Below are positions 1 through 64,000 of a stretch of 64,000 bases of DNA, piece by piece. Every line of letters starts with the position of its first letter. Positions within the stretch are counted from its first letter, which is position 1. The notes under the pieces were generated by a model. It saw only the letters and a list, made by a program, of their open reading frames with translations. It had not been told where the DNA came from and did no database searches. Source of the stretch: Eledone cirrhosa (taxonomy: Eukaryota). A program made the position numbers and the translations under genes. Location: contig OZ024755.1 of the NCBI GenBank assembly GCA_964016885.1, positions 40,672,001 through 40,736,000 of the forward strand, written 5' to 3'.

Positions 1-3000
1 GGTATGTGTGCTAGGTGTGTGTTAGGTGTGTGCTAGGTGTGTGCTAGGTGTGTGTGCTAAGTGTGTGTTAGGCGTGTGCTAGGTGTGTGTGCTAGGCGTG
101 TGCTAGGTGTATGTGCTAGGTGTGTGCTAGGTGTGTGATAGGTGTGTGTGCTAGGTATGTGCTAGGTGTGTGCTAGGTGTGTGCTAGATGTGTGTGCTAG
201 GTGTGTGCTAGGTGTGTGTTAGGTGTGTGTGCTATGTGTGTGCTAGATATGTGTGCTAGGTGTGTTTGTTAGGTGTGTGCTAGGTGTGTGCTAGGTGTGT
301 GTGCTAGGTATGTGCTAGGTGTGTGCTAGGTGTATGTGCTAGGTGTGTGCTAGGTGTGTGCTAGGTGTGTGTGCTAGGAGTATGCTAGATTTGTGTGCTA
401 GGTGTGTGCTAGGTGTGTGTGCTAGGTGTGTGTGCTAGGTGTGTGCTAGGTGTGTGCTAGGTGTGTACTAGGTGTGAACTAGGTGTGTGTTAGGTGTGTG
501 CTAGGTGTGTGTGCTATGTGTGTGCTAGGTGTGTGTGTTAGGTAAGTGCTAGGTGTGTGCTAGGTGTATGTGCTAGGTGTGTACTAGGTGTGTGCTAGGT
601 GTGTGTGCTAGGTATCTGTTAGGTGTGTGCTAGGTGTGTGCTAGATGTGTGTGCTAGGTGTGTGCTAGGTGTGTGTGCTATGTGTGTACTAGGTGTGTGT
701 GCTAGGTGTGTGCTAGGTGTGTGTGCTAGGTGTGTGTGTTATGTGTGTGCTAGGTGTGTGCTAGTTGTGTGTGCTAGGTATGTGCTAGGTGTGTGCTAGG
801 TGTGTGCTAGGTGTGTGCTAGGTGTGTATGCTAGGTATGTGCTAGGTGTGTGTGCTAGGAGTGTGCTAGGTGTGTGTGCTAGGTGTGTGCTAGGTGTGTG
901 CTAGGTGTGTGCTAGGTGTCTGTGCTAGGTGTGTGTGCTAGGTGTGTGCTAGGTGTGTGCTAGGTGTGTGCTAGGTGTGTACTAGGTGTGAGCTAGGTGT
1001 GTGCTAGATGTGTGCTAGGTGTGTGTGCTAGGTGTGTGTGCTAGGTCTGTATGCTAGGTGTGTGTGCTAGGTGTGTGCTAGGTGTGTGCTAGGTGTGTGC
1101 TAGGTGTGTGCTAGGTGTGTGTGCTAGGTGTATGTGCTAGGTGTGTGCTAGGTGTGTGTGCTAGGTGTGTGCTAGGTGTGTGTGTTATGTGTGTGCTATG
1201 TGTGTGCTAGGGGTGTGCTAGGTGTGTGCTAGGCGTGTGTGCTAGGCGTGTGCTAGGCGCGTGCTAGGTGTGTGTGCTAGGTGTGTGCTAGGTGTGTGCT
1301 AGGTTTGTGCTAGGTGTGTGTGCTAGGTGTATGTGCTAGGTGTGTGCTAGGTGTGTGTGCTAGGTGTGTGCTAGGTGTGTGCTAGGTGTGTGTGCTAGGT
1401 GTGTGCTAGGTGTGTGTGCTATGTGTGTGCTATGTGTGTGCTAGGGGTGTGCTAGGGGTGTGCTAGGTGTGTGTGCTAGGTGTGTGCTAGGCGTGTGCTA
1501 GGCGTGTGTGCTAGGCGTGTGCTAGGCGTGTGCTAGGTGTGTGTGCTAGGCGTGTGCTAGGCGTGTGCTAGGTGTGTGTGCTAGGTGTGTGCTAGGTGTG
1601 TGTGCTAGGGGTATGTGCTAGGTGTGTGCTAGGTGTGTGCTAGGGGTATGTGCTAGGTGTGTGCTAGGCGTGTGCTAGGCGTGTGCTAGGTGTGTGTGCT
1701 AGGCGTGTGCTAGGCGTGTGCTAGGTGTGTGTGCTAGGCGTGTGCTAGATGTGTGTGCTAGGTGTGTGCTAGGTGTGTGTGCTAGGTGTGTGTGCTAGGT
1801 GTGTGCTAGGTGTGTGCTAGGTGTGTGCTAGGGGTATGTGCTAGGTGTGTGCTAGGTGTGTGCTAGGTGTGTGTGCTAGGTGTGTGCTAGGTGTGTGTGC
1901 TAGGTGTGTGTGCTAGGTGTGTGCTAGGTGTGTGCTAGGTATGTGTGCTAGGTGTGTGTGCTAGGTGTGGGCTAGGTGTGTATACTAGATGTGTGTGCTA
2001 GGTGTGTGCTAGGTGTGTGTGATAGGTGTGTGCTAGGTGTGTGCTGGGTGTGTGCTAGGTGTGTGCTAGGTATGTGTGCTAGGTGTGTGTTAGGTGTGTG
2101 CTAGGTGTGTGCTAGGTGTGTGCTAGGTGTGTGCTAGGTGTGTGCTAGGTATGTGTGCTAGGTGTGTGTTAGGTGTGTGCTAGGTGTGTGCTAGGTGTGT
2201 GTGCTAGGTGTGTGTTAGGCGTGTGCTAGGTGTGTGTGCTAGGCATGTGCTAGGTGTATGTGCTAGGTGTGTGCTAGGTGTGTGATAGGTGTGTGTGCTA
2301 GGTATGTGCTAGGTGTGTGCTAGGTGTGTGCTAGATGTGTGTGCTAGGTGTGTGCTAGGTGTGTGTTAGGTGTGTGTGCTATGTGTGTGCTAGATATGTG
2401 TGCTAGGTGTGTTTGTTAGGTGTGTGCTAGGTGTGTGCTAGGTGTGTGTGCTAGGTATGTGCTAGGTGTGTGCTAGGTGTATGTGCTAGGTGTGTGCTAG
2501 GTGTGTGCTAGGTGTGTGTGCTAGGAGTGTGCTAGGTGTGTGTGCTAGGTGTGTGCGAGGTGTGTGTGCTAGGTGTGTGTGCTAGGTGTGTGCTAGGTGT
2601 GTGCTAGGTGTGTGCTAGGTGTATGTGCTAGGTGTGTGCTAGGTATGTGCTAGGTGTGTGCTAGGAGTGTGCTAGGTGTGTGTGCTAGGTGTGTGCGAGG
2701 TGTGTGTGCTAGGTGTGTGTGCTAGGTGTGTGCTAGGTGTGTGCTAGGTGTGTACTAGGTTTGAACTAGGTGTGTGTTAGGTGTGTGCTAGGTGTGTGTG
2801 CTATGTGTGTGCTAGGTGTGTGTGTTAGGTATGTGCTAGGTGTGTGCGAGGTGTGTGTGCTAGGTGTATGTGCTAGGTGTGTCCTAGGTGTGTGCTAGGT
2901 GTGTGTGCTAGGTATGTGTTAGGTGTGTGCTAGGTGTGTGCTAGATGTGTGTGCTAGGTGTGTGCTAGGTGTGTGTGCTATGTGTGTGCTAGGTGTGTGT

Positions 3001-6000
3001 GCTAGGTGTGTGCTAGGTGTGTGTGCTAGGTGTGTGTGTCATGTGTGTGCTAGGTGTGTGCTAGTTGTGTGTGCTAGGTATGTGCTAGGTGTGTGCTAGG
3101 TGTGTGCTAGGTGTGTGCTAGGTGTGTATGCTAGGTATGTGCTAGGTGTGTGTGCTAGGAGTGTGCTAGGTGTGTGTGCTAGGTGTGTGCTAGGTGTGTG
3201 CTAGGTGTGTGCTAGGTGTGTGCTAGGTGTGTGCTAGGTGTGTGCTAGGTATGTGCTAGGTGTGTGCTAGGTGTGTGCTAGGTATGTGCTAGGTGTGTGT
3301 GCTAGGAGTGTGCTAGGTGTGTGTGCTAGGTGTGTGCTAGGTGTGTGCTAGGTGTGTGCTAGGTGTGTGTGCTAGGTGTGTGTGCTAGGTGTGTGCTAGG
3401 TGTGTGCTAGGTGTGTGCTAGGTGTGTACTAGGTGTGAGCTAGGTGTGTGCTAGATGTGTGCTAGGTGTGTGTGCTAGGTGTGTGTGCTAGGTCTGTATG
3501 CTAGGTGTGTGTGTGCTAGGTGTGTGCTAGGTGTGTGCTAGGTGTGTGCTAGGTGTGTGCTAGGTGTGTGCTAGGTGTGTGTGCTAGGTGTATGTGCTAG
3601 GTGTGTGCTAGGTGTGTGTGCTAGGTGTGTGCTAGGTGTGTGTGTTATGTGTGTGCTATGTGTGTGCTAGGGGTGTGCTAGGTGTGTGCTAGGCGTGTGT
3701 GCTAGGCGTGTGCTAGGCGTGTGCTAGGTGTGTTTGCTAGGCGTGTGCTAGGCGTGTGCTAGGTGTGTGTGCTAGGCGTGTGCTAGGTGTGTGTGCTGGG
3801 TGTGTGCTAGGTGTGTGCTAGGTGTATGTGCTAGGTGTGTGCTAGGTGTGTGCTAGGTGTGTGTGCTAGGTGTGTGTGCTAGGTATGTGTGCTAGGTGTG
3901 TGCTAGATGTGTGCTAGGTATGTGTGCTAGGTGTGTGCTAGGTGTGTATACTAGGTGTGTGTGCTAGGTGTGTGCTAGGTGTGTGTGCTAGGTGTGTGCT
4001 AGGTGTGTGCTAGGTGTGTGCTAGGTGTGTGCTAGGTATGTGTGCTAGGTGTGTGCTAGGTGTGTGCTAGGTGTGTGTGCTAGGTGTGTGCTAGGTGTGT
4101 GTGCTAGGTATGTGTGCTAGGTGTGTGCTAGATGTGTGCTAGGTGTGTGCTAGGTGTGTGTGCTAGGTATGTGTGCTAGGTGTGTGCTAGATGTGTGCTA
4201 GGTATGTGTGCTAGGTGTGTGCTAGGTGTGTATACTAGGTGTGTGTGCTAGGTGTGTGCTAGGTGTGTGTGCTAGGTGTGTGCTAGGTGTGTGCTAGGTG
4301 TGTGCTAGGTGTGTGCTAGGTATGTGTGCTAGGTGTGTGCTAGGTGTGTGTTAGGAGTGTGATAGGTGTGTGTGCTATGTGTGTGCTAGGTGTGTGTGCT
4401 AGGTGTGTTTGTTAGGTGTGTGCTAGGTGTGTGCTAGGTGTGTGTGCTAGGTATGTGCTAGGTGTTTGCTAGGTGTATGTGCTAGGTGTGTGCTAGGTGT
4501 ATGTGCTAGGTGTGTGCTAGGTGTGTGCTAGGTGTGTGCTAGGCGTGTGCTAGGTGTGTGTGCTATGTGTGTGCTAGGTGTGTGCTAGGTGTGTGCTAGG
4601 TGTGTGTGCTAGGTGTGTGTGCTAGGAGTGTGCTAGGTGTGTGTGCTAGGTGTGTGCTAGGTGTGTGTGCTAGGTGTGTGTGCTAGGTATGTGCTAGGTG
4701 TGTACTAGGTGTGAGCTAGGTGTGTGTTAGGTGTGTGCTAGGTGTATGTGCTAGGTGTGTGCTAGGTGTGTGCTAGGTGTGTGCTAGGCGTGTGCTAGGT
4801 GTGTGTGCTATGTGTGTGCTAGGTGTGTGTGCTAGGTGTGTTTGTTAGGTGTGTGCTAGGTGTGTGCTAGGTGTGTGTGCTAGGTATGTGTTAGGTGTGT
4901 TTAAGGTGTGTGCTAGATGTGTGTGCTAGGTGTGTGCTAGGTGTGTGTGCTAGGTGTGTGCTAGGTTTGTGTGCTAGGTGTGTGTGTTAGGTGTGTGCTA
5001 GGTGTGTGTGCTAGGTGTGTGCTAGGTGTGTGTGCTAGGTGTGTTTGTTAGGTGTGTGCTAGGTGTGTGCTAGGTGTGTGTGCTAGGTGTGTGTGCTAGG
5101 TGTGTGCTAGGTGTGTGTGCTAGGTGTGTGCTAGGTGTGTGTGCTAGGTGTGTGTGCTAGGTGTGTGTGCTAGGTGTGTGTGCTAGGTGTGTGTGCTAGG
5201 TGTGTGCTAGGTGTGTGCTAGGTGTGTGTGCTAGGTGTGTGCTAGGTGTGTGTGCTAGGTGTGTGTGCTAGGTGTGTGTGCTAGGTGTGTGTGCTAGGTG
5301 TGTGCTAGGTGTGTGCTAGGAGTGTGCTAGGTGTGTGTGCTAGGTGTGTGCTAGATGTGTGCTAGGTGTGTGCTAGGTGTGTGTGCTAGGTGTGTGTGCT
5401 AGGAGTGTGCTAGGTGTGTGCTAGATGTGTGCTAGGTGTGTGCTAGGTGTGTGTGCTAGGTGTGTGCTAGGTGTGTGTGCTAGGTGTGTGCTAGATGTGT
5501 GTGCTAGGTGTGTGCTAGGTGTGTGCTAGGTGTGTGTGCTAGGTATGTGCTAGGTGTGTGTGCTAGGAGTGTGCTAGGTGTGTGTGCTAGGTGTGTGCTA
5601 GATGTGTGCTAGGTGTGTGCTAGGTGTGTGTGCTAGGTGTGTGTGCTAGGTGTGTGCTAGGTGTGTGCTAGGTGTGTGTGCTAGGTATGTGCTAGGTGTG
5701 TGTGCTAGGAGTGTGTGCTAGGTGTGTGCTAGATGTGTGCTAGGTGTGTGCTAGGTGTGTGTGCTAGGTGTGTGTGCTAGATGTGTGCTAGGTGTGTGCT
5801 AGGTGTGTGTGCTAGGTGTGTGTGCTAGGTGTGTGTGCTAGGTGTGTGCTAGGTGTGTGCTAGGTGTGTGCTAGGTGTGTGCTAGGTGTGTGTGCTAGGT
5901 GTGTGCTAGGTGTCTGCTAGGTATGTGTGCTAGGTGTGTGTTAGGTGTGTATACTAGGTGTGTGTGCTAGGTGTGTGCTAGGTGTGTGCTACGTGTGTGC

Positions 6001-9000
6001 TAGGTGTGTGCTAGGTGTGTGTGCTAGGTGTGTGCTAGGTGTGTGTGCTAGGTGTGTGTGCTAGGTGTGTGTGCTAGGTGTGTGTGCTAGGTGTGTGTGC
6101 TAGGTGTGTGCTAGGTGTGTGCTAGGTGTGTGTGCTAGGTGTGTGCTAGGTGTGTGTGCTAGGTGTGTGTGCTAGGTGTGTGTGCTAGGTGTGTGTGCTA
6201 GGTGTGTGCTAGGTGTGTGCTAGGTGTGTGCTAGGTGTGTGCTAGGTGTGTGTGCTAGGTGTGTGTGCTAGGTGTGTGCTAGGTGTGTGCTACGTGTGTG
6301 CTAGGTGTGTGCTAGGTGTGTGCTAGGTGTGTGCTAGGTGTGTGTGCTAGGTGTGTGTGCTAGGTGTGTGTGCTAGGTGTGTGTGCTAGGTGTGTGCTAG
6401 GTGTGTGCTAGGTGTGTGTGCTAGGTGTGTGCTAAGTGTGTGCTAGGTGTGTGTGCTAAGTGTGTGCTAGGTGTGTGTGCTAGGTGTGTGCTAGGTGTGT
6501 GTGCTTGGTGTGTGCTAGGTGTGTGTGCTAGGTGTGTGCTAGGTGTGTGCTAGGTGTGTGTGCTAGGTGTGTGCTAAGTGTGTGCTAGGTGTGTGTGCTA
6601 AGTGTGTGCTAGGTGTGTGTGCTAGGTGTGTGCTAGGTGTGTGCTAGGTGTGTGTGCTAGGTATGTGCTAGGTGTGTGCTAGGTGTGTGCTAGGTGTGTG
6701 CTAGGTGTGTGTGCTAGGTATGTGCTAGGTGTGTGTGCTAGGAGTGTGCTAGGTGTGTGTGCTAGGTGTGTGCTAGATGTGTGCTAGGTGTGTGCTAGGT
6801 GTGTGTGCTAGGTGTGTGTGCTAGGTGTGTGCTAGGTGTGTGTGCTAGGTGTGTGCTAGGTGTGTGCTAGGTGTGTGTGCTAGGTGTGTGCTATGTGTTG
6901 TGCTAGGTGTGTGCTAGGTGTGTGCTAGGTGTGTGTGCTAGGTGTGTGCTAGGTGTGTGTGCTAGGTGTGTGCTAGGTTTGTGTGCTAGGTGTGTGTGTT
7001 AGGTGTGTGCTAGGTGTGTGCTAGGTGTGTGTGCTAGGTATGTGCTAGGTGTGTGCTAGGTGTGTGCTAGGTGTGTGTGCTAGGTGTGTGCTAGATGTGT
7101 GCTAGGTGTGTGCTAGGTGTGTGTGCTAGGTGTGTGTGCTAGGTGTGTGCTAGGTGTGTGTGCTAGGTGTGTGCTAGGTGTGTGCTAGGTGTGTGTGCTA
7201 GGTGTGTGCTAGGTGTGTGTGCTAGGTGTGTGCTGGGTGTGTGCTAGGTGTGTGCTAGGTGTGTGTGCTAGGTGTGTGTGCTAGGTGTGTGTGCTAGGTG
7301 TGTGTGCTAGGTGTGTGCTAGGTGTGTGCTAGGTGTGTGCTAGGTGTGTGTGTTAGGTGTGTGCTAGGTGTGTGCTAGGTGTGTGTGCTAGGTGTGTGCT
7401 AGGTGTTGTGCTAGGTGTGTGCTAGGTGTGTGCTAGGTGTGTGTGCTAGGTGTGTGCTAGGTGTGTGTGCTAGGTGTGTGCTAGCTGTGTGTGCTAGGTG
7501 TGTGCTAGGTGTGTGCTAAGTGTGAGCTAGGTGTGTGTGCTAGGTGTGTGTGCTAGGTGTGTGTGCTAGGTGTGTGCTAGGTGTGTGTGCTAGGTGTGTG
7601 CTAGGTGTGTGCTAAGTGTATGCTAGGTGTGTGTGCTAGGTGTGTGTGCTAGGTGTGTGCTAGGTGTGTGCTAAGTGTGTGCTACGTGTGTGTGCTAGGT
7701 GTGTGCTAGGTGTGTGTGCTAGGTGTGTGTGCTAGGTGTGTGCTAGGTGTGTGTGCTAGGTGTGTGCTAGGTGTGTGCTAGGTGTGTGTGCTAGGTGTGT
7801 GCTATGTGTTGTGCTAGGTGTGTGCTAGGTGTGTGCTAGCTGTGTGTGCTAGGTGTGTGCTAGGTGTGTGTGCTAGGTGTGTGTGCTAGGTGTTTGCTAG
7901 GTGTGTGCTAGGTGTGTGTGCTAGGTATGTGCTAGGTGTGTGTGCTAGGTGTGTGCTAGGTGTGTGCTAGGTGTGTGTGCTAGGTGTGTGTGCTAGGTGT
8001 GTGCTAGGTGTGTGCTAGGTGTGTGTGCTAGGTGTGTGCTATGTGTTGTGCTAGGTGTGTGCTAGGTGTGTGCTAGGTGTGTGTGCTAGGTGTGTGCTAG
8101 GTGTGTGTGCTAGGTGTGTGCTAGGTGTGTGCTAGGTGTGTGCTAGGTGTGTGTGCTAGGTGTGTGTGCTAGGTGTGTGTGCTAGGTGTGTGTGCTAGGT
8201 GTGTGCTAGGTGTGTGCTAGGTGTGTGCTAGGTGTGTGTGCTAGGTGTGTGCTAGGTGTGTGCTAGGTGTGTGTGCTAGGTGTGTGCTAGGTGTTGTGCT
8301 AGGTGTGTGCTAGGTGTGTGCTAGGTGTGTGTGCTAGGTGTGTGCTAGGTGTGTGTGCTAGCTGTGTGCTAGCTGTGTGTGCTAGGTGTGTGCTAGGTGT
8401 GTGCTAAGTGTGTGCTAGGTGTGTGTGCTAGGTGTGTGTGCTAGGTGTGTGCTAGGTGTGTGCTAGGTGTGTGTGCTAGGTGTGTGCTAGGTGTGTGCTA
8501 AGTGTATGCTAGGTGTGTGTGCTAGGTGTGTGTGCTAGGTGTGTGCTAGGCGTGTGCTAAGTGTGTGCTACGTGTGTGTGCTAGGTGTGTGCTAGGTGTG
8601 TGTGCTAGGTGTGTGTGCTAGGTGTGTGCTAGGTGTGTGTGCTAGGTGTGTGCTAGGTGTGTGCTAGGTGTGTGTGCTAGGTGTGTGCTATGTGTTGTGC
8701 TAGGTGTGTGCTAGGTGTGTGCTAGGTGTGTGTGCTAGGTGTGTGCTAGGTGTGTGTGCTAGGTGTGTGCTAGCTGTGTGTGCTAGGTGTGTGCTAGGTG
8801 TGTGCTAAGTGTGTGCTAGGTGTGTGTGCTAGGTGTGTGTGCTAGGTGTGTGTGCTAGGTGTGTGCTAGGTGTGTGCTAGGTGTGTGTGCTAGGTGTGTG
8901 CTGGGTGTGTGCTAAGTGTGTGCTAGGTGTGTGTGCTAGGTGTGTGTGCTAGGTGTGTGCTATGTGTGTGCTAAATGTGTGCTAGGTGTGTGTGCTAGGT

Positions 9001-12000
9001 GTGTGTGCTAGGTGTGTGCTAGGTGTGTGCTAGGTGTGTGTGCTAGGTGTGTGCTAGGTGTGTGCTAGGTGTGTGCTAGGTGTGTGTGCTAGGTGTGTGC
9101 TAGGTGTGTGTTAGGTGTGTGTGCTATGTGTGTGCTAGATATGTGTGCTAGGTGTGTTTGTTAGGTGTGTGCTAGGTGTGTGCTAGGTGTGTGTGCTAGG
9201 TATGTGCTAGGTGTGTGCTAGGTGTATGTGCTAGGTGTGTGCTAGGTGTGTGCTAGGTGTGTGTGCTAGGAGTATGCTAGATTTGTGTGCTAGGTGTGTG
9301 CTAGGTGTGTGTGCTAGGTGTGTGTGCTAGGTGTGTGCTAGGTGTGTGCTAGGTGTGTACTAGGTGTGAACTAGGTGTGTGTTAGGTGTGTGCTAGGTGT
9401 GTGTGCTATGTGTGTGCTAGGTGTGTGTGTTAGGTAAGTGCTAGGTGTGTGCTAGGTGTATGTGCTAGGTGTGTACTAGGTGTGTGCTAGGTGTGTGTGC
9501 TAGGTATCTGTTAGGTGTGTGCTAGGTGTGTGCTAGATGTGTGTGCTAGGTGTGTGCTAGGTGTGTGTGCTATGTGTGTACTAGGTGTGTGTGCTAGGTG
9601 TGTGCTAGGTGTGTGTGCTAGGTGTGTGTGTTATGTGTGTGCTAGGTGTGTGCTAGTTGTGTGTGCTAGGTATGTGCTAGGTGTGTGCTAGGTGTGTGCT
9701 AGGTGTGTGCTAGGTGTGTATGCTAGGTATGTGCTAGGTGTGTGTGCTAGGAGTGTGCTAGGTGTGTGTGCTAGGTGTGTGCTAGGTGTGTGCTAGGTGT
9801 GTGCTAGGTGTCTGTGCTAGGTGTGTGTGCTAGGTGTGTGCTAGGTGTGTGCTAGGTGTGTGCTAGGTGTGTACTAGGTGTGAGCTAGGTGTGTGCTAGA
9901 TGTGTGCTAGGTGTGTGTGCTAGGTGTGTGTGCTAGGTCTGTATGCTAGGTGTGTGTGCTAGGTGTGTGCTAGGTGTGTGCTAGGTGTGTGCTAGGTGTG
10001 TGCTAGGTGTGTGTGCTAGGTGTATGTGCTAGGTGTGTGCTAGGTGTGTGTGCTAGGTGTGTGCTAGGTGTGTGTGTTATGTGTGTGCTATGTGTGTGCT
10101 AGGGGTGTGCTAGGTGTGTGCTAGGCGTGTGTGCTAGGCGTGTGCTAGGCGCGTGCTAGGTGTGTGTGCTAGGTGTGTGCTAGGTGTGTGCTAGGTTTGT
10201 GCTAGGTGTGTGTGCTAGGTGTATGTGCTAGGTGTGTGCTAGGTGTGTGTGCTAGGTGTGTGCTAGGTGTGTGCTAGGTGTGTGTGCTAGGTGTGTGCTA
10301 GGTGTGTGTGCTATGTGTGTGCTATGTGTGTGCTAGGGGTGTGCTAGGGGTGTGCTAGGTGTGTGTGCTAGGTGTGTGCTAGGCGTGTGCTAGGCGTGTG
10401 TGCTAGGCGTGTGCTAGGCGTGTGCTAGGTGTGTGTGCTAGGCGTGTGCTAGGCGTGTGCTAGGTGTGTGTGCTAGGTGTGTGCTAGGTGTGTGTGCTAG
10501 GGGTATGTGCTAGGTGTGTGCTAGGTGTGTGCTAGGGGTATGTGCTAGGTGTGTGCTAGGCGTGTGCTAGGCGTGTGCTAGGTGTGTGTGCTAGGCGTGT
10601 GCTAGGCGTGTGCTAGGTGTGTGTGCTAGGCGTGTGCTAGATGTGTGTGCTAGGTGTGTGCTAGGTGTGTGTGCTAGGTGTGTGTGCTAGGTGTGTGCTA
10701 GGTGTGTGCTAGGTGTGTGCTAGGGGTATGTGCTAGGTGTGTGCTAGGTGTGTGCTAGGTGTGTGTGCTAGGTGTGTGCTAGGTGTGTGTGCTAGGTGTG
10801 TGTGCTAGGTGTGTGCTAGGTGTGTGCTAGGTATGTGTGCTAGGTGTGTGTGCTAGGTGTGGGCTAGGTGTGTATACTAGATGTGTGTGCTAGGTGTGTG
10901 CTAGGTGTGTGTGATAGGTGTGTGCTAGGTGTGTGCTGGGTGTGTGCTAGGTGTGTGCTAGGTATGTGTGCTAGGTGTGTGTTAGGTGTGTGCTAGGTGT
11001 GTGCTAGGTGTGTGCTAGGTGTGTGCTAGGTGTGTGCTAGGTATGTGTGCTAGGTGTGTGTTAGGTGTGTGCTAGGTGTGTGCTAGGTGTGTGTGCTAGG
11101 TGTGTGTTAGGCGTGTGCTAGGTGTGTGTGCTAGGCATGTGCTAGGTGTATGTGCTAGGTGTGTGCTAGGTGTGTGATAGGTGTGTGTGCTAGGTATGTG
11201 CTAGGTGTGTGCTAGGTGTGTGCTAGATGTGTGTGCTAGGTGTGTGCTAGGTGTGTGTTAGGTGTGTGTGCTATGTGTGTGCTAGATATGTGTGCTAGGT
11301 GTGTTTGTTAGGTGTGTGCTAGGTGTGTGCTAGGTGTGTGTGCTAGGTATGTGCTAGGTGTGTGCTAGGTGTATGTGCTAGGTGTGTGCTAGGTGTGTGC
11401 TAGGTGTGTGTGCTAGGAGTGTGCTAGGTGTGTGTGCTAGGTGTGTGCGAGGTGTGTGTGCTAGGTGTGTGTGCTAGGTGTGTGCTAGGTGTGTGCTAGG
11501 TGTGTACTAGGTTTGAACTAGGTGTGTGTTAGGTGTGTGCTAGGTGTGTGTGCTATGTGTGTGCTAGGTGTGTGTGTTAGGTATGTGCTAGGTGTGTGCG
11601 AGGTGTGTGTGCTAGGTGTATGTGCTAGGTGTGTCCTAGGTGTGTGCTAGGTGTGTGTGCTAGGTATGTGTTAGGTGTGTGCTAGGTGTGTGCTAGATGT
11701 GTGTGCTAGGTGTGTGCTAGGTGTGTGTGCTATGTGTGTGCTAGGTGTGTGTGCTAGGTGTGTGCTAGGTGTGTGTGCTAGGTGTGTGTGTCATGTGTGT
11801 GCTAGGTGTGTGCTAGTTGTGTGTGCTAGGTATGTGCTAGGTGTGTGCTAGGTGTGTGCTAGGTGTGTGCTAGGTGTGTATGCTAGGTATGTGCTAGGTG
11901 TGTGTGCTAGGAGTGTGCTAGGTGTGTGTGCTAGGTGTGTGCTAGGTGTGTGCTAGGTGTGTGCTAGGTGTGTGTGCTAGGTGTGTGTGCTAGGTGTGTG

Positions 12001-15000
12001 CTAGGTGTGTGCTAGGTGTGTGCTAGGTGTGTACTAGGTGTGAGCTAGGTGTGTGCTAGATGTGTGCTAGGTGTGTGTGCTAGGTGTGTGTGCTAGGTCT
12101 GTATGCTAGGTGTGTGTGTGCTAGGTGTGTGCTAGGTGTGTGCTAGGTGTGTGCTAGGTGTGTGCTAGGTGTGTGCTAGGTGTGTGTGCTAGGTGTATGT
12201 GCTAGGTGTGTGCTAGGTGTGTGTGCTAGGTGTGTGCTAGGTGTGTGTGTTATGTGTGTGCTATGTGTGTGCTAGGGGTGTGCTAGGTGTGTGCTAGGCG
12301 TGTGTGCTAGGCGTGTGCTAGGCGTGTGCTAGGTGTGTTTGCTAGGCGTGTGCTAGGCGTGTGCTAGGTGTGTGTGCTAGGCGTGTGCTAGGTGTGTGTG
12401 CTGGGTGTGTGCTAGGTGTGTGCTAGGTGTGTGTGCTAGGTGTGTGTGCTAGGTGTGTGCTAGGTGTGTGCTAGGTGTGTGTGCTAGGTGTGTGTGCTAG
12501 GTGTGTGCTAGGTGTGTGCTAGGTGTGTGTGCTAGGTGTGTGCTAGGTGTGTGTGCTAGGTATGTGTGCTAGGTGTGTGCTAGATGTGTGCTAGGTGTGT
12601 GCTAGGTGTGTGTGCTAGGTATGTGTGCTAGGTGTGTGCTAGATGTGTGCTAGGTATGTGTGCTAGGTGTGTGCTAGGTGTGTATACTAGGTGTGTGTGC
12701 TAGGTGTGTGCTAGGTGTGTGTGCTAGGTGTGTGCTAGGTGTGTGCTAGGTGTGTGCTAGGTGTGTGCTAGGTATGTGTGCTAGGTGTGTGCTAGGTGTG
12801 TGTTAGGAGTGTGATAGGTGTGTGTGCTATGTGTGTGCTAGGTGTGTGTGCTAGGTGTGTTTGTTAGGTGTGTGCTAGGTGTGTGCTAGGTGTGTGTGCT
12901 AGGTATGTGCTAGGTGTTTGCTAGGTGTATGTGCTAGGTGTGTGCTAGGTGTATGTGCTAGGTGTGTGCTAGGTGTGTGCTAGGTGTGTGCTAGGCGTGT
13001 GCTAGGTGTGTGTGCTATGTGTGTGCTAGGTGTGTGTGCTAGGTGTGTTTGTTAGGTGTGTGCTATGTGTGTGTGCTAGGTGTGTGCTAGGTGTGTGTGC
13101 TAGGTATGTGTTAGGTGTGTTTAAGGTGTGTGCTAGATGTGTGTGCTAGGTGTGTGCTAGGTGTGTGTGCTAGGTGTGTGCTAGGTTTGTGTGCTAGGTG
13201 TGTGTGTTAGGTGTGTGCTAGGTGTGTGCTAGGTGTGTGTGCTAGGTATGTGCTAGGTGTGTGCTAGGTGTGTGCTAGGTGTGTGCTAGGTGTGTGCTAG
13301 GTGTGTGCTAGGTGTGTGTTAGGTGTGTGCTAGGTATGTGCTAGGTGTGTGCTAGGTGTGTGTTAGGTGTGTGCTAGGTGTGTGCTAGGTGTGTGTTAGG
13401 TGTGTGCTAGGTGTGTGCTAGGTGTGTGTGCTAGGTATGTGCTAGGTGTGTGCTAGGTGTGTGCTAGGTGTGTGCTAGGTGTGTGCTAGGTATGTGCTAG
13501 GTGTGTGCTAGGTGTGTGCTAGGTGTGTGCTAGGTATGTGCTAGGTGTGTGCTAGGTGTGTGTTAGGTGTGTGCTAGGTGTGTGCTAGGTGTGTGTGCTA
13601 GGTATGTGCTAGGTGTGTGCTAGGTGTGTGCTAGGTGTGTGCTAGGTGTGTGCTAAGTGTGTGCTAGGTGTGTGTGCTAGGTATGTGCTAGGTGTGTGCT
13701 AGGTGTGTGCTAGGTGTGTGCTAGGTGTGTGCTAGGTGTGTGTGCTAGGTATGTGCTAGGTGTGTGCTAGGTGTGTGTTAGGTGTGTGCTAGGTGTGTGC
13801 TAGGTGTGTGTGCTAGGTATGTGCTAGGTGTGTGCTAGGTGTGTGTTAGGTGTGTGCTAGGTGTGTGCTAGGTGTGTGTGCTAGGTATGTGCTAGGTGTG
13901 TGCTAGGTGTGTGCTAGGTGTGTGTGCTAGGTGTGTGTTAGGTGTGTGCTAGGTGTGTGCTAGGTGTGTGTGCTAGGTATGTGCTAGGTGTGTGCTAGGT
14001 GTGTGCTAGGTGTGTGCTAGGTGTGTGCTAAGTGTGTGCTAGGTGTGTGTGCTAGGAGTGTGCTAGGTGTGTGTGCTAGGTGTGTGTGCTAGGAGTGTGC
14101 TAGGTGTGTGTGTTAGGTGTGTGCTAGGTGTGTGCTAGGAGTGTGTGCTAGGTATGTGCTAGGTGTGTGCTAGGTGTGTGCTAGGTGTGTGCTAGGTGTG
14201 TGTGCTAGGAGTGTGCTAGGTGTGTGTGCTAGGTGTGTGCTAGGTGTGTGCTAGGTGTGTGTGCTAGGTATGTGCTAGGTGTGTGTGCTAGGAGTGTGCT
14301 AGGTGTGTGTGCTAGATGTGTGCTAGGTGTGTGCTAGGTGTGTGTGCTAGGTGTGTGTGCTAGGTGTGTGCTAGGTGTGTGCTAGGTGTGTGCTAGGTGT
14401 GTGTGCTAGGAGTGTGCTAGGTGTGTGTGCTAGGTGTGTGCTAGGTGTGTGCTAGGTGTGTGTGCTAGGTATGTGCTAGGTGTGTGTGCTAGGAGTGTGC
14501 TAGGTGTGTGTGCTAGATGTGTGCTAGGTGTGTGCTAGGTGTGTGTGCTAGGTGTGTGTGCTAGGTGTGTGCTAGGTGTGTGCTAGGTGTGTGCTAGGTG
14601 TGTGTGCTAGGTATGTGCTAGGTGTGTGTGCTAGGTGTGTGCTAGGTGTGTGCTAGGTGTGTGTGCTAGGTGTGTGTGCTAGGTGTGTGCTAGGTGTGTG
14701 CTAGGTGTGTGTGCTAGGTATGTGCTAGGTGTGTGTGCTAGGTGTGTGCTAGGTGTGTGTGCTAGGTATGTGCTAGGTGTGTGTGCTAGGAGTGTGCTAG
14801 GTGTGTGTGCTAGGTGTGTGCTAGGTGTGTGCTAGGTGTGTGTGCTAGGTGTGTGTGCTAGGTGTGTGCTAGGTGTGTGCTAGGTGTGTGTGCTAGGTAT
14901 GTGCTAGGTGTGTGTGCTAGGAGTGTGCTAGGTGTGTGTGCTAGGTGTGTGCTAGGTGTGTGTGCTAGGTGTGTGCTAGGTGTGTGTGCTAGGAGTGTGC

Positions 15001-18000
15001 TAGGTGTGTGTGCTAGATGTGTGCTAGGTGTGTGCTAGGAGTGTGCTAGGTGTGTGTGCTAGGTATGTGCTAGGTGTGTGTGCTAGGTGTGTGCTAGGTG
15101 TGTGTGCTAGGTATGTGCTAGGTGTGTGTGCTAGGTGTGTGCTAGGTGTGTGTGCTAGGTGTGTGCTAGGTGTGTGCTAGGTGTGTGTGCTAGGTGTGTG
15201 TGCTAGGTGTGTGCTAGGTGTGTGTGCTAGGAGTGTGCTAGGTGTGTGTGCTAGGAGTGTGCTAGGTGTGTGTGCTAGGAGTGTGCTAGGTGTGTGTGCT
15301 AGATGTGTGCTAGGTGTGTGCTAGGAGTGTGCTAGGTGTGTGTGCTAGGTATGTGCTAGGTGTGTGTGCTAGGTGTGTGCTAGGTGTGTGTGCTAGGTAT
15401 GTGCTAGGTGTGTGTGCTAGGAGTGTGCTAGGTGTGTGTGCTAGGTGTGTGCTAGGTGTGTGCTAGGTGTGTGTGCTAGGTGTGTGTGCTAGGTGTGTGC
15501 TAGGTGTGTGCTAGGTGTGTGTGCTAGGTATGTGCTAGGTGTGTGTGCTAGGAGTGTGCTAGGTGTGTGTGCTAGGTGTGTGCTAGGTGTGTGTGCTAGG
15601 TGTGTGCTAGGTGTGTGCTAGGTGTGTGTGCTAGGTATGTGCTAGGTGTGTGTGCTAGGTGTGTGCTAGGTGTGTGTGCTAGGTATGTGCTAGGTGTGTG
15701 TGCTAGGAGTGTGCTAGGTGTGTGTGCTAGGTGTGTGCTAGGTGTGTGCTAGGTGTGTGTGCTAGGTGTGTGTGCTAGGTGTGTGCTAGGTGTGTGCTAG
15801 GTGTGTGTGCTAGGTATGTGCTAGGTGTGTGTGCTAGGTGTGTGCTAGGTGTGTGTGCTAGGTATGTGCTAGGTGTGTGTGCTAGGAGTGTGCTAGGTGT
15901 GTGTGCTAGGTGTGTGCTAGGTGTGTGCTAGGTGTGTGTGCTAGGTGTGTGCTAGGTGTGTGCTAGGTGTGTGCTAGGTGTGTGCTAGGTGTGTGTGCTA
16001 GGTGTGTGTGCTAGGTGTGTGTGCTAGGTGTGTGCTAGGTGTGTGTGCTAGGTGTGTGCTAGGTGTGTGTGCTAGGTGTGTGCTAGGCGTGTGCTAGGTG
16101 TGTGCTAGGTGTGTGTGCTAGGTGTGTGTGCTAGGTGTGTGCTAGGTGTGTGCTAGGTGTGTGTGCTAGATGTGTGCTAGGTATGTGCTAGGTGTGTGTG
16201 CTAGGAGTGTGCTAGGAGTGTGCTAGGTGTGTGTGCTAGATGTGTGCTAGGTGTGTGTGCTAGGTATGTGCTAGGTGTGTGCTAGGTGTGTGTGCTAGGT
16301 GTGTGCTAGGAGTGTGCTAGGTGTGTGTGCTAGATGTGTGCTAGGTGTGTGCTAGGTGTGTGTGCTAGGTATGTGCTAGGTGTGTGTGCTAGGTGTGTGC
16401 TAGGAGTGTGCTAGGTGTGTGTGCTAGATGTGTGCTAGGTGTGTGCTAGGTGTGTGTGCTAGGTGTGTGTGCTAGGTGTGTGTGCTAGGTGTGTGCTAGG
16501 TGTGTGCTAGGAGTGTGCTAGGTGTGTGTGCTAGATGTGTGCTAGGTGTGTGCTAGGTGTGTGTGCTAGGTATGTGCTAGGTGTGTGTGCTAGGTGTGTG
16601 CTAGGTGTGTGCTAGGTGTGTGTGCTAGGTGTGTGCTAGGTGTGTGCTAGGTGTGTGTGCTAGGTATGTGCTAGGTGTGTGTGCTAGGTGTGTGCTAGGA
16701 GTGTGCTAGGTGTGTGTGCTAGATGTGTGCTAGGTGTGTGCTAGGTGTGTGTGCTAGGTGTGTGTGCTAGGTGTGTGTGCTAGGTGTGTGCTAGGTGTGT
16801 GCTAGGTGTGTGCTAGGTGTGTGCTAGGTGTGTGCTAGGTGTGTGTGCTAGATGTGTGCTAGGTGTGTGTGCTAGGTGTGTGTGCTAGGTGTGTGCTAGG
16901 TGTGTGCTAGGTGTGTGTGCTAGGTGTGTGCTAGGTGTGTGCTAGATGTGTGCTAGGTGTGTGTGCTAGGTGTGTGTGCTAGGTGTGTGCTAGGTGTGTG
17001 CTAGGTGTGTGTGCTAGGTGTGTGCTAGGTGTGTGCTAGATGTGTGCTAGGTGTGTGTGCTAGGTGTGTGCTAGGTGTGTGCTAGGTGTGTGTGCTAGGT
17101 GTGTGCTAGGTGTGTGCTAGGTGTGTGCTAGGTGTGTGTGCTAGGAGTGTGCTAGGTGTGTGTGCTAGGTGTGTGCTAGGTGTGTGCTAGGTGTGTGTGC
17201 TACGTGTGTGCTAGGTGTGTGCTAGATGTGTGCTAGGTGTGTGTGCTAGGTGTGTGTGCTAGGTGTGTGCTAGGTGTGTGCTAGATGTGTGCTAGGTGTG
17301 TGTGCTAGGAGTGTGCTAGGTGTGTGTGCTAGGTGTGTGCTAGGTGTGTGCTAGGTGTGTGCTACGTGTGTGCTAGGTGTGTGCTAGATGTGTGCTAGGT
17401 GTGTGTGCTAGGTGTGTGTGCTAGGTGTGTGCTAGGTGTGTGCTAGATGTGTGCTAGGTGTGTGTGCTAGGTGTGTGTGCTAGGTGTGTGCTAGGTGTGT
17501 GCTAGGTGTGTGCTAGATGTGTGCTAGGTGTGTGTGCTAGGTGTGTGTGCTAGATGTGTGCTAGGTGTGTGTGCTAGGTGTGTGTGCTACGTGTGTGCTA
17601 GGTGTGTGCTAGGTGTGTGTGCTAGGTGTGTGCTAGGTGTGTGCTAGTTGTGTGCTAGGTGTGTGCTAGGTGTGTGCTAGGTGTGTGTGCTAGGTGTGTG
17701 TGCTAGGTGTGTGCTAGGAGTGTGCTAGATGTGTGTGCTAGATGTGTGCTAGGTGTGTGCTAGGTGTGTGCTAGTTGTGTGCTAGGTGTGTGCTAGGAGT
17801 GTGCTAGGTGTGTGTGCTAGATGTGTGCTAGGTGTGTGCTAGGTGTGTGTGCTAGGTGTGTGTGCTAGGTGTGTGTGCTAGGTGTGTGCTAGGTGTGTGC
17901 TAGGTGAGTGCTAGGTGTGTGTGTTAGGTGTGTGTGCTAGGTGTGTGCTAGGTGTGTGCTATGTGTGTGTGCTAGGTGTGTGCTATGTGTGTGGTAGATG

Positions 18001-21000
18001 TGTGCTATGTGTGTGTGCTAGGTGTGTGTGCTAGGTGTGTGCTAGGTGTGTGCTAGGTGTGTGCTAGGTGTGTGCTAGGTGTGTGTGCTAGGTGTGTGCT
18101 AGGTGTGTGCTAGATGTGTGCTAGGTGTGTGTGCTAGGTGTGTGTGCTAGGTGTGTGCTAGGTCTGTGCTACGTGTGTGCTAGGTGTGTGCTAGGTGTGT
18201 GTGCTAGGTGTGTGCTAGGTGTGTGCTAGTTGTGTGCTAGGTGTGTGCTAGGAGTGTGCTAGGTGTGTGTGCTAGGTGTGTGTGCTAGGTGTGTGCTAGG
18301 TGTGTGCTAGGTGTGTGCTAGGTGAGTGCTAGGTGTGTGTGTTAGGTGTGTGTGCTAGGTGTGTGCTAGGTGTGTGCTATGTGTGTGTGCTAGGTGTGTG
18401 CTATGTGTGTGGTAGATGTGTGCTATGTGTGTGTGCTAGGTGTGTGTGCTAGGTGTGTGCTAGGTGTGTGCTAGGTGTGTGCTAGGTGTGTGCTAGGTGT
18501 GTGTGCTAGGTGTGTGTGCTAGGTGTGTGTGCTAGGTGTGTGCTAGGTGTATGTGCTAGGTGTGTGCTAGGTGTGTGCTAGGTGTGTGTGCTAGGTGTGT
18601 GCTAAGTGTGTGCTAGGTGTGTGTGCTAAGTGTGTGCTAGGTGTGTGTGCTAGGTGTGTGCTAGGTGTGTGTGCTTGGTGTGTGCTAGGTGTGTGTGCTA
18701 GGTGTGTGCTAGGTGTGTGCTAGGTGTGTGTGCTAGGTGTGTGCTAAGTGTGTGCTAGGTGTGTGTGCTAAGTGTGTGCTAGGTGTGTGTGCTAGGTGTG
18801 TGCTAGGTGTGTGCTAGGTGTGTGTGCTAGGTATGTGCTAGGTGTGTGTGCTAGGAGTGTGCTAGGTGTGTGTGCTAGGTGTGTGCTAGATGTGTGCTAG
18901 GTGTGTGCTAGGTGTGTGTGCTAGGTGTGTGTGCTAGGTGTGTGCTAGGTGTGTGTGCTAGGTGTGTGCTAGGTGTGTGCTAGGTGTGTGTGCTAGGTGT
19001 GTGCTATGTGTTGTGCTAGGTGTGTGCTAGGTGTGTGCTAGGTGTGTGTGCTAGGTGTGTGCTAGGTGTGTGTGCTAGGTGTGTGCTAGGTTTGTGTGCT
19101 AGGTGTGTGTGTTAGGTGTGTGCTAGGTGTGTGCTAGGTGTGTGTGCTAGGTATGTGCTAGGTGTGTGCTAGGTGTGTGCTAGGTGTGTGTGCTAGGTGT
19201 GTGCTAGATGTGTGCTAGGTGTGTGCTAGGTGTGTGTGCTAGGTGTGTGTGCTAGGTGTGTGCTAGGTGTGTGTGCTAGGTGTGTGCTAGGTGTGTGCTA
19301 GGTGTGTGTGCTAGGTGTGTGCTAGGTGTGTGTGCTAGGTGTGTGCTGGGTGTGTGCTAGGTGTGTGCTAGGTGTGTGTGCTAGGTGTGTGTGCTAGGTG
19401 TGTGTGCTAGGTGTGTGTGCTAGGTGTGTGCTAGGTGTGTGCTAGGTGTGTGCTAGGTGTGTGTGTTAGGTGTGTGCTAGGTGTGTGCTAGGTGTGTGTG
19501 CTAGGTGTGTGCTAGGTGTTGTGCTAGGTGTGTGCTAGGTGTGTGCTAGGTGTGTGTGCTAGGTGTGTGCTAGGTGTGTGTGCTAGGTGTGTGCTAGCTG
19601 TGTGTGCTAGGTGTGTGCTAGGTGTGTGCTAAGTGTGAGCTAGGTGTGTGTGCTAGGTGTGTGTGCTAGGTGTGTGTGCTAGGTGTGTGCTAGGTGTGTG
19701 TGCTAGGTGTGTGCTAGGTGTGTGCTAAGTGTATGCTAGGTGTGTGTGCTAGGTGTGTGTGCTAGGTGTGTGCTAGGTGTGTGCTAAGTGTGTGCTACGT
19801 GTGTGTGCTAGGTGTGTGCTAGGTGTGTGTGCTAGGTGTGTGTGCTAGGTGTGTGCTAGGTGTGTGTGCTAGGTGTGTGCTAGGTGTGTGCTAGGTGTGT
19901 GTGCTAGGTGTGTGCTATGTGTTGTGCTAGGTGTGTGCTAGGTGTGTGCTAGCTGTGTGTGCTAGGTGTGTGCTAGGTGTGTGTGCTAGGTGTGTGTGCT
20001 AGGTGTTTGCTAGGTGTGTGCTAGGTGTGTGTGCTAGGTATGTGCTAGGTGTGTGTGCTAGGTGTGTGCTAGGTGTGTGCTAGGTGTGTGTGCTAGGTGT
20101 GTGTGCTAGGTGTGTGCTAGGTGTGTGCTAGGTGTGTGTGCTAGGTGTGTGCTATGTGTTGTGCTAGGTGTGTGCTAGGTGTGTGCTAGGTGTGTGTGCT
20201 AGGTGTGTGCTAGGTGTGTGTGCTAGGTGTGTGCTAGGTGTGTGCTAGGTGTGTGCTAGGTGTGTGTGCTAGGTGTGTGTGCTAGGTGTGTGTGCTAGGT
20301 GTGTGTGCTAGGTGTGTGCTAGGTGTGTGCTAGGTGTGTGCTAGGTGTGTGTGCTAGGTGTGTGCTAGGTGTGTGCTAGGTGTGTGTGCTAGGTGTGTGC
20401 TAGGTGTTGTGCTAGGTGTGTGCTAGGTGTGTGCTAGGTGTGTGTGCTAGGTGTGTGCTAGGTGTGTGTGCTAGCTGTGTGCTAGCTGTGTGTGCTAGGT
20501 GTGTGCTAGGTGTGTGCTAAGTGTGTGCTAGGTGTGTGTGCTAGGTGTGTGTGCTAGGTGTGTGCTAGGTGTGTGCTAGGTGTGTGTGCTAGGTGTGTGC
20601 TAGGTGTGTGCTAAGTGTATGCTAGGTGTGTGTGCTAGGTGTGTGTGCTAGGTGTGTGCTAGGCGTGTGCTAAGTGTGTGCTACGTGTGTGTGCTAGGTG
20701 TGTGCTAGGTGTGTGTGCTAGGTGTGTGTGCTAGGTGTGTGCTAGGTGTGTGTGCTAGGTGTGTGCTAGGTGTGTGCTAGGTGTGTGTGCTAGGTGTGTG
20801 CTATGTGTTGTGCTAGGTGTGTGCTAGGTGTGTGCTAGGTGTGTGTGCTAGGTGTGTGCTAGGTGTGTGTGCTAGGTGTGTGCTAGCTGTGTGTGCTAGG
20901 TGTGTGCTAGGTGTGTGCTAAGTGTGTGCTAGGTGTGTGTGCTAGGTGTGTGTGCTAGGTGTGTGTGCTAGGTGTGTGCTAGGTGTGTGCTAGGTGTGTG

Positions 21001-24000
21001 TGCTAGGTGTGTGCTGGGTGTGTGCTAAGTGTGTGCTAGGTGTGTGTGCTAGGTGTGTGTGCTAGGTGTGTGCTATGTGTGTGCTAAATGTGTGCTAGGT
21101 GTGTGTGCTAGGTGTGTGTGCTAGGTGTGTGCTAGGTGTGTGCTAGGTGTGTGTGCTAGGTGTGTGCTAGGTGTGTGCTAGGTGTGTGCTAGGTGTGTGT
21201 GCTAGGTGTGTGTGCTAGGTGTGTGTGCTAGGTGTGTGCTAGGTGTGTGCTAGTTGTGTGCTAGGTGTGTGTGCTAGGTGTGTGCTAGGTGTGTGTGCTA
21301 GGTGTGTGCTAGGTGTGTGCTAGGTGTGTGTGCTAGGTGTGTGCTAGGTGTGTGTGCTAGGTGTGTGTGCTAGCTGTGTGCTAGGTGTGTGTCCTAGTTG
21401 TGTGCTAGGTGTGTGTGCTAGGTGTGTACTAGGTGTGTGTGCTAGGTGTGTTTGCTAGGTGTGTGCTTGGTGTGTGCTAGGTGTGTGTTAGGTGTGTGTG
21501 CTAGGTGTGTATGCTATGTGTGTGCTAGGTGTGTGTGCTAGGTGTGTGCTAAGTGTGTGCTAGGTGTGTGTGCTAGGTGTGTGTGCTAGGTGTGTACTAG
21601 GTGTGTGTGCTAGGTGTGTGCTAGCTGTGTGTGCTAGGTGTGTGCTAGGTGTGTGCTAAGTGTGTGCTAGGTGTGTGTGCTAGGTGTGTGTGCTAGGTGT
21701 GTGCTAGGTGTGTGCTAGGTGTGTGTGCTAGGTGTGTGCTAGGTGTGTGCTAAGTGTGTGCTAGGTGTGTGTGCTAGGTGTGTGTGCTAGGTGTGTGCTA
21801 GGTGTGTGCTAAGTGTGTGTGCTAGGTGTGTGCTAGGTGTGTGCTGGGTGTGTCCTAGGTGTGTGTGCTAGGTGTGTGTGCTAGGTGTGTGCTAGGTGTG
21901 TGCTAGGTGTGTGCTAGGTGTGTGTGCTAGGTGTGTGCTAGGTGTGTGCTAGGTGTGTGTGCTAGGTGTGTGCTAGGTGTGTGCTAGGTGTGTGCTAGGT
22001 GTGTGTGCTAGGTGTGTGTGCTAGGTGTGTGTGCTAGGTGTGTGTGCTAGCTGTATGCTAGGTGTGTGTGCTAGGTGTGTGCTAGGTGTGTGTGCTAGGT
22101 GTGTGTGCTATGTGTGTGCTAGGTGTGTGTGCTAGGTGTGTGTGCTAGGTGTGTGCTTGGTGTGTGCTAGGTGTGTGCTAGGTGTGTGTGCTAGGTGTGT
22201 GTGCTATGTGTGTGCTAGGTGTCTGTGCTAGGTGTGTGCTAGGTGTGTTCTAAGTGTGTGCTACGTGTGTGTGCTAGGTGTGTGCTAGGTGTGTGTGCTA
22301 GGTGTGTGTGCTAGGTGTGTGCTAGGTGTGTGTGCTAGGTGTGTGCTAGGTGTGTGTGCTAGGTGTGTGCTATGTGTTGTGCTAGGTGTGTGCTAGGTGT
22401 GTGCTAGGTGTGTGTGCTAGGTGTGTGCTAGGTGTGTGTGCTAGGTGTGTGTAGGTGTGTGCTAGGTGTGTGCTAGGTGTGTGTGCTAGGTGTGTGTGCT
22501 AGGTGTGTGTGCTAGGTGTGTGTGCTAGGTGTGTGCTAGGTGTGTGCTAGGTGTGTGCTAGGTGTGTGTGCTAGGTGTGTGCTAGGTGTGTGCTAGGTGT
22601 GTGTGCTAGGTGTGTGCTAGGTGTTGTGCTAGGTGTGTGCTAGGTGTATGCTAGGTGTGTGTGCTAGGTGTGTGCTAGGTGTGTGTGCTAGGTGTGTGCT
22701 AGCTGTGTGTGCTAGGTGTGTGCTAGGTGTGTGCTAAGTGTGTGCTAGGTGTGTGTGCTAGGTGTGTGTGCTAGGTGTGTGCTAGGTGTGTGCTAGGTGT
22801 GTGTGCTAGGTGTGTGCTAGGTATGTGCTAAGTGTATGCTAGGTGTGTGTGCTAGGTGTGTGTGCTAGGTGTGTGCTAGGTGTGTGCTAAGTGTGTGCTA
22901 GGTGTGTGCTAGGTGTGTGTGCTAGGTGTGTGCTAGGTGTGTGCTAGGTGTGTGTGCTAGGTGTGTGCTATGTGTTGTGCTAGGTGTGTGCTAGGTGTGA
23001 GCTAGGTGTGTGTGCTAGGTGTGTGCTAGGTGTGTGTGCTAGGTGTGTGCTAGCTGTGTGTGCTAGGTGTGTGCTAGGTGTGTGCTAAGTGTGTGCTAGG
23101 TGTGTGTGCTAGGTGTGTGTGCTAGGTGTGTGCTAGGTGTGTGCTAGGTGTGTGTGCTAGGTGTGTGCTGGGTGTGTGCTAAGTGTGTGCTAGGTGTGTG
23201 TGCTAGGTGTGTGTGCTAGGTGTGTGCTATGTGTGTGCTAAATGTGTGCTAGGTGTGTGTGCTAGGTGTGTGTGCTAGGTGTGTGTGCTAGGTGTGTGCT
23301 AGGTGTGTGCTAGGTGTGTGCTAGGTGTGTGCTAGGTGTGTGCTAGGTGTGTGCTAGGTGTGTGTGCTAGGTGTGTGCTAGGTGTGTGCTAGGTGTGTGT
23401 GCTAGGTGTGTGCTAGGTGTGTGTGCTAGGTGTGTGTGCTAGCTGTGTGCTAGGTGTGTGTCCTAGGTGTGTGCTAGGTGTGTGTGCTAGGTGTGTGTGC
23501 TAGGTGTGTGTGCTAGGTGTGTGCTAGGTGTGTGTGCTAGGTGTGTGTGCTAGGTGTGTGCTTGGTGTGTGCTAGGTGTGTGTTAGGTGTGTGTGCTAGG
23601 TGTGTGTGCTATGTGTGTGCTAGGTGTGTGTGCTAGGTGTGTGCTAAGTGTGTGCTAGGTGTGTGTGCTAGGTGTGTGTGCTAGGTGTGTGCTAGGTGTG
23701 TGCTAGGTGTGTGCTAGGTGTGTGTGCTAGGTGTGTGCTAGCTGTGTGTGCTAGGTGTGTGCTAGGTGTGTGCTAAGTGTGTGCTAGGTGTGTGTGCTAG
23801 GTGTGTGTGCTAGGTGTGTGCTAGGTGTGTGCTAGGTGTGTGCTAGGTGTGTGTGCTAGGTGTGTGCTAGGTGTGTGCTAAGTGTGTGCTAGGTGTGCGT
23901 GCTAGGTGTGTGTGCTAGGTGTGTGCTAGGTGTGTGCTAAGTGTGTGCTAGGTGTGTGTGCTAGGTGTGTGTGCTAGGTGTGTGCTAGGTGTGTGCTAGG

Positions 24001-27000
24001 TGTGTGTGCTAGGTGTGTGCTAGGTGTGTGCTAGGTGTGTCCTAGGTGTGTGTGCTAGGTGTGTGTGCTAGGTGTGTGCTAGGTGTGTGCTAGGTGTGTG
24101 CTAGGTGTGTGTGCTAGGTGTGTGCTAGGTGTGTGCTAGGTGTGTGTGCTAGGTGTGTGCTAGGTGTGTGCTAGGTGTGTGCTAGGTGTGTGTGCTAGGT
24201 GTGTGTGCTAGGTGTGTGTGCTAGGTGTGTGTGCTAGCTGTGTGCTAGGTGTGTGTGCTAGCTGTGTGCTAGGTGTGTGTGCTAGGTGTGTGTGCTATGT
24301 GTGTGCTAGGTGTGTGTGCTAGGTGTGTGCTAGGTGTGTGTGCTAGGTGTGTGTGCTAGGTGTGTGCTTGGTGTGTGCTAGGTGTGTGCTAGGTGTGTGT
24401 GCTAGCTGTGTGTGCTATGTGTGTGCTAGGTGTGTGTGCTAGGTGTGTCCTAAGTGTGTGCTAGGTGTGTGTGCTAGGTGTGTGCTAGGTGTGTGCTAGG
24501 TGTGTGTGCTAGGTGTGTGCTATGTGTTGTGCTAGGTGTGTGCTAGGTGTGTGCTAGGTGTGTGTGCTAGGTGTGTGCTAGGTGTGTGTGCTAGGTGTGT
24601 GCTAGCTGTGTGTGCTAGGTGTGTGCTAGGTGTGTGCTAAGTGTGTGCTAGGTGTGTGTGCTAGGTGTGTGCTAGTTGTGTGCTAGGTGTGTGCTAGGTG
24701 TGTGTGCTAGGTGTGTGCTGGGTGTGTGCTAAGTGTGTGCTAGGTGTGTGTGCTAGGTGTGTGTGCTAGGTGTGTGCTATGTGTGTGCTAAATGTGTGCT
24801 AGGTGTGTGTGCTAGGTGTGTGTGCTAGGTGTGTGCTAGGTGTGTGCTAGGTGTGTGTGCTAGGTGTGTGCTAGGTGTGTGCTAGGTGTGTGCTAGGTGT
24901 GTGTGCTAGGTGTGTGTGCTAGGTGTGTGTGCTAGGTGTGTGCTAGGTGTGTGCTAGGTGTGTGCTAGGTGTGTGTGCTAGGTGTGTGCTAGGTGTGTGC
25001 TAGGTGTGTGTGCTAGGTGTGTGCTAGGTGTGTGCTAGGTGTGTGTGCTAGGTGTGTGCTAGGTGTGTGTGCTAGGTGTGTGTGCTAGCTGTGTGCTAGG
25101 TGTGTGTCCTAGGTGTGTGCTAGGTGTGTGTGCTAGGTGTGTGTGCTAGGTGTGTGTGCTAGGTGTGTGCTAGGTGTGTGTGCTAGGTGTGTGTGCTAGG
25201 TGTGTGCTTGGTGTGTGCTAGGTGTGTGTTAGGTGTGTGTGCTAGGTGTGTGTGCTATGTGTGTGCTAGGTGTGTGTGCTAGGTGTGTGCTAAGTGTGTG
25301 CTAGGTGTGTGTGCTAGGTGTGTGTGCTAGGTGTGTGCTAGGTGTGTGCTAGGTGTGTGCTAGGTGTGTGTGCTAGGTGTGTGCTAGCTGTGTGTGCTAG
25401 GTGTGTGCTAGGTGTGTGCTAAGTGTGTGCTAGGTGTGTGTGCTAGGTGTGTGTGCTAGGTGTGTGCTAGGTGTGTGCTAGGTGTGTTCTAGGTGTGTGT
25501 GCTAGGTGTGTGCTAGGTGTGTGCTAAGTGTGTGCTAGGTGTGCGTGCTAGGTGTGTGTGCTAGGTGTGTGCTAGGTGTGTGCTAAGTGTGTGCTAGGTG
25601 TGTGTGCTAGGTGTGTGTGCTAGGTGTGTGCTAGGTGTGTGCTAGGTGTGTGTGCTAGGTGTGTGCTAGGTGTGTGCTAGGTGTGTCCTAGGTGTGTGTG
25701 CTAGGTGTGTGTGCTAGGTGTGTGCTAGGTGTGTGCTAGGTGTGTGCTAGGTGTGTGTGCTAGGTGTGTGCTAGGTGTGTGCTAGGTGTGTGTGCTAGGT
25801 GTGTGCTAGGTGTGTGCTAGGTGTGTGCTAGGTGTGTGTGCTAGGAGTGTGTGCTAGGTGTGTGTGCTAGGTGTGTGTGCTAGCTGTGTGCTAGGTGTGT
25901 GTGCTAGGTGTGTGTGCTATGTGTGTGCTAGGTGTGTGTGCTAGGTGTGTGCTAGGTGTGTGTGCTAGGTGTGTGTGCTAGGTGTGTGCTTGGTGTGTGC
26001 TAGGTGTGTGCTAGGTGTGTGTGCTAGGTGTGTGTGCTATGTGTGTGCTAGGTGTGTGTGCTAGGTGTGTGCTAAGTGTGTGCTAGGTGTGTGTGCTAGG
26101 TGTGTGCTAGGTGTGTGCTAGGTGTGTGTGCTAGGTGTGTGCCATGTGTTGTGCTAGGTGTGTGCTAGGTGTGTGCTAGGTGTGTGTGCTAGGTGTGTGC
26201 TAGGTGTGTGTGCTAGGTGTGTGCTAGCTGTGTGTGCTACGTGTGTGCTAGGTGTGTGCTAAGTGTGTGCTAGGTGTGTGTGCTAGGTGTGTGTGCTAGG
26301 TGTGTGCTAGGTGTGTGCTAGGTGTGTGTGCTAGGTGTGTGCTAGGTGTGTGCTAAGTGTGTGCTAGGTGTGTGTGCTAGGTGTGTGTGCTAGGTGTGTG
26401 CTATGTGTGTGGTAAATGTGTGCTAGGTGTGTGTGCTAGGTGTGTGTGCTAGGTGTGTGCTAGGTGTGTGCTAGGTGTGTGTGCTAGGTGTGTGCTAGGT
26501 GTGTGTTAGGTTTGTGCTAGGTGTGTGTGCTAGGTGTGTGTGCTAGGTGTGTGTGCTAGGTGTGTGCTAGGTGTGTGCTAGGTGTGTGCTAGGTGTGTGT
26601 GCTAGGTGTGTGCTAGGTGTGTGCTAGGTGTGTGTGCTAGGTGTGTGCTATTTGTGTGCTAGGTGTGTGTGCTAGGTGTGTGCTAGGTGTGTGTGCTAGG
26701 TGTGTGTGCTAGCTGTGTGCTAGGTGTGTGTCCTAGGTGTGTGCTAGGTGTGTGTGCTAGGTGTGTGTGCTATGTGTGTGCTAGGTGTGTGTGCTAGGTG
26801 TGTGTGCTAGGTGTGTGTGCTAGGTGTGTGCTTGGTGTGTGCTAGGTGTGTGTTAGGTGTGTGTGCTAGGTGTGTGCTAGGTGTGTGCTAAGTGTGTGCT
26901 AGGTGTGCGTGCTAGGTGTGTGTGCTAGGTGTGTGCTAGGTGTGTGCTAAGTGTGTGCTAGGTGTGTGTGCTAGGTGTGTGTGCTAGGTGTGTGCTAGGT

Positions 27001-30000
27001 GTGTGCTAGGTGTGTGTGCTAGGTGTGTGCTAGGTGTGTGCTAGGTGTGTCCTAGGTGTGTGTGCTAGGTGTGTGTGCTAGGTGTGTGCTAGGTGTGTGC
27101 TAGGTGTGTGCTAGGTGTGTGTGCTAGGTGTGTGCTAGGTGTGTGCTAGGTGTGTGTGCTAGGTGTGTGCTAGGTGTGTGCTAGGTGTGTGCTAGGTGTG
27201 TGTGCTAGGTGTGTGTGCTAGGTGTGTGTGCTAGGTGTGTGTGCTAGCTGTGTGCTAGGTGTGTGTGCTAGCTGTGTGCTAGGTGTGTGTGCTAGGTGTG
27301 TGTGCTATGTGTGTGCTAGGTGTGTGTGCTAGGTGTGTGCTAGGTGTGTGTGCTAGGTGTGTGTGCTAGGTGTGTGCTTGGTGTGTGCTAGGTGTGTGCT
27401 AGGTGTGTGTGCTAGCTGTGTGTGCTATGTGTGTGCTAGGTGTGTGTGCTAGGTGTGTCCTAAGTGTGTGCTAGGTGTGTGTGCTAGGTGTGTGCTAGGT
27501 GTGTGCTAGGTGTGTGTGCTAGGTGTGTGCTATGTGTTGTGCTAGGTGTGTGCTAGGTGTGTGCTAGGTGTGTGTGCTAGGTGTGTGCTAGGTGTGTGTG
27601 CTAGGTGTGTGCTAGCTGTGTGTGCTAGGTGTGTGCTAGGTGTGTGCTAAGTGTGTGCTAGGTGTGTGTGCTAGGTGTGTGCTAGTTGTGTGCTAGGTGT
27701 GTGCTAGGTGTGTGTGCTAGGTGTGTGCTGGGTGTGTGCTAAGTGTGTGCTAGGTGTGTGTGCTAGGTGTGTGTGCTAGGTGTGTGCTATGTGTGTGCTA
27801 AATGTGTGCTAGGTGTGTGTGCTAGGTGTGTGTGCTAGGTGTGTGCTAGGTGTGTGCTAGGTGTGTGTGCTAGGTGTGTGCTAGGTGTGTGCTAGGTGTG
27901 TGCTAGGTGTGTGTGCTAGGTGTGTGTGCTAGGTGTGTGTGCTAGGTGTGTGCTAGGTGTGTGCTAGGTGTGTGCTAGGTGTGTGTGCTAGGTGTGTGCT
28001 AGGTGTGTGCTAGGTGTGTGTGCTAGGTGTGTGCTAGGTGTGTGCTAGGTGTGTGTGCTAGGTGTGTGCTAGGTGTGTGTGCTAGGTGTGTGTGCTAGCT
28101 GTGTGCTAGGTGTGTGTCCTAGGTGTGTGCTAGGTGTGTGTGCTAGGTGTGTGTGCTAGGTGTGTGTGCTAGGTGTGTGCTAGGTGTGTGTGCTAGGTGT
28201 GTGTGCTAGGTGTGTGCTTGGTGTGTGCTAGGTGTGTGTTAGGTGTGTGTGCTAGGTGTGTGTGCTATGTGTGTGCTAGGTGTGTGTGCTAGGTGTGTGC
28301 TAAGTGTGTGCTAGGTGTGTGTGCTAGGTGTGTGTGCTAGGTGTGTGCTAGGTGTGTGCTAGGTGTGTGCTAGGTGTGTGTGCTAGGTGTGTGCTAGCTG
28401 TGTGTGCTAGGTGTGTGCTAGGTGTGTGCTAAGTGTGTGCTAGGTGTGTGTGCTAGGTGTGTGTGCTAGGTGTGTGCTAGGTGTGTGCTAGGTGTGTGCT
28501 AGGTGTGTGTGCTAGGTGTGTGCTAGGTGTGTGCTAAGTGTGTGCTAGGTGTGCGTGCTAGGTGTGTGTGCTAGGTGTGTGCTAGGTGTGTGCTAAGTGT
28601 GTGCTAGGTGTGTGTGCTAGGTGTGTGTGCTAGGTGTGTGCTAGGTGTGTGCTAGGTGTGTGTGCTAGGTGTGTGCTAGGTGTGTGCTAGGTGTGTCCTA
28701 GGTGTGTGTGCTAGGTGTGTGTGCTAGGTGTGTGCTAGGTGTGTGCTAGGTGTGTGCTAGGTGTGTGTGCTAGGTGTGTGCTAGGTGTGTGCTAGGTGTG
28801 TGTGCTAGGTGTGTGCTAGGTGTGTGCTAGGTGTGTGCTAGGTGTGTGTGCTAGGAGTGTGTGCTAGGTGTGTGTGCTAGGTGTGTGTGCTAGCTGTGTG
28901 CTAGGTGTGTGTGCTAGGTGTGTGTGCTATGTGTGTGCTAGGTGTGTGTGCTAGGTGTGTGCTAGGTGTGTGTGCTAGGTGTGTGTGCTAGGTGTGTGCT
29001 TGGTGTGTGCTAGGTGTGTGCTAGGTGTGTGTGCTAGGTGTGTGTGCTATGTGTGTGCTAGGTGTGTGTGCTAGGTGTGTGCTAAGTGTGTGCTAGGTGT
29101 GTGTGCTAGGTGTGTGCTAGGTGTGTGCTAGGTGTGTGTGCTAGGTGTGTGCCATGTGTTGTGCTAGGTGTGTGCTAGGTGTGTGCTAGGTGTGTGTGCT
29201 AGGTGTGTGCTAGGTGTGTGTGCTAGGTGTGTGCTAGCTGTGTGTGCTACGTGTGTGCTAGGTGTGTGCTAAGTGTGTGCTAGGTGTGTGTGCTAGGTGT
29301 GTGTGCTAGGTGTGTGCTAGGTGTGTGCTAGGTGTGTGTGCTAGGTGTGTGCTAGGTGTGTGCTAAGTGTGTGCTAGGTGTGTGTGCTAGGTGTGTGTGC
29401 TAGGTGTGTGCTATGTGTGTGGTAAATGTGTGCTAGGTGTGTGTGCTAGGTGTGTGTGCTAGGTGTGTGCTAGGTGTGTGCTAGGTGTGTGTGCTAGGTG
29501 TGTGCTAGGTGTGTGTTAGGTTTGTGCTAGGTGTGTGTGCTAGGTGTGTGTGCTAGGTGTGTGTGCTAGGTGTGTGCTAGGTGTGTGCTAGGTGTGTGCT
29601 AGGTGTGTGTGCTAGGTGTGTGCTAGGTGTGTGCTAGGTGTGTGTGCTAGGTGTGTGCTATTTGTGTGCTAGGTGTGTGTGCTAGGTGTGTGCTAGGTGT
29701 GTGTGCTAGGTGTGTGTGCTAGCTGTGTGCTAGGTGTGTGTCCTAGGTGTGTGCTAGGTGTGTGTGCTAGGTGTGTGTGCTATGTGTGTGCTAGGTGTGT
29801 GTGCTAGGTGTGTGTGCTAGGTGTGTGTGCTAGGTGTGTGCTTGGTGTGTGCTAGGTGTGTGTTAGGTGTGTGTGCTAGGTGTGTGTGCTATGTGTGTGC
29901 TAGGTGTGTGTGCTAGGTGTGTGCTAAGTGTGTGCTAGGTGTGTGTGCTAGGTGTGTGTGCTAGGTGTGTGCTAGGTGTGTGCTAGGTGTGTGCTAGGTG

Positions 30001-31106
30001 TGTGTGCTAGGTGTGTGCTAGCTGTGTGTGCTAGGTGTGTGCTAGGTGTGTGCTAAGTGTGTGCTAGGTGTGTGTGCTAGGTGTGTGCTAGGTGTGTGCT
30101 AGGTGTGTGCTAGGTGTGTGTGCTAGGTGTGTGCTAGGTGTGTGTTAGGTGTGTGTTCTAGGTGTGTGCTAGGTGTGTGCTAGGTGTGTGCTAGGTGTGT
30201 GTGCTAGGTGTGTGTGCTAGGTGTGTGTGCTAGGTGTGTGTGCTAGCTGTGTGCTAGGTGTGTGTGCTAGGTGTGTTCTAGGTGTGTGTGCTAGGTGTGT
30301 GTGCTATGTGTGTGCTAGGTGTGTGTGCTAGGTGTGTGCTAGGTGTGTGTGCTAGGTGTGTGTGCTAGGTGTGTGCTTGGTGTTCTAGGTGTGTGCTAGG
30401 TGTGTGTGCTAGGTGTGTGTGCTATGTGTGTGCTAGGTGTGTGTGCTAGGTGTGTGCTAAGTGTGTGCTAGGTGTGTGTGCTAGGTGTGTGTGCTAGGTG
30501 TGTGCTAGGTGTGTGTGCTAGGTGTGTGTGCTAGGTGTGTGCTAGGTGTGTGTGCTAGGTGTGTGTGCTAGGTGTGTGTGCTAGGTGTGTTCTAAGTGTG
30601 TGCTAGGTGTGTGTGCTAGGTGTGTGTGCTAGGTGTGTGCTAGGTGTGTGTGCTAGGTGTGTGTACTAGGTGTGTGTGCTATGTGTGTGCTAGGTGTGTG
30701 TGCTAGGTGTGTGCTAAGTGTGTGCTAGGTGTGTGTGCTAGGTGTGTGTGCTAGGTGTGTGCTAGGTGTGTGTGCTAGGTGTGTGTGCTAGGTGTGTGCT
30801 AGGTGTGTGTGCTAGGTGTGTGTGCTAGGTGTGTGCTAAGTGTGTGCTAGGTGTGTGTGCTAGGTGTGTGTGCTAGGTGTGTGCTAGGTGTGTGCTAGGT
30901 GTGTGTGTGCTAGGTGTGTGCTAGGTGTGTGTGCTAGGTGTGTGTGCTAGGTGTGTGCTAGGTGTGTGCTAGGTGTATGTGCTAGGTGTGTGTGCTAGGT
31001 GTGTGCTAAGTGTGTGCTAGGTGTGTGTGCTAGGTGTGTGTGCTAGGTGTGAGCTAGGTGTGTGCTAGGTGTGTGCTAGGTGTGTGTGCTAGGTGTGTGC
31101 TAGGTG
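1..31106. repeat. Satellite of CTAGGTGTGTG (11 bp) and CTAGGTGTGTGTG (13 bp) units, open at the window start
   Basis: Continuous tandem units with point variants (CTAAG, CTATG, CTAGA, GGAG, GGCG). Ends abruptly at ...gctaggtg|gggagacg. Confidence 0.98.
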
Positions 31107-31539
31107 GGGAGACGTGTGGAGGTGACATCTACCACTCTACAAATATTGAACTAAGCCAGTTTCGGCTGACATCATTAAATGTAGATTTAATAAGAGATAT
31201 TATCGATGTTTGTTTTAATCCCGGGAGACTCTCTGAGAATCTCGCCGCTAAACCAAATTATGGCAGAAACTGTGCAGTTTTTCAATAAGTGTTTCTCTCA
31301 TTTCTTTACATTGATCAATGAAACATAACATTAACCCATTTCTGTCACTTTTAAATTACTTTGTTGACTGGTTTATTGGAGGAGGAGTTCCGGGTATGCG
31401 CTTCCGTTTCTCCATTACTGATACTATCTGTCGGCTGCTACCCCTGATAGAAGGAATCGGGATTTGAACTCAGAACACACAGAGAATGCTTTATATGCAA
31501 CAATTGCCACGGTGTTGTGTCCAGCTCTCAGCATCCTCT

Positions 31540-31593
31540 GCTCAAATCTCGCCGATGTTGACTTTACTTTTCAAGGTCGATAGATAAAGTACC
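31540..31593 (+). mobile_element. Possible degenerate SINE fragment
   Basis: tcaaatctcgccgatgttgactttactttt..ggtcgatagataaagtacca resembles, from memory, an abundant octopus tRNA-derived SINE segment. Not verified by search. Confidence 0.35.
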
Positions 31594-31693
31594 AATCTAG
31601 AGTTTGGGATTGTAAAATAGCTTACATTAGGAAGCTGATCCAGCAGTAGAAAACTTGGAATGTTCAGTTTGTATTAAGTACACAACGTCTCTA

Positions 31694-31748
31694 GTGGTGG
31701 TGGTGGTGGTGGTGGTGGTGTTGAAGGTGGCACTAACGGTGGTGGTGG
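31694..31748. repeat. Interrupted (GGT)n microsatellite
   Basis: Direct reading. Confidence 0.85.
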
Positions 31749-32141
31749 AATATGAAAGACAGACCAGCATTTGAATGTGGGAACCCTGACCAGACAGTAC
31801 TGCATGTTGTTCGGGATTGATATAAATTATTAGGCCTCCATAGGTAAAAATCCAGTGCTGGGTAGGGGGCACAATTTCGCAGCTTGCCATAGGAGCTATT
31901 TTCCCTAGTTATGCCTCTGGGTGTAGCGGGTACCACTGGCTGTTGTCTGTGCAAATACTTTCGCCATGTTGTACACTGGACATAGCTGAGATATACCTCC
32001 CATTACCGGAAGTAGAGTTTACATCTCCCACTCTCCTTCTCCCTCTTCTTCTCCAAAACAACAAAATATATGAAACATATTAATGAGGTTTCTAAAATAA
32101 AACAATTAGGATTAATTAGTTATAACTGTACAAAGTAAAAG

Positions 32142-32152
32142 AAAAAAAAAAA
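32142..32152 (-). terminator. RNA Pol III oligo-T terminator of the tRNA gene
   Basis: T11 on the minus strand, 7 nt after the tRNA 3' end. Confidence 0.8.
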
Positions 32153-32159
32153 GTCAGAA

Positions 32160-32246
32160 TCTCGCGAGACGGATTCGAACCATCGACCTAAGGATGACAG
32201 TTAACTCCACTACAGTCCTCCGCTCTGCCAACTGAGCTATCGCGAG
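32160..32246 (-). tRNA. tRNA-Tyr: tRNA-Tyr(GTA) with a 14-nt intron (32196-32209)
   Basis: Minus strand reads CTCGCGA TAGCTCAGTTGGCAGAGC G GAGGA CTGTAG [tggagttaactgtc] A TCCTT AGGTC GATGG TTCGAAT CCGTC TCGCGAG A. It has a 7-bp acceptor stem, C1:G72 and A73, A and B boxes, and the intron at the canonical 37/38 position. Confidence 0.96.
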
Positions 32247-32359
32247 TTCTTACGTTAGTGTATAAAATTAAACTATATTACTGTATAACCTGATGTGGTC
32301 ACGTGGACTTTGGAGTTTATGTGAGAATAATACATTGAATCTATTACGTCATAAGTACT

Positions 32360-32487
32360 TTATATACATATACTTGTATATGTGTATGTACATGTATACA
32401 CATACACATATATACACACACATATACACACACACACATACACACACACACACGCACACATACATACACACACATACACACACACAT

Positions 32488-32564
<77 letters not shown>

Positions 32565-32572
32565 TATATAGA
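32360..32572. repeat. Compound (TA)/(CA)n microsatellite
   Basis: Direct reading. Confidence 0.95.
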
Positions 32573-32662
32573 GAGATAAGTTTACCCCGGGTTCAATCGG
32601 GGGTAAGCACAGTAAATAAGGTACTCAATACATAGCAGAGTATAAATATTTAATATAGAAAT

Positions 32663-32712
32663 GGCTTCTACAGGACAAGAAATGTTTCATTCGGAGAAAT
32701 CATCAGGAGGCT
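32663..32712 (-). ncRNA. Type I hammerhead ribozyme (family A)
   Basis: GCCTC CTGATGA T-TTC TCC GAA-T GAAA CA tttcttgtcc TG TA| GAAGC. Core intact, one stem I mismatch, U-U at the base of stem II. Confidence 0.72.
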
Positions 32713-32759
32713 TCCTGATCATTTCTCCCGAATGAAACAGTTCTAGTCCTGTAGAAGCC
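32709..32759 (+). ncRNA. Type I hammerhead ribozyme, core mutated (CUGAUCA)
   Basis: Stem I GGCTTC/GAAGCC, stem III ACAG/CTGT, GUA site. G8->C probably inactivates it. Confidence 0.65.
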
Positions 32760-32773
32760 TTTCTATATTATAT

Positions 32774-32837
<64 letters not shown>

Positions 32838-32840
<3 letters not shown>

Positions 32841-33014
32841 AAAATGTTTAACCACGACGGCAGAGCTCAAGCCGTTTCGACGGCTATTTCTGGAGTCCAG
32901 AAATAGCCGTCGAATCGGGGTTAAACATTTTCCCATTACCCACTCTACTACCCCAAGTATTGAGTACTCTGGTGCGTTATGGTCCACCTGGTTCCTTACC
33001 ACACTTCCTTCGTT
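32838..33014 (+). mobile_element. Family B element with a fold-back 5' end and half-hammerhead
   Basis: Hairpin centred at 32895. Minus-strand GAAACGGC..GCCGTC at 32856-32878. Homologous to 33135-33249 and 39282-39482. Flanked by (TA)n. Confidence 0.75.
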
Positions 33015-33037
33015 ATATATATATTTATATATATATA

Positions 33038-33134
<97 letters not shown>

Positions 33135-33135
<1 letters not shown>

Positions 33136-33249
33136 ACGAAGGAAATGTGGTAAGGAACCAGGTGGACCATAACGCACCAAAGTACTCAATACTTGGGGTA
33201 GTAGAGTGGGTAATGGGAACCGGTAAGACCCCGGTAAGACCGGTTCCTA
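33135..33249 (-). mobile_element. Family B 3' fragment, tail-to-tail with the previous copy across (TA)n
   Basis: 33135-33218 is the reverse complement of about 32931-33014. Confidence 0.8.
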
Positions 33250-33389
33250 TATATATATACAGTGAGATTAATGTATAAAGTTATCTCTAATGCTTAGACA
33301 TCTCAATGAAATGATAAGATATATTAATAAATCATCTACTCAGACAAGTAATTAAAATAAGATGGTTTTACTCATATATATATTAATTA

Positions 33390-33448
33390 ATTTATTAAAA
33401 TAATAGATTAAAGTTTAAGCAAAGAATCGCTGCTTTCACCCTTAACGG
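33390..33448 (-). mobile_element. Family D fragment
   Basis: Near-identical to 34912-34970. Confidence 0.7.
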
Positions 33449-33490
33449 TATTACTATATATATACATATACATATGTGTGAGTGTGTGTG

Positions 33491-33531
<41 letters not shown>

Positions 33532-33640
33532 TATGACACACTCACTCACACATATGTGTATGTATGTGTATGTATATATATATATATATATGTATATATA
33601 CGATATTAATAAATGGAAACTATATTTATAAAACCATATT

Positions 33641-33705
33641 TATTTCATTATACATATTTCAGGGATACCACATTAAATTATGATATGCCTTCATCAGACA
33701 AAATA
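33641..33705 (-). ncRNA. Minimal type I hammerhead ribozyme (family C)
   Basis: TATTTTGT CTGATGA AGGCATATCAT..GTGGTATCCCT GAAA TATGTA TA| ATGAAATA. 8-bp stem I with G-U pairs, long stem II, near-palindromic loop III. Confidence 0.82.
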
Positions 33706-33813
33706 CAATATATAACAGTTTTACAAATAAGCTTTGACGTACCCTTTTAAAATGCAACCATTATTTTAAATAGAACTTTTGCATATATGTATATATATAT
33801 ATATATATATAAT

Positions 33814-33887
<74 letters not shown>

Positions 33888-33941
33888 GATTTAACACTTC
33901 ACTGCTCACAAGTGTTTTTTAAGCTTCATATCATGTTTCCC

Positions 33942-34012
33942 TATTTTATCTGATGTGAACGCAAATATCATCCCATGATGATATTTGTTTTTGAAATGCG
34001 CATAATAAAATA
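33942..34012 (+). ncRNA. Minimal type I hammerhead ribozyme, A9U variant (family C-like)
   Basis: TATTTTAT CTGATGT GAACGCAAATATCATC ccat GATGATATTTGTTTTT GAAA TGCGCA TA| ATAAAATA. Perfect 8-bp stem I, palindromic TGCGCA loop. Confidence 0.75.
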
Positions 34013-34038
34013 CATGGAACTCTTTTAACCATCTTCTG

Positions 34039-34087
<49 letters not shown>

Positions 34088-34229
34088 AGTTTATGTTGGT
34101 TGTATACCAACACCTCAGTATGCAGGCTGGAGCACTCGACGAGGTGCGCAGGTTGGTTTGGTTACTCCGGAGTAGTGTAAAATAAAGTTAAATAAAAAGT
34201 CAAATGATTAAAATTTAGCTTCGTTTATT

Positions 34230-34284
34230 ACTGCTATATATATTTCAGTGACAGCCATCTTTGGCTGTGACCTCTTCAGGCAGT
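34230..34284 (-). ncRNA. Minimal type I hammerhead ribozyme (family E)
   Basis: Reverse complement of 34487-34541. Confidence 0.85.
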
Positions 34285-34486
34285 TTGAATTAGTATGGTA
34301 TAGACAAGTACATATGTTGTTTAGGTGTATAATATTGTCAATACTCTGATATGCCCAGGAACTGGAGTCATATGACTCCAGTTCCTCAGTGAAATAACAA
34401 CCCAACAAGGAACTGGGCATATCAGAGTATTGACAATATTATACACCTAAACAACATATGTACTTGTCTAAACCATACTAATTCAA

Positions 34487-34541
34487 ACTGCCTGAAGAGG
34501 TCACAGCCAAAGATGGCTGTCACTGAAATATATATAGCAGT
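34487..34541 (+). ncRNA. Minimal type I hammerhead ribozyme (family E)
   Basis: ACTGC CTGAAGA GGTCACAGCCA aaga TGGCTGTCACT GAAA TATATA TA| GCAGT. Predicted cleavage after 34536. Confidence 0.85.
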
Positions 34542-34585
34542 AATAAACGAAGCTAAATTTTAATCATTTGACTTTTATTTAACTT

Positions 34586-34653
<68 letters not shown>

Positions 34654-34787
34654 ATACATGTATATATATATGTGTGTGTGTATGTATGTATGTATATATA
34701 TGTGCGTACGTGTGTATATATGTATTTATATGTATGTATATGTGTACGTTTGAATGTGTGTATGCGTATGTATGCAATGCATGAGAG

Positions 34788-34826
<39 letters not shown>

Positions 34827-34910
34827 ATAATAATAAAATTAAAGACTAAAATCAAAAGAGGGCTCGATAAGGATAGATATATATCAAATATATAAGAACC
34901 GTAGAGCAAA

Positions 34911-35105
34911 TATTTATTAAAATAACAGATTAAAGTTTAAGCAAAGAATCGCTGCTTTCACCCTTAACGGGATCTTCTGAAACTAACAAAGTCAATCTGT
35001 AAACGCAGAACTGGATATTTCAAAAAACGTTGCAACCGGAGGAAGACAGGAAGACGATACTTTGAAAGCAGCGATTCTTTGCTTAAACTTTAATCTGTTA
35101 TTTTA

Positions 35106-35112
<7 letters not shown>
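34911..35112. mobile_element. Family D inverted element with a degenerate hammerhead-like motif
   Basis: Arms 34911-34960 / 35063-35112. Minus strand CAGAAGA T-CCC GTTAA GGG-T GAAA at 34956-34979. Stems I and III are not recognisable. Confidence 0.6.
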
Positions 35113-35134
<22 letters not shown>

Positions 35135-35136
<2 letters not shown>

Positions 35137-35309
35137 GAAGTGGTTACACAACAGTTAGTTCACTATACCATTACGAGCTGAGGATCGGCTAAGGTGAAAC
35201 AATTGTTCTCGGTATGGTGAACTAACTGTTGTGTAACCACTTCTACCTAACTCGTCCCATGGACTGAGTGCTCTACTACTACGGATATTACCTTCCAGTG
35301 TTCTACCAC

Positions 35310-35310
<1 letters not shown>
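35135..35310 (+). mobile_element. Hammerhead element, family F, with a 35-bp inverted 5' arm
   Basis: 35135-35169 is the reverse complement of 35211-35245. (TA)n flanks. Confidence 0.75.
35174..35211 (+). ncRNA. Minimal type I hammerhead ribozyme with a weak stem II (family F)
   Basis: CGAG CTGAGGA TCGGCTAAGGT GAAA CAATTG TT| CTCG. Palindromic CAATTG loop. Confidence 0.65.
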
Positions 35311-35365
<55 letters not shown>

Positions 35366-35745
35366 GTGTGTGTGTGTGCGTATGTATGTACACATATTTG
35401 TTTGTATGTGTATATTATATTTGTATATGTGTATGTGTGTATGTGCCATTATGTATGTTTGTTGTGTGTGTGCCTGCCTGTGTGTGCGTGCGTGTATGTG
35501 TGTGTACGTGTGTAAGTGGGCGAGTGTATGAATGTGTTTGTCGACACCTGGAATATATATTAAGAGAAACTTCACAATAAGGGGTCTCACCCCAACACTT
35601 GAATCTGTTGAAGGAACCCTTTCTGCCTTTGTCACCCTTATTTCAGCCTTAAAGAATTAGCTTCTAAAGAATTTCCCTTTTCTTTAAACCATTGAACCCC
35701 ACCTATCCTGTAGACACCTGTCTTACAGCCATTGTTAGTCTAAGT

Positions 35746-36489
35746 CACAGGTTCTCAACCCATTTAGGCCAAACGCCCCCTTTTGTCCCTCGAAATCACG
35801 AAACGCCCCCCCCCCCCCCTATTTTTCCATTTTTCAATATACTACTGATTTTTATATCAGTAGATTACTAAAAAATTGATTAACAATATTCCAAAGATGT
35901 GTGTATTATCTGATTATGTGTTGTATGTGGTCCTAGATGTGTGTATTATCTGATTATGTGTTGTATGTGGTCCTAGATGTGTGTGCTACTCGCTTCTGGT
36001 TTTTCTTTTCTTTTTTTTTATTTGTAATATTAATTATACAATAGGGAATAAAATAGATCTACATAGTGTTAACTCGTTACGGTTGAGTCAATAATTTCAG
36101 ACATGAAATACATTGTTATCGGTGAAGGAAAGATAAGATTCTAACTGGCTGCGCCCAAAGTGTCTTTGACCCAGTTGACTGTGGGTTTTTCCATTTTTAG
36201 GATCTCAATTACCGGTTAACGTCTCAATTACCGGACATGCCTGCACACCTGCTCACAGCTGAGGTCAGACTATAGTTATGCAAGCTCATTCAAATGCATT
36301 CACACTGGCTGTCTCAAAGACATACAAATATGGCTTATAAAACTTACCAAAATAAAGAGCCTTCCAGCGCCCCCTAACCCCCCTCCCCCAGCTCCAAATG
36401 CCCCCCTAACGCGACCTTGCTCCCAAACGCCCCCCTGGAGTTCCGAAACGTCTCCCGGGGGTGCATATGCCCCCCGTTGAGAACCTTTG
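35746..36489. mobile_element. Non-autonomous hAT-type DNA transposon (MITE), 744 bp
   Basis: 14-bp TIRs CACAGGTTCTCAAC / GTTGAGAACCTTTG (1 mismatch). 8-bp TSD GTCTAAGT at 35738-35745 and 36490-36497. Subterminal AACGCCCC repeats and an internal 40-bp tandem duplication (~35895-35985). Confidence 0.9.
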
Positions 36490-36703
36490 GTCTAAGTGAT
36501 AAACTAGGATTGGTATTCCAAATATGATTTGGTTTACAGTAATCTTTCTGCCTTTGTTAATATTATAGCTTTAAAGAATTAGCTTTTAATGAACTCCCTT
36601 TTCTTTAAATCCTTCACCCAATGACCTCCACCCATCCCAATCCCCCCCTCTCCTACCACCAGAAAAGAAAAGATATAAATACCACTACTTACTTGGACAG
36701 CCA

Positions 36704-36752
36704 GCTCCCTGATGATTTCTCACTAATGAAACAGTTCTAGTCCTGTAGAAGC
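36704..36752 (+). ncRNA. Type I hammerhead ribozyme (family A; element extends to 36842)
   Basis: GCTCC CTGATGA TTTCTCACTAAT GAAA CAG ttctagtc CTG TA| GAAGC. Core intact, stem II eroded. Confidence 0.65.
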
Positions 36753-36860
36753 CCTTCTATATTAAAACTTTTATACTCTGTTATGTATTGAGTACCTTAC
36801 TTACTGTGGTTACCTCCGATTCAACCCGGAATAACTTATCTTATATATATATATATATAT

Positions 36861-38085
<1,225 letters not shown>

Positions 38086-38284
38086 TATATATATATATAT
38101 AATAGGATATGTGTTCCTACACGCACAAGGCGCTAAGGGACACATGTATTGTCCAACCATATGCCAATGTGGTTCAATGGCAGGTTAATAAATTAACGAG
38201 CCAGAACATATATAATCAAGGTTTAGCAAATAAGATAAAGTTTCAAAATAAATTTTAAAAAATTAACTTTACTTACTATGGTTA

Positions 38285-38366
38285 CCTTTACCGAGTCGAT
38301 TTCTATTCTCAAAAATAAACGGAGTCCATACGGCCTTCGTTGCAAAGAAAGAATCTCGTCAGAAGG
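38285..38366 (-). ncRNA. Type I hammerhead ribozyme (family I), with two stem substitutions
   Basis: CCTT CTGACGA GATTCT...AGAATA GAAA TCGACTCGG TA| AAGG. Confidence 0.8.
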
Positions 38367-39012
38367 ATCTTTTCATTCGGAGAATATAAAATTCTCGAAT
38401 TCAAATTACGAACTGGCGCTATTCAAAATTGTTCCCGAGATGAGAGTAAATGAAATGGAATCAATTTTTTCAAGGGCCGAATGTAAAGATAGAGGCAGAG
38501 GCAGAGAGGTCAGATGGCTACTGCTATAACTAGCAGCAGTCAGAACGACCAAATTTTTCTCAACATAGAGGAGAATAGTTATAATAGGATATATGTTCCT
38601 ACACGCACAAGGTAACCATAGTAAGTAAAGTTAATTTTTTAAAATTTATTTTGAAACTTTATCTTATTTGCTAAACCTTGATTATATATGTTCTGGCTCG
38701 TTAATTTATTAACCTGCCATTGAACCACATTGGCATATGGTTGGACAATACATGTGTCCCTTAGCGCCTTGTGCGTGTAGGAACACATATCCTATTATTA
38801 CTATTCTCCTCTATGTTGAGAAAAATTTGGTCGTTCTGACTGCTGCTAGTTATAGCAGTAGCCGAATGACCTCCCTGCCTCCGCCTCTATCTTTACATTC
38901 GGCCCTTGAAAAAATTGATTCCACTTCATTTACTCTCATCTCGGGAACAATTTTGAATAGCGCCAGTTCGTAATTTGAATTCGAGAATTTTATATTCTCC
39001 AAATGAAAAGAT

Positions 39013-39092
39013 CCTTCTGACGAGATTCTTTCTTTGCAACGAAGGCCGTATGGCCCGTTTATTTTTGAGAATCGAAACCGACTCGGTAAAGG
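39013..39092 (+). ncRNA. Type I hammerhead ribozyme (family I), intact
   Basis: CCTT CTGACGA GATTCTT..AACG..GGCC gtat GGCC CGTT..GAGAATC GAAA CCG act CGG TA| AAGG. GUA cleavage predicted after 39088. Confidence 0.93.
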
Positions 39093-39162
39093 TAACCATA
39101 GTAAGTACAGTTAATTTTTTAAAATTTATTTTGAAACTTTATCTTATTTGCTAAACCTTGAT

Positions 39163-39193
<31 letters not shown>

Positions 39194-39218
39194 CTATATA
39201 TATATATGTATATCTATA

Positions 39219-39584
<366 letters not shown>

Positions 39585-39630
39585 TATTCAAAATGTTAAC
39601 AAATGAAAAATATTCGCATAATCAAAATAT

Positions 39631-39698
39631 ATACTTTATTATATATATTTCAAAGGTACTCTGGCGTTTTTTCAGTACGTCCTCATCAGACAAAATAT
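39631..39698 (-). ncRNA. Minimal type I hammerhead ribozyme (family C-like)
   Basis: ATATTTTGT CTGATGA GGACGTACT..AGTACCTTT GAAA TATATA TA| ATAAAGTAT. Confidence 0.82.
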
Positions 39699-39833
39699 AT
39701 GATTTGATATATGACATACCGCAATACATTTTGAATAATATTAGAAACTCCAAGAAAACATTCTGTTGAGTGCTTCTAATCTATTGTAAAACTGTATTCG
39801 TTGAGTAATCAACGAACCATATTAATCTTTGGT

Positions 39834-39942
<109 letters not shown>

Positions 39943-40111
39943 GGATGATATTAAGAAAAATGCTGCGATTACATAAATCATTTATTCATTATAAATATTT
40001 CAATGGTTCCATTATTCAATCCAAGATGTAGTATTTACATTTGTTGATGGCATGGGAACGATTTCTTCAGATGAAATATTCCTTTATATTATATGCTGCA
40101 AGTAAAAAGCA

Positions 40112-40121
40112 TCTTCTTCTT

Positions 40122-40151
<30 letters not shown>
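40112..40151. repeat. (TTC)n microsatellite
   Basis: Direct reading. Confidence 0.9.
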
Positions 40152-40153
<2 letters not shown>

Positions 40154-40503
40154 GTTCCCAACAAATAAGTTCCTAAAAGGGTCCTTTCAGCTATTGTGTG
40201 TACAATTTGTGGGGTGAAGCGTGATTAATGTGTCAGTTAGCAATCCTCACATCATCTGAATCTCCATCGTAACTACACAATACGAGTGTAGAGAGCTTTC
40301 TCCTGCATACACCTGCTTTTTGCCAAAACAACTTTTATTGAACACGAGCGCACACACGCACACACACGCACACACACACACACACACACATATGTTGGAG
40401 ACGCAGGACATGGCAGCGATAATGAGGGACAGAGACCGCTGGAGAGAACTCGTCCATGGATTTCGGGAATTTTACCCACCTTAAATAGATAGATATAGAT
40501 ATA

Positions 40504-40620
40504 TCAGAATGGATGCAGTAAAAACCAGTTAGACCATTACTCACCAGAGTACTCGATACTTGGTGGTTTGGTGGTAGAGTGAGTAATATGTAAAATTCGG
40601 GATCCATCCCGAATTTTAAA
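40504..40620 (-). mobile_element. Short family B-like 3' fragment ending in a hairpin
   Basis: gaccattactcaccagagtactcgatacttgg..ggtagagtgagtaat resembles 33165-33213. Terminal hairpin taaaattcgggat cc atcccgaatttta. Confidence 0.6.
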
Positions 40621-41219
40621 TATATATGTAGTGACCTACATTCCGCGGGCTCACATACATTCTCTGTGCGTGATTTGGCTCAGTTCAGCCAATCAGCGCC
40701 AGTAGAAGAGGATGTATCCCTACGCGCCCTGAGGAAGAAATTCCCCGCGAAGATTTGAAGAATCTCTCTTGTACCAGAAACTTCGAGCCAGCAACACGCA
40801 TAATGTAACGGTGAGATTTTACACCCTAGCCTCGCCGGCTTAACGGCGCAATGGCACATTCCCTTTTGTAACCTCTTTTTATCTGTAACTTCAACCATAT
40901 AAGTTAACAAACATTGTTTGTGCTACATCAAAAATAAACATACATTTCATCTCTAATTTCTGCTGTTGAAATCATTATTGTGTTACTCGTGTCTCAATAA
41001 CATCTATAATCCATGCTGCTGGAATTGGCGACCTGGCGAAAGGAATATTGTAAATACAAAGATGGTAAATAGATCGAGGGACCTTCCCTCACGTCTATGT
41101 CGACAAGATAATCCAACGAGGATACAATCACTTACCACACTGGCAACCAACGACCTTTCATTCTTCTAACCTGTTAAAGTGGCGACTACAATAATCCTCT
41201 GCATACTGCTAAATATATA

Positions 41220-41348
<129 letters not shown>

Positions 41349-41551
41349 ATTGGGAGTTACCAGTTTAGATTAGTAAGATTGTTCAGCAAAGAACTCAATA
41401 CTTGGATAAGTTGAGTTTATGTATTGTGAAACGCTAATCCTCCCAACTGTTTTTTGGCAGATTTTCTACAGTTGGATGACCTTCCTATCACTGTCACTTT
41501 ACAACTGAGGGTTTGCATGTTTCTATTCCTTTCTGGTTTCTGGGTGTTGGT

Positions 41552-42249
41552 GATTAGTCCTAGTTTAGATTACTAAAATAGCTGTGGATGTTGAGGAGGG
41601 ATTAGTCCTAGTTTAGATTACTAAAATAGCTGTGGATGTTGAGGAGGGATTAGTCCTAGTTTAGATTACTAAAATAGCTGTGGATGTTGAGGAGGGATTA
41701 GTCCTAGTTTAGATTACTAAAATAGCTGTGGATGTTGAGGAGGGATTAGTCCTAGTTTAGATTACTAAAATAGCTGTGGATGTTGAGGAGGGATTAGTCC
41801 TAGTTTAGATTACTAAAATAGCTGTGGATGTTGAGGAGGGATTAGTCCTAGTTTAGATTACTAAAATAGCTGTGGATGTTGAGGAGGGATTAGTCCTAGT
41901 TTAGATTACTAAAATAGCTGTGGATGTTGAGGAGGGATTAGTCCTAGTTTAGATTACTAAAATAGCTGTGGATGTTGAGGAGGGATTAGTCCTAGTTTAG
42001 ATTACTAAAATAGCTGTGGATGTTGAGGAGGGATTAGTCCTAGTTTAGATTACTAAAATAGCTGTGGATGTTGAGGAGGGATTAGTCCTAGTTTAGATTA
42101 CTAAAATAGCTGTGGATGTTGAGGAGGGATTAGTCCTAGTTTAGATTACTAAAATAGCTGTGGGTGTTGAGGAGGGATTAGTCCTAGTTTAGATTACTAA
42201 AATAGCTGTGGGTGTTGAGGAGGGATTAGTCCTAGTTTAGACTACTAAA
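41552..42249. repeat. 48-bp minisatellite, ~14.5 near-identical copies
   Basis: Unit GATTAGTCCTAGTTTAGATTACTAAAATAGCTGTGGATGTTGAGGAGG. Confidence 0.97.
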
Positions 42250-42509
42250 GTATCTTCACCTATGGAGACATTGACACACAGACAGGCAACGAACAATATT
42301 AGAATTCCATTTCATTTTAACAAAGCGGAATGTGTAATGATGATCTATTTTAGTATAATAACAGAAATAGTTTCTGTTGACAATGACGACTGGCTAGGTT
42401 GATCTCACGTTGCAATGTTGTCAGACAGGTTAACATTTCTGATGCCAGCGCACGTATATAACCCAGTGTTAATGAGAGAAAATACTACATGTATTACTAC
42501 TAGTTAAAA

Positions 42510-45500
42510 TTAACCCTTTCATTACCATATTTCTAATGAAAGACACTGTCTATGTCATTAACCCTTCCATTACCATATTTCTAATGAAAGACAATGTCTA
42601 TGTCTTTAACACTTTCATTACCATATTTCTAATGAAAGACACTGTCTATGTCTTTAACACTTTCATTACCATATTTCTAATGAAAGACACTGTCTATGTC
42701 TTTAAACCTTTCATTACCATATTTCTAATGAAAGACACTGTCTATGTCTTTAACACTTTCATTACCATATTTCTAATGAAAGACACTGTCTATGTCTTTA
42801 ACCCTTTCATTACCATATTTCTAATGAAAGACACTGTCTATGTCATTAACCCTTCCATTACCATATTTCTAATGAAAGACACTGTCTATGTCTTTAACAC
42901 TTTCATTACCATATTTCTAATGAAAGACACTGTCTATGTCTTTAACACTTTCATTACCATATTTCTAATGAAAGACACTGTCTATGTCTTTAACACTTTC
43001 ATTACCATATTTCTAATGAAAGACACCGTCTATGACATTAACCCTTTCATTACCATATTTCTAATGATAGACACTGTCTATGTCATTAACCCTTCCATTA
43101 CCATATTTCTAATGATAAACACTGTCTATGTCATTAACCCTTCCATTACTAGATTTCTAATGAAAGACACTGTATATGTCATTAACCCTTCCATTACCAT
43201 ATTTCTAATAAAAGACACCGTCGATGTCATTAACCCTTTCATTACCATATTTCTAATGAAAGACACTGTCTATGTCATTAAACCTTCCATTACCATATTT
43301 CTAATAAAAGACACCGTCTATGTCTTTAAACCTTTCATTACCATATTTCTAATGAAAGACACTGTCTATGTCATTAACCCTTTCATTACCATATTTCTAA
43401 TGAAAGACACTGTCTATGTCTTTAACACTTTCATTACCATATTTCTAATGACAGACACCGTCTATGTCATTAACACTTTCATTACCATATTTCTAATGAA
43501 AGACACCGTCTATGTCATTAACCCTTTCATTACCATATTTCTAATGAAAGACACCGTCTATGTCTTTAACACTTTCATTACCATATTTCTAATGAAAGAA
43601 ACCGTCTATGTCTTTAACACTTTCATTACCATATTTCTAATGAAAGACACCGTCTATGTCTTTAACACTTTCATTACCATATTTCTAATGAAAGACACTG
43701 TCTATGTCATTAACCCTTCCATTACCATATTTCTAATGAAAGACACTGTCTATGTCATTAACAATTTCATTACCATATTTCTAATGAAAGACACCGTCTA
43801 TGTCTTTAACACTTTCATTACCATATTTCTAATGAAAGACACCGTCTATGTCATTAACCCTTCCATTACCATATTTCTAATGAAAGACACTGTCTATGTC
43901 ATTAACAATTTCATTACCATATTTCTAATGAAAGACACCGTCTATGTCTTTAACACTTTCATTACCATATTTCTAATGAAAGACACTGTCTATGTCATTA
44001 ACCCTTCCATTACCATATTTCTAATGAAAGACACTGTCTATGTCATTAACAATTTCATTACCATATTTCTAATAAAAGACACCGTCTATGTCTTTAACAC
44101 TTTCATTACCATATTTCTAATGAAAGACACTGTCTATGTCATTAACCCTTCCATTACCAGATTTCTAATGAAAGACACTGTCTATGTCATTAACCCTTCC
44201 ATTACCAGATTTCTAATGAAAGACACTGTCTATGTTATTAACCCTTCCATTACCAGATTTCTAATGAAAGACACTGTCTATGTCATTAACCCTTCCATTA
44301 CCAGATTTCTAATGAATGACACTGTATATGTCATTAACCCTTCCATTACCATATTTCTAATGAAAGACACTGTCTATGTCATTAAACCTTCCATTACCAT
44401 ATTTCTAATAAAAGACACCGTCTATGTCTTTAACCCTTCCATTGCCATATTTCTAATAAAAGACACTGTCTATGTCTTTTATCCTTTCATTACCATATTT
44501 CTAATGAAAGACACCGTCTATGTCATTAACCCTTCCATTACCATATTTCTAATGAAAGACACCGTCTATGTCTTTAACCCTTCCATTACCATATCTCTAA
44601 TGAAAGACACTGTCTATGTCATTAACCCTTTCATTATCATATTTCTAATAAAAGACACTGTCAATGTCATTAACCCTTTCATTACCATATTTCTAATGAG
44701 AGACACTGTCTATGTCATTAACCCTTCCATTACCATATTTCTAATGAAAGACACTGTCTATGTCATTAAACCTTCCATTACCATATTTCTAATAAAAGAC
44801 ACCGTCTATGTCTTTAATCCTTTCATTACCATATTTCTAATGAAAGACACTGTCTATGTCATTAACCCTTTCATTACCATATTTTTAATGAAAGACACTG
44901 TCTATGTCTTTAACACTTTCATTACCATATTTCTAATGAAAGACACTGTATATGTCATTAACCCTTCCATTACCATATTTCTAATCAAAGACACTGTCTA
45001 TGTCATTAACCCTTCCATTACCAGATTTCTAATGAAAGACACTGTATATGTCATTAACCCTTCCATTACCATATTTCTAATGAAAGACACTGCCTATGTC
45101 ATTAAACCTTTCATTACCATATTTCTAATAAAAGACACCGTCGATGTCATTAACCCTTTCATTACCATATTTCTAATGAAAGACACTGTCTATGTCATTA
45201 AACCTTCCATTACCATATTTCTAATAAAAGACACCGTCTATGTCTTTAACCCTTCCATTGCCATATTTCTAATAAAAGACACTGTCTATGTCATTAAACC
45301 TTTCATTACCATATTTCTAATGAAAGACACTGTCTATGTCTTTAATCCTTTCATTACCATATTTCTAATGAAAGACACTGTCTATGTCATTAACCCTTCC
45401 ATTACCAGATTTCTAATGAAAGACACTGTATATGTCATTAACCCTTCCATTACCATATTTCTAATGAAAGACACCGTCTATGTCATTAACCCTTCCATTA

Positions 45501-48500
45501 CCATATTTCTAATGAAAGACACTGTCTATGTTATTAACCCTTCCATTACCATATTTCTAATGAAAGACACTGTCTATGTCATTAACCCTTCCATTTACAG
45601 ATTTCTAATGAAAGACACTGTATATGTCATTAACCCTTCCATTGCCATATTTCTAATGAAAGACACTGTCTATGTCATTAACCCTTTCATTACCATGTTT
45701 CTAATAAAAGACACTGTCTATGTCTTTAACCCTTCCATTACCATATTTCTAATGAAAGACACTGTCTATGTCATTAAACCTTCCATTACCATATTTCTAA
45801 TAAAAGACACCGTCTATGTCTTTAACCCTTCCATTGCCATATTTCTAATAAAAGACACTGTCTATGTCTTTTATCCTTTCATTACCATATTTCTAATGAA
45901 AGACACCGTCTATGTCATTAACCCTTCCATTACCATATTTCTAATGAAAGACACCGTCTATGTCTTTAACCCTTCCATTACCATATTTCTAATGAAAGAC
46001 ACTGTCTATGTCATTAACCCTTCCATTACCATATTTCTAATGAAAGACACGGTCTATGTCATTAACCCTTCCATTACCAGATTTCTAATGAAAGACACTG
46101 TATATGTCATTAACCCTTCCATTACCATATTTCTAATGAAAGACACTGTCTATGTCATTAACCCTTCCATTACCATATTTCTAATGAAAGACACTGTCTA
46201 TGTCTTTAACACTTTCATTACCATATTTCTAATGAAAGACACTGTCTATGTCATTAACCCTTTCATTACCATATTTCTATTGAAAGACACCGTCTATGTC
46301 TTTAACACTTTCATTACCATATTTCTAATGAAAGACACCGTCTATGTCATTAACCCTTTCATTACCATATTTCTAATGAAAGACACCGTCTATGTCTTTA
46401 ACCCTTCCATTACCATATTTCTAATGAAAGACACTGTCTATGTCATTAACCCTTTCATTATCATATTTCTAATAAAAGACACTGTCAATGTCATTAACCC
46501 TTTCATTACCATATTTCTAATGAAAGACACTGTCTATGTCATTAACCCTTCCATTACCATATTTCTAATGAAAGACACTGTCTATGTCATTAAACCTTCC
46601 ATTACCATATTTCTAATAAAAGACACCGTCTATGTCTTTAATCCTTTCATTACCATATTTCTAATGAAAGACACTGTCTATGTCATTAACCCTTTCATTA
46701 CCATATTTTTAATGAAAGACACTGTCTATGTCTTTAACACTTTCATACCATATTTCTAATGAAAGACACTGTATATGTCATTAACCCTTCCATTACCATA
46801 TTTCTAATCAAAGACACTGTCTATGTCATTAACCCTTCCATTACCAGATTTCTAATGAAAGACACTGTATATGTCATTAACCCTTCCATTACCATATTTC
46901 TAATGAAAGACACTGCCTATGTCATTAACCCTTTCATTACCATATTTCTAATAAAAGACACCGTCGATGTCATTAACCCTTTCATTACCATATTTCTAAT
47001 GAAAGACACTGTCTATGTCATTAAACCTTCCATTACCATATTTCTAATGAAAGACACTGTCTATGTTATTAACCCTTCCATTACCATATTTCTAATGAAA
47101 GACACTGTCTATGTTATTAACCCTTCCATTACCATATTTCTAATGAAAGACACTGTCTATGTCATTAACCCTTCCATTACCAGATTTCTAATGAAAGACA
47201 CTGTATATGTCATTAACCCTTCCATTACCATATTTCTAATGAAAGACACTGTCTATGTCATTAACCCTTCCATTACCTTATTTCTAATGAAAGACACTGT
47301 CTATGTCTTTAACACTTTCATTACCATATTTCTAATGAAAGACACTGTCTATGTCATTAACCCTTTCATTACCATATTTCTATTGAAAGACACCGTCTAT
47401 GTCTTTAACACTTTCATTACCATATTTCTAATAAAAGACACCGTCTATGTCATTAACCCTTTCATTACCATATTTCTAATGAAAGACACTGTCTATGTCA
47501 TTAACCCTTTCATTACCATATTTCTAATAAAAGACACCGTCTATGTCTTTAACCCTTTCATTACCATATTTCTAATAAAAGACACCGTCTATGTCATTAA
47601 CCCTTTCATTACCATATTTCTAATGAAAGACACTGTCTATGTCATTAACCCTTCCATTACCATATTTCTAATGAAAGACACTGTCTATGTCATTAACCCT
47701 TCCATTACCATATTTCTAATGAAAGACACTGTATATGTCATTAACCCTTCCATTACCATATTTCTAATGAAAGACACTGTCTATGTCTTTAACACTTTCA
47801 TTACCATATTTCTAATGAAAGACACTGTCTATGTCTTTAAACCTTTCATTACCATATTTCTAATAAAAGACACCGTCTATGTCTTTAACCCTTCCATTAC
47901 CATATTTCTAATGAAAGACACTGTCTATGTCATTAACCCTTCCATTACCATATTTCTAATGAAAGACACTGTATATGTCATTAACCCTTCCATTACCATA
48001 TTTCTAATGAAAGACACTGTCTATGTCATTAACCCTTCCATTACCAGATTTCTAATGAAAGACACTGAATATGTCATTAACCCTTCCATTACCATATTTC
48101 TAATGAAAGACACTGTCTATGTCATTAACCCTTTCATTACCATATTTCTAATGAAAGACACTGTCTATGTCATTAACCCTTCCATTACCATATTTCTAAT
48201 GAAAGACACTGTCTATGTCATTAACCCTTCCATTACCATAATTCTAATGAAAGACACTATCTATGTCTTTCACCCTTCCATTAACATATTTCTAATGAAA
48301 GACACTGTCTATGTCATTAACCCTTTCATTACCATATTTCTAATGAAAGACACTGTCTATGTCATTAACCCTTCCATTACCATATTTCTAATGAAAGACA
48401 CTGTCTATGTCATTAACCCTTCCATTACCATAATTCTAATGAAAGACACTATCTATGTCTTTCACCCTACCATTACCATATTTCTAATGAAAGACACTGT

Positions 48501-51500
48501 CTAAGTCATTAACCCTTTCATTACCATATTTCTAATGAAAGACACTGTCTATGTCTTTAACACTTTCATTACCATATTTCTAATGAAAGACACTGTCTAT
48601 GTCTTTAACCCTTTCATTACCATATTTCTAATAAAAGACACCGTCTATGTCTTTAACCCTTTCATTACCATATATCTAATAAAAGACACCGTCTATGTCA
48701 TTAACCCTTTCATTACCATATTTCTAATGAAAGACACTGTCTATGTCGTTAACCCTTTCATTACCATATTTCTAATAAAGGACACCGTCTATGTCATTAA
48801 CCCTTTCATTACCATATTTCTAATAAAAGACACTGTCTATGTCATTAACCCTTTCATTACCAAATTTCTAATAAAAGACACCGTCTATGTCTTTAACCCT
48901 TCCATTACCATATTTCTAATGAAAGACACTGTCTATGTCATTAACCCTTCCATTACCAGATTTCTAATGAAAGACACTGTATATGATATTTACCCTTCCA
49001 TTACCATGTTTCTAATGAAAGACACTGTCTATGTCATTAACCCTTCAATTACCATATTTCTAATGAAAGACACTGTCTATGTCATTAACCTTTTCATTAC
49101 CATGTTTCTAATAAAAGACACTGTCTATGTCTTTAACCCTTCCATTACCATATTTCTAATGAAAGACACTGTCTATGTCATTAAACCTTCCATTACCATA
49201 TTTCTAATAAAAGACACCGTCTATGTCTTTAACCCTTCCATTGCCATATTTCTAATAAAAGACACTGTCTATGTCTTTTATCCTTTCATTACCATATTTC
49301 TAATGAAAGACACCGTCTATGTCATTAACCCTTCCATTACCATATTTCTAATGAAAGACACCGTCTATGTCTTTAACCCTTCCATTACCATATTTCTAAT
49401 GAAAGACACTGTCTATGTCATTAACCCTTCCATTACCATATTTCTAATGAAAGACACTGTCTATGTCATTAACCCTTCCATTACCAGATTTCTAATGAAA
49501 GACACTGTATATGTCATTAACCCTTCCATTACCATATTTCTAATGAAAGACACTGTCTATGTCATTAACCCTTCCATTACCATATTTCTAATGAAAGACA
49601 CTGTCTATGTCTTTAACACTTTCATTACCATATTTCTAATGAAAGACACTGTCTATGTCATTAACCCTTTCATTACCATATTTCTATTGAAAGACACCGT
49701 CTATGTCTTTAACACTTTCATTACCATATTTCTAATGAAAGACACCGTCTATGTCATTAACCCTTTCATTACCATATTTCTAATGAAAGACACCGTCTAT
49801 GTCTTTAACCCTTCCATTACCATATTTCTAATGAAAGACACTGTCTATGTCATTAACCCTTTCATTATCATATTTCTAATAAAAGACACTGTCAATGTCA
49901 TTAACCCTTTCATTACCATATTTCTAATGAAAGACACTGTCTATGTCATTAACCCTTCCATTACCATATTTCTAATGAAAGACACTGTCTATGTCATTAA
50001 ACCTTCCATTACCATATTTCTAATAAAAGACACCGTCTATGTCTTTAATCCTTTCATTACCATATTTCTAATGAAAGACACTGTCTATGTCATTAACCCT
50101 TTCATTACCATATTTTTAATGAAAGACACTGTCTATGTCTTTAACACTTTCATACCATATTTCTAATGAAAGACACTGTATATGTCATTAACCCTTCCAT
50201 TACCATATTCCTAATCAAAGACACTGTCTATGTCATTAACCCTTCCATTACCAGATTTCTAATGAAAGACACTGTATATGTCATTAACCCTTCCATTACC
50301 ATATTTCTAATGAAAGACACTGCCTATGTCATTAACCCTTTCATTACCATATTTCTAATAAAAGACACCGTCGATGTCATTAACCCTTTCATTACCATAT
50401 TTCTAATGAAAGACACTGTCTATGTCATTAAACCTTCCATTACCATATTTCTAATAAAAGACACCGTCTATGTCTTTAACCCTTCCATTGCCATATTTCT
50501 AATAAAAGACACTGTCTATGTCATTAAACCTTTCATTACCATATTTCTAATGAAAGACACTGTCTATGTCTTTAATCCTTTCATTACCATATTTCTAATG
50601 AAAGACACCGTCTATGTCATTAACCCTTCCATTACCATATTTCTAATGAAAGACACTGTCTATGTTATTAACCCTTCCATTACCATATTTCTAATGAAAG
50701 ACACTGTCTATGTCATTAACCCTTCCATTACCAGATTTCTAATGAAAGACACTGTATATGTCATTAACCCTTCCATTACCATATTTCTAATGAAAGACAC
50801 TGTCTATGTCATTAACCCTTCCATTACCTTATTTCTAATGAAAGACACTGTCTATGTCTTTAACACTTTCATTACCATATTTCTAATGAAAGACACTGTC
50901 TATGTCATTAACCCTTTCATTACCATATTTCTATTGAAAGACACCGTCTATGTCTTTAACACTTTCATTACCATATTTCTAATAAAAGACACCGTCTATG
51001 TCATTAACCCTTTCATTACCATATTTCTAATGAAAGACACTGTCTATGTCATTAACCCTTTCATTACCATATTTCTAATAAAAGACACCGTCTATGTCTT
51101 TAACCCTTTCATTACCATATTTCTAATAAAAGACACCGTCTATGTCATTAACCCTTTCATTACCATATTTCTAATGAAAGACACTGTCTATGTCATTAAC
51201 CCTTCCATTACCATATTTCTAATGAAAGACACTGTCTATGTCATTAACCCTTCCATTACCATATTTCTAATGAAAGACACTGTATATGTCATTAACCCTT
51301 CCATTACCATATTTCTAATGAAAGACACTGTCTATGTCTTTAACACTTTCATTACCATATTTCTAATGAAAGACACTGTCTATGTCTTTAAACCTTTCCT
51401 TACCATATTTCTAATAAAAGACACCGTCTATGTCTTTAACCCTTCCATTACCATATTTCTAATGAAAGACACTGTCTATGTCATTAACCCTTCCATTACC

Positions 51501-54500
51501 ATATTTCTAATGAAAGACACTGTATATGTCATTAACCCTTCCATTACCATATTTCTAATGAAAGACACTGTCTATGTCATTAACCCTTCCATTACCAGAT
51601 TTCTAATGAAAGACACTGTATATGTCATTAACCCTTCCATTACCATATTTCTAATGAAAGACACTGTCTATGTCATTAACCCTTTCATTACCATATTTCT
51701 AATGAAAGACACTGTCTATGTCATTAACCCTTCCATTACCATATTTCTAATGAAAGACACTGTCTATGTCATTAACCCTTCCATTACCATAATTCTAATG
51801 AAAGACACTATCTATGTCTTTCACCCTTCCATTAACATATTTCTAATGAAAGACACTGTCTATGTCATTAACCCTTTCATTACCATATTTCTAATGAAAG
51901 ACACTGTCTATGTCATTAACCCTTCCATTACCATATTTCTAATGAAAGACACTGTCTATGTCATTAACCCTTCCATTACCATAATTCTAATGAAAGACAC
52001 TATCTATGTCTTTCACCCTACTATTACCATATTTCTAATGAAAGACACTGTCTAAGTCATTAACCCTTTCATTACCATATTTCTAATGAAAGACACTGTC
52101 TATGTCTTTAACACTTTCATTACCATATTTCTAATGAAAGACACTGTCTATGTCTTTAACCCTTTCATTACCATATTTCTAATAAAAGACACCGTCTATG
52201 TCTTTAACCCTTTCATTACCATATATCTAATAAAAGACACCGTCTATGTCATTAACCCTTTCATTACCATATTTCTAATGAAAGACACTGTCTATGTCGT
52301 TAACCCTTTCATTACCATATTTCTAATAAAGGACACCGTCTATGTCATTAACCCTTTCATTACCATATTTCTAATGAAAGACACTGTCTATGTCATTAAC
52401 CCTTCCATTACCTTATTTCTAATGAAAGACACTGTCTATGTCTTTAACACTTTCATTACCATATTTCTAATGAAAGACACTGTCTATGTCATTAACCCTT
52501 TCATTACCATATTTCTATTGAAAGACACCGTCTATGTCTTTAACACTTTCATTACCATATTTCTAATAAAAGACACCGTCTATGTCATTAACCCTTTCAT
52601 TACCATATTTCTAATGAAAGACACTGTCTATGTCATTAACCCTTTCATTACCATATTTCTAATAAAAGACACCGTCTATGTCTTTAACCCTTTCATTACC
52701 ATATTTCTAATAAAAGACACCGTCTATGTCATTAACCCTTTCATTACCATATTTCTAATGAAAGACACTGTCTATGTCATTAACCCTTCCATTACCATAT
52801 TTCTAATGAAAGACACTGTCTATGTCATTAACCCTTCCATTACCATATTTCTAATGAAAGACACTGTATATGTCATTAACCCTTCCATTACCATATTTCT
52901 AATGAAAGACACTGTCTATGTCTTTAACACTTTCATTACCATATTTCTAATGAAAGACACTGTCTATGTCTTTAAACCTTTCATTACCATATTTCTAATA
53001 AAAGACACCGTCTATGTCTTTAACCTTTTCATTACCATATTTCTAATGAAAGACACTGTCTATGTCATTAACCCTTCCATTACCATATTTCTAATGAAAG
53101 ACACTGTATATGTCATTAACCCTTCCATTACCATATTTCTAATGAAAGACACTGTCTATGTCATTAACCCTTCCATTACCAGATTTCTAATGAAAGACAC
53201 TGAATATGTCATTAACCCTTCCATTACCATATTTCTAATGAAAGACACTGTCTATGTCATTAACCCTTTCATTACCATATTTCTAATGAAAGACACTGTC
53301 TATGTCATTAACCCTTCCATTACCATATTTCTAATGAAAGACACTGTCTATGTCATTAACCCTTCCATTACCATAATTCTAATGAAAGACACTATCTATG
53401 TCTTTCACCCTTCCATTAACATATTTCTAATGAAAGACACTGTCTATGTCATTAACCCTTTCATTACCATATTTCTAATGAAAGACACTGTCTATGTCAT
53501 TAACCCTTCCATTACCATATTTCTAATGAAAGACACTGTCTATGTCATTAACCCTTCCATTACCATAATTCTAATGAAAGACACTATCTATGTCTTTCAC
53601 CCTACCATTACCATATTTCTAATGAAAGACACTGTCTAAGTCATTAACCCTTTCATTACCATATTTCTAATGAAAGACACTGTCTATGTCTTTAACACTT
53701 TCATTACCATATTTCTAATGAAAGACACTGTCTATGTCTTTAACCCTTTCATTACCATATTTCTAATAAAAGACACCGTCTATGTCTTTAACCCTTTCAT
53801 TACCATATATCTAATAAAAGACACCGTCTATGTCATTAACCCTTTCATTACCATATTTCTAATGAAAGACACTGTCTATGTCGTTAACCCTTTCATTACC
53901 ATATTTCTAATAAAGGACACCGTCTATGTCATTAACCCTTTCATTACCATATTTCTAATAAAAGACACTGTCTATGTCATTAACCCTTTCATTACCAAAT
54001 TTCTAATAAAAGACACCGTCTATGTCTTTAACCCTTCCATTACCATATTTCTAATGAAAGACACTGTCTATGTCATTAACCCTTCCATTACCAGATTTCT
54101 AATGAAAGACACTGTATATGATATTTACCCTTCCATTACCATGTTTCTAATGAAAGACACTGTCTATGTCATTAACCCTTCAATTACCATATTTCTAATG
54201 AAAGACACTGTCTATGTCATTAACCCTTTCATTACCATGTTTCTAATAAAAGACACTGTCTATGTCTTTAACCCTTCCATTACCATATTTCTAATGAAAG
54301 ACACTGTCTATGTCATTAAACCTTCCATTACCATATTTCTAATAAAAGACACCGTCTATGTCTTTAACCCTTCCATTGCCATATTTCTAATAAAAGACAC
54401 TGTCTATGTCTTTTATCCTTTCATTACCATATTTCTAATGAAAGACACCGTCTATGTCATTAACCCTTCCATTACCATATTTCTAATGAAAGACACCGTC

Positions 54501-57500
54501 TATGTCTTTAACCCTTCCATTACCATATTTCTAATGAAAGACACTGTCTATGTCATTAACCCTTCCATTACCATATTTCTAATGAAAGACACTGTCTATG
54601 TCATTAACCCTTCCATTACCAGATTTCTAATGAAAGACACTGTATATGTCATTAACCCTTCCATTACCATATTTCTAATGAAAGACACTGTCTATGTCAT
54701 TAACCCTTCCATTACCATATTTCTAATGAAAGACACTGTCTATGTCTTTAACACTTTCATTACCATATTTCTAATGAAAGACACTGTCTATGTCATTAAC
54801 CCTTTCATTACCATATTTCTATTGAAAGACACCGTCTATGTCTTTAACACTTTCATTACCATATTTCTAATGAAAGACACCGTCTATGTCATTAACCCTT
54901 TCATTACCATATTTCTAATGAAAGACACCGTCTATGTCTTTAACCCTTCCATTACCATATTTCTAATGAAAGACACTGTCTATGTCATTAACCCTTTCAT
55001 TATCATATTTCTAATAAAAGACACTGTCAATGTCATTAACCCTTTCATTACCATATTTCTAATGAAAGACACTGTCTATGTCATTAACCCTTCCATTACC
55101 ATATTTCTAATGAAAGACACTGTCTATGTCATTAAACCTTCCATTACCATATTTCTAATAAAAGACACCGTCTATGTCTTTAATCCTTTCATTACCATAT
55201 TTCTAATGAAAGACACTGTCTATGTCATTAACCCTTTCATTACCATATTTTTAATGAAAGACACTGTCTATGTCTTTAACACTTTCATACCATATTTCTA
55301 ATGAAAGACACTGTATATGTCATTAACCCTTCCATTACCATATTCCTAATCAAAGACACTGTCTATGTCATTAACCCTTCCATTACCAGATTTCTAATGA
55401 AAGACACTGTATATGTCATTAACCCTTCCATTACCATATTTCTAATGAAAGACACTGCCTATGTCATTAACCCTTTCATTACCATATTTCTAATAAAAGA
55501 CACCGTCGATGTCATTAACCCTTTCATTACCATATTTCTAATGAAAGACACTGTCTATGTCATTAAACCTTCCATTACCATATTTCTAATAAAAGACACC
55601 GTCTATGTCTTTAACCCTTCCATTGCCATATTTCTAATAAAAGACACTGTCTATGTCATTAAACCTTTCATTACCATATTTCTAATGAAAGACACTGTCT
55701 ATGTCTTTAATCCTTTCATTACCATATTTCTAATGAAAGACACCGTCTATGTCATTAACCCTTCCATTACCATATTTCTAATGAAAGACACTGTCTATGT
55801 TATTAACCCTTCCATTACCATATTTCTAATGAAAGACACTGTCTATGTCATTAACCCTTCCATTACCAGATTTCTAATGAAAGACACTGTATATGTCATT
55901 AACCCTTCCATTACCATATTTCTAATGAAAGACACTGTCTATGTCATTAACCCTTCCATTACCTTATTTCTAATGAAAGACACTGTCTATGTCTTTAACA
56001 CTTTCATTACCATATTTCTAATGAAAGACACTGTCTATGTCATTAACCCTTTCATTACCATATTTCTATTGAAAGACACCGTCTATGTCTTTAACACTTT
56101 CATTACCATATTTCTAATAAAAGACACCGTCTATGTCATTAACCCTTTCATTACCATATTTCTAATGAAAGACACTGTCTATGTCATTAACCCTTTCATT
56201 ACCATATTTCTAATAAAAGACACCGTCTATGTCTTTAACCCTTTCATTACCATATTTCTAATAAAAGACACCGTCTATGTCATTAACCCTTTCATTACCA
56301 TATTTCTAATGAAAGACACTGTCTATGTCATTAACCCTTCCATTACCATATTTCTAATGAAAGACACTGTCTATGTCATTAACCCTTCCATTACCATATT
56401 TCTAATGAAAGACACTGTATATGTCATTAACCCTTCCATTACCATATTTCTAATGAAAGACACTGTCTATGTCTTTAACACTTTCATTACCATATTTCTA
56501 ATGAAAGACACTGTCTATGTCTTTAAACCTTTCCTTACCATATTTCTAATAAAAGACACCGTCTATGTCTTTAACCCTTCCATTACCATATTTCTAATGA
56601 AAGACACTGTCTATGTCATTAACCCTTCCATTACCATATTTCTAATGAAAGACACTGTATATGTCATTAACCCTTCCATTACCATATTTCTAATGAAAGA
56701 CACTGTCTATGTCATTAACCCTTCCATTACCAGATTTCTAATGAAAGACACTGTATATGTCTTTCACCCTTCCATTAACATATTTCTAATGAAAGACACT
56801 GTCTATGTCATTAACCCTTTCATTACCATATTTCTAATGAAAGACACTGTCTATGTCATTAACCCTTCCATTACCATATTTCTAATGAAAGACACTGTCT
56901 ATGTCATTAACCCTTCCATTACCATAATTCTAATGAAAGACACTATCTATGTCTTTCACCCTACTATTACCATATTTCTAATGAAAGACACTGTCTAAGT
57001 CATTAACCCTTTCATTACCATATTTCTAATGAAAGACACTGTCTATGTCTTTAACACTTTCATTACCATATTTCTAATGAAAGACACTGTCTATGTCTTT
57101 AACCCTTTCATTACCATATTTCTAATAAAAGACACCGTCTATGTCTTTAACCCTTTCATTACCATATATCTAATAAAAGACACCGTCTATGTCATTAACC
57201 CTTTCATTACCATATTTCTAATGAAAGACACTGTCTATGTCGTTAACCCTTTCATTACCATATTTCTAATAAAGGACACCGTCTATGTCATTAACCCTTT
57301 CATTACCATATTTCTAATAAAAGACACTGTCTATGTCATTAACCCTTTCATTACCAAATTTCTAATAAAAGACACCGTCTATGTCTTTAACCCTTCCATT
57401 ACCATATTTCTAATGAAAGACACTGTCTATGTCATTAACCCTTCCATTACCAGATTTCTAATGAAAGACACTGTATATGATATTTACCCTTCCATTACCA

Positions 57501-60500
57501 TGTTTCTAATGAAAGACACTGTCTATGTCATTAACCCTTCAATTACCAGATTTCTAATGAAAGACACTGTCTATGTCATTAACCCTTTCATTACCATATT
57601 TCTAATAAAAGACACCGTCTATGTCATTAACCCTTTCATTACCATATTTCTAATAAAAGACACTGTCTATGTCATTAACCCTTACATTACCATATTTCTA
57701 ATAAAAGACACTGTCTATGTCATTAACCCTTTCATTACCATATTTCTAATAAAAGACACTGTCTATGTCTTTATCCCTTTCATTACCATATTTCTAATAA
57801 AAGACACCTGTCATTAACCCTTTCATTACCATATTTCTAATAAAAGACACCGTCTATGTCATTAACCGTTTCATTACCATATTTCTAATGAAAGACACTG
57901 TCTATGTCATTAACCCTTTCATTACCATATTTCTAATAAAAGACACCGTCTATGTCATTAACCCTTTCATTACCATATTTCTAATGAAAGACACTGTCTA
58001 TGTCATTAACCCTTTCGTTACCATATTTCTAATGAAAGACACTGTCTATGTCATTAACACTTTCATTACCATATTTCTAATGAAAAACACCGTCTATGTC
58101 ATTAACCCTTTCATTACCATATTTCTAATGAAAGACACTGTCTATGTCATTAACACTTTCATTACCATATTTCTAATGAAAAACACCGTCTATGTCATTA
58201 ACCCTTTCATTACCATATTTCTAATGAAAGACACTGTCTATGTCATTAACCCTTTCATTACCATATTTCTAATGAAAAACACCGTCTATGTCATTAACCC
58301 TTCCATTACCATATTTCTAATGAAAGACACTGTCTAAGTCATTAACCCTTTCATTACCATATTTCTAATAAAAGACGCTGTCTATGTCTTTAACCCTTTC
58401 ATTACCATATTTCTAATGAAAAACACCGTCTATGTCATTAACCCTTCCATTACCATATTTCTATTGAAAGACACTGCCTATGTCATTAACCCTTTCATTA
58501 CCATATTTCTAATGAAAGACACCGTCTATGTCATTAACCCTTTCATTATCATATTTCTAATAAAAGACACTGTCAATGTCATTAACCCTTTCATTACCAT
58601 ATTTCTAATGAAAGACACTGTCTATGTCATTAACCCTTTTATTGCCATATTTCTAATGAACGACACTGTCTATGTCATTAACCCTTTCATTACCATATTT
58701 CTAATGAAAGACACTGTCTATGTCATTAACACTTTCATTACCATATTTCTAATGAAAGACACTGTCTATGTCATTAACCCTTTCATTACCATATTTCTAA
58801 TGAAAGACACTGCCTATGTCATTAACCCTTTTATTACAATATTTCTAATGAAAGACACTGTCTATGTCATTAACACTTTCATTAAAATATTTCTAATAAA
58901 AGACACTGTCTATGTCTTTAACCCTTTCATTACCATATTTCTAATAAAAGACACCGTCTATGTCATTAACCCTTTCATTACCATATTTCTAATGAAAGAC
59001 ACTGTCTATGTCATTAAACCTTCCATTACCATATTTCTAATAAAAGACACCGTCTATGTCATTAACCCTTTCATTACCATATTTATAATGAAAGACACTG
59101 TCTATGTCATTAACCCTTTCATTACCGTATTTCTAATAAAAGACACTGTCTATGTCTTTAACCCTTTCATTACCATATTTCTAATAAAAGACACCGTCTA
59201 TGTCTTTAACCTTTTCGTTACCATATTTCTAATAAAAGACACCGTCTATGTCATTAACCCTTTGATTACCATATTTCTAATAAAAGACACCGTCTATGTC
59301 TTTAACCCTTTCATTACCATATTTCTAATAAAAGACACCGTCTACGTCATTAACCCTTTCATTACCATATTTCTAATAAAAGACACTGTCTATGTCTTAA
59401 AACCTTTCATTACCATATTTCTAATAAAAGACACCGTCTATGTCTTTAACCCTTTCATTACCATATTTCTAATAAAAGACACCGTCTATGTCATTGACCC
59501 TTTCATTACCATATTTCTAATAAAAGACACTGTCTATGTCTTTAACCCTTTCATTACCATATTTCTATTAAAAGACACCGTCTATGTCTTTAACCCTTTC
59601 ATTACCATATTTCTAATAAAAGACAACGTCTATGTCATTAACCCTTTCATTACCATATTTCTAATAAAAGACACCGTCTATGTCTTTAACCCTTCCATTA
59701 CCATATTTCTAATGAAAGACACTGTCTATGTCATTAACCCTTCCATTACCAGATTTCTAATGAAAGACACTGTATATGTCATTGACCCTTTCATTACCAT
59801 ATTTCTAATAAAAGACACTGTCTATGTCTTTAACCCTTTCATTACCATATTTCTAATAAAAGACACCGTCTATGTCTTTAACCCTTTCATTACCATATTT
59901 CTAATAAAAGACACCGTCTATGTCATTAACCCTTTCATTACCATATTTCTAATAAAAGACACCGTCTATGTCTTTAACCCTTCCTTTACCATATTTCTAA
60001 TGAAAGACACTATCTATGTCATTAACCCTTCCATTACCAGATTTCTAATGAAAGACACTGTATATGTCATTAACCCTTCCATTACCATATTTCTATTAAA
60101 GACACTGTCTATGTCATTAACCCTTCCATTACCAGATTTCTAATGAAAGACACTGTATATGTCATTAACCCTTCCATTACCATATTTCTATTAAAGACAC
60201 TGTCTATGTCATTAACCCTTCCATTACCATATTTCTAATGAAAGACACTGTCTATGTCATTAACCCTTCCATTACCATATTTCTAATGAAAGACACTGTC
60301 TATGTCATTAACCTTTTCATTACCATATTTCTAATGAAAGACACCGTCTATGTCTTTAACACTTTCATTACCATATTTCTAATGAAAGACACCGTCTATG
60401 TCATTAATCCTTTCATTACCATATTTCTAATGAAAGACACCGTCTATGTCTTTAACCCTTCCATTACCATATTTCTAATGAAAGACACTGTCTATGTCAT

Positions 60501-63500
60501 TAACCCTTCCATTACCAGATTGCTAATGAAAGACACTATATATGTCATTAACCCTTCCATTACCATATTTCTAATGAAAGACACTGTCTATGTCATTAAC
60601 CCTTCCATTAACAGATTTCTAATGAAAGACACTGTATATGTCATTAACCCTTCCATTACCATATTTCTAATAAAAGACACTGTCTATGTCTTTAACCCTT
60701 TCATTACCATATTTCTAATAAAAGACACCGTCTATGTCTTTAACCGTTTCATTACCATATTTCTAATAAAAGACACCGTCTATGTCATTAACCCTTTCAT
60801 TACCATATTTCTAATAAAAGACACCGTCTATGTCTTTAACCCTTTCATTACCATTTTTCTAATAAAAGACAGCGTCTATGTCTTTAACCCTTACATTACC
60901 ATATTTCTAATAAAAGACACTGTCTATGTCATTAACCCTTTCATTACCATATTTCTAATGAAAGACACTGTCTATGTCTTTAACCCTTTCATTACCATAT
61001 TTCTAATAAAAGACACCGTCTATGTCATCAACCCTTTCATTACCATATTTCTAATAAAAGACACCGTCTATGTCATTAACCCTTTCATTACCATATTGCT
61101 AATGAAAGACACTATCTATGTCTTTAACCCTTTCATTACCATATTTCTAATAAAAGACACCGTCTATGTCATTAACCCTTTCATTACCATATTTCTAATG
61201 AAAGACACTGTCTATGTCATTAACCCTTTCATTACCATATTTCTAATAAAAGACACCGTCTATGTCATTAACCCTTTCATTACCATATTTCTAATGAAAG
61301 ACACTGTCTATGTCATTAACCCTTTCATTACCATATTTCTAATAAAAGACACTGTCTATGTCTTTAACCCCTTCATTACCATATTTCTAATAAAAGACAC
61401 CGTCTATGTCTTTAACCCTTTCATTACCATATTTCTAATAAAAGACACCGTCTATGTCATTAACCCTTTCATTAGCATATTGCTAATGAAAGACACTGTC
61501 TATGTCATTAACCCTTTCATTACCATATTTCTAATGAAATACACCGTCTATGTCTTTAACACTTTCATTACCATATTTCTAATGAAAGACACCGTCTATG
61601 TCATTAACCCTTCCATTACCGGATTTCTAATGAAAGACACTGTATATGTCATTAACCCTTCCATTACCATTTTTCTAATGAAAGACAACGTCTACGTCAT
61701 TAACCATTACATTACCATATTTCTAATGAAAGACACCGTCTATGTCTTTAACCCTTCCATCAACATATTTCTAATGAAGACACTGTCTATGTCATTAACC
61801 CTTCCATTACCATATTTCTAATGAAAGACACTGTATATGTCATTAACCCTTCCATTACCAGATTTCTAATGAAAGACACTGTATATGTCATTAACCCTTC
61901 CATTACCATATTTCTAATGAAACACACCGTCTATGTCTTTAACCCTTCCATTACCATATTTCTAATGAAAGACACTGTATATGTCATTAACCCTTCCATT
62001 ACCATATTTCTAATGAAACACACCGTCTATGTCTTTAACCCTTCCATTACCATATTTCTAATGAAAGACACTGTATATGTCATTAACCCTTCCATTACCA
62101 TATTTCTAATGAAAGACACTGTATATGTCATTAACCCTTCCATTACCAGATTTCTAATGAAAGACACCGTCTATGTCATTAACCCTTCCATTACCATATT
62201 TCTAATGAAAGACACCGTCTATGTCTTTAACCCTTCCATTACCATATTTCTAATGAAAGACACCGTCTAGGTCATTAACCCCTCCATTACCATATTTCTA
62301 ATGAAAGACACTGTCTAGTCATTAACCCTTTTATTACCATATTTCTAATGAAAGACACTGTCTATGTCATTAACCCTTCCATTACCATATTTCTAATGAA
62401 AGACACTGTCTATGTCATTAACCTTTTCATTACCATATTTCTAATGAAAGACACCGTCTATGTCTTTAACACTTTCATTACCATATTTCTAATGAAAGAC
62501 ACCGTCTATGTCATTAATCCTTTCATTACCAGATTTCTATTGAAAGACACCGTCTATGTCTTTAACCCTTCCATTACCATATTTCTAATGAAAGACACTG
62601 TATATGTCATTAACCCTTCCATTACCAGATTTCTAATGAAAGACACTATATATGTCATTAACCCTTCCATTACCATATTTCTAATGAAAGACACTGTCTA
62701 TGTCATTAACCCTTCCATTACCATATTTGTAATGAAAGACACTGTATATGTCATTAACCCTTCCATTACCATATTTCTAATGAAAGACACTGTCTATGTC
62801 ATTAACCCTTCCATTAACAGATTTCTAATGAAAGACACTGTATATGTCATTAACCCTTCCATTACCATATTTCTAATACAAGACACTGTCTATGTCTTTA
62901 ACCCTCTCATTACCATATTTCTAATAAAAGACACCGTCTATGTCTTTAACCTTTTCATTACCATATTTCTAATAAAAGACACCGTCTATGTCACTAACCC
63001 TTTCATTACCATATTTCTAATAAAAGACACCGTCTATGTCTTTAACCCTTTCATTACCATATTTCTAATAAAATACACCGTCTATGTAATTAACCCTTTC
63101 ATTACCATATTTCTAATGAAAGACACCGTCTATGTCTTTAACCCTTCCATTACCATATTTCTAATGAAAGACACTATCTATGTCATTAACCCTTCCATTA
63201 CCAGATTTCTAATGAAAGACACTGTGTATGTCATTAACCCTTCCATTACCATATTTCTAATGAAAGACACCGTCTATGTCTTTAACCCTTCCATTACCAT
63301 ATTTCTAATGAAAGACACTGTATATGTCATTAACCCTTCCATTACCATATTTCTAATGAAAGACACTGTCTATGTCATTAACCCTTCCATTACCATATTT
63401 CTAATGAAAGACACTGTCTATGTCATTAACCCTTCCATTACCAGATTTCTAATGAAAGACACTGTATATGTCATTAACCCTTCCATTACCAGAATACTAA

Positions 63501-64000
63501 TGAAAGACACTGTATATGTCATTAACCCTTCCATTACAATATTTCTAATGAAAGACACTGTCTATGTCATTAACCCTTCCATTACCATATTTCTAATAAA
63601 AGACACCGTCTATGTCTTTAACCCTTCCATTACCATATTTCTAATGAAAAACACTGTCTATGTCATTAACCCTTTCATTACCATATTTCTAATGAAAGAC
63701 ACTGTCTATGTCATTAACCCTTCCATTACCAGATTTCTAATGAAAGACACTGTATATGTCATTAACCCTTCCATTACCAGAATACTAATGAAAGACACTG
63801 TATATGTCATTAACCCTACCATTACAATATTTCTAATGAAAGACACTGTCTATGTCATTAACCCTTTCATTACCATGTTTCTAATAAAAGACACTGTCTA
63901 TATCTTTAACCCTTTCATTACCATATTTCTAATAAAAGACACCGTCTATGTCTTTAACCCTTTCATTACCATATTTCTAATAAAAGACACCGTCTATGTC
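42510..64000. repeat. 48-bp satellite, ~450 copies, open at the window end
   Basis: Unit TTAACCCTTYCATTACCATATTTCTAATRAAAGACACYGTCTATGTCW. Confidence 0.98.

What the first reader, a model, noticed from the sequence alone, without database searches (positions are those of the whole stretch)
38099..38612. The opposite arm is a different circular permutation of the same monomer
Seen: the minus arm is 514 nt with a 482-nt period, and it starts and ends at different points from the plus arm. It also differs by several substitutions, for example near 38495-38515 and in the ribozyme stems. Both arms end at internal TA-rich patches (cctattat, gattatata) that merge into the flanking (TA)n. Inference: cDNA was primed by (TA)n annealing at different points on circular or multimeric RNA templates, possibly two distinct RNA molecules.
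Basis: partly seen in the sequence, partly recalled or inferred. Interest (0 to 1): 0.7.

Follow-up and report, generated by a model that had tools for sequence, protein, structure and literature searches.

The report
Two-armed Penelope-type ribozyme repeat insertion
The two back-to-back arms of this 480-base repeat do start and end at different points, but across the family their outer ends fall at just two fixed sites, one per arm, which is the known footprint of Penelope-type jumping genes and likely reflects copying of RNA from one donor into both sides of a cut in a TA repeat.

Summary
Observation confirmed; interpretation partly supported. The minus arm (38099-38612, period 482) and plus arm (38609-39169, period 480) are head-to-head copies of a non-coding, hammerhead-bearing monomer with thousands of candidate copies. 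Numbered from the predicted ribozyme cut (m1 = 38609), the arms are not free circular permutations: in 112 loci, 143 of 155 arm 3' ends lie at m79-81 or m182-197; 36 of 41 head-to-head loci pair one of each, 1 pairs like with like. Only the inner (5') ends scatter. This is the Penelope-like-element layout: inverted truncated copy, tail on one end. Arms of one locus share their subfamily haplotype (4% discordant at diagnostic sites, 44% between loci), so two unrelated RNAs are not the rule. Here 5 of 13 arm differences form a short tract matching another subfamily; most others are rare variants. TA annealing fits m81 (7 bases) but not m190 (3 bases). Circle, multimer or two sister RNAs: unresolved. 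No autonomous partner found. New member of a known kind; the scan had already reported this two-end rule for other families in this genome.

The parts
38099..38612 (-). Long-end arm: m159-480 plus m1-190 of the monomer (period 482); its 3' end at 38099 is the family's m190 end
   Evidence: m182-197 ends in 49 of 155 arms
38609..39169 (+). Short-end arm: m1-480 plus m1-81 (period 480); begins at the predicted ribozyme cut, 3' end at the family's m81 site
   Evidence: m79-81 ends in 94 of 155 arms
38609..38612 (.). Head-to-head junction, 4-nt microhomology between m1-4 and the reverse complement of m159-162
   Evidence: same junction in locus L227, which carries other subfamily alleles
38099..38207 (-). 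109-nt 'tail' (m82-190) present at this outer end only
   Evidence: compare PMC3846280, PMC8557442, PMC11167929
39013..39092 (+). Type I hammerhead motif of the plus arm; predicted cut between 39088 and 39089; 2-nt deletion in the stem II loop near 39053
   Evidence: core letters nearly invariant; stems 98.4% paired, one pair with three types; deletion seen once among the sampled units; activity not tested; no Rfam hit
38285..38366 (-). Type I hammerhead motif of the minus arm; predicted cut between 38289 and 38288; change at 38304 breaks the basal G-C pair of stem II, change at 38299 gives a wobble in stem III
38864..38882 (+). Mosaic tract (m256-274): five arm-specific letters that match another subfamily, inside a backbone shared with the minus arm
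38085..38098 (.). Left (TA)n target remnant
39170..39282 (.). Right (TA)n target remnant

Best explanation
This is one insertion of a non-coding 480-base hammerhead repeat whose two arms end at two fixed family sites, likely made when a Penelope-type enzyme cut both strands of a TA repeat and copied RNA from one donor lineage backwards from each cut end. Shown: two arms, head to head, outer ends at m81 and m190, inner ends variable, same haplotype backbone, 4-nt overlap at the joint. Inferred: one DNA end primes at m81 and the other at m190; each reverse transcriptase runs back for a variable length over a more-than-unit template; the plus-arm copy ran off at an RNA end made by the ribozyme; the two cDNA ends were joined by microhomology. 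The arm differences would be a short tract taken from another subfamily (gene conversion or template switch) plus ordinary decay. Whether the template was one multimer, one circle read twice, or two sister RNAs is open.
For: 3' ends: 94 at m79-81, 49 at m182-197, 12 elsewhere, of 155 arms in 112 loci; with short internal queries alone, 53 of 54 arms. 36 of 41 head-to-head loci pair the two sites, 1 pairs m81 with m81, 4 have one or both ends elsewhere (36 of 37, P = 3e-10); 6 of 6 further loci fetched also pair them. 5' ends cover the whole monomer. 103 of 117 3' flanks begin with (TA)3. Junction overlap or gap of -4 to +3 nt in 30 of 41. Diagnostic-site discordance: 49 of 1131 between arms, 77 of 1297 within arms, 186388 of 419794 between loci. 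Hammerhead covariation. RT plus C-terminal GIY-YIG frames occur in this genome. Same layout described for Penelope-like elements (PMC3846280, PMC8557442, passages); two internal RT start sites bounding the tail and extension of both strands shown in vitro (PMC11167929, parts 1-2 of 4).
Against: No autonomous element carrying this monomer was found in 34 GIY-YIG loci, so the enzyme is inferred from the footprint. The tail is 109 nt, not 30-40 nt. m81 has 7 nt of TA homology, whereas PMC11167929 reports starts without homology. This locus is more discordant than most (6 of 46 diagnostic comparisons), and its m1-190 identity (0 of 178) is somewhat unlikely even without the tract (P 0.008-0.04). 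Run-off at the cut is weakly supported: 6 of 80 other arms start at m478-4 (P 0.001 against uniform), but 19 of 80 start anywhere in m1-40. No public contig bridged this junction. The sample is the top of each search, biased to close and, long copies.
Confidence: 0.72

Rival explanations
1. Classical twin priming on one linear RNA of about 1150 nt (cut 5' end, two full units, then m1-190 and the donor's own UA run): the first primer anneals to the UA run behind m190, the second to the TA patch at m81 one unit upstream; m82-158 is lost at the joint.
For: Fits this locus exactly, including the start at the cut and unit-specific variants; L227 and L228 show the minimal form (m1-81 with m159-190; m5-81 with m153-190); tandem arms of 1286-1680 nt ending at m190 exist as possible donors; m81 is the best TA patch.
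Against: As a family rule the end-to-end fit is absent: 32 of 36 long-end arms run past m81 of their own unit and only 6 of 36 stop at m70-130; in L107 and L229 both arms begin at the cut and cover the same m1-81; single-arm copies end mostly at m81 (55 of 69), partly by query bias.
Confidence: 0.3
2. One reading: a circular or multimeric RNA is entered wherever (TA)n can anneal, giving free circular permutations, with two unrelated RNA molecules at this site.
For: Arms longer than one unit (6 of 155 over 960 nt); locus L218 shares four rare variants over all covered units of both arms, as one circle would give; five plus-arm letters match another subfamily.
Against: Two fixed 3' sites in 143 of 155 arms; other TA patches (m130, m387) used by 0 of 117 arms; both arms here share the minor m279C/m290T lineage with L011 and L016; L186, which shares the tract, differs from the plus unit at 21 other places; L220 has variants in three internal units but not in the terminal unit or the other arm.
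Confidence: 0.1
3. Fold-back or local DNA inversion-duplication: one cDNA (or one inserted copy) loops back and copies itself, as proposed for palindromic Penelope junctions.
For: Perfect 187-nt inverted match of m1-190 here; 6 of 41 junctions are near-palindromic; self-priming proposed in PMC3846280 (passages); would explain the shared haplotype.
Against: In 21 of 36 mixed pairs, this one included, the short-end arm is longer than what the long-end arm could template in register; the two long units differ at 13 places, five of them alleles found in other copies.
Confidence: 0.1
4. Assembly or long-read fold-back artefact.
For: Inverted repeats in microsatellites are hard to assemble; no public contig bridged the junction.
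Against: An artefact gives mirror-identical arms; these differ and end at two family-specific sites in 36 of 41 loci; the same joint recurs at L227 with different alleles.
Confidence: 0.03

Closest known systems
Insertions of endonuclease-bearing Penelope-like elements: partial tandem, inverted 5'-truncated copy, tail at one end (PMC3846280, PMC8557442; passages read)
   Same: Head-to-head inverted arms, variable 5' truncation, one-sided tail, microhomology joints, (TA)n targets, hammerhead in the repeat.
   Different: No coding frame; tail 109 nt rather than 30-40 nt; the papers call the tail optional and, in the passages seen, give no count of how the two ends pair.
Poseidon element of Anolis in vitro (PMC11167929; parts 1-2 of 4 read)
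   Same: Two internal start sites downstream of the hammerhead that bound the tail; both DNA strands cut and extended; AT-rich target; dimer predicted.
   Different: There the sites lie 111-118 nt into the ORF, lack target homology and are used by both strands alike; here they lie 109 nt apart in non-coding RNA, one has 7 nt of TA homology, and opposite ends use different sites.
Metazoan non-LTR retrozymes (PMC7229834, passages; preprint 10.64898/2026.07.22.740005, part 1 of 5 and passages) and pseudo-LTR hammerheads (PMC4209133, passages)
   Same: Non-coding, low-GC (37%) tandem monomer with a type I hammerhead with short palindromic stem III; dispersed copies; proposed Penelope origin.
   Different: Monomer 480 nt, slightly above the 150-450 range given; mostly 1-1.5 units per arm in opposed pairs; expression and circles not shown here.
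L1 twin priming and dual priming (PMC2837659; passages read)
   Same: Both target strands prime; cDNA ends joined head to head.
   Different: No poly(A); both starts are fixed family sites; arms usually overlap widely in sequence instead of abutting.

Membership tests
Penelope-like element (autonomous, EN+) | ORF with RT and GIY-YIG endonuclease | tested here: not met
   Longest stop-free stretch 86 codons in six frames of a doubled monomer; no tblastn hit to 34 GIY-YIG loci. Such frames exist elsewhere in the genome.
Penelope-like element (insertion footprint) | Partial tandem with an adjacent inverted 5'-truncated copy | tested here: met
   41 of 43 multi-arm loci are head to head.
Penelope-like element (insertion footprint) | Tail at one end, between two RT start sites | tested here: met
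   36 of 41 head-to-head loci pair m81 with m190; length 109 nt.
Penelope-like element (insertion footprint) | AT-rich or (TA)n target | tested here: met
   103 of 117 3' flanks start with (TA)3.
Non-autonomous derivative of a given Penelope-like family | Sequence shared with the pseudo-LTR of a coding element | tested here: inconclusive
   None in 34 loci out of 10597 GIY-YIG candidates; best match was low-complexity AT sequence.
Non-LTR retrozyme | Type I hammerhead in each unit of a short low-GC non-coding repeat | tested here: met
   Core and stems conserved, 98.4% of cells paired, one pair U-A 25 / A-U 11 / G-C 7 in 43 distinct rows; GC 37%. No Rfam hit.
Non-LTR retrozyme | Two or more consecutive units with complete hammerheads | tested here: met
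   Met by the family (arms of 1178-1680 nt); each arm of this locus holds one complete motif.
Non-LTR retrozyme | Self-cleavage; linear and circular monomer RNA in cells | not testable with these tools
   Needs bench assay or RNA reads; see Tried and rejected.
L1-type twin priming product | Two fragments of one RNA abutting end to end with a small deletion | tested here: not met
   Fits this locus, L227 and L228, but only 6 of 36 long-end arms stop at m70-130.
L1-type twin priming product | Target-site duplication | not testable with these tools
   Both flanks are (TA)n.

The most novel reading that the evidence does not exclude
The Penelope 'one-sided tail' is the mark of an asymmetric two-enzyme complex: after a double-strand cut in (TA)n, one reverse transcriptase always starts at the near site and its partner at the far site of the same RNA or circle, so that every two-armed insertion carries one of each end and one haplotype. 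The rule is seen here in 36 of 37 informative loci; my searches and the passages read did not show it counted in print.
Probability: 0.4. Interest if true: 0.6.

Novelty: new member of a known kind. Interest (0 to 1): 0.35.

Why it matters
How Penelope-like elements build their inverted, one-tailed insertions is called an open question in PMC8557442 and PMC11167929. A short, abundant passenger family gives many natural products to count, and the strict one-short-one-long pairing with a shared haplotype is a prediction that the published in vitro system could test.

Tried and rejected
Rfam found no hammerhead in either arm; a lone fold of the 96-nt motif formed stems II and III but not stem I, z -0.73, so the ribozyme call rests on motif and covariation. 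My first pair count used a stem II register off by one and was redone. A Pfam accession recalled from memory was not in the library; GIY-YIG was used instead. Search for the coding partner: nothing in 34 loci; the L180 match is AT-rich noise. Sequencing runs: no RNA holder listed, which is no evidence on expression. Contigs of 4 of 13 runs showed very high depth but no piece across the junction. RNA-editing scars: no A>G excess among rare variants (A>G 29, T>C 54, C>T 53). Hidden tiny second arms beside single arms: none clear in 69 loci by a crude scan; by eye one 11-nt piece in L009. Circle versus multimer from rare variants: mixed (14 of 118 shared in register, 11 of 154 off register, 45 of 230 within arms). 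Look-ups of earlier findings by sequence, by nearby place and by words returned nothing. Paper search for Penelope-like elements with twin priming: 0 papers. Supplements were not read; Fig. S1-S2 of PMC11167929 may bear on start-site pairing.

Full report
Setting. The window lies in a 3.0-Gb animal-type assembly, in an 11-kb stretch of microsatellites and small inverted elements between two satellite blocks. Positions 'm' count along the 480-nt plus-arm unit from 38609.

Observation. The minus arm (38099-38612, 514 nt, period 482) reads m159-480 then m1-190; the plus arm (38609-39169, 561 nt, period 480) reads m1-480 then m1-81. They meet head to head over 4 shared bases and both outer ends run into (TA)n. 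The long units differ at 13 listed places in 316 positions, five at 38497-38515 and two in ribozyme stems; the two copies of m1-190 are identical.

The ribozyme. m405-480 with m1-4 forms a type I hammerhead with a long stem II and a short palindromic stem III, the kind described for Penelope pseudo-LTRs as needing a dimer (PMC4209133, passages). Rfam does not report it. Core letters are nearly invariant in about 100 units. In 64 of 100 available motifs, aligned by reference (43 distinct rows), 98.4% of cells pair and one stem II pair occurs as U-A, A-U and G-C (0 of 500 shuffles reach 18 double changes); this is one pair in related sequences. The predicted cut falls just before m1, so the plus arm begins at the cut. 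Activity is untested.

End map. Seven searches of the own genome (40 candidates scored each, out of about 900-2800) gave 112 distinct loci after dropping overlaps, the window included; arms under 40 nt were left out. Of 155 arms, 94 end at m79-81, 49 at m182-197 and 12 elsewhere. favour long copies, but the 40 loci found by the short internal queries show the same: 53 of 54 arms. The 5' ends scatter over the monomer. Of 43 multi-arm loci 41 are head to head; 36 pair one short end with one long end, 1 has two short ends, 4 have an end elsewhere. Six more loci picked from the 48 matches all pair the two sites. So the 'different permutation' is a fixed 3' site plus a variable 5' truncation. An inverted 5'-truncated copy and a tail on one end are the described layout of Penelope-like insertions (PMC3846280, PMC8557442; passages), and in vitro a Poseidon protein extends both strands from two internal RNA sites that bound the tail (PMC11167929; parts 1-2 of 4).

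Is it TA annealing? m75-81 is the longest alternating TA run of the monomer (7 nt) and takes 74 of 117 ends; m190 has 3 nt; runs of 4-5 nt at m130 and m387 take none. Annealing is plausible for m81. m190 needs either a protein-set start or the UA run that a transcript inherits from a donor's flank.

One RNA or two? At subfamily-diagnostic sites the arms of a locus differ in 49 of 1131 comparisons, repeated units within an arm in 77 of 1297, different loci in 44% (comparisons are not independent). A shuffle of partner arms among 30 loci gave 6.9% mean divergence against 3.9% observed, below all 2000 shuffles. The arms therefore come from one donor lineage. This locus is more mixed than most (6 of 46). 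Both arms share a minor lineage with L011 and L016, but the plus arm carries five letters at m256-274 found together in L186, and four of them in six more copies of that subfamily, while L186 differs from it at 21 other places: a short conversion or template-switch tract. Most remaining differences are rare or private, including a change that breaks the basal pair of stem II in the minus arm. The substitutions thus do not by themselves show two unrelated RNAs.

Geometry. One 1150-nt linear RNA with a cut 5' end would fit this locus end to end, and L227 shows the same m1/m159 joint in minimal form with other alleles, which points to microhomology joining at a run-off end. As a family rule the fit fails: 32 of 36 long-end arms pass m81 of their own unit, only 6 stop at m70-130, and in L107 and L229 both arms start at the cut. 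Fold-back alone cannot template the short-end arm in 21 of 36 pairs. Rare-variant sharing in long arms is mixed (L218 like a circle, L220 like a multimer or later local duplication). Starts at the cut are enriched (6 of 80) but so is all of m1-40 (19 of 80).

Enzyme. The monomer has no coding frame. Frames with RT and C-terminal GIY-YIG occur in the genome, but none of 34 loci examined carries this monomer. The enzyme is inferred from the footprint.

Verdict. A real insertion and a new family of a known kind: non-coding hammerhead repeat (non-LTR retrozyme type; PMC7229834 passages, preprint 10.64898/2026.07.22.740005 part 1 and passages) with Penelope-type ends. The strict pairing of ends with one haplotype is the part worth keeping; searches did not show it counted in print, but the library lacks most subscription papers, and earlier notes of this scan report it for other families in this genome (unchecked notes, not independent support; my reading was noted before). 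Interest 0.35.

Noticed in passing
window 36862-37545: Another TA-embedded element with direct (466-nt spacing) and inverted parts and a hammerhead match (Rfam HH9, E 2.7e-7, below gathering score) at 37136-37207 minus.
   Followed up: no
window 37679-38084: Inverted element with a weak type I hammerhead match at 37718-37757; the flank 37950-38087 is itself a very high-copy repeat ending in (TA)n, so this insertion sits on the end of another repeat; L010 has a similar flank.
   Followed up: partly
window 32851-33233 and 39283-39482: Short palindromic pieces of one further family on both sides of TA runs; the right one abuts the (TA)n of this insertion.
   Followed up: no
window 34178-34592 and 34910-35113: Two more head-to-head inverted elements bounded by (TA)n.
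   Followed up: no
window 32160-32246 (-): tRNA gene; the Rfam alignment suggests an intron after a GTA anticodon (tyrosine type), ARAGORN without introns calls it Leu.
   Followed up: partly
window 5-31106, 41552-42249, 42509-64000: An 11-nt satellite with strong strand skew and two different 48-nt satellites enclose the element-rich island.
   Followed up: no
window 38610-38631 (m2-23): The 22 bases after the predicted cut match 20 of 22 in four GIY-YIG loci (L173, L176, L177, L181; E 0.2) and hold splice-donor-like words; possibly a motif shared by several families.
   Followed up: no
L171:2809-5622 (-), L172:2988-5519 (+), L173:1775-5062 (+): [quoted passage not shown]
   Followed up: partly
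L220:909-3259: 3.5-unit arm whose three internal units share variants absent from the terminal unit and the other arm: local tandem amplification or a mixed donor.
   Followed up: partly

Follow-up and report, generated by a model that had tools for sequence, protein, structure and literature searches.

Inverted, two-armed copies of a hammerhead-bearing 480-nt repeat in Eledone cirrhosa and their 5' ends around the predicted ribozyme cut

Abstract

In the 64,000-nt window of Eledone cirrhosa genomic DNA analysed here, the locus at positions 38085-39282 consists of two arms of a 480-nt repeat that stand 5' to 5' and are flanked on both sides by (TA)n. We read it, with a probability of about 0.68, as a two-armed copy of a protein-free repeat, likely made by a Penelope-type reverse transcriptase (RT), in which one arm begins at the predicted hammerhead cut, likely through an early stop of the ordinary kind that was then joined by microhomology. 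The family to which the locus belongs has two fixed 3' ends and scattered 5' ends, and its templates appear to have been continuous across the predicted cut.

Results

A two-armed copy of a non-coding unit

The features of the locus are collected in Table 1, with unit positions numbered so that u1 is 38609 and u480 is 39088. The plus arm (38609-39169) runs for 480 + 81 nt from the predicted hammerhead cut into the (TA)n tract. An initial annotation had described a 480-nt monomer that starts exactly at its own predicted self-cleavage site and is followed by some 77 nt of a second lap, and both descriptions hold: the monomer is u1-u480, and the 77 nt agree with our 81, the last ~7 nt of the plus arm being common to arm and tract. 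The second lap is identical to the first u1-u81 at 80 of 81 positions, the difference lying at u20 (A/C). The arms overlap by exactly AAGG/CCTT (38609-38612), the 4-nt microhomology that had likewise been pointed out, and because of this overlap the break of the plus arm may lie anywhere in u1-u5. There are no differences between the two arms over u1-190, and 12 aligned positions (4%) differ over u159-480. Each arm holds one complete hammerhead motif, and the longest stop-to-stop frame in the unit is 96 aa. As both ends of the locus lie in (TA)n, a target-site duplication is unreadable.

Table 1. Features of the two-armed locus (window positions; u, unit position)
Feature	Position	Strand	Remarks
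Left (TA)n	38085..38098	.	3' end of minus arm; left half of inferred target
Inverted arm, u159-u480 + u1-u190	38099..38612	-	512 unit positions; ends at the family's fixed u190 site
Minus-arm hammerhead motif	38285..38366	-	Private changes C>A in stem II and C>U in stem III
5'-to-5' arm junction	38609..38612	.	4-nt microhomology AAGG/CCTT
Full 480-nt non-coding unit, u1-u480	38609..39088	+	~37% G+C; folding z -5.5
Conserved hairpin u1-u71	38609..38679	+	AAGGU pairs with ACCUU (u67-71)
Predicted hairpin ~u144-u180, then UAUUAU (u185-190)	38752..38798	+	Second fixed 3' end of the family
Type I hammerhead motif	39013..39092	+	Cut predicted after 39088; stem II with a long extension; stem III short and near-palindromic
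Second lap, u1-u81	39089..39169	+	Stops at the fixed u81 site of the family, a putative priming site
Right (TA)n	39163..39282	.	3' end of plus arm; right half of inferred target

Covariation in a type I hammerhead motif

The fold at 39013-39092 comprises stem I (CCUU/AAGG), CUGACGA, stem II, GAAA, stem III (CCGA/UCGG) and a GUA that ends at 39088, after which the cut would fall by the standard hammerhead rule. Rfam returned no hammerhead match to this stretch, either at the gathering score or among the 149 rows obtained at E<=10. The hammerhead core and three stems are present, and the family contains 181 copies of the motif. Among these, stem II has G-C, U-A or A-U at pair 3, stem I is CCUU/AAGG or CCCU/AGGG, and the variants of stem III include the perfect palindromes CCGAUCGG, CCGCGCGG and CCGUACGG. 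Short palindromic stems III are known from the dimer-acting hammerheads of PLEs (Cervera and de la Pena 2014, PMC4209133).

Across 51 distinct copies, 53 cells have changed on both sides against 11.5 in shuffles, a contrast inflated by the relatedness of the copies, and 93% of the hammerhead cells are paired, compared with 23-60% in slid-partner controls. Covariation is seen in stems I and II and in the inner hairpin; the change in stem I fixes the register of the predicted cut, and covariation of this strength implies selection for the fold. The hammerhead placed at 39013-39092 in the initial annotation thus stands as a type I motif, and the repeat with its ribozyme motif is far beyond chance.

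A dispersed family with two fixed 3' ends

The 21-mer u59-79 has 1,888 exact matches in the 3.0-Gb genome (control, 0). Monomers across the family are 77 to 100% identical, and the 78 in our library are 444-498 nt long. Copies are mostly dispersed arms of ~0.1-2 laps, often inverted, and long arrays are not the rule. The median arm length is 351 nt (sample of 158 5' ends), at least two predicted cut sites are crossed by 52 of 290 arms, and subfamilies from 77 to 100% identity all include arms of more than one unit. The distribution of arm lengths departs from a memoryless one, its hazard rising from 0.16 to 0.68% per nt (n=55). The longest arm, of ~4.4 laps (L150 + L290; G000:C2, ~152.107-152.109 Mb), contains four full laps only 0-3 substitutions apart, and is our best candidate source of monomer RNA. 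It was also considered as a long master array (C2:152.1 Mb) and rejected as such, since it stops after 4.4 laps; no long master array was found among the fetched loci.

Across copies, the 3' ends are fixed and the 5' ends variable. With identical copies merged, 223 of 241 arm records have their 3' end at u75-85 or u178-198, and the 3' flanks are (TA)n, with some exceptions. An inverted 5'-truncated partner arm adjoins the 5' end at 92 loci, and when the second 3'-end bin is widened to u165-198, 81 of these pair u81 with u190, one has u81 in both arms, none has u190 in both, and 10 include an odd end. At the 92 inverted junctions the arms are joined by 1-4 nt of microhomology (46, seven of them with 4 nt), flush (13) or with an insert (33). 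Microhomology of 4 nt is therefore found in 7 of the 59 junctions without insert, against 1.4% in random joins, these counts being drawn from pooled, partly selected loci. The u1/u159 junction described above occurs at two genomic loci, the second (G000:C1:226329603) having arms of only 81 and 32 nt and belonging to a different variant; its repetition fits cleavage with microhomology and fits microhomology alone.

Scattered 5' ends and a modest excess around the predicted cut

The initial annotation took the start of the plus arm as the DNA footprint of a ribozyme-cleaved RNA 5' end, and proposed mapping the 5' junctions of all copies and looking for enrichment at the cleavage site. Two anchors with 1,888 and 170 matches in total were sampled at the first 100 matches listed for each, and 5' ends at these loci were called against the library of 78 monomers. 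Thirty loci picked by best full-unit match form a biased set and were left out as a sample, seven of them being present in the sample of the 170-match anchor. The 158 sampled 5' ends are spread over all 24 20-nt bins at a mean of 0.35% per nt, which is largely the scatter that the annotation itself had named as speaking against its reading, and the predicted cut window u477-u4 was read through in 163 of 174 passes (94%). In this stretch, which was chosen after seeing the data and is matched by 1.7% of all 8-nt windows, we count 12 ends where 4.5 would be expected (nominal p 0.002); 5 ends lie at u1-u4 (2.1 expected) and 7 at u477-u480 (2.3 expected). Compatibility with u1 was found in 3 of 172 passes (~2%; 1.0 expected), a value reached by 13% of positions, and u21-40 shows a similar excess (16 ends vs 7.4 expected). 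Inverted arms carry the excess in the cut window (8 of 68 ends vs 1.9 expected), and TA-joined arms are without it (2 of 59 vs 1.7).

A genome-wide map at single-base resolution, covering all classes, reduced 80 rows to 38 true ends once 19 rows of an unrelated family (5 checked at the locus, the rest by their letters), 19 mutated read-throughs (17 checked) and 4 rows of one local mini-repeat had been dropped. By base these fall at u3 (3), u2 (3), u1 (7), u480 (5), u479 (7), u478 (6) and u477 (7), compared with an expectation of ~2.4 per base and ~17 in total, at a detection of ~56% that is slightly higher at u477. There is no elevation of u1 over its upstream neighbours (p=0.46), and 25 of the 38 ends lie 1-4 nt upstream of the cut. 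Five of these could be u1 by way of microhomology and 20 are strictly upstream, including 5 that are TA-joined at u479, where an irregular tract is possible. As a cleaved RNA lacks the bases upstream of the cut, it offers no template for ends located there. Positions u2-u3 seem lower (6 ends vs 32 at u1-u477, p=0.053); the excess may thus begin at u1, and cleavage or a ligation scar could cause such an onset.

Genome-wide, TA-joined ends within 15 nt of the u3 anchor were found at 45 distinct loci (91 rows), and the same search at the control anchors u401, u345 and u60 gave 19, 17 and 42 loci (hand-counted). The corresponding rates are 3.0, 2.3, 2.1 and 2.1%, so that 45 ends near the cut stand against 32 expected, with denominators that are estimates, at-risk numbers having been scaled from the sample. 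Ten of these loci have an end compatible with u1 and 11 have theirs at u475-474, and single TA-like sites in the controls gather ~16/42, 7/19 and 5-6/17 of the TA-joined ends, as many as the cut. A further 5'-end search (control, 7 rows at a different detection rate) was left out of the counts, as its matches came mostly from an unrelated family with 17-21 nt in common.

These maps place the coincidence of 5' ends with the predicted cut only modestly beyond chance, and the 5' junctions of the family are not concentrated at the cleavage site in the manner of R2. Of the earlier proposal, the enrichment survives as a two- to threefold excess within 4 nt of the cut with no peak at u1, and the copying of a hammerhead-bearing repeat by reverse transcription survives as well; the footprint of a cleaved 5' end is not supported, given the read-through and the 25 of 38 ends in bases that a cleaved RNA would lack. 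Judged from sequence, the start at the predicted cut weakly suggests self-cleavage of the RNA in the animal.

Templates probably continuous across the cut

Variants are linked as strongly across the cut as within a lap, with a mean |r| of 0.50 vs 0.48 over 65 pairs and of 0.51 vs 0.48 over 883 pairs. Linkage is thus undiminished at the point where template jumping between cleaved monomers would have had to occur, on which ground such jumping was rejected, and the templates were likely continuous, as a circle or an uncut multimer. Four near-identical laps in one arm are as rolling on a circle would give. Isolated differences between laps are common alleles in 22 of 182 cases vs 10.3 expected, a count freed of the poly-T alignment effect at u32-33; together with the differing arms, this indicates that some templates were mixed multimers or that arms were converted later. 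Mosaic laps and the non-identical arms of the present locus do not fit one clean circle. On balance, we lean slightly towards a ligated circle rather than an uncut multimer as the template.

A predicted hairpin that competes with stem I

In predicted folds of the hammerhead with 81 downstream bases, u1-u5 pairs with u67-71 at a probability of 0.84-0.96, about 0.9 in the copy described here, and stem I forms at 0.01, and the u1-u71 hairpin is predicted to beat stem I in 61 of 78 monomers. Most of its pairs are kept at >=95% across 219 distinct copies, and changes within it are frequently one-sided and pair-keeping; double changes are few, which is a point against the explanation that we favour. 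If formed as predicted, this fold would prevent the copied molecule from being cleaved. A predicted hairpin precedes each of the fixed 3' ends, which are situated ~7-10 nt 3' of it, and completion of the u1-u71 hairpin in the cDNA, or entry into stem III, could be the cause of the excess stops.

Candidate mobilisers and neighbouring elements

Flanks of the copies hold open reading frame (ORF) fragments that match RT and GIY-YIG. At one locus (L109, 1299-2999) the 3' end of an arm (u463) is fused to an RT/endonuclease-like ORF that lies on the same strand and is truncated at its 5' end, a single event that may represent a template switch. For a relative of this ORF, scores of 0.94-0.97 were obtained to clusters with HTH_animal, GIY-YIG and RVT_1; the 3' region of this ORF group (L310) has its own minimal hammerhead-like motif, and relatives form inverted ORF pairs (L311). 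The group is a candidate mobiliser. In the one PLE-like group compared (L310/L311) there is no match of >=60 nt to the unit, and no autonomous element sharing the unit sequence was found in the fetched flanks. No autonomous partner emerged from the PLE-like flank ORFs, which carry other hammerheads; 4 of 7 fragments are without a Pfam hit.

The element cluster in the window lies between a satellite of 11-bp units (31 kb, 5-31106) and 48-bp satellites (41552-42249 and 42509-64000), the last of which keeps a 1,427-codon open frame (42476-46759) that is probably a by-product of its period. A second hammerhead-like motif at 37136-37207 on the minus strand (Rfam HH9, 37.7 bits, below the gathering score of 52) sits in another inverted, TA-flanked element (36861-37545), and at least four further fold-back elements stand at (TA)n within 7 kb (32930-33220, 34180-34590, 37680-37975 and 39283-39480), the family at 39283-39400 being extremely abundant in three contig sets from one sample. 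Random flanks contain two additional families of hammerheads with a long extension of stem II (L023:2171, L119:2505 and L200:1740; L032:328, L109:980 and L212:813). A tRNA gene match at 32160-32246 on the minus strand is interrupted in its anticodon arm by 17 inserted nt that probably represent an intron.

An unrelated short, two-armed, (TA)n-inserting family is present at window positions 36700-36843 and at further loci (L163-L192, L275, L276, L284, L287 and L289), and makes up ~80 of the first 100 matches listed in a search near the cut. It carries a 22-nt stretch (20/22 identical) resembling u2-u23, directly 3' of the predicted cut, in antisense relative to its fixed end; shared ancestry and a trans-pairing RNA are candidate causes of this likeness. 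Apparent chimeras of our unit with this family were rejected, as all five loci checked are plain members of it.

Discussion

From the layout, the fixed 3' ends and their u81/u190 pairing, the scattered 5' ends, the covariation and the linkage across the cut, we infer an enzyme, its priming, the form of its template, ribozyme cleavage and a switch that would act together as follows. A borrowed Penelope-type enzyme would cut both strands within (TA)n, upon which one DNA end would prime at the UA-rich patch near u81 and the other near u190, both proposed sites lying just 3' of a hairpin. Copying from both ends would run along a template without a break at the cut and stop after a few hundred bases, and the two cDNA ends would be joined through microhomology of 0-4 nt or with a short filler. 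The two- to threefold excess of stops from u1 to ~u474 would most likely reflect RNA or cDNA structure, such as the hairpin completion or stem III entry proposed above. The ribozyme likely acts earlier, processing multimeric transcripts to monomers, possibly as a double hammerhead, and would then be turned off by the u1-u71 hairpin in the template molecule. The rising hazard with arm length, the mosaic laps and differing arms, and the failure to find an autonomous element with the unit sequence in the fetched flanks are points against this explanation; the excess among inverted arms and the possible onset at u1 count against an ordinary stop, the former because it is strongest in the very class to which this locus belongs.

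A region rich in palindromes between (TA)n tracts might bring to mind an origin at the DNA level, through a MITE-like palindrome that was duplicated by fold-back or during repair, or else an artefact of the assembly, in either case with no RNA step. This is largely refuted, and we consider it very improbable, as the arms start and end at different unit positions and are 4% divergent over u159-480, the 3' ends are fixed and the 5' ends variable, laps cross a circularly permuted junction, the conserved pairings are those of an RNA catalyst and the layout recurs at 92 loci. Improbable, too, is a template cut at the upstream hammerhead and intact at the downstream one, from whose 5'-OH the RT ran off at u1 before the cDNA was joined via AAGG: most passes read through the cut, ends at u477-u480 equal u1 per base, 20 of 38 lie strictly upstream, the break at this locus could be anywhere in u1-u5, u21-40 has a similar excess and stem I is predicted to be outcompeted by the hairpin. 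These observations outweigh, in our judgement, the exact start at u1, the presence of the u1/u159 junction at a second locus, the 7 ends at u1 against ~2.4 expected, the fourfold excess among inverted arms, the existence of source multimers in the arms that cross at least two cut sites and the precedent that R2 provides in the accessible part of its description (PMC3774820).

The template might instead always have been an uncut linear transcript of a tandem copy, with no circle and with a ribozyme that acts rarely or with protein help. Mosaic laps, the non-identical arms at this locus and the rise of the hazard with arm length are what it would predict, and the available portions of two reports point the same way, unprocessed RNA being the main substrate in an anole PLE (PMC11167929) and cleavage being absent from 8 of 9 Xenopus dimers (10.64898/2026.07.22.740005). 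Arms should, however, then shrink over the generations, whereas subfamilies at all levels of identity keep arms of more than one unit, the longest array among the fetched loci has 4.4 near-identical laps, and strong covariation implies selection for the fold, so that we hold this possibility to be somewhat unlikely. Doubtful, and more speculative, is a scheme in which the ribozyme acts in vivo, an RT travelling on the 480-nt circle pauses at the old cut-and-ligation point and thereby triples the stops over u1-u474, the u1-u71 off-switch both protects the circle and presents a priming site, and a Penelope enzyme acting as a dimer uses two fixed sites of a single RNA to prime the two DNA ends. 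If true, pausing at the scar would amount to genomic evidence for the circle-to-DNA step of retrozymes and would provide a testable design rule.

Comparison with known systems

By its sequence features, the element is a new member of the animal non-LTR retrozymes, which have already been proposed as non-autonomous PLE derivatives. In the accessible parts of the accounts of this group (PMC7229834; 10.64898/2026.07.22.740005), its metazoan members have neither PBS nor PPT and a larger target-site duplication when one is present, self-cleave as monomer or dimer and are expressed as monomer RNA, both linear and circular. Like our family, they are described there as non-coding, low-G+C repeats that carry a single type I hammerhead in each unit, range from monomers to multimers, have matches in the thousands and are proposed to depend on PLE machinery. 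A unit of 480 nt exceeds the 150-450 bp given in the available text of Cervera and de la Pena 2020 (PMC7229834) and falls within the 51-972 bp given in that of Li, Clavereau and Pollet 2026 (10.64898/2026.07.22.740005). Unlike these retrozymes, the copies described here are dispersed and often inverted arms rather than long arrays, and they have a stem II extension of ~40 nt; our unit is known from DNA sequence, and the group compared holds no pLTR homologue.

The likeness to PLEs extends to the insertions themselves. Partial tandems, inverted 5'-truncated copies, tails and (TA)n targets are described for PLEs in the available parts of Craig et al. 2021 (PMC8557442). In the anole PLE, as far as the accessible text of Frangieh et al. 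2024 (PMC11167929) reports, both strands are extended from two internal starts ~85-92 nt 3' of the hammerhead cut (the cut being at +26 and the starts 111-118 nt within the ORF), insertion persists in hammerhead mutants and none of the reads terminates at the cut. With EN+ PLEs, going by the same two texts and PMC4209133 in their available parts, our family has in common 5' truncation, fixed 3' ends with an inverted 5'-truncated partner, two internal starts downstream of the cut, (TA)n targets, a short palindromic stem III and opposite-strand hammerhead pairs 100-700 bp apart. Unlike EN+ PLEs, the unit has no ORF, the two 3' ends are ~109 nt apart compared with the 30-40 given for PLEs in the published text available to us, and the strict pairing of one 3' end of each kind, counted here, differs from PLE accounts. 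R2 with its HDV-like ribozyme is the source of the notion that the 5' junction of an inserted copy is set by a ribozyme cut (PMC3774820); unlike R2, only ~2% of passes here stop at cut-compatible positions, and the hammerhead lies inside the repeated unit.

Listings of the openly accessible literature that we searched showed no map of retrozyme 5' junctions against the cut. The family bears on the question of how animal retrozymes re-enter DNA and of whether their hammerheads act in that step. The single locus is in itself ordinary; the family gives a negative answer to the simplest idea, namely that cleaved 5' ends define the insertions. It also offers three handles on the question, in the form of two fixed priming sites, putatively one per DNA end, a template that appears continuous across the cut and a hairpin predicted to rival the ribozyme, and all three are testable in the published in vitro PLE assay.
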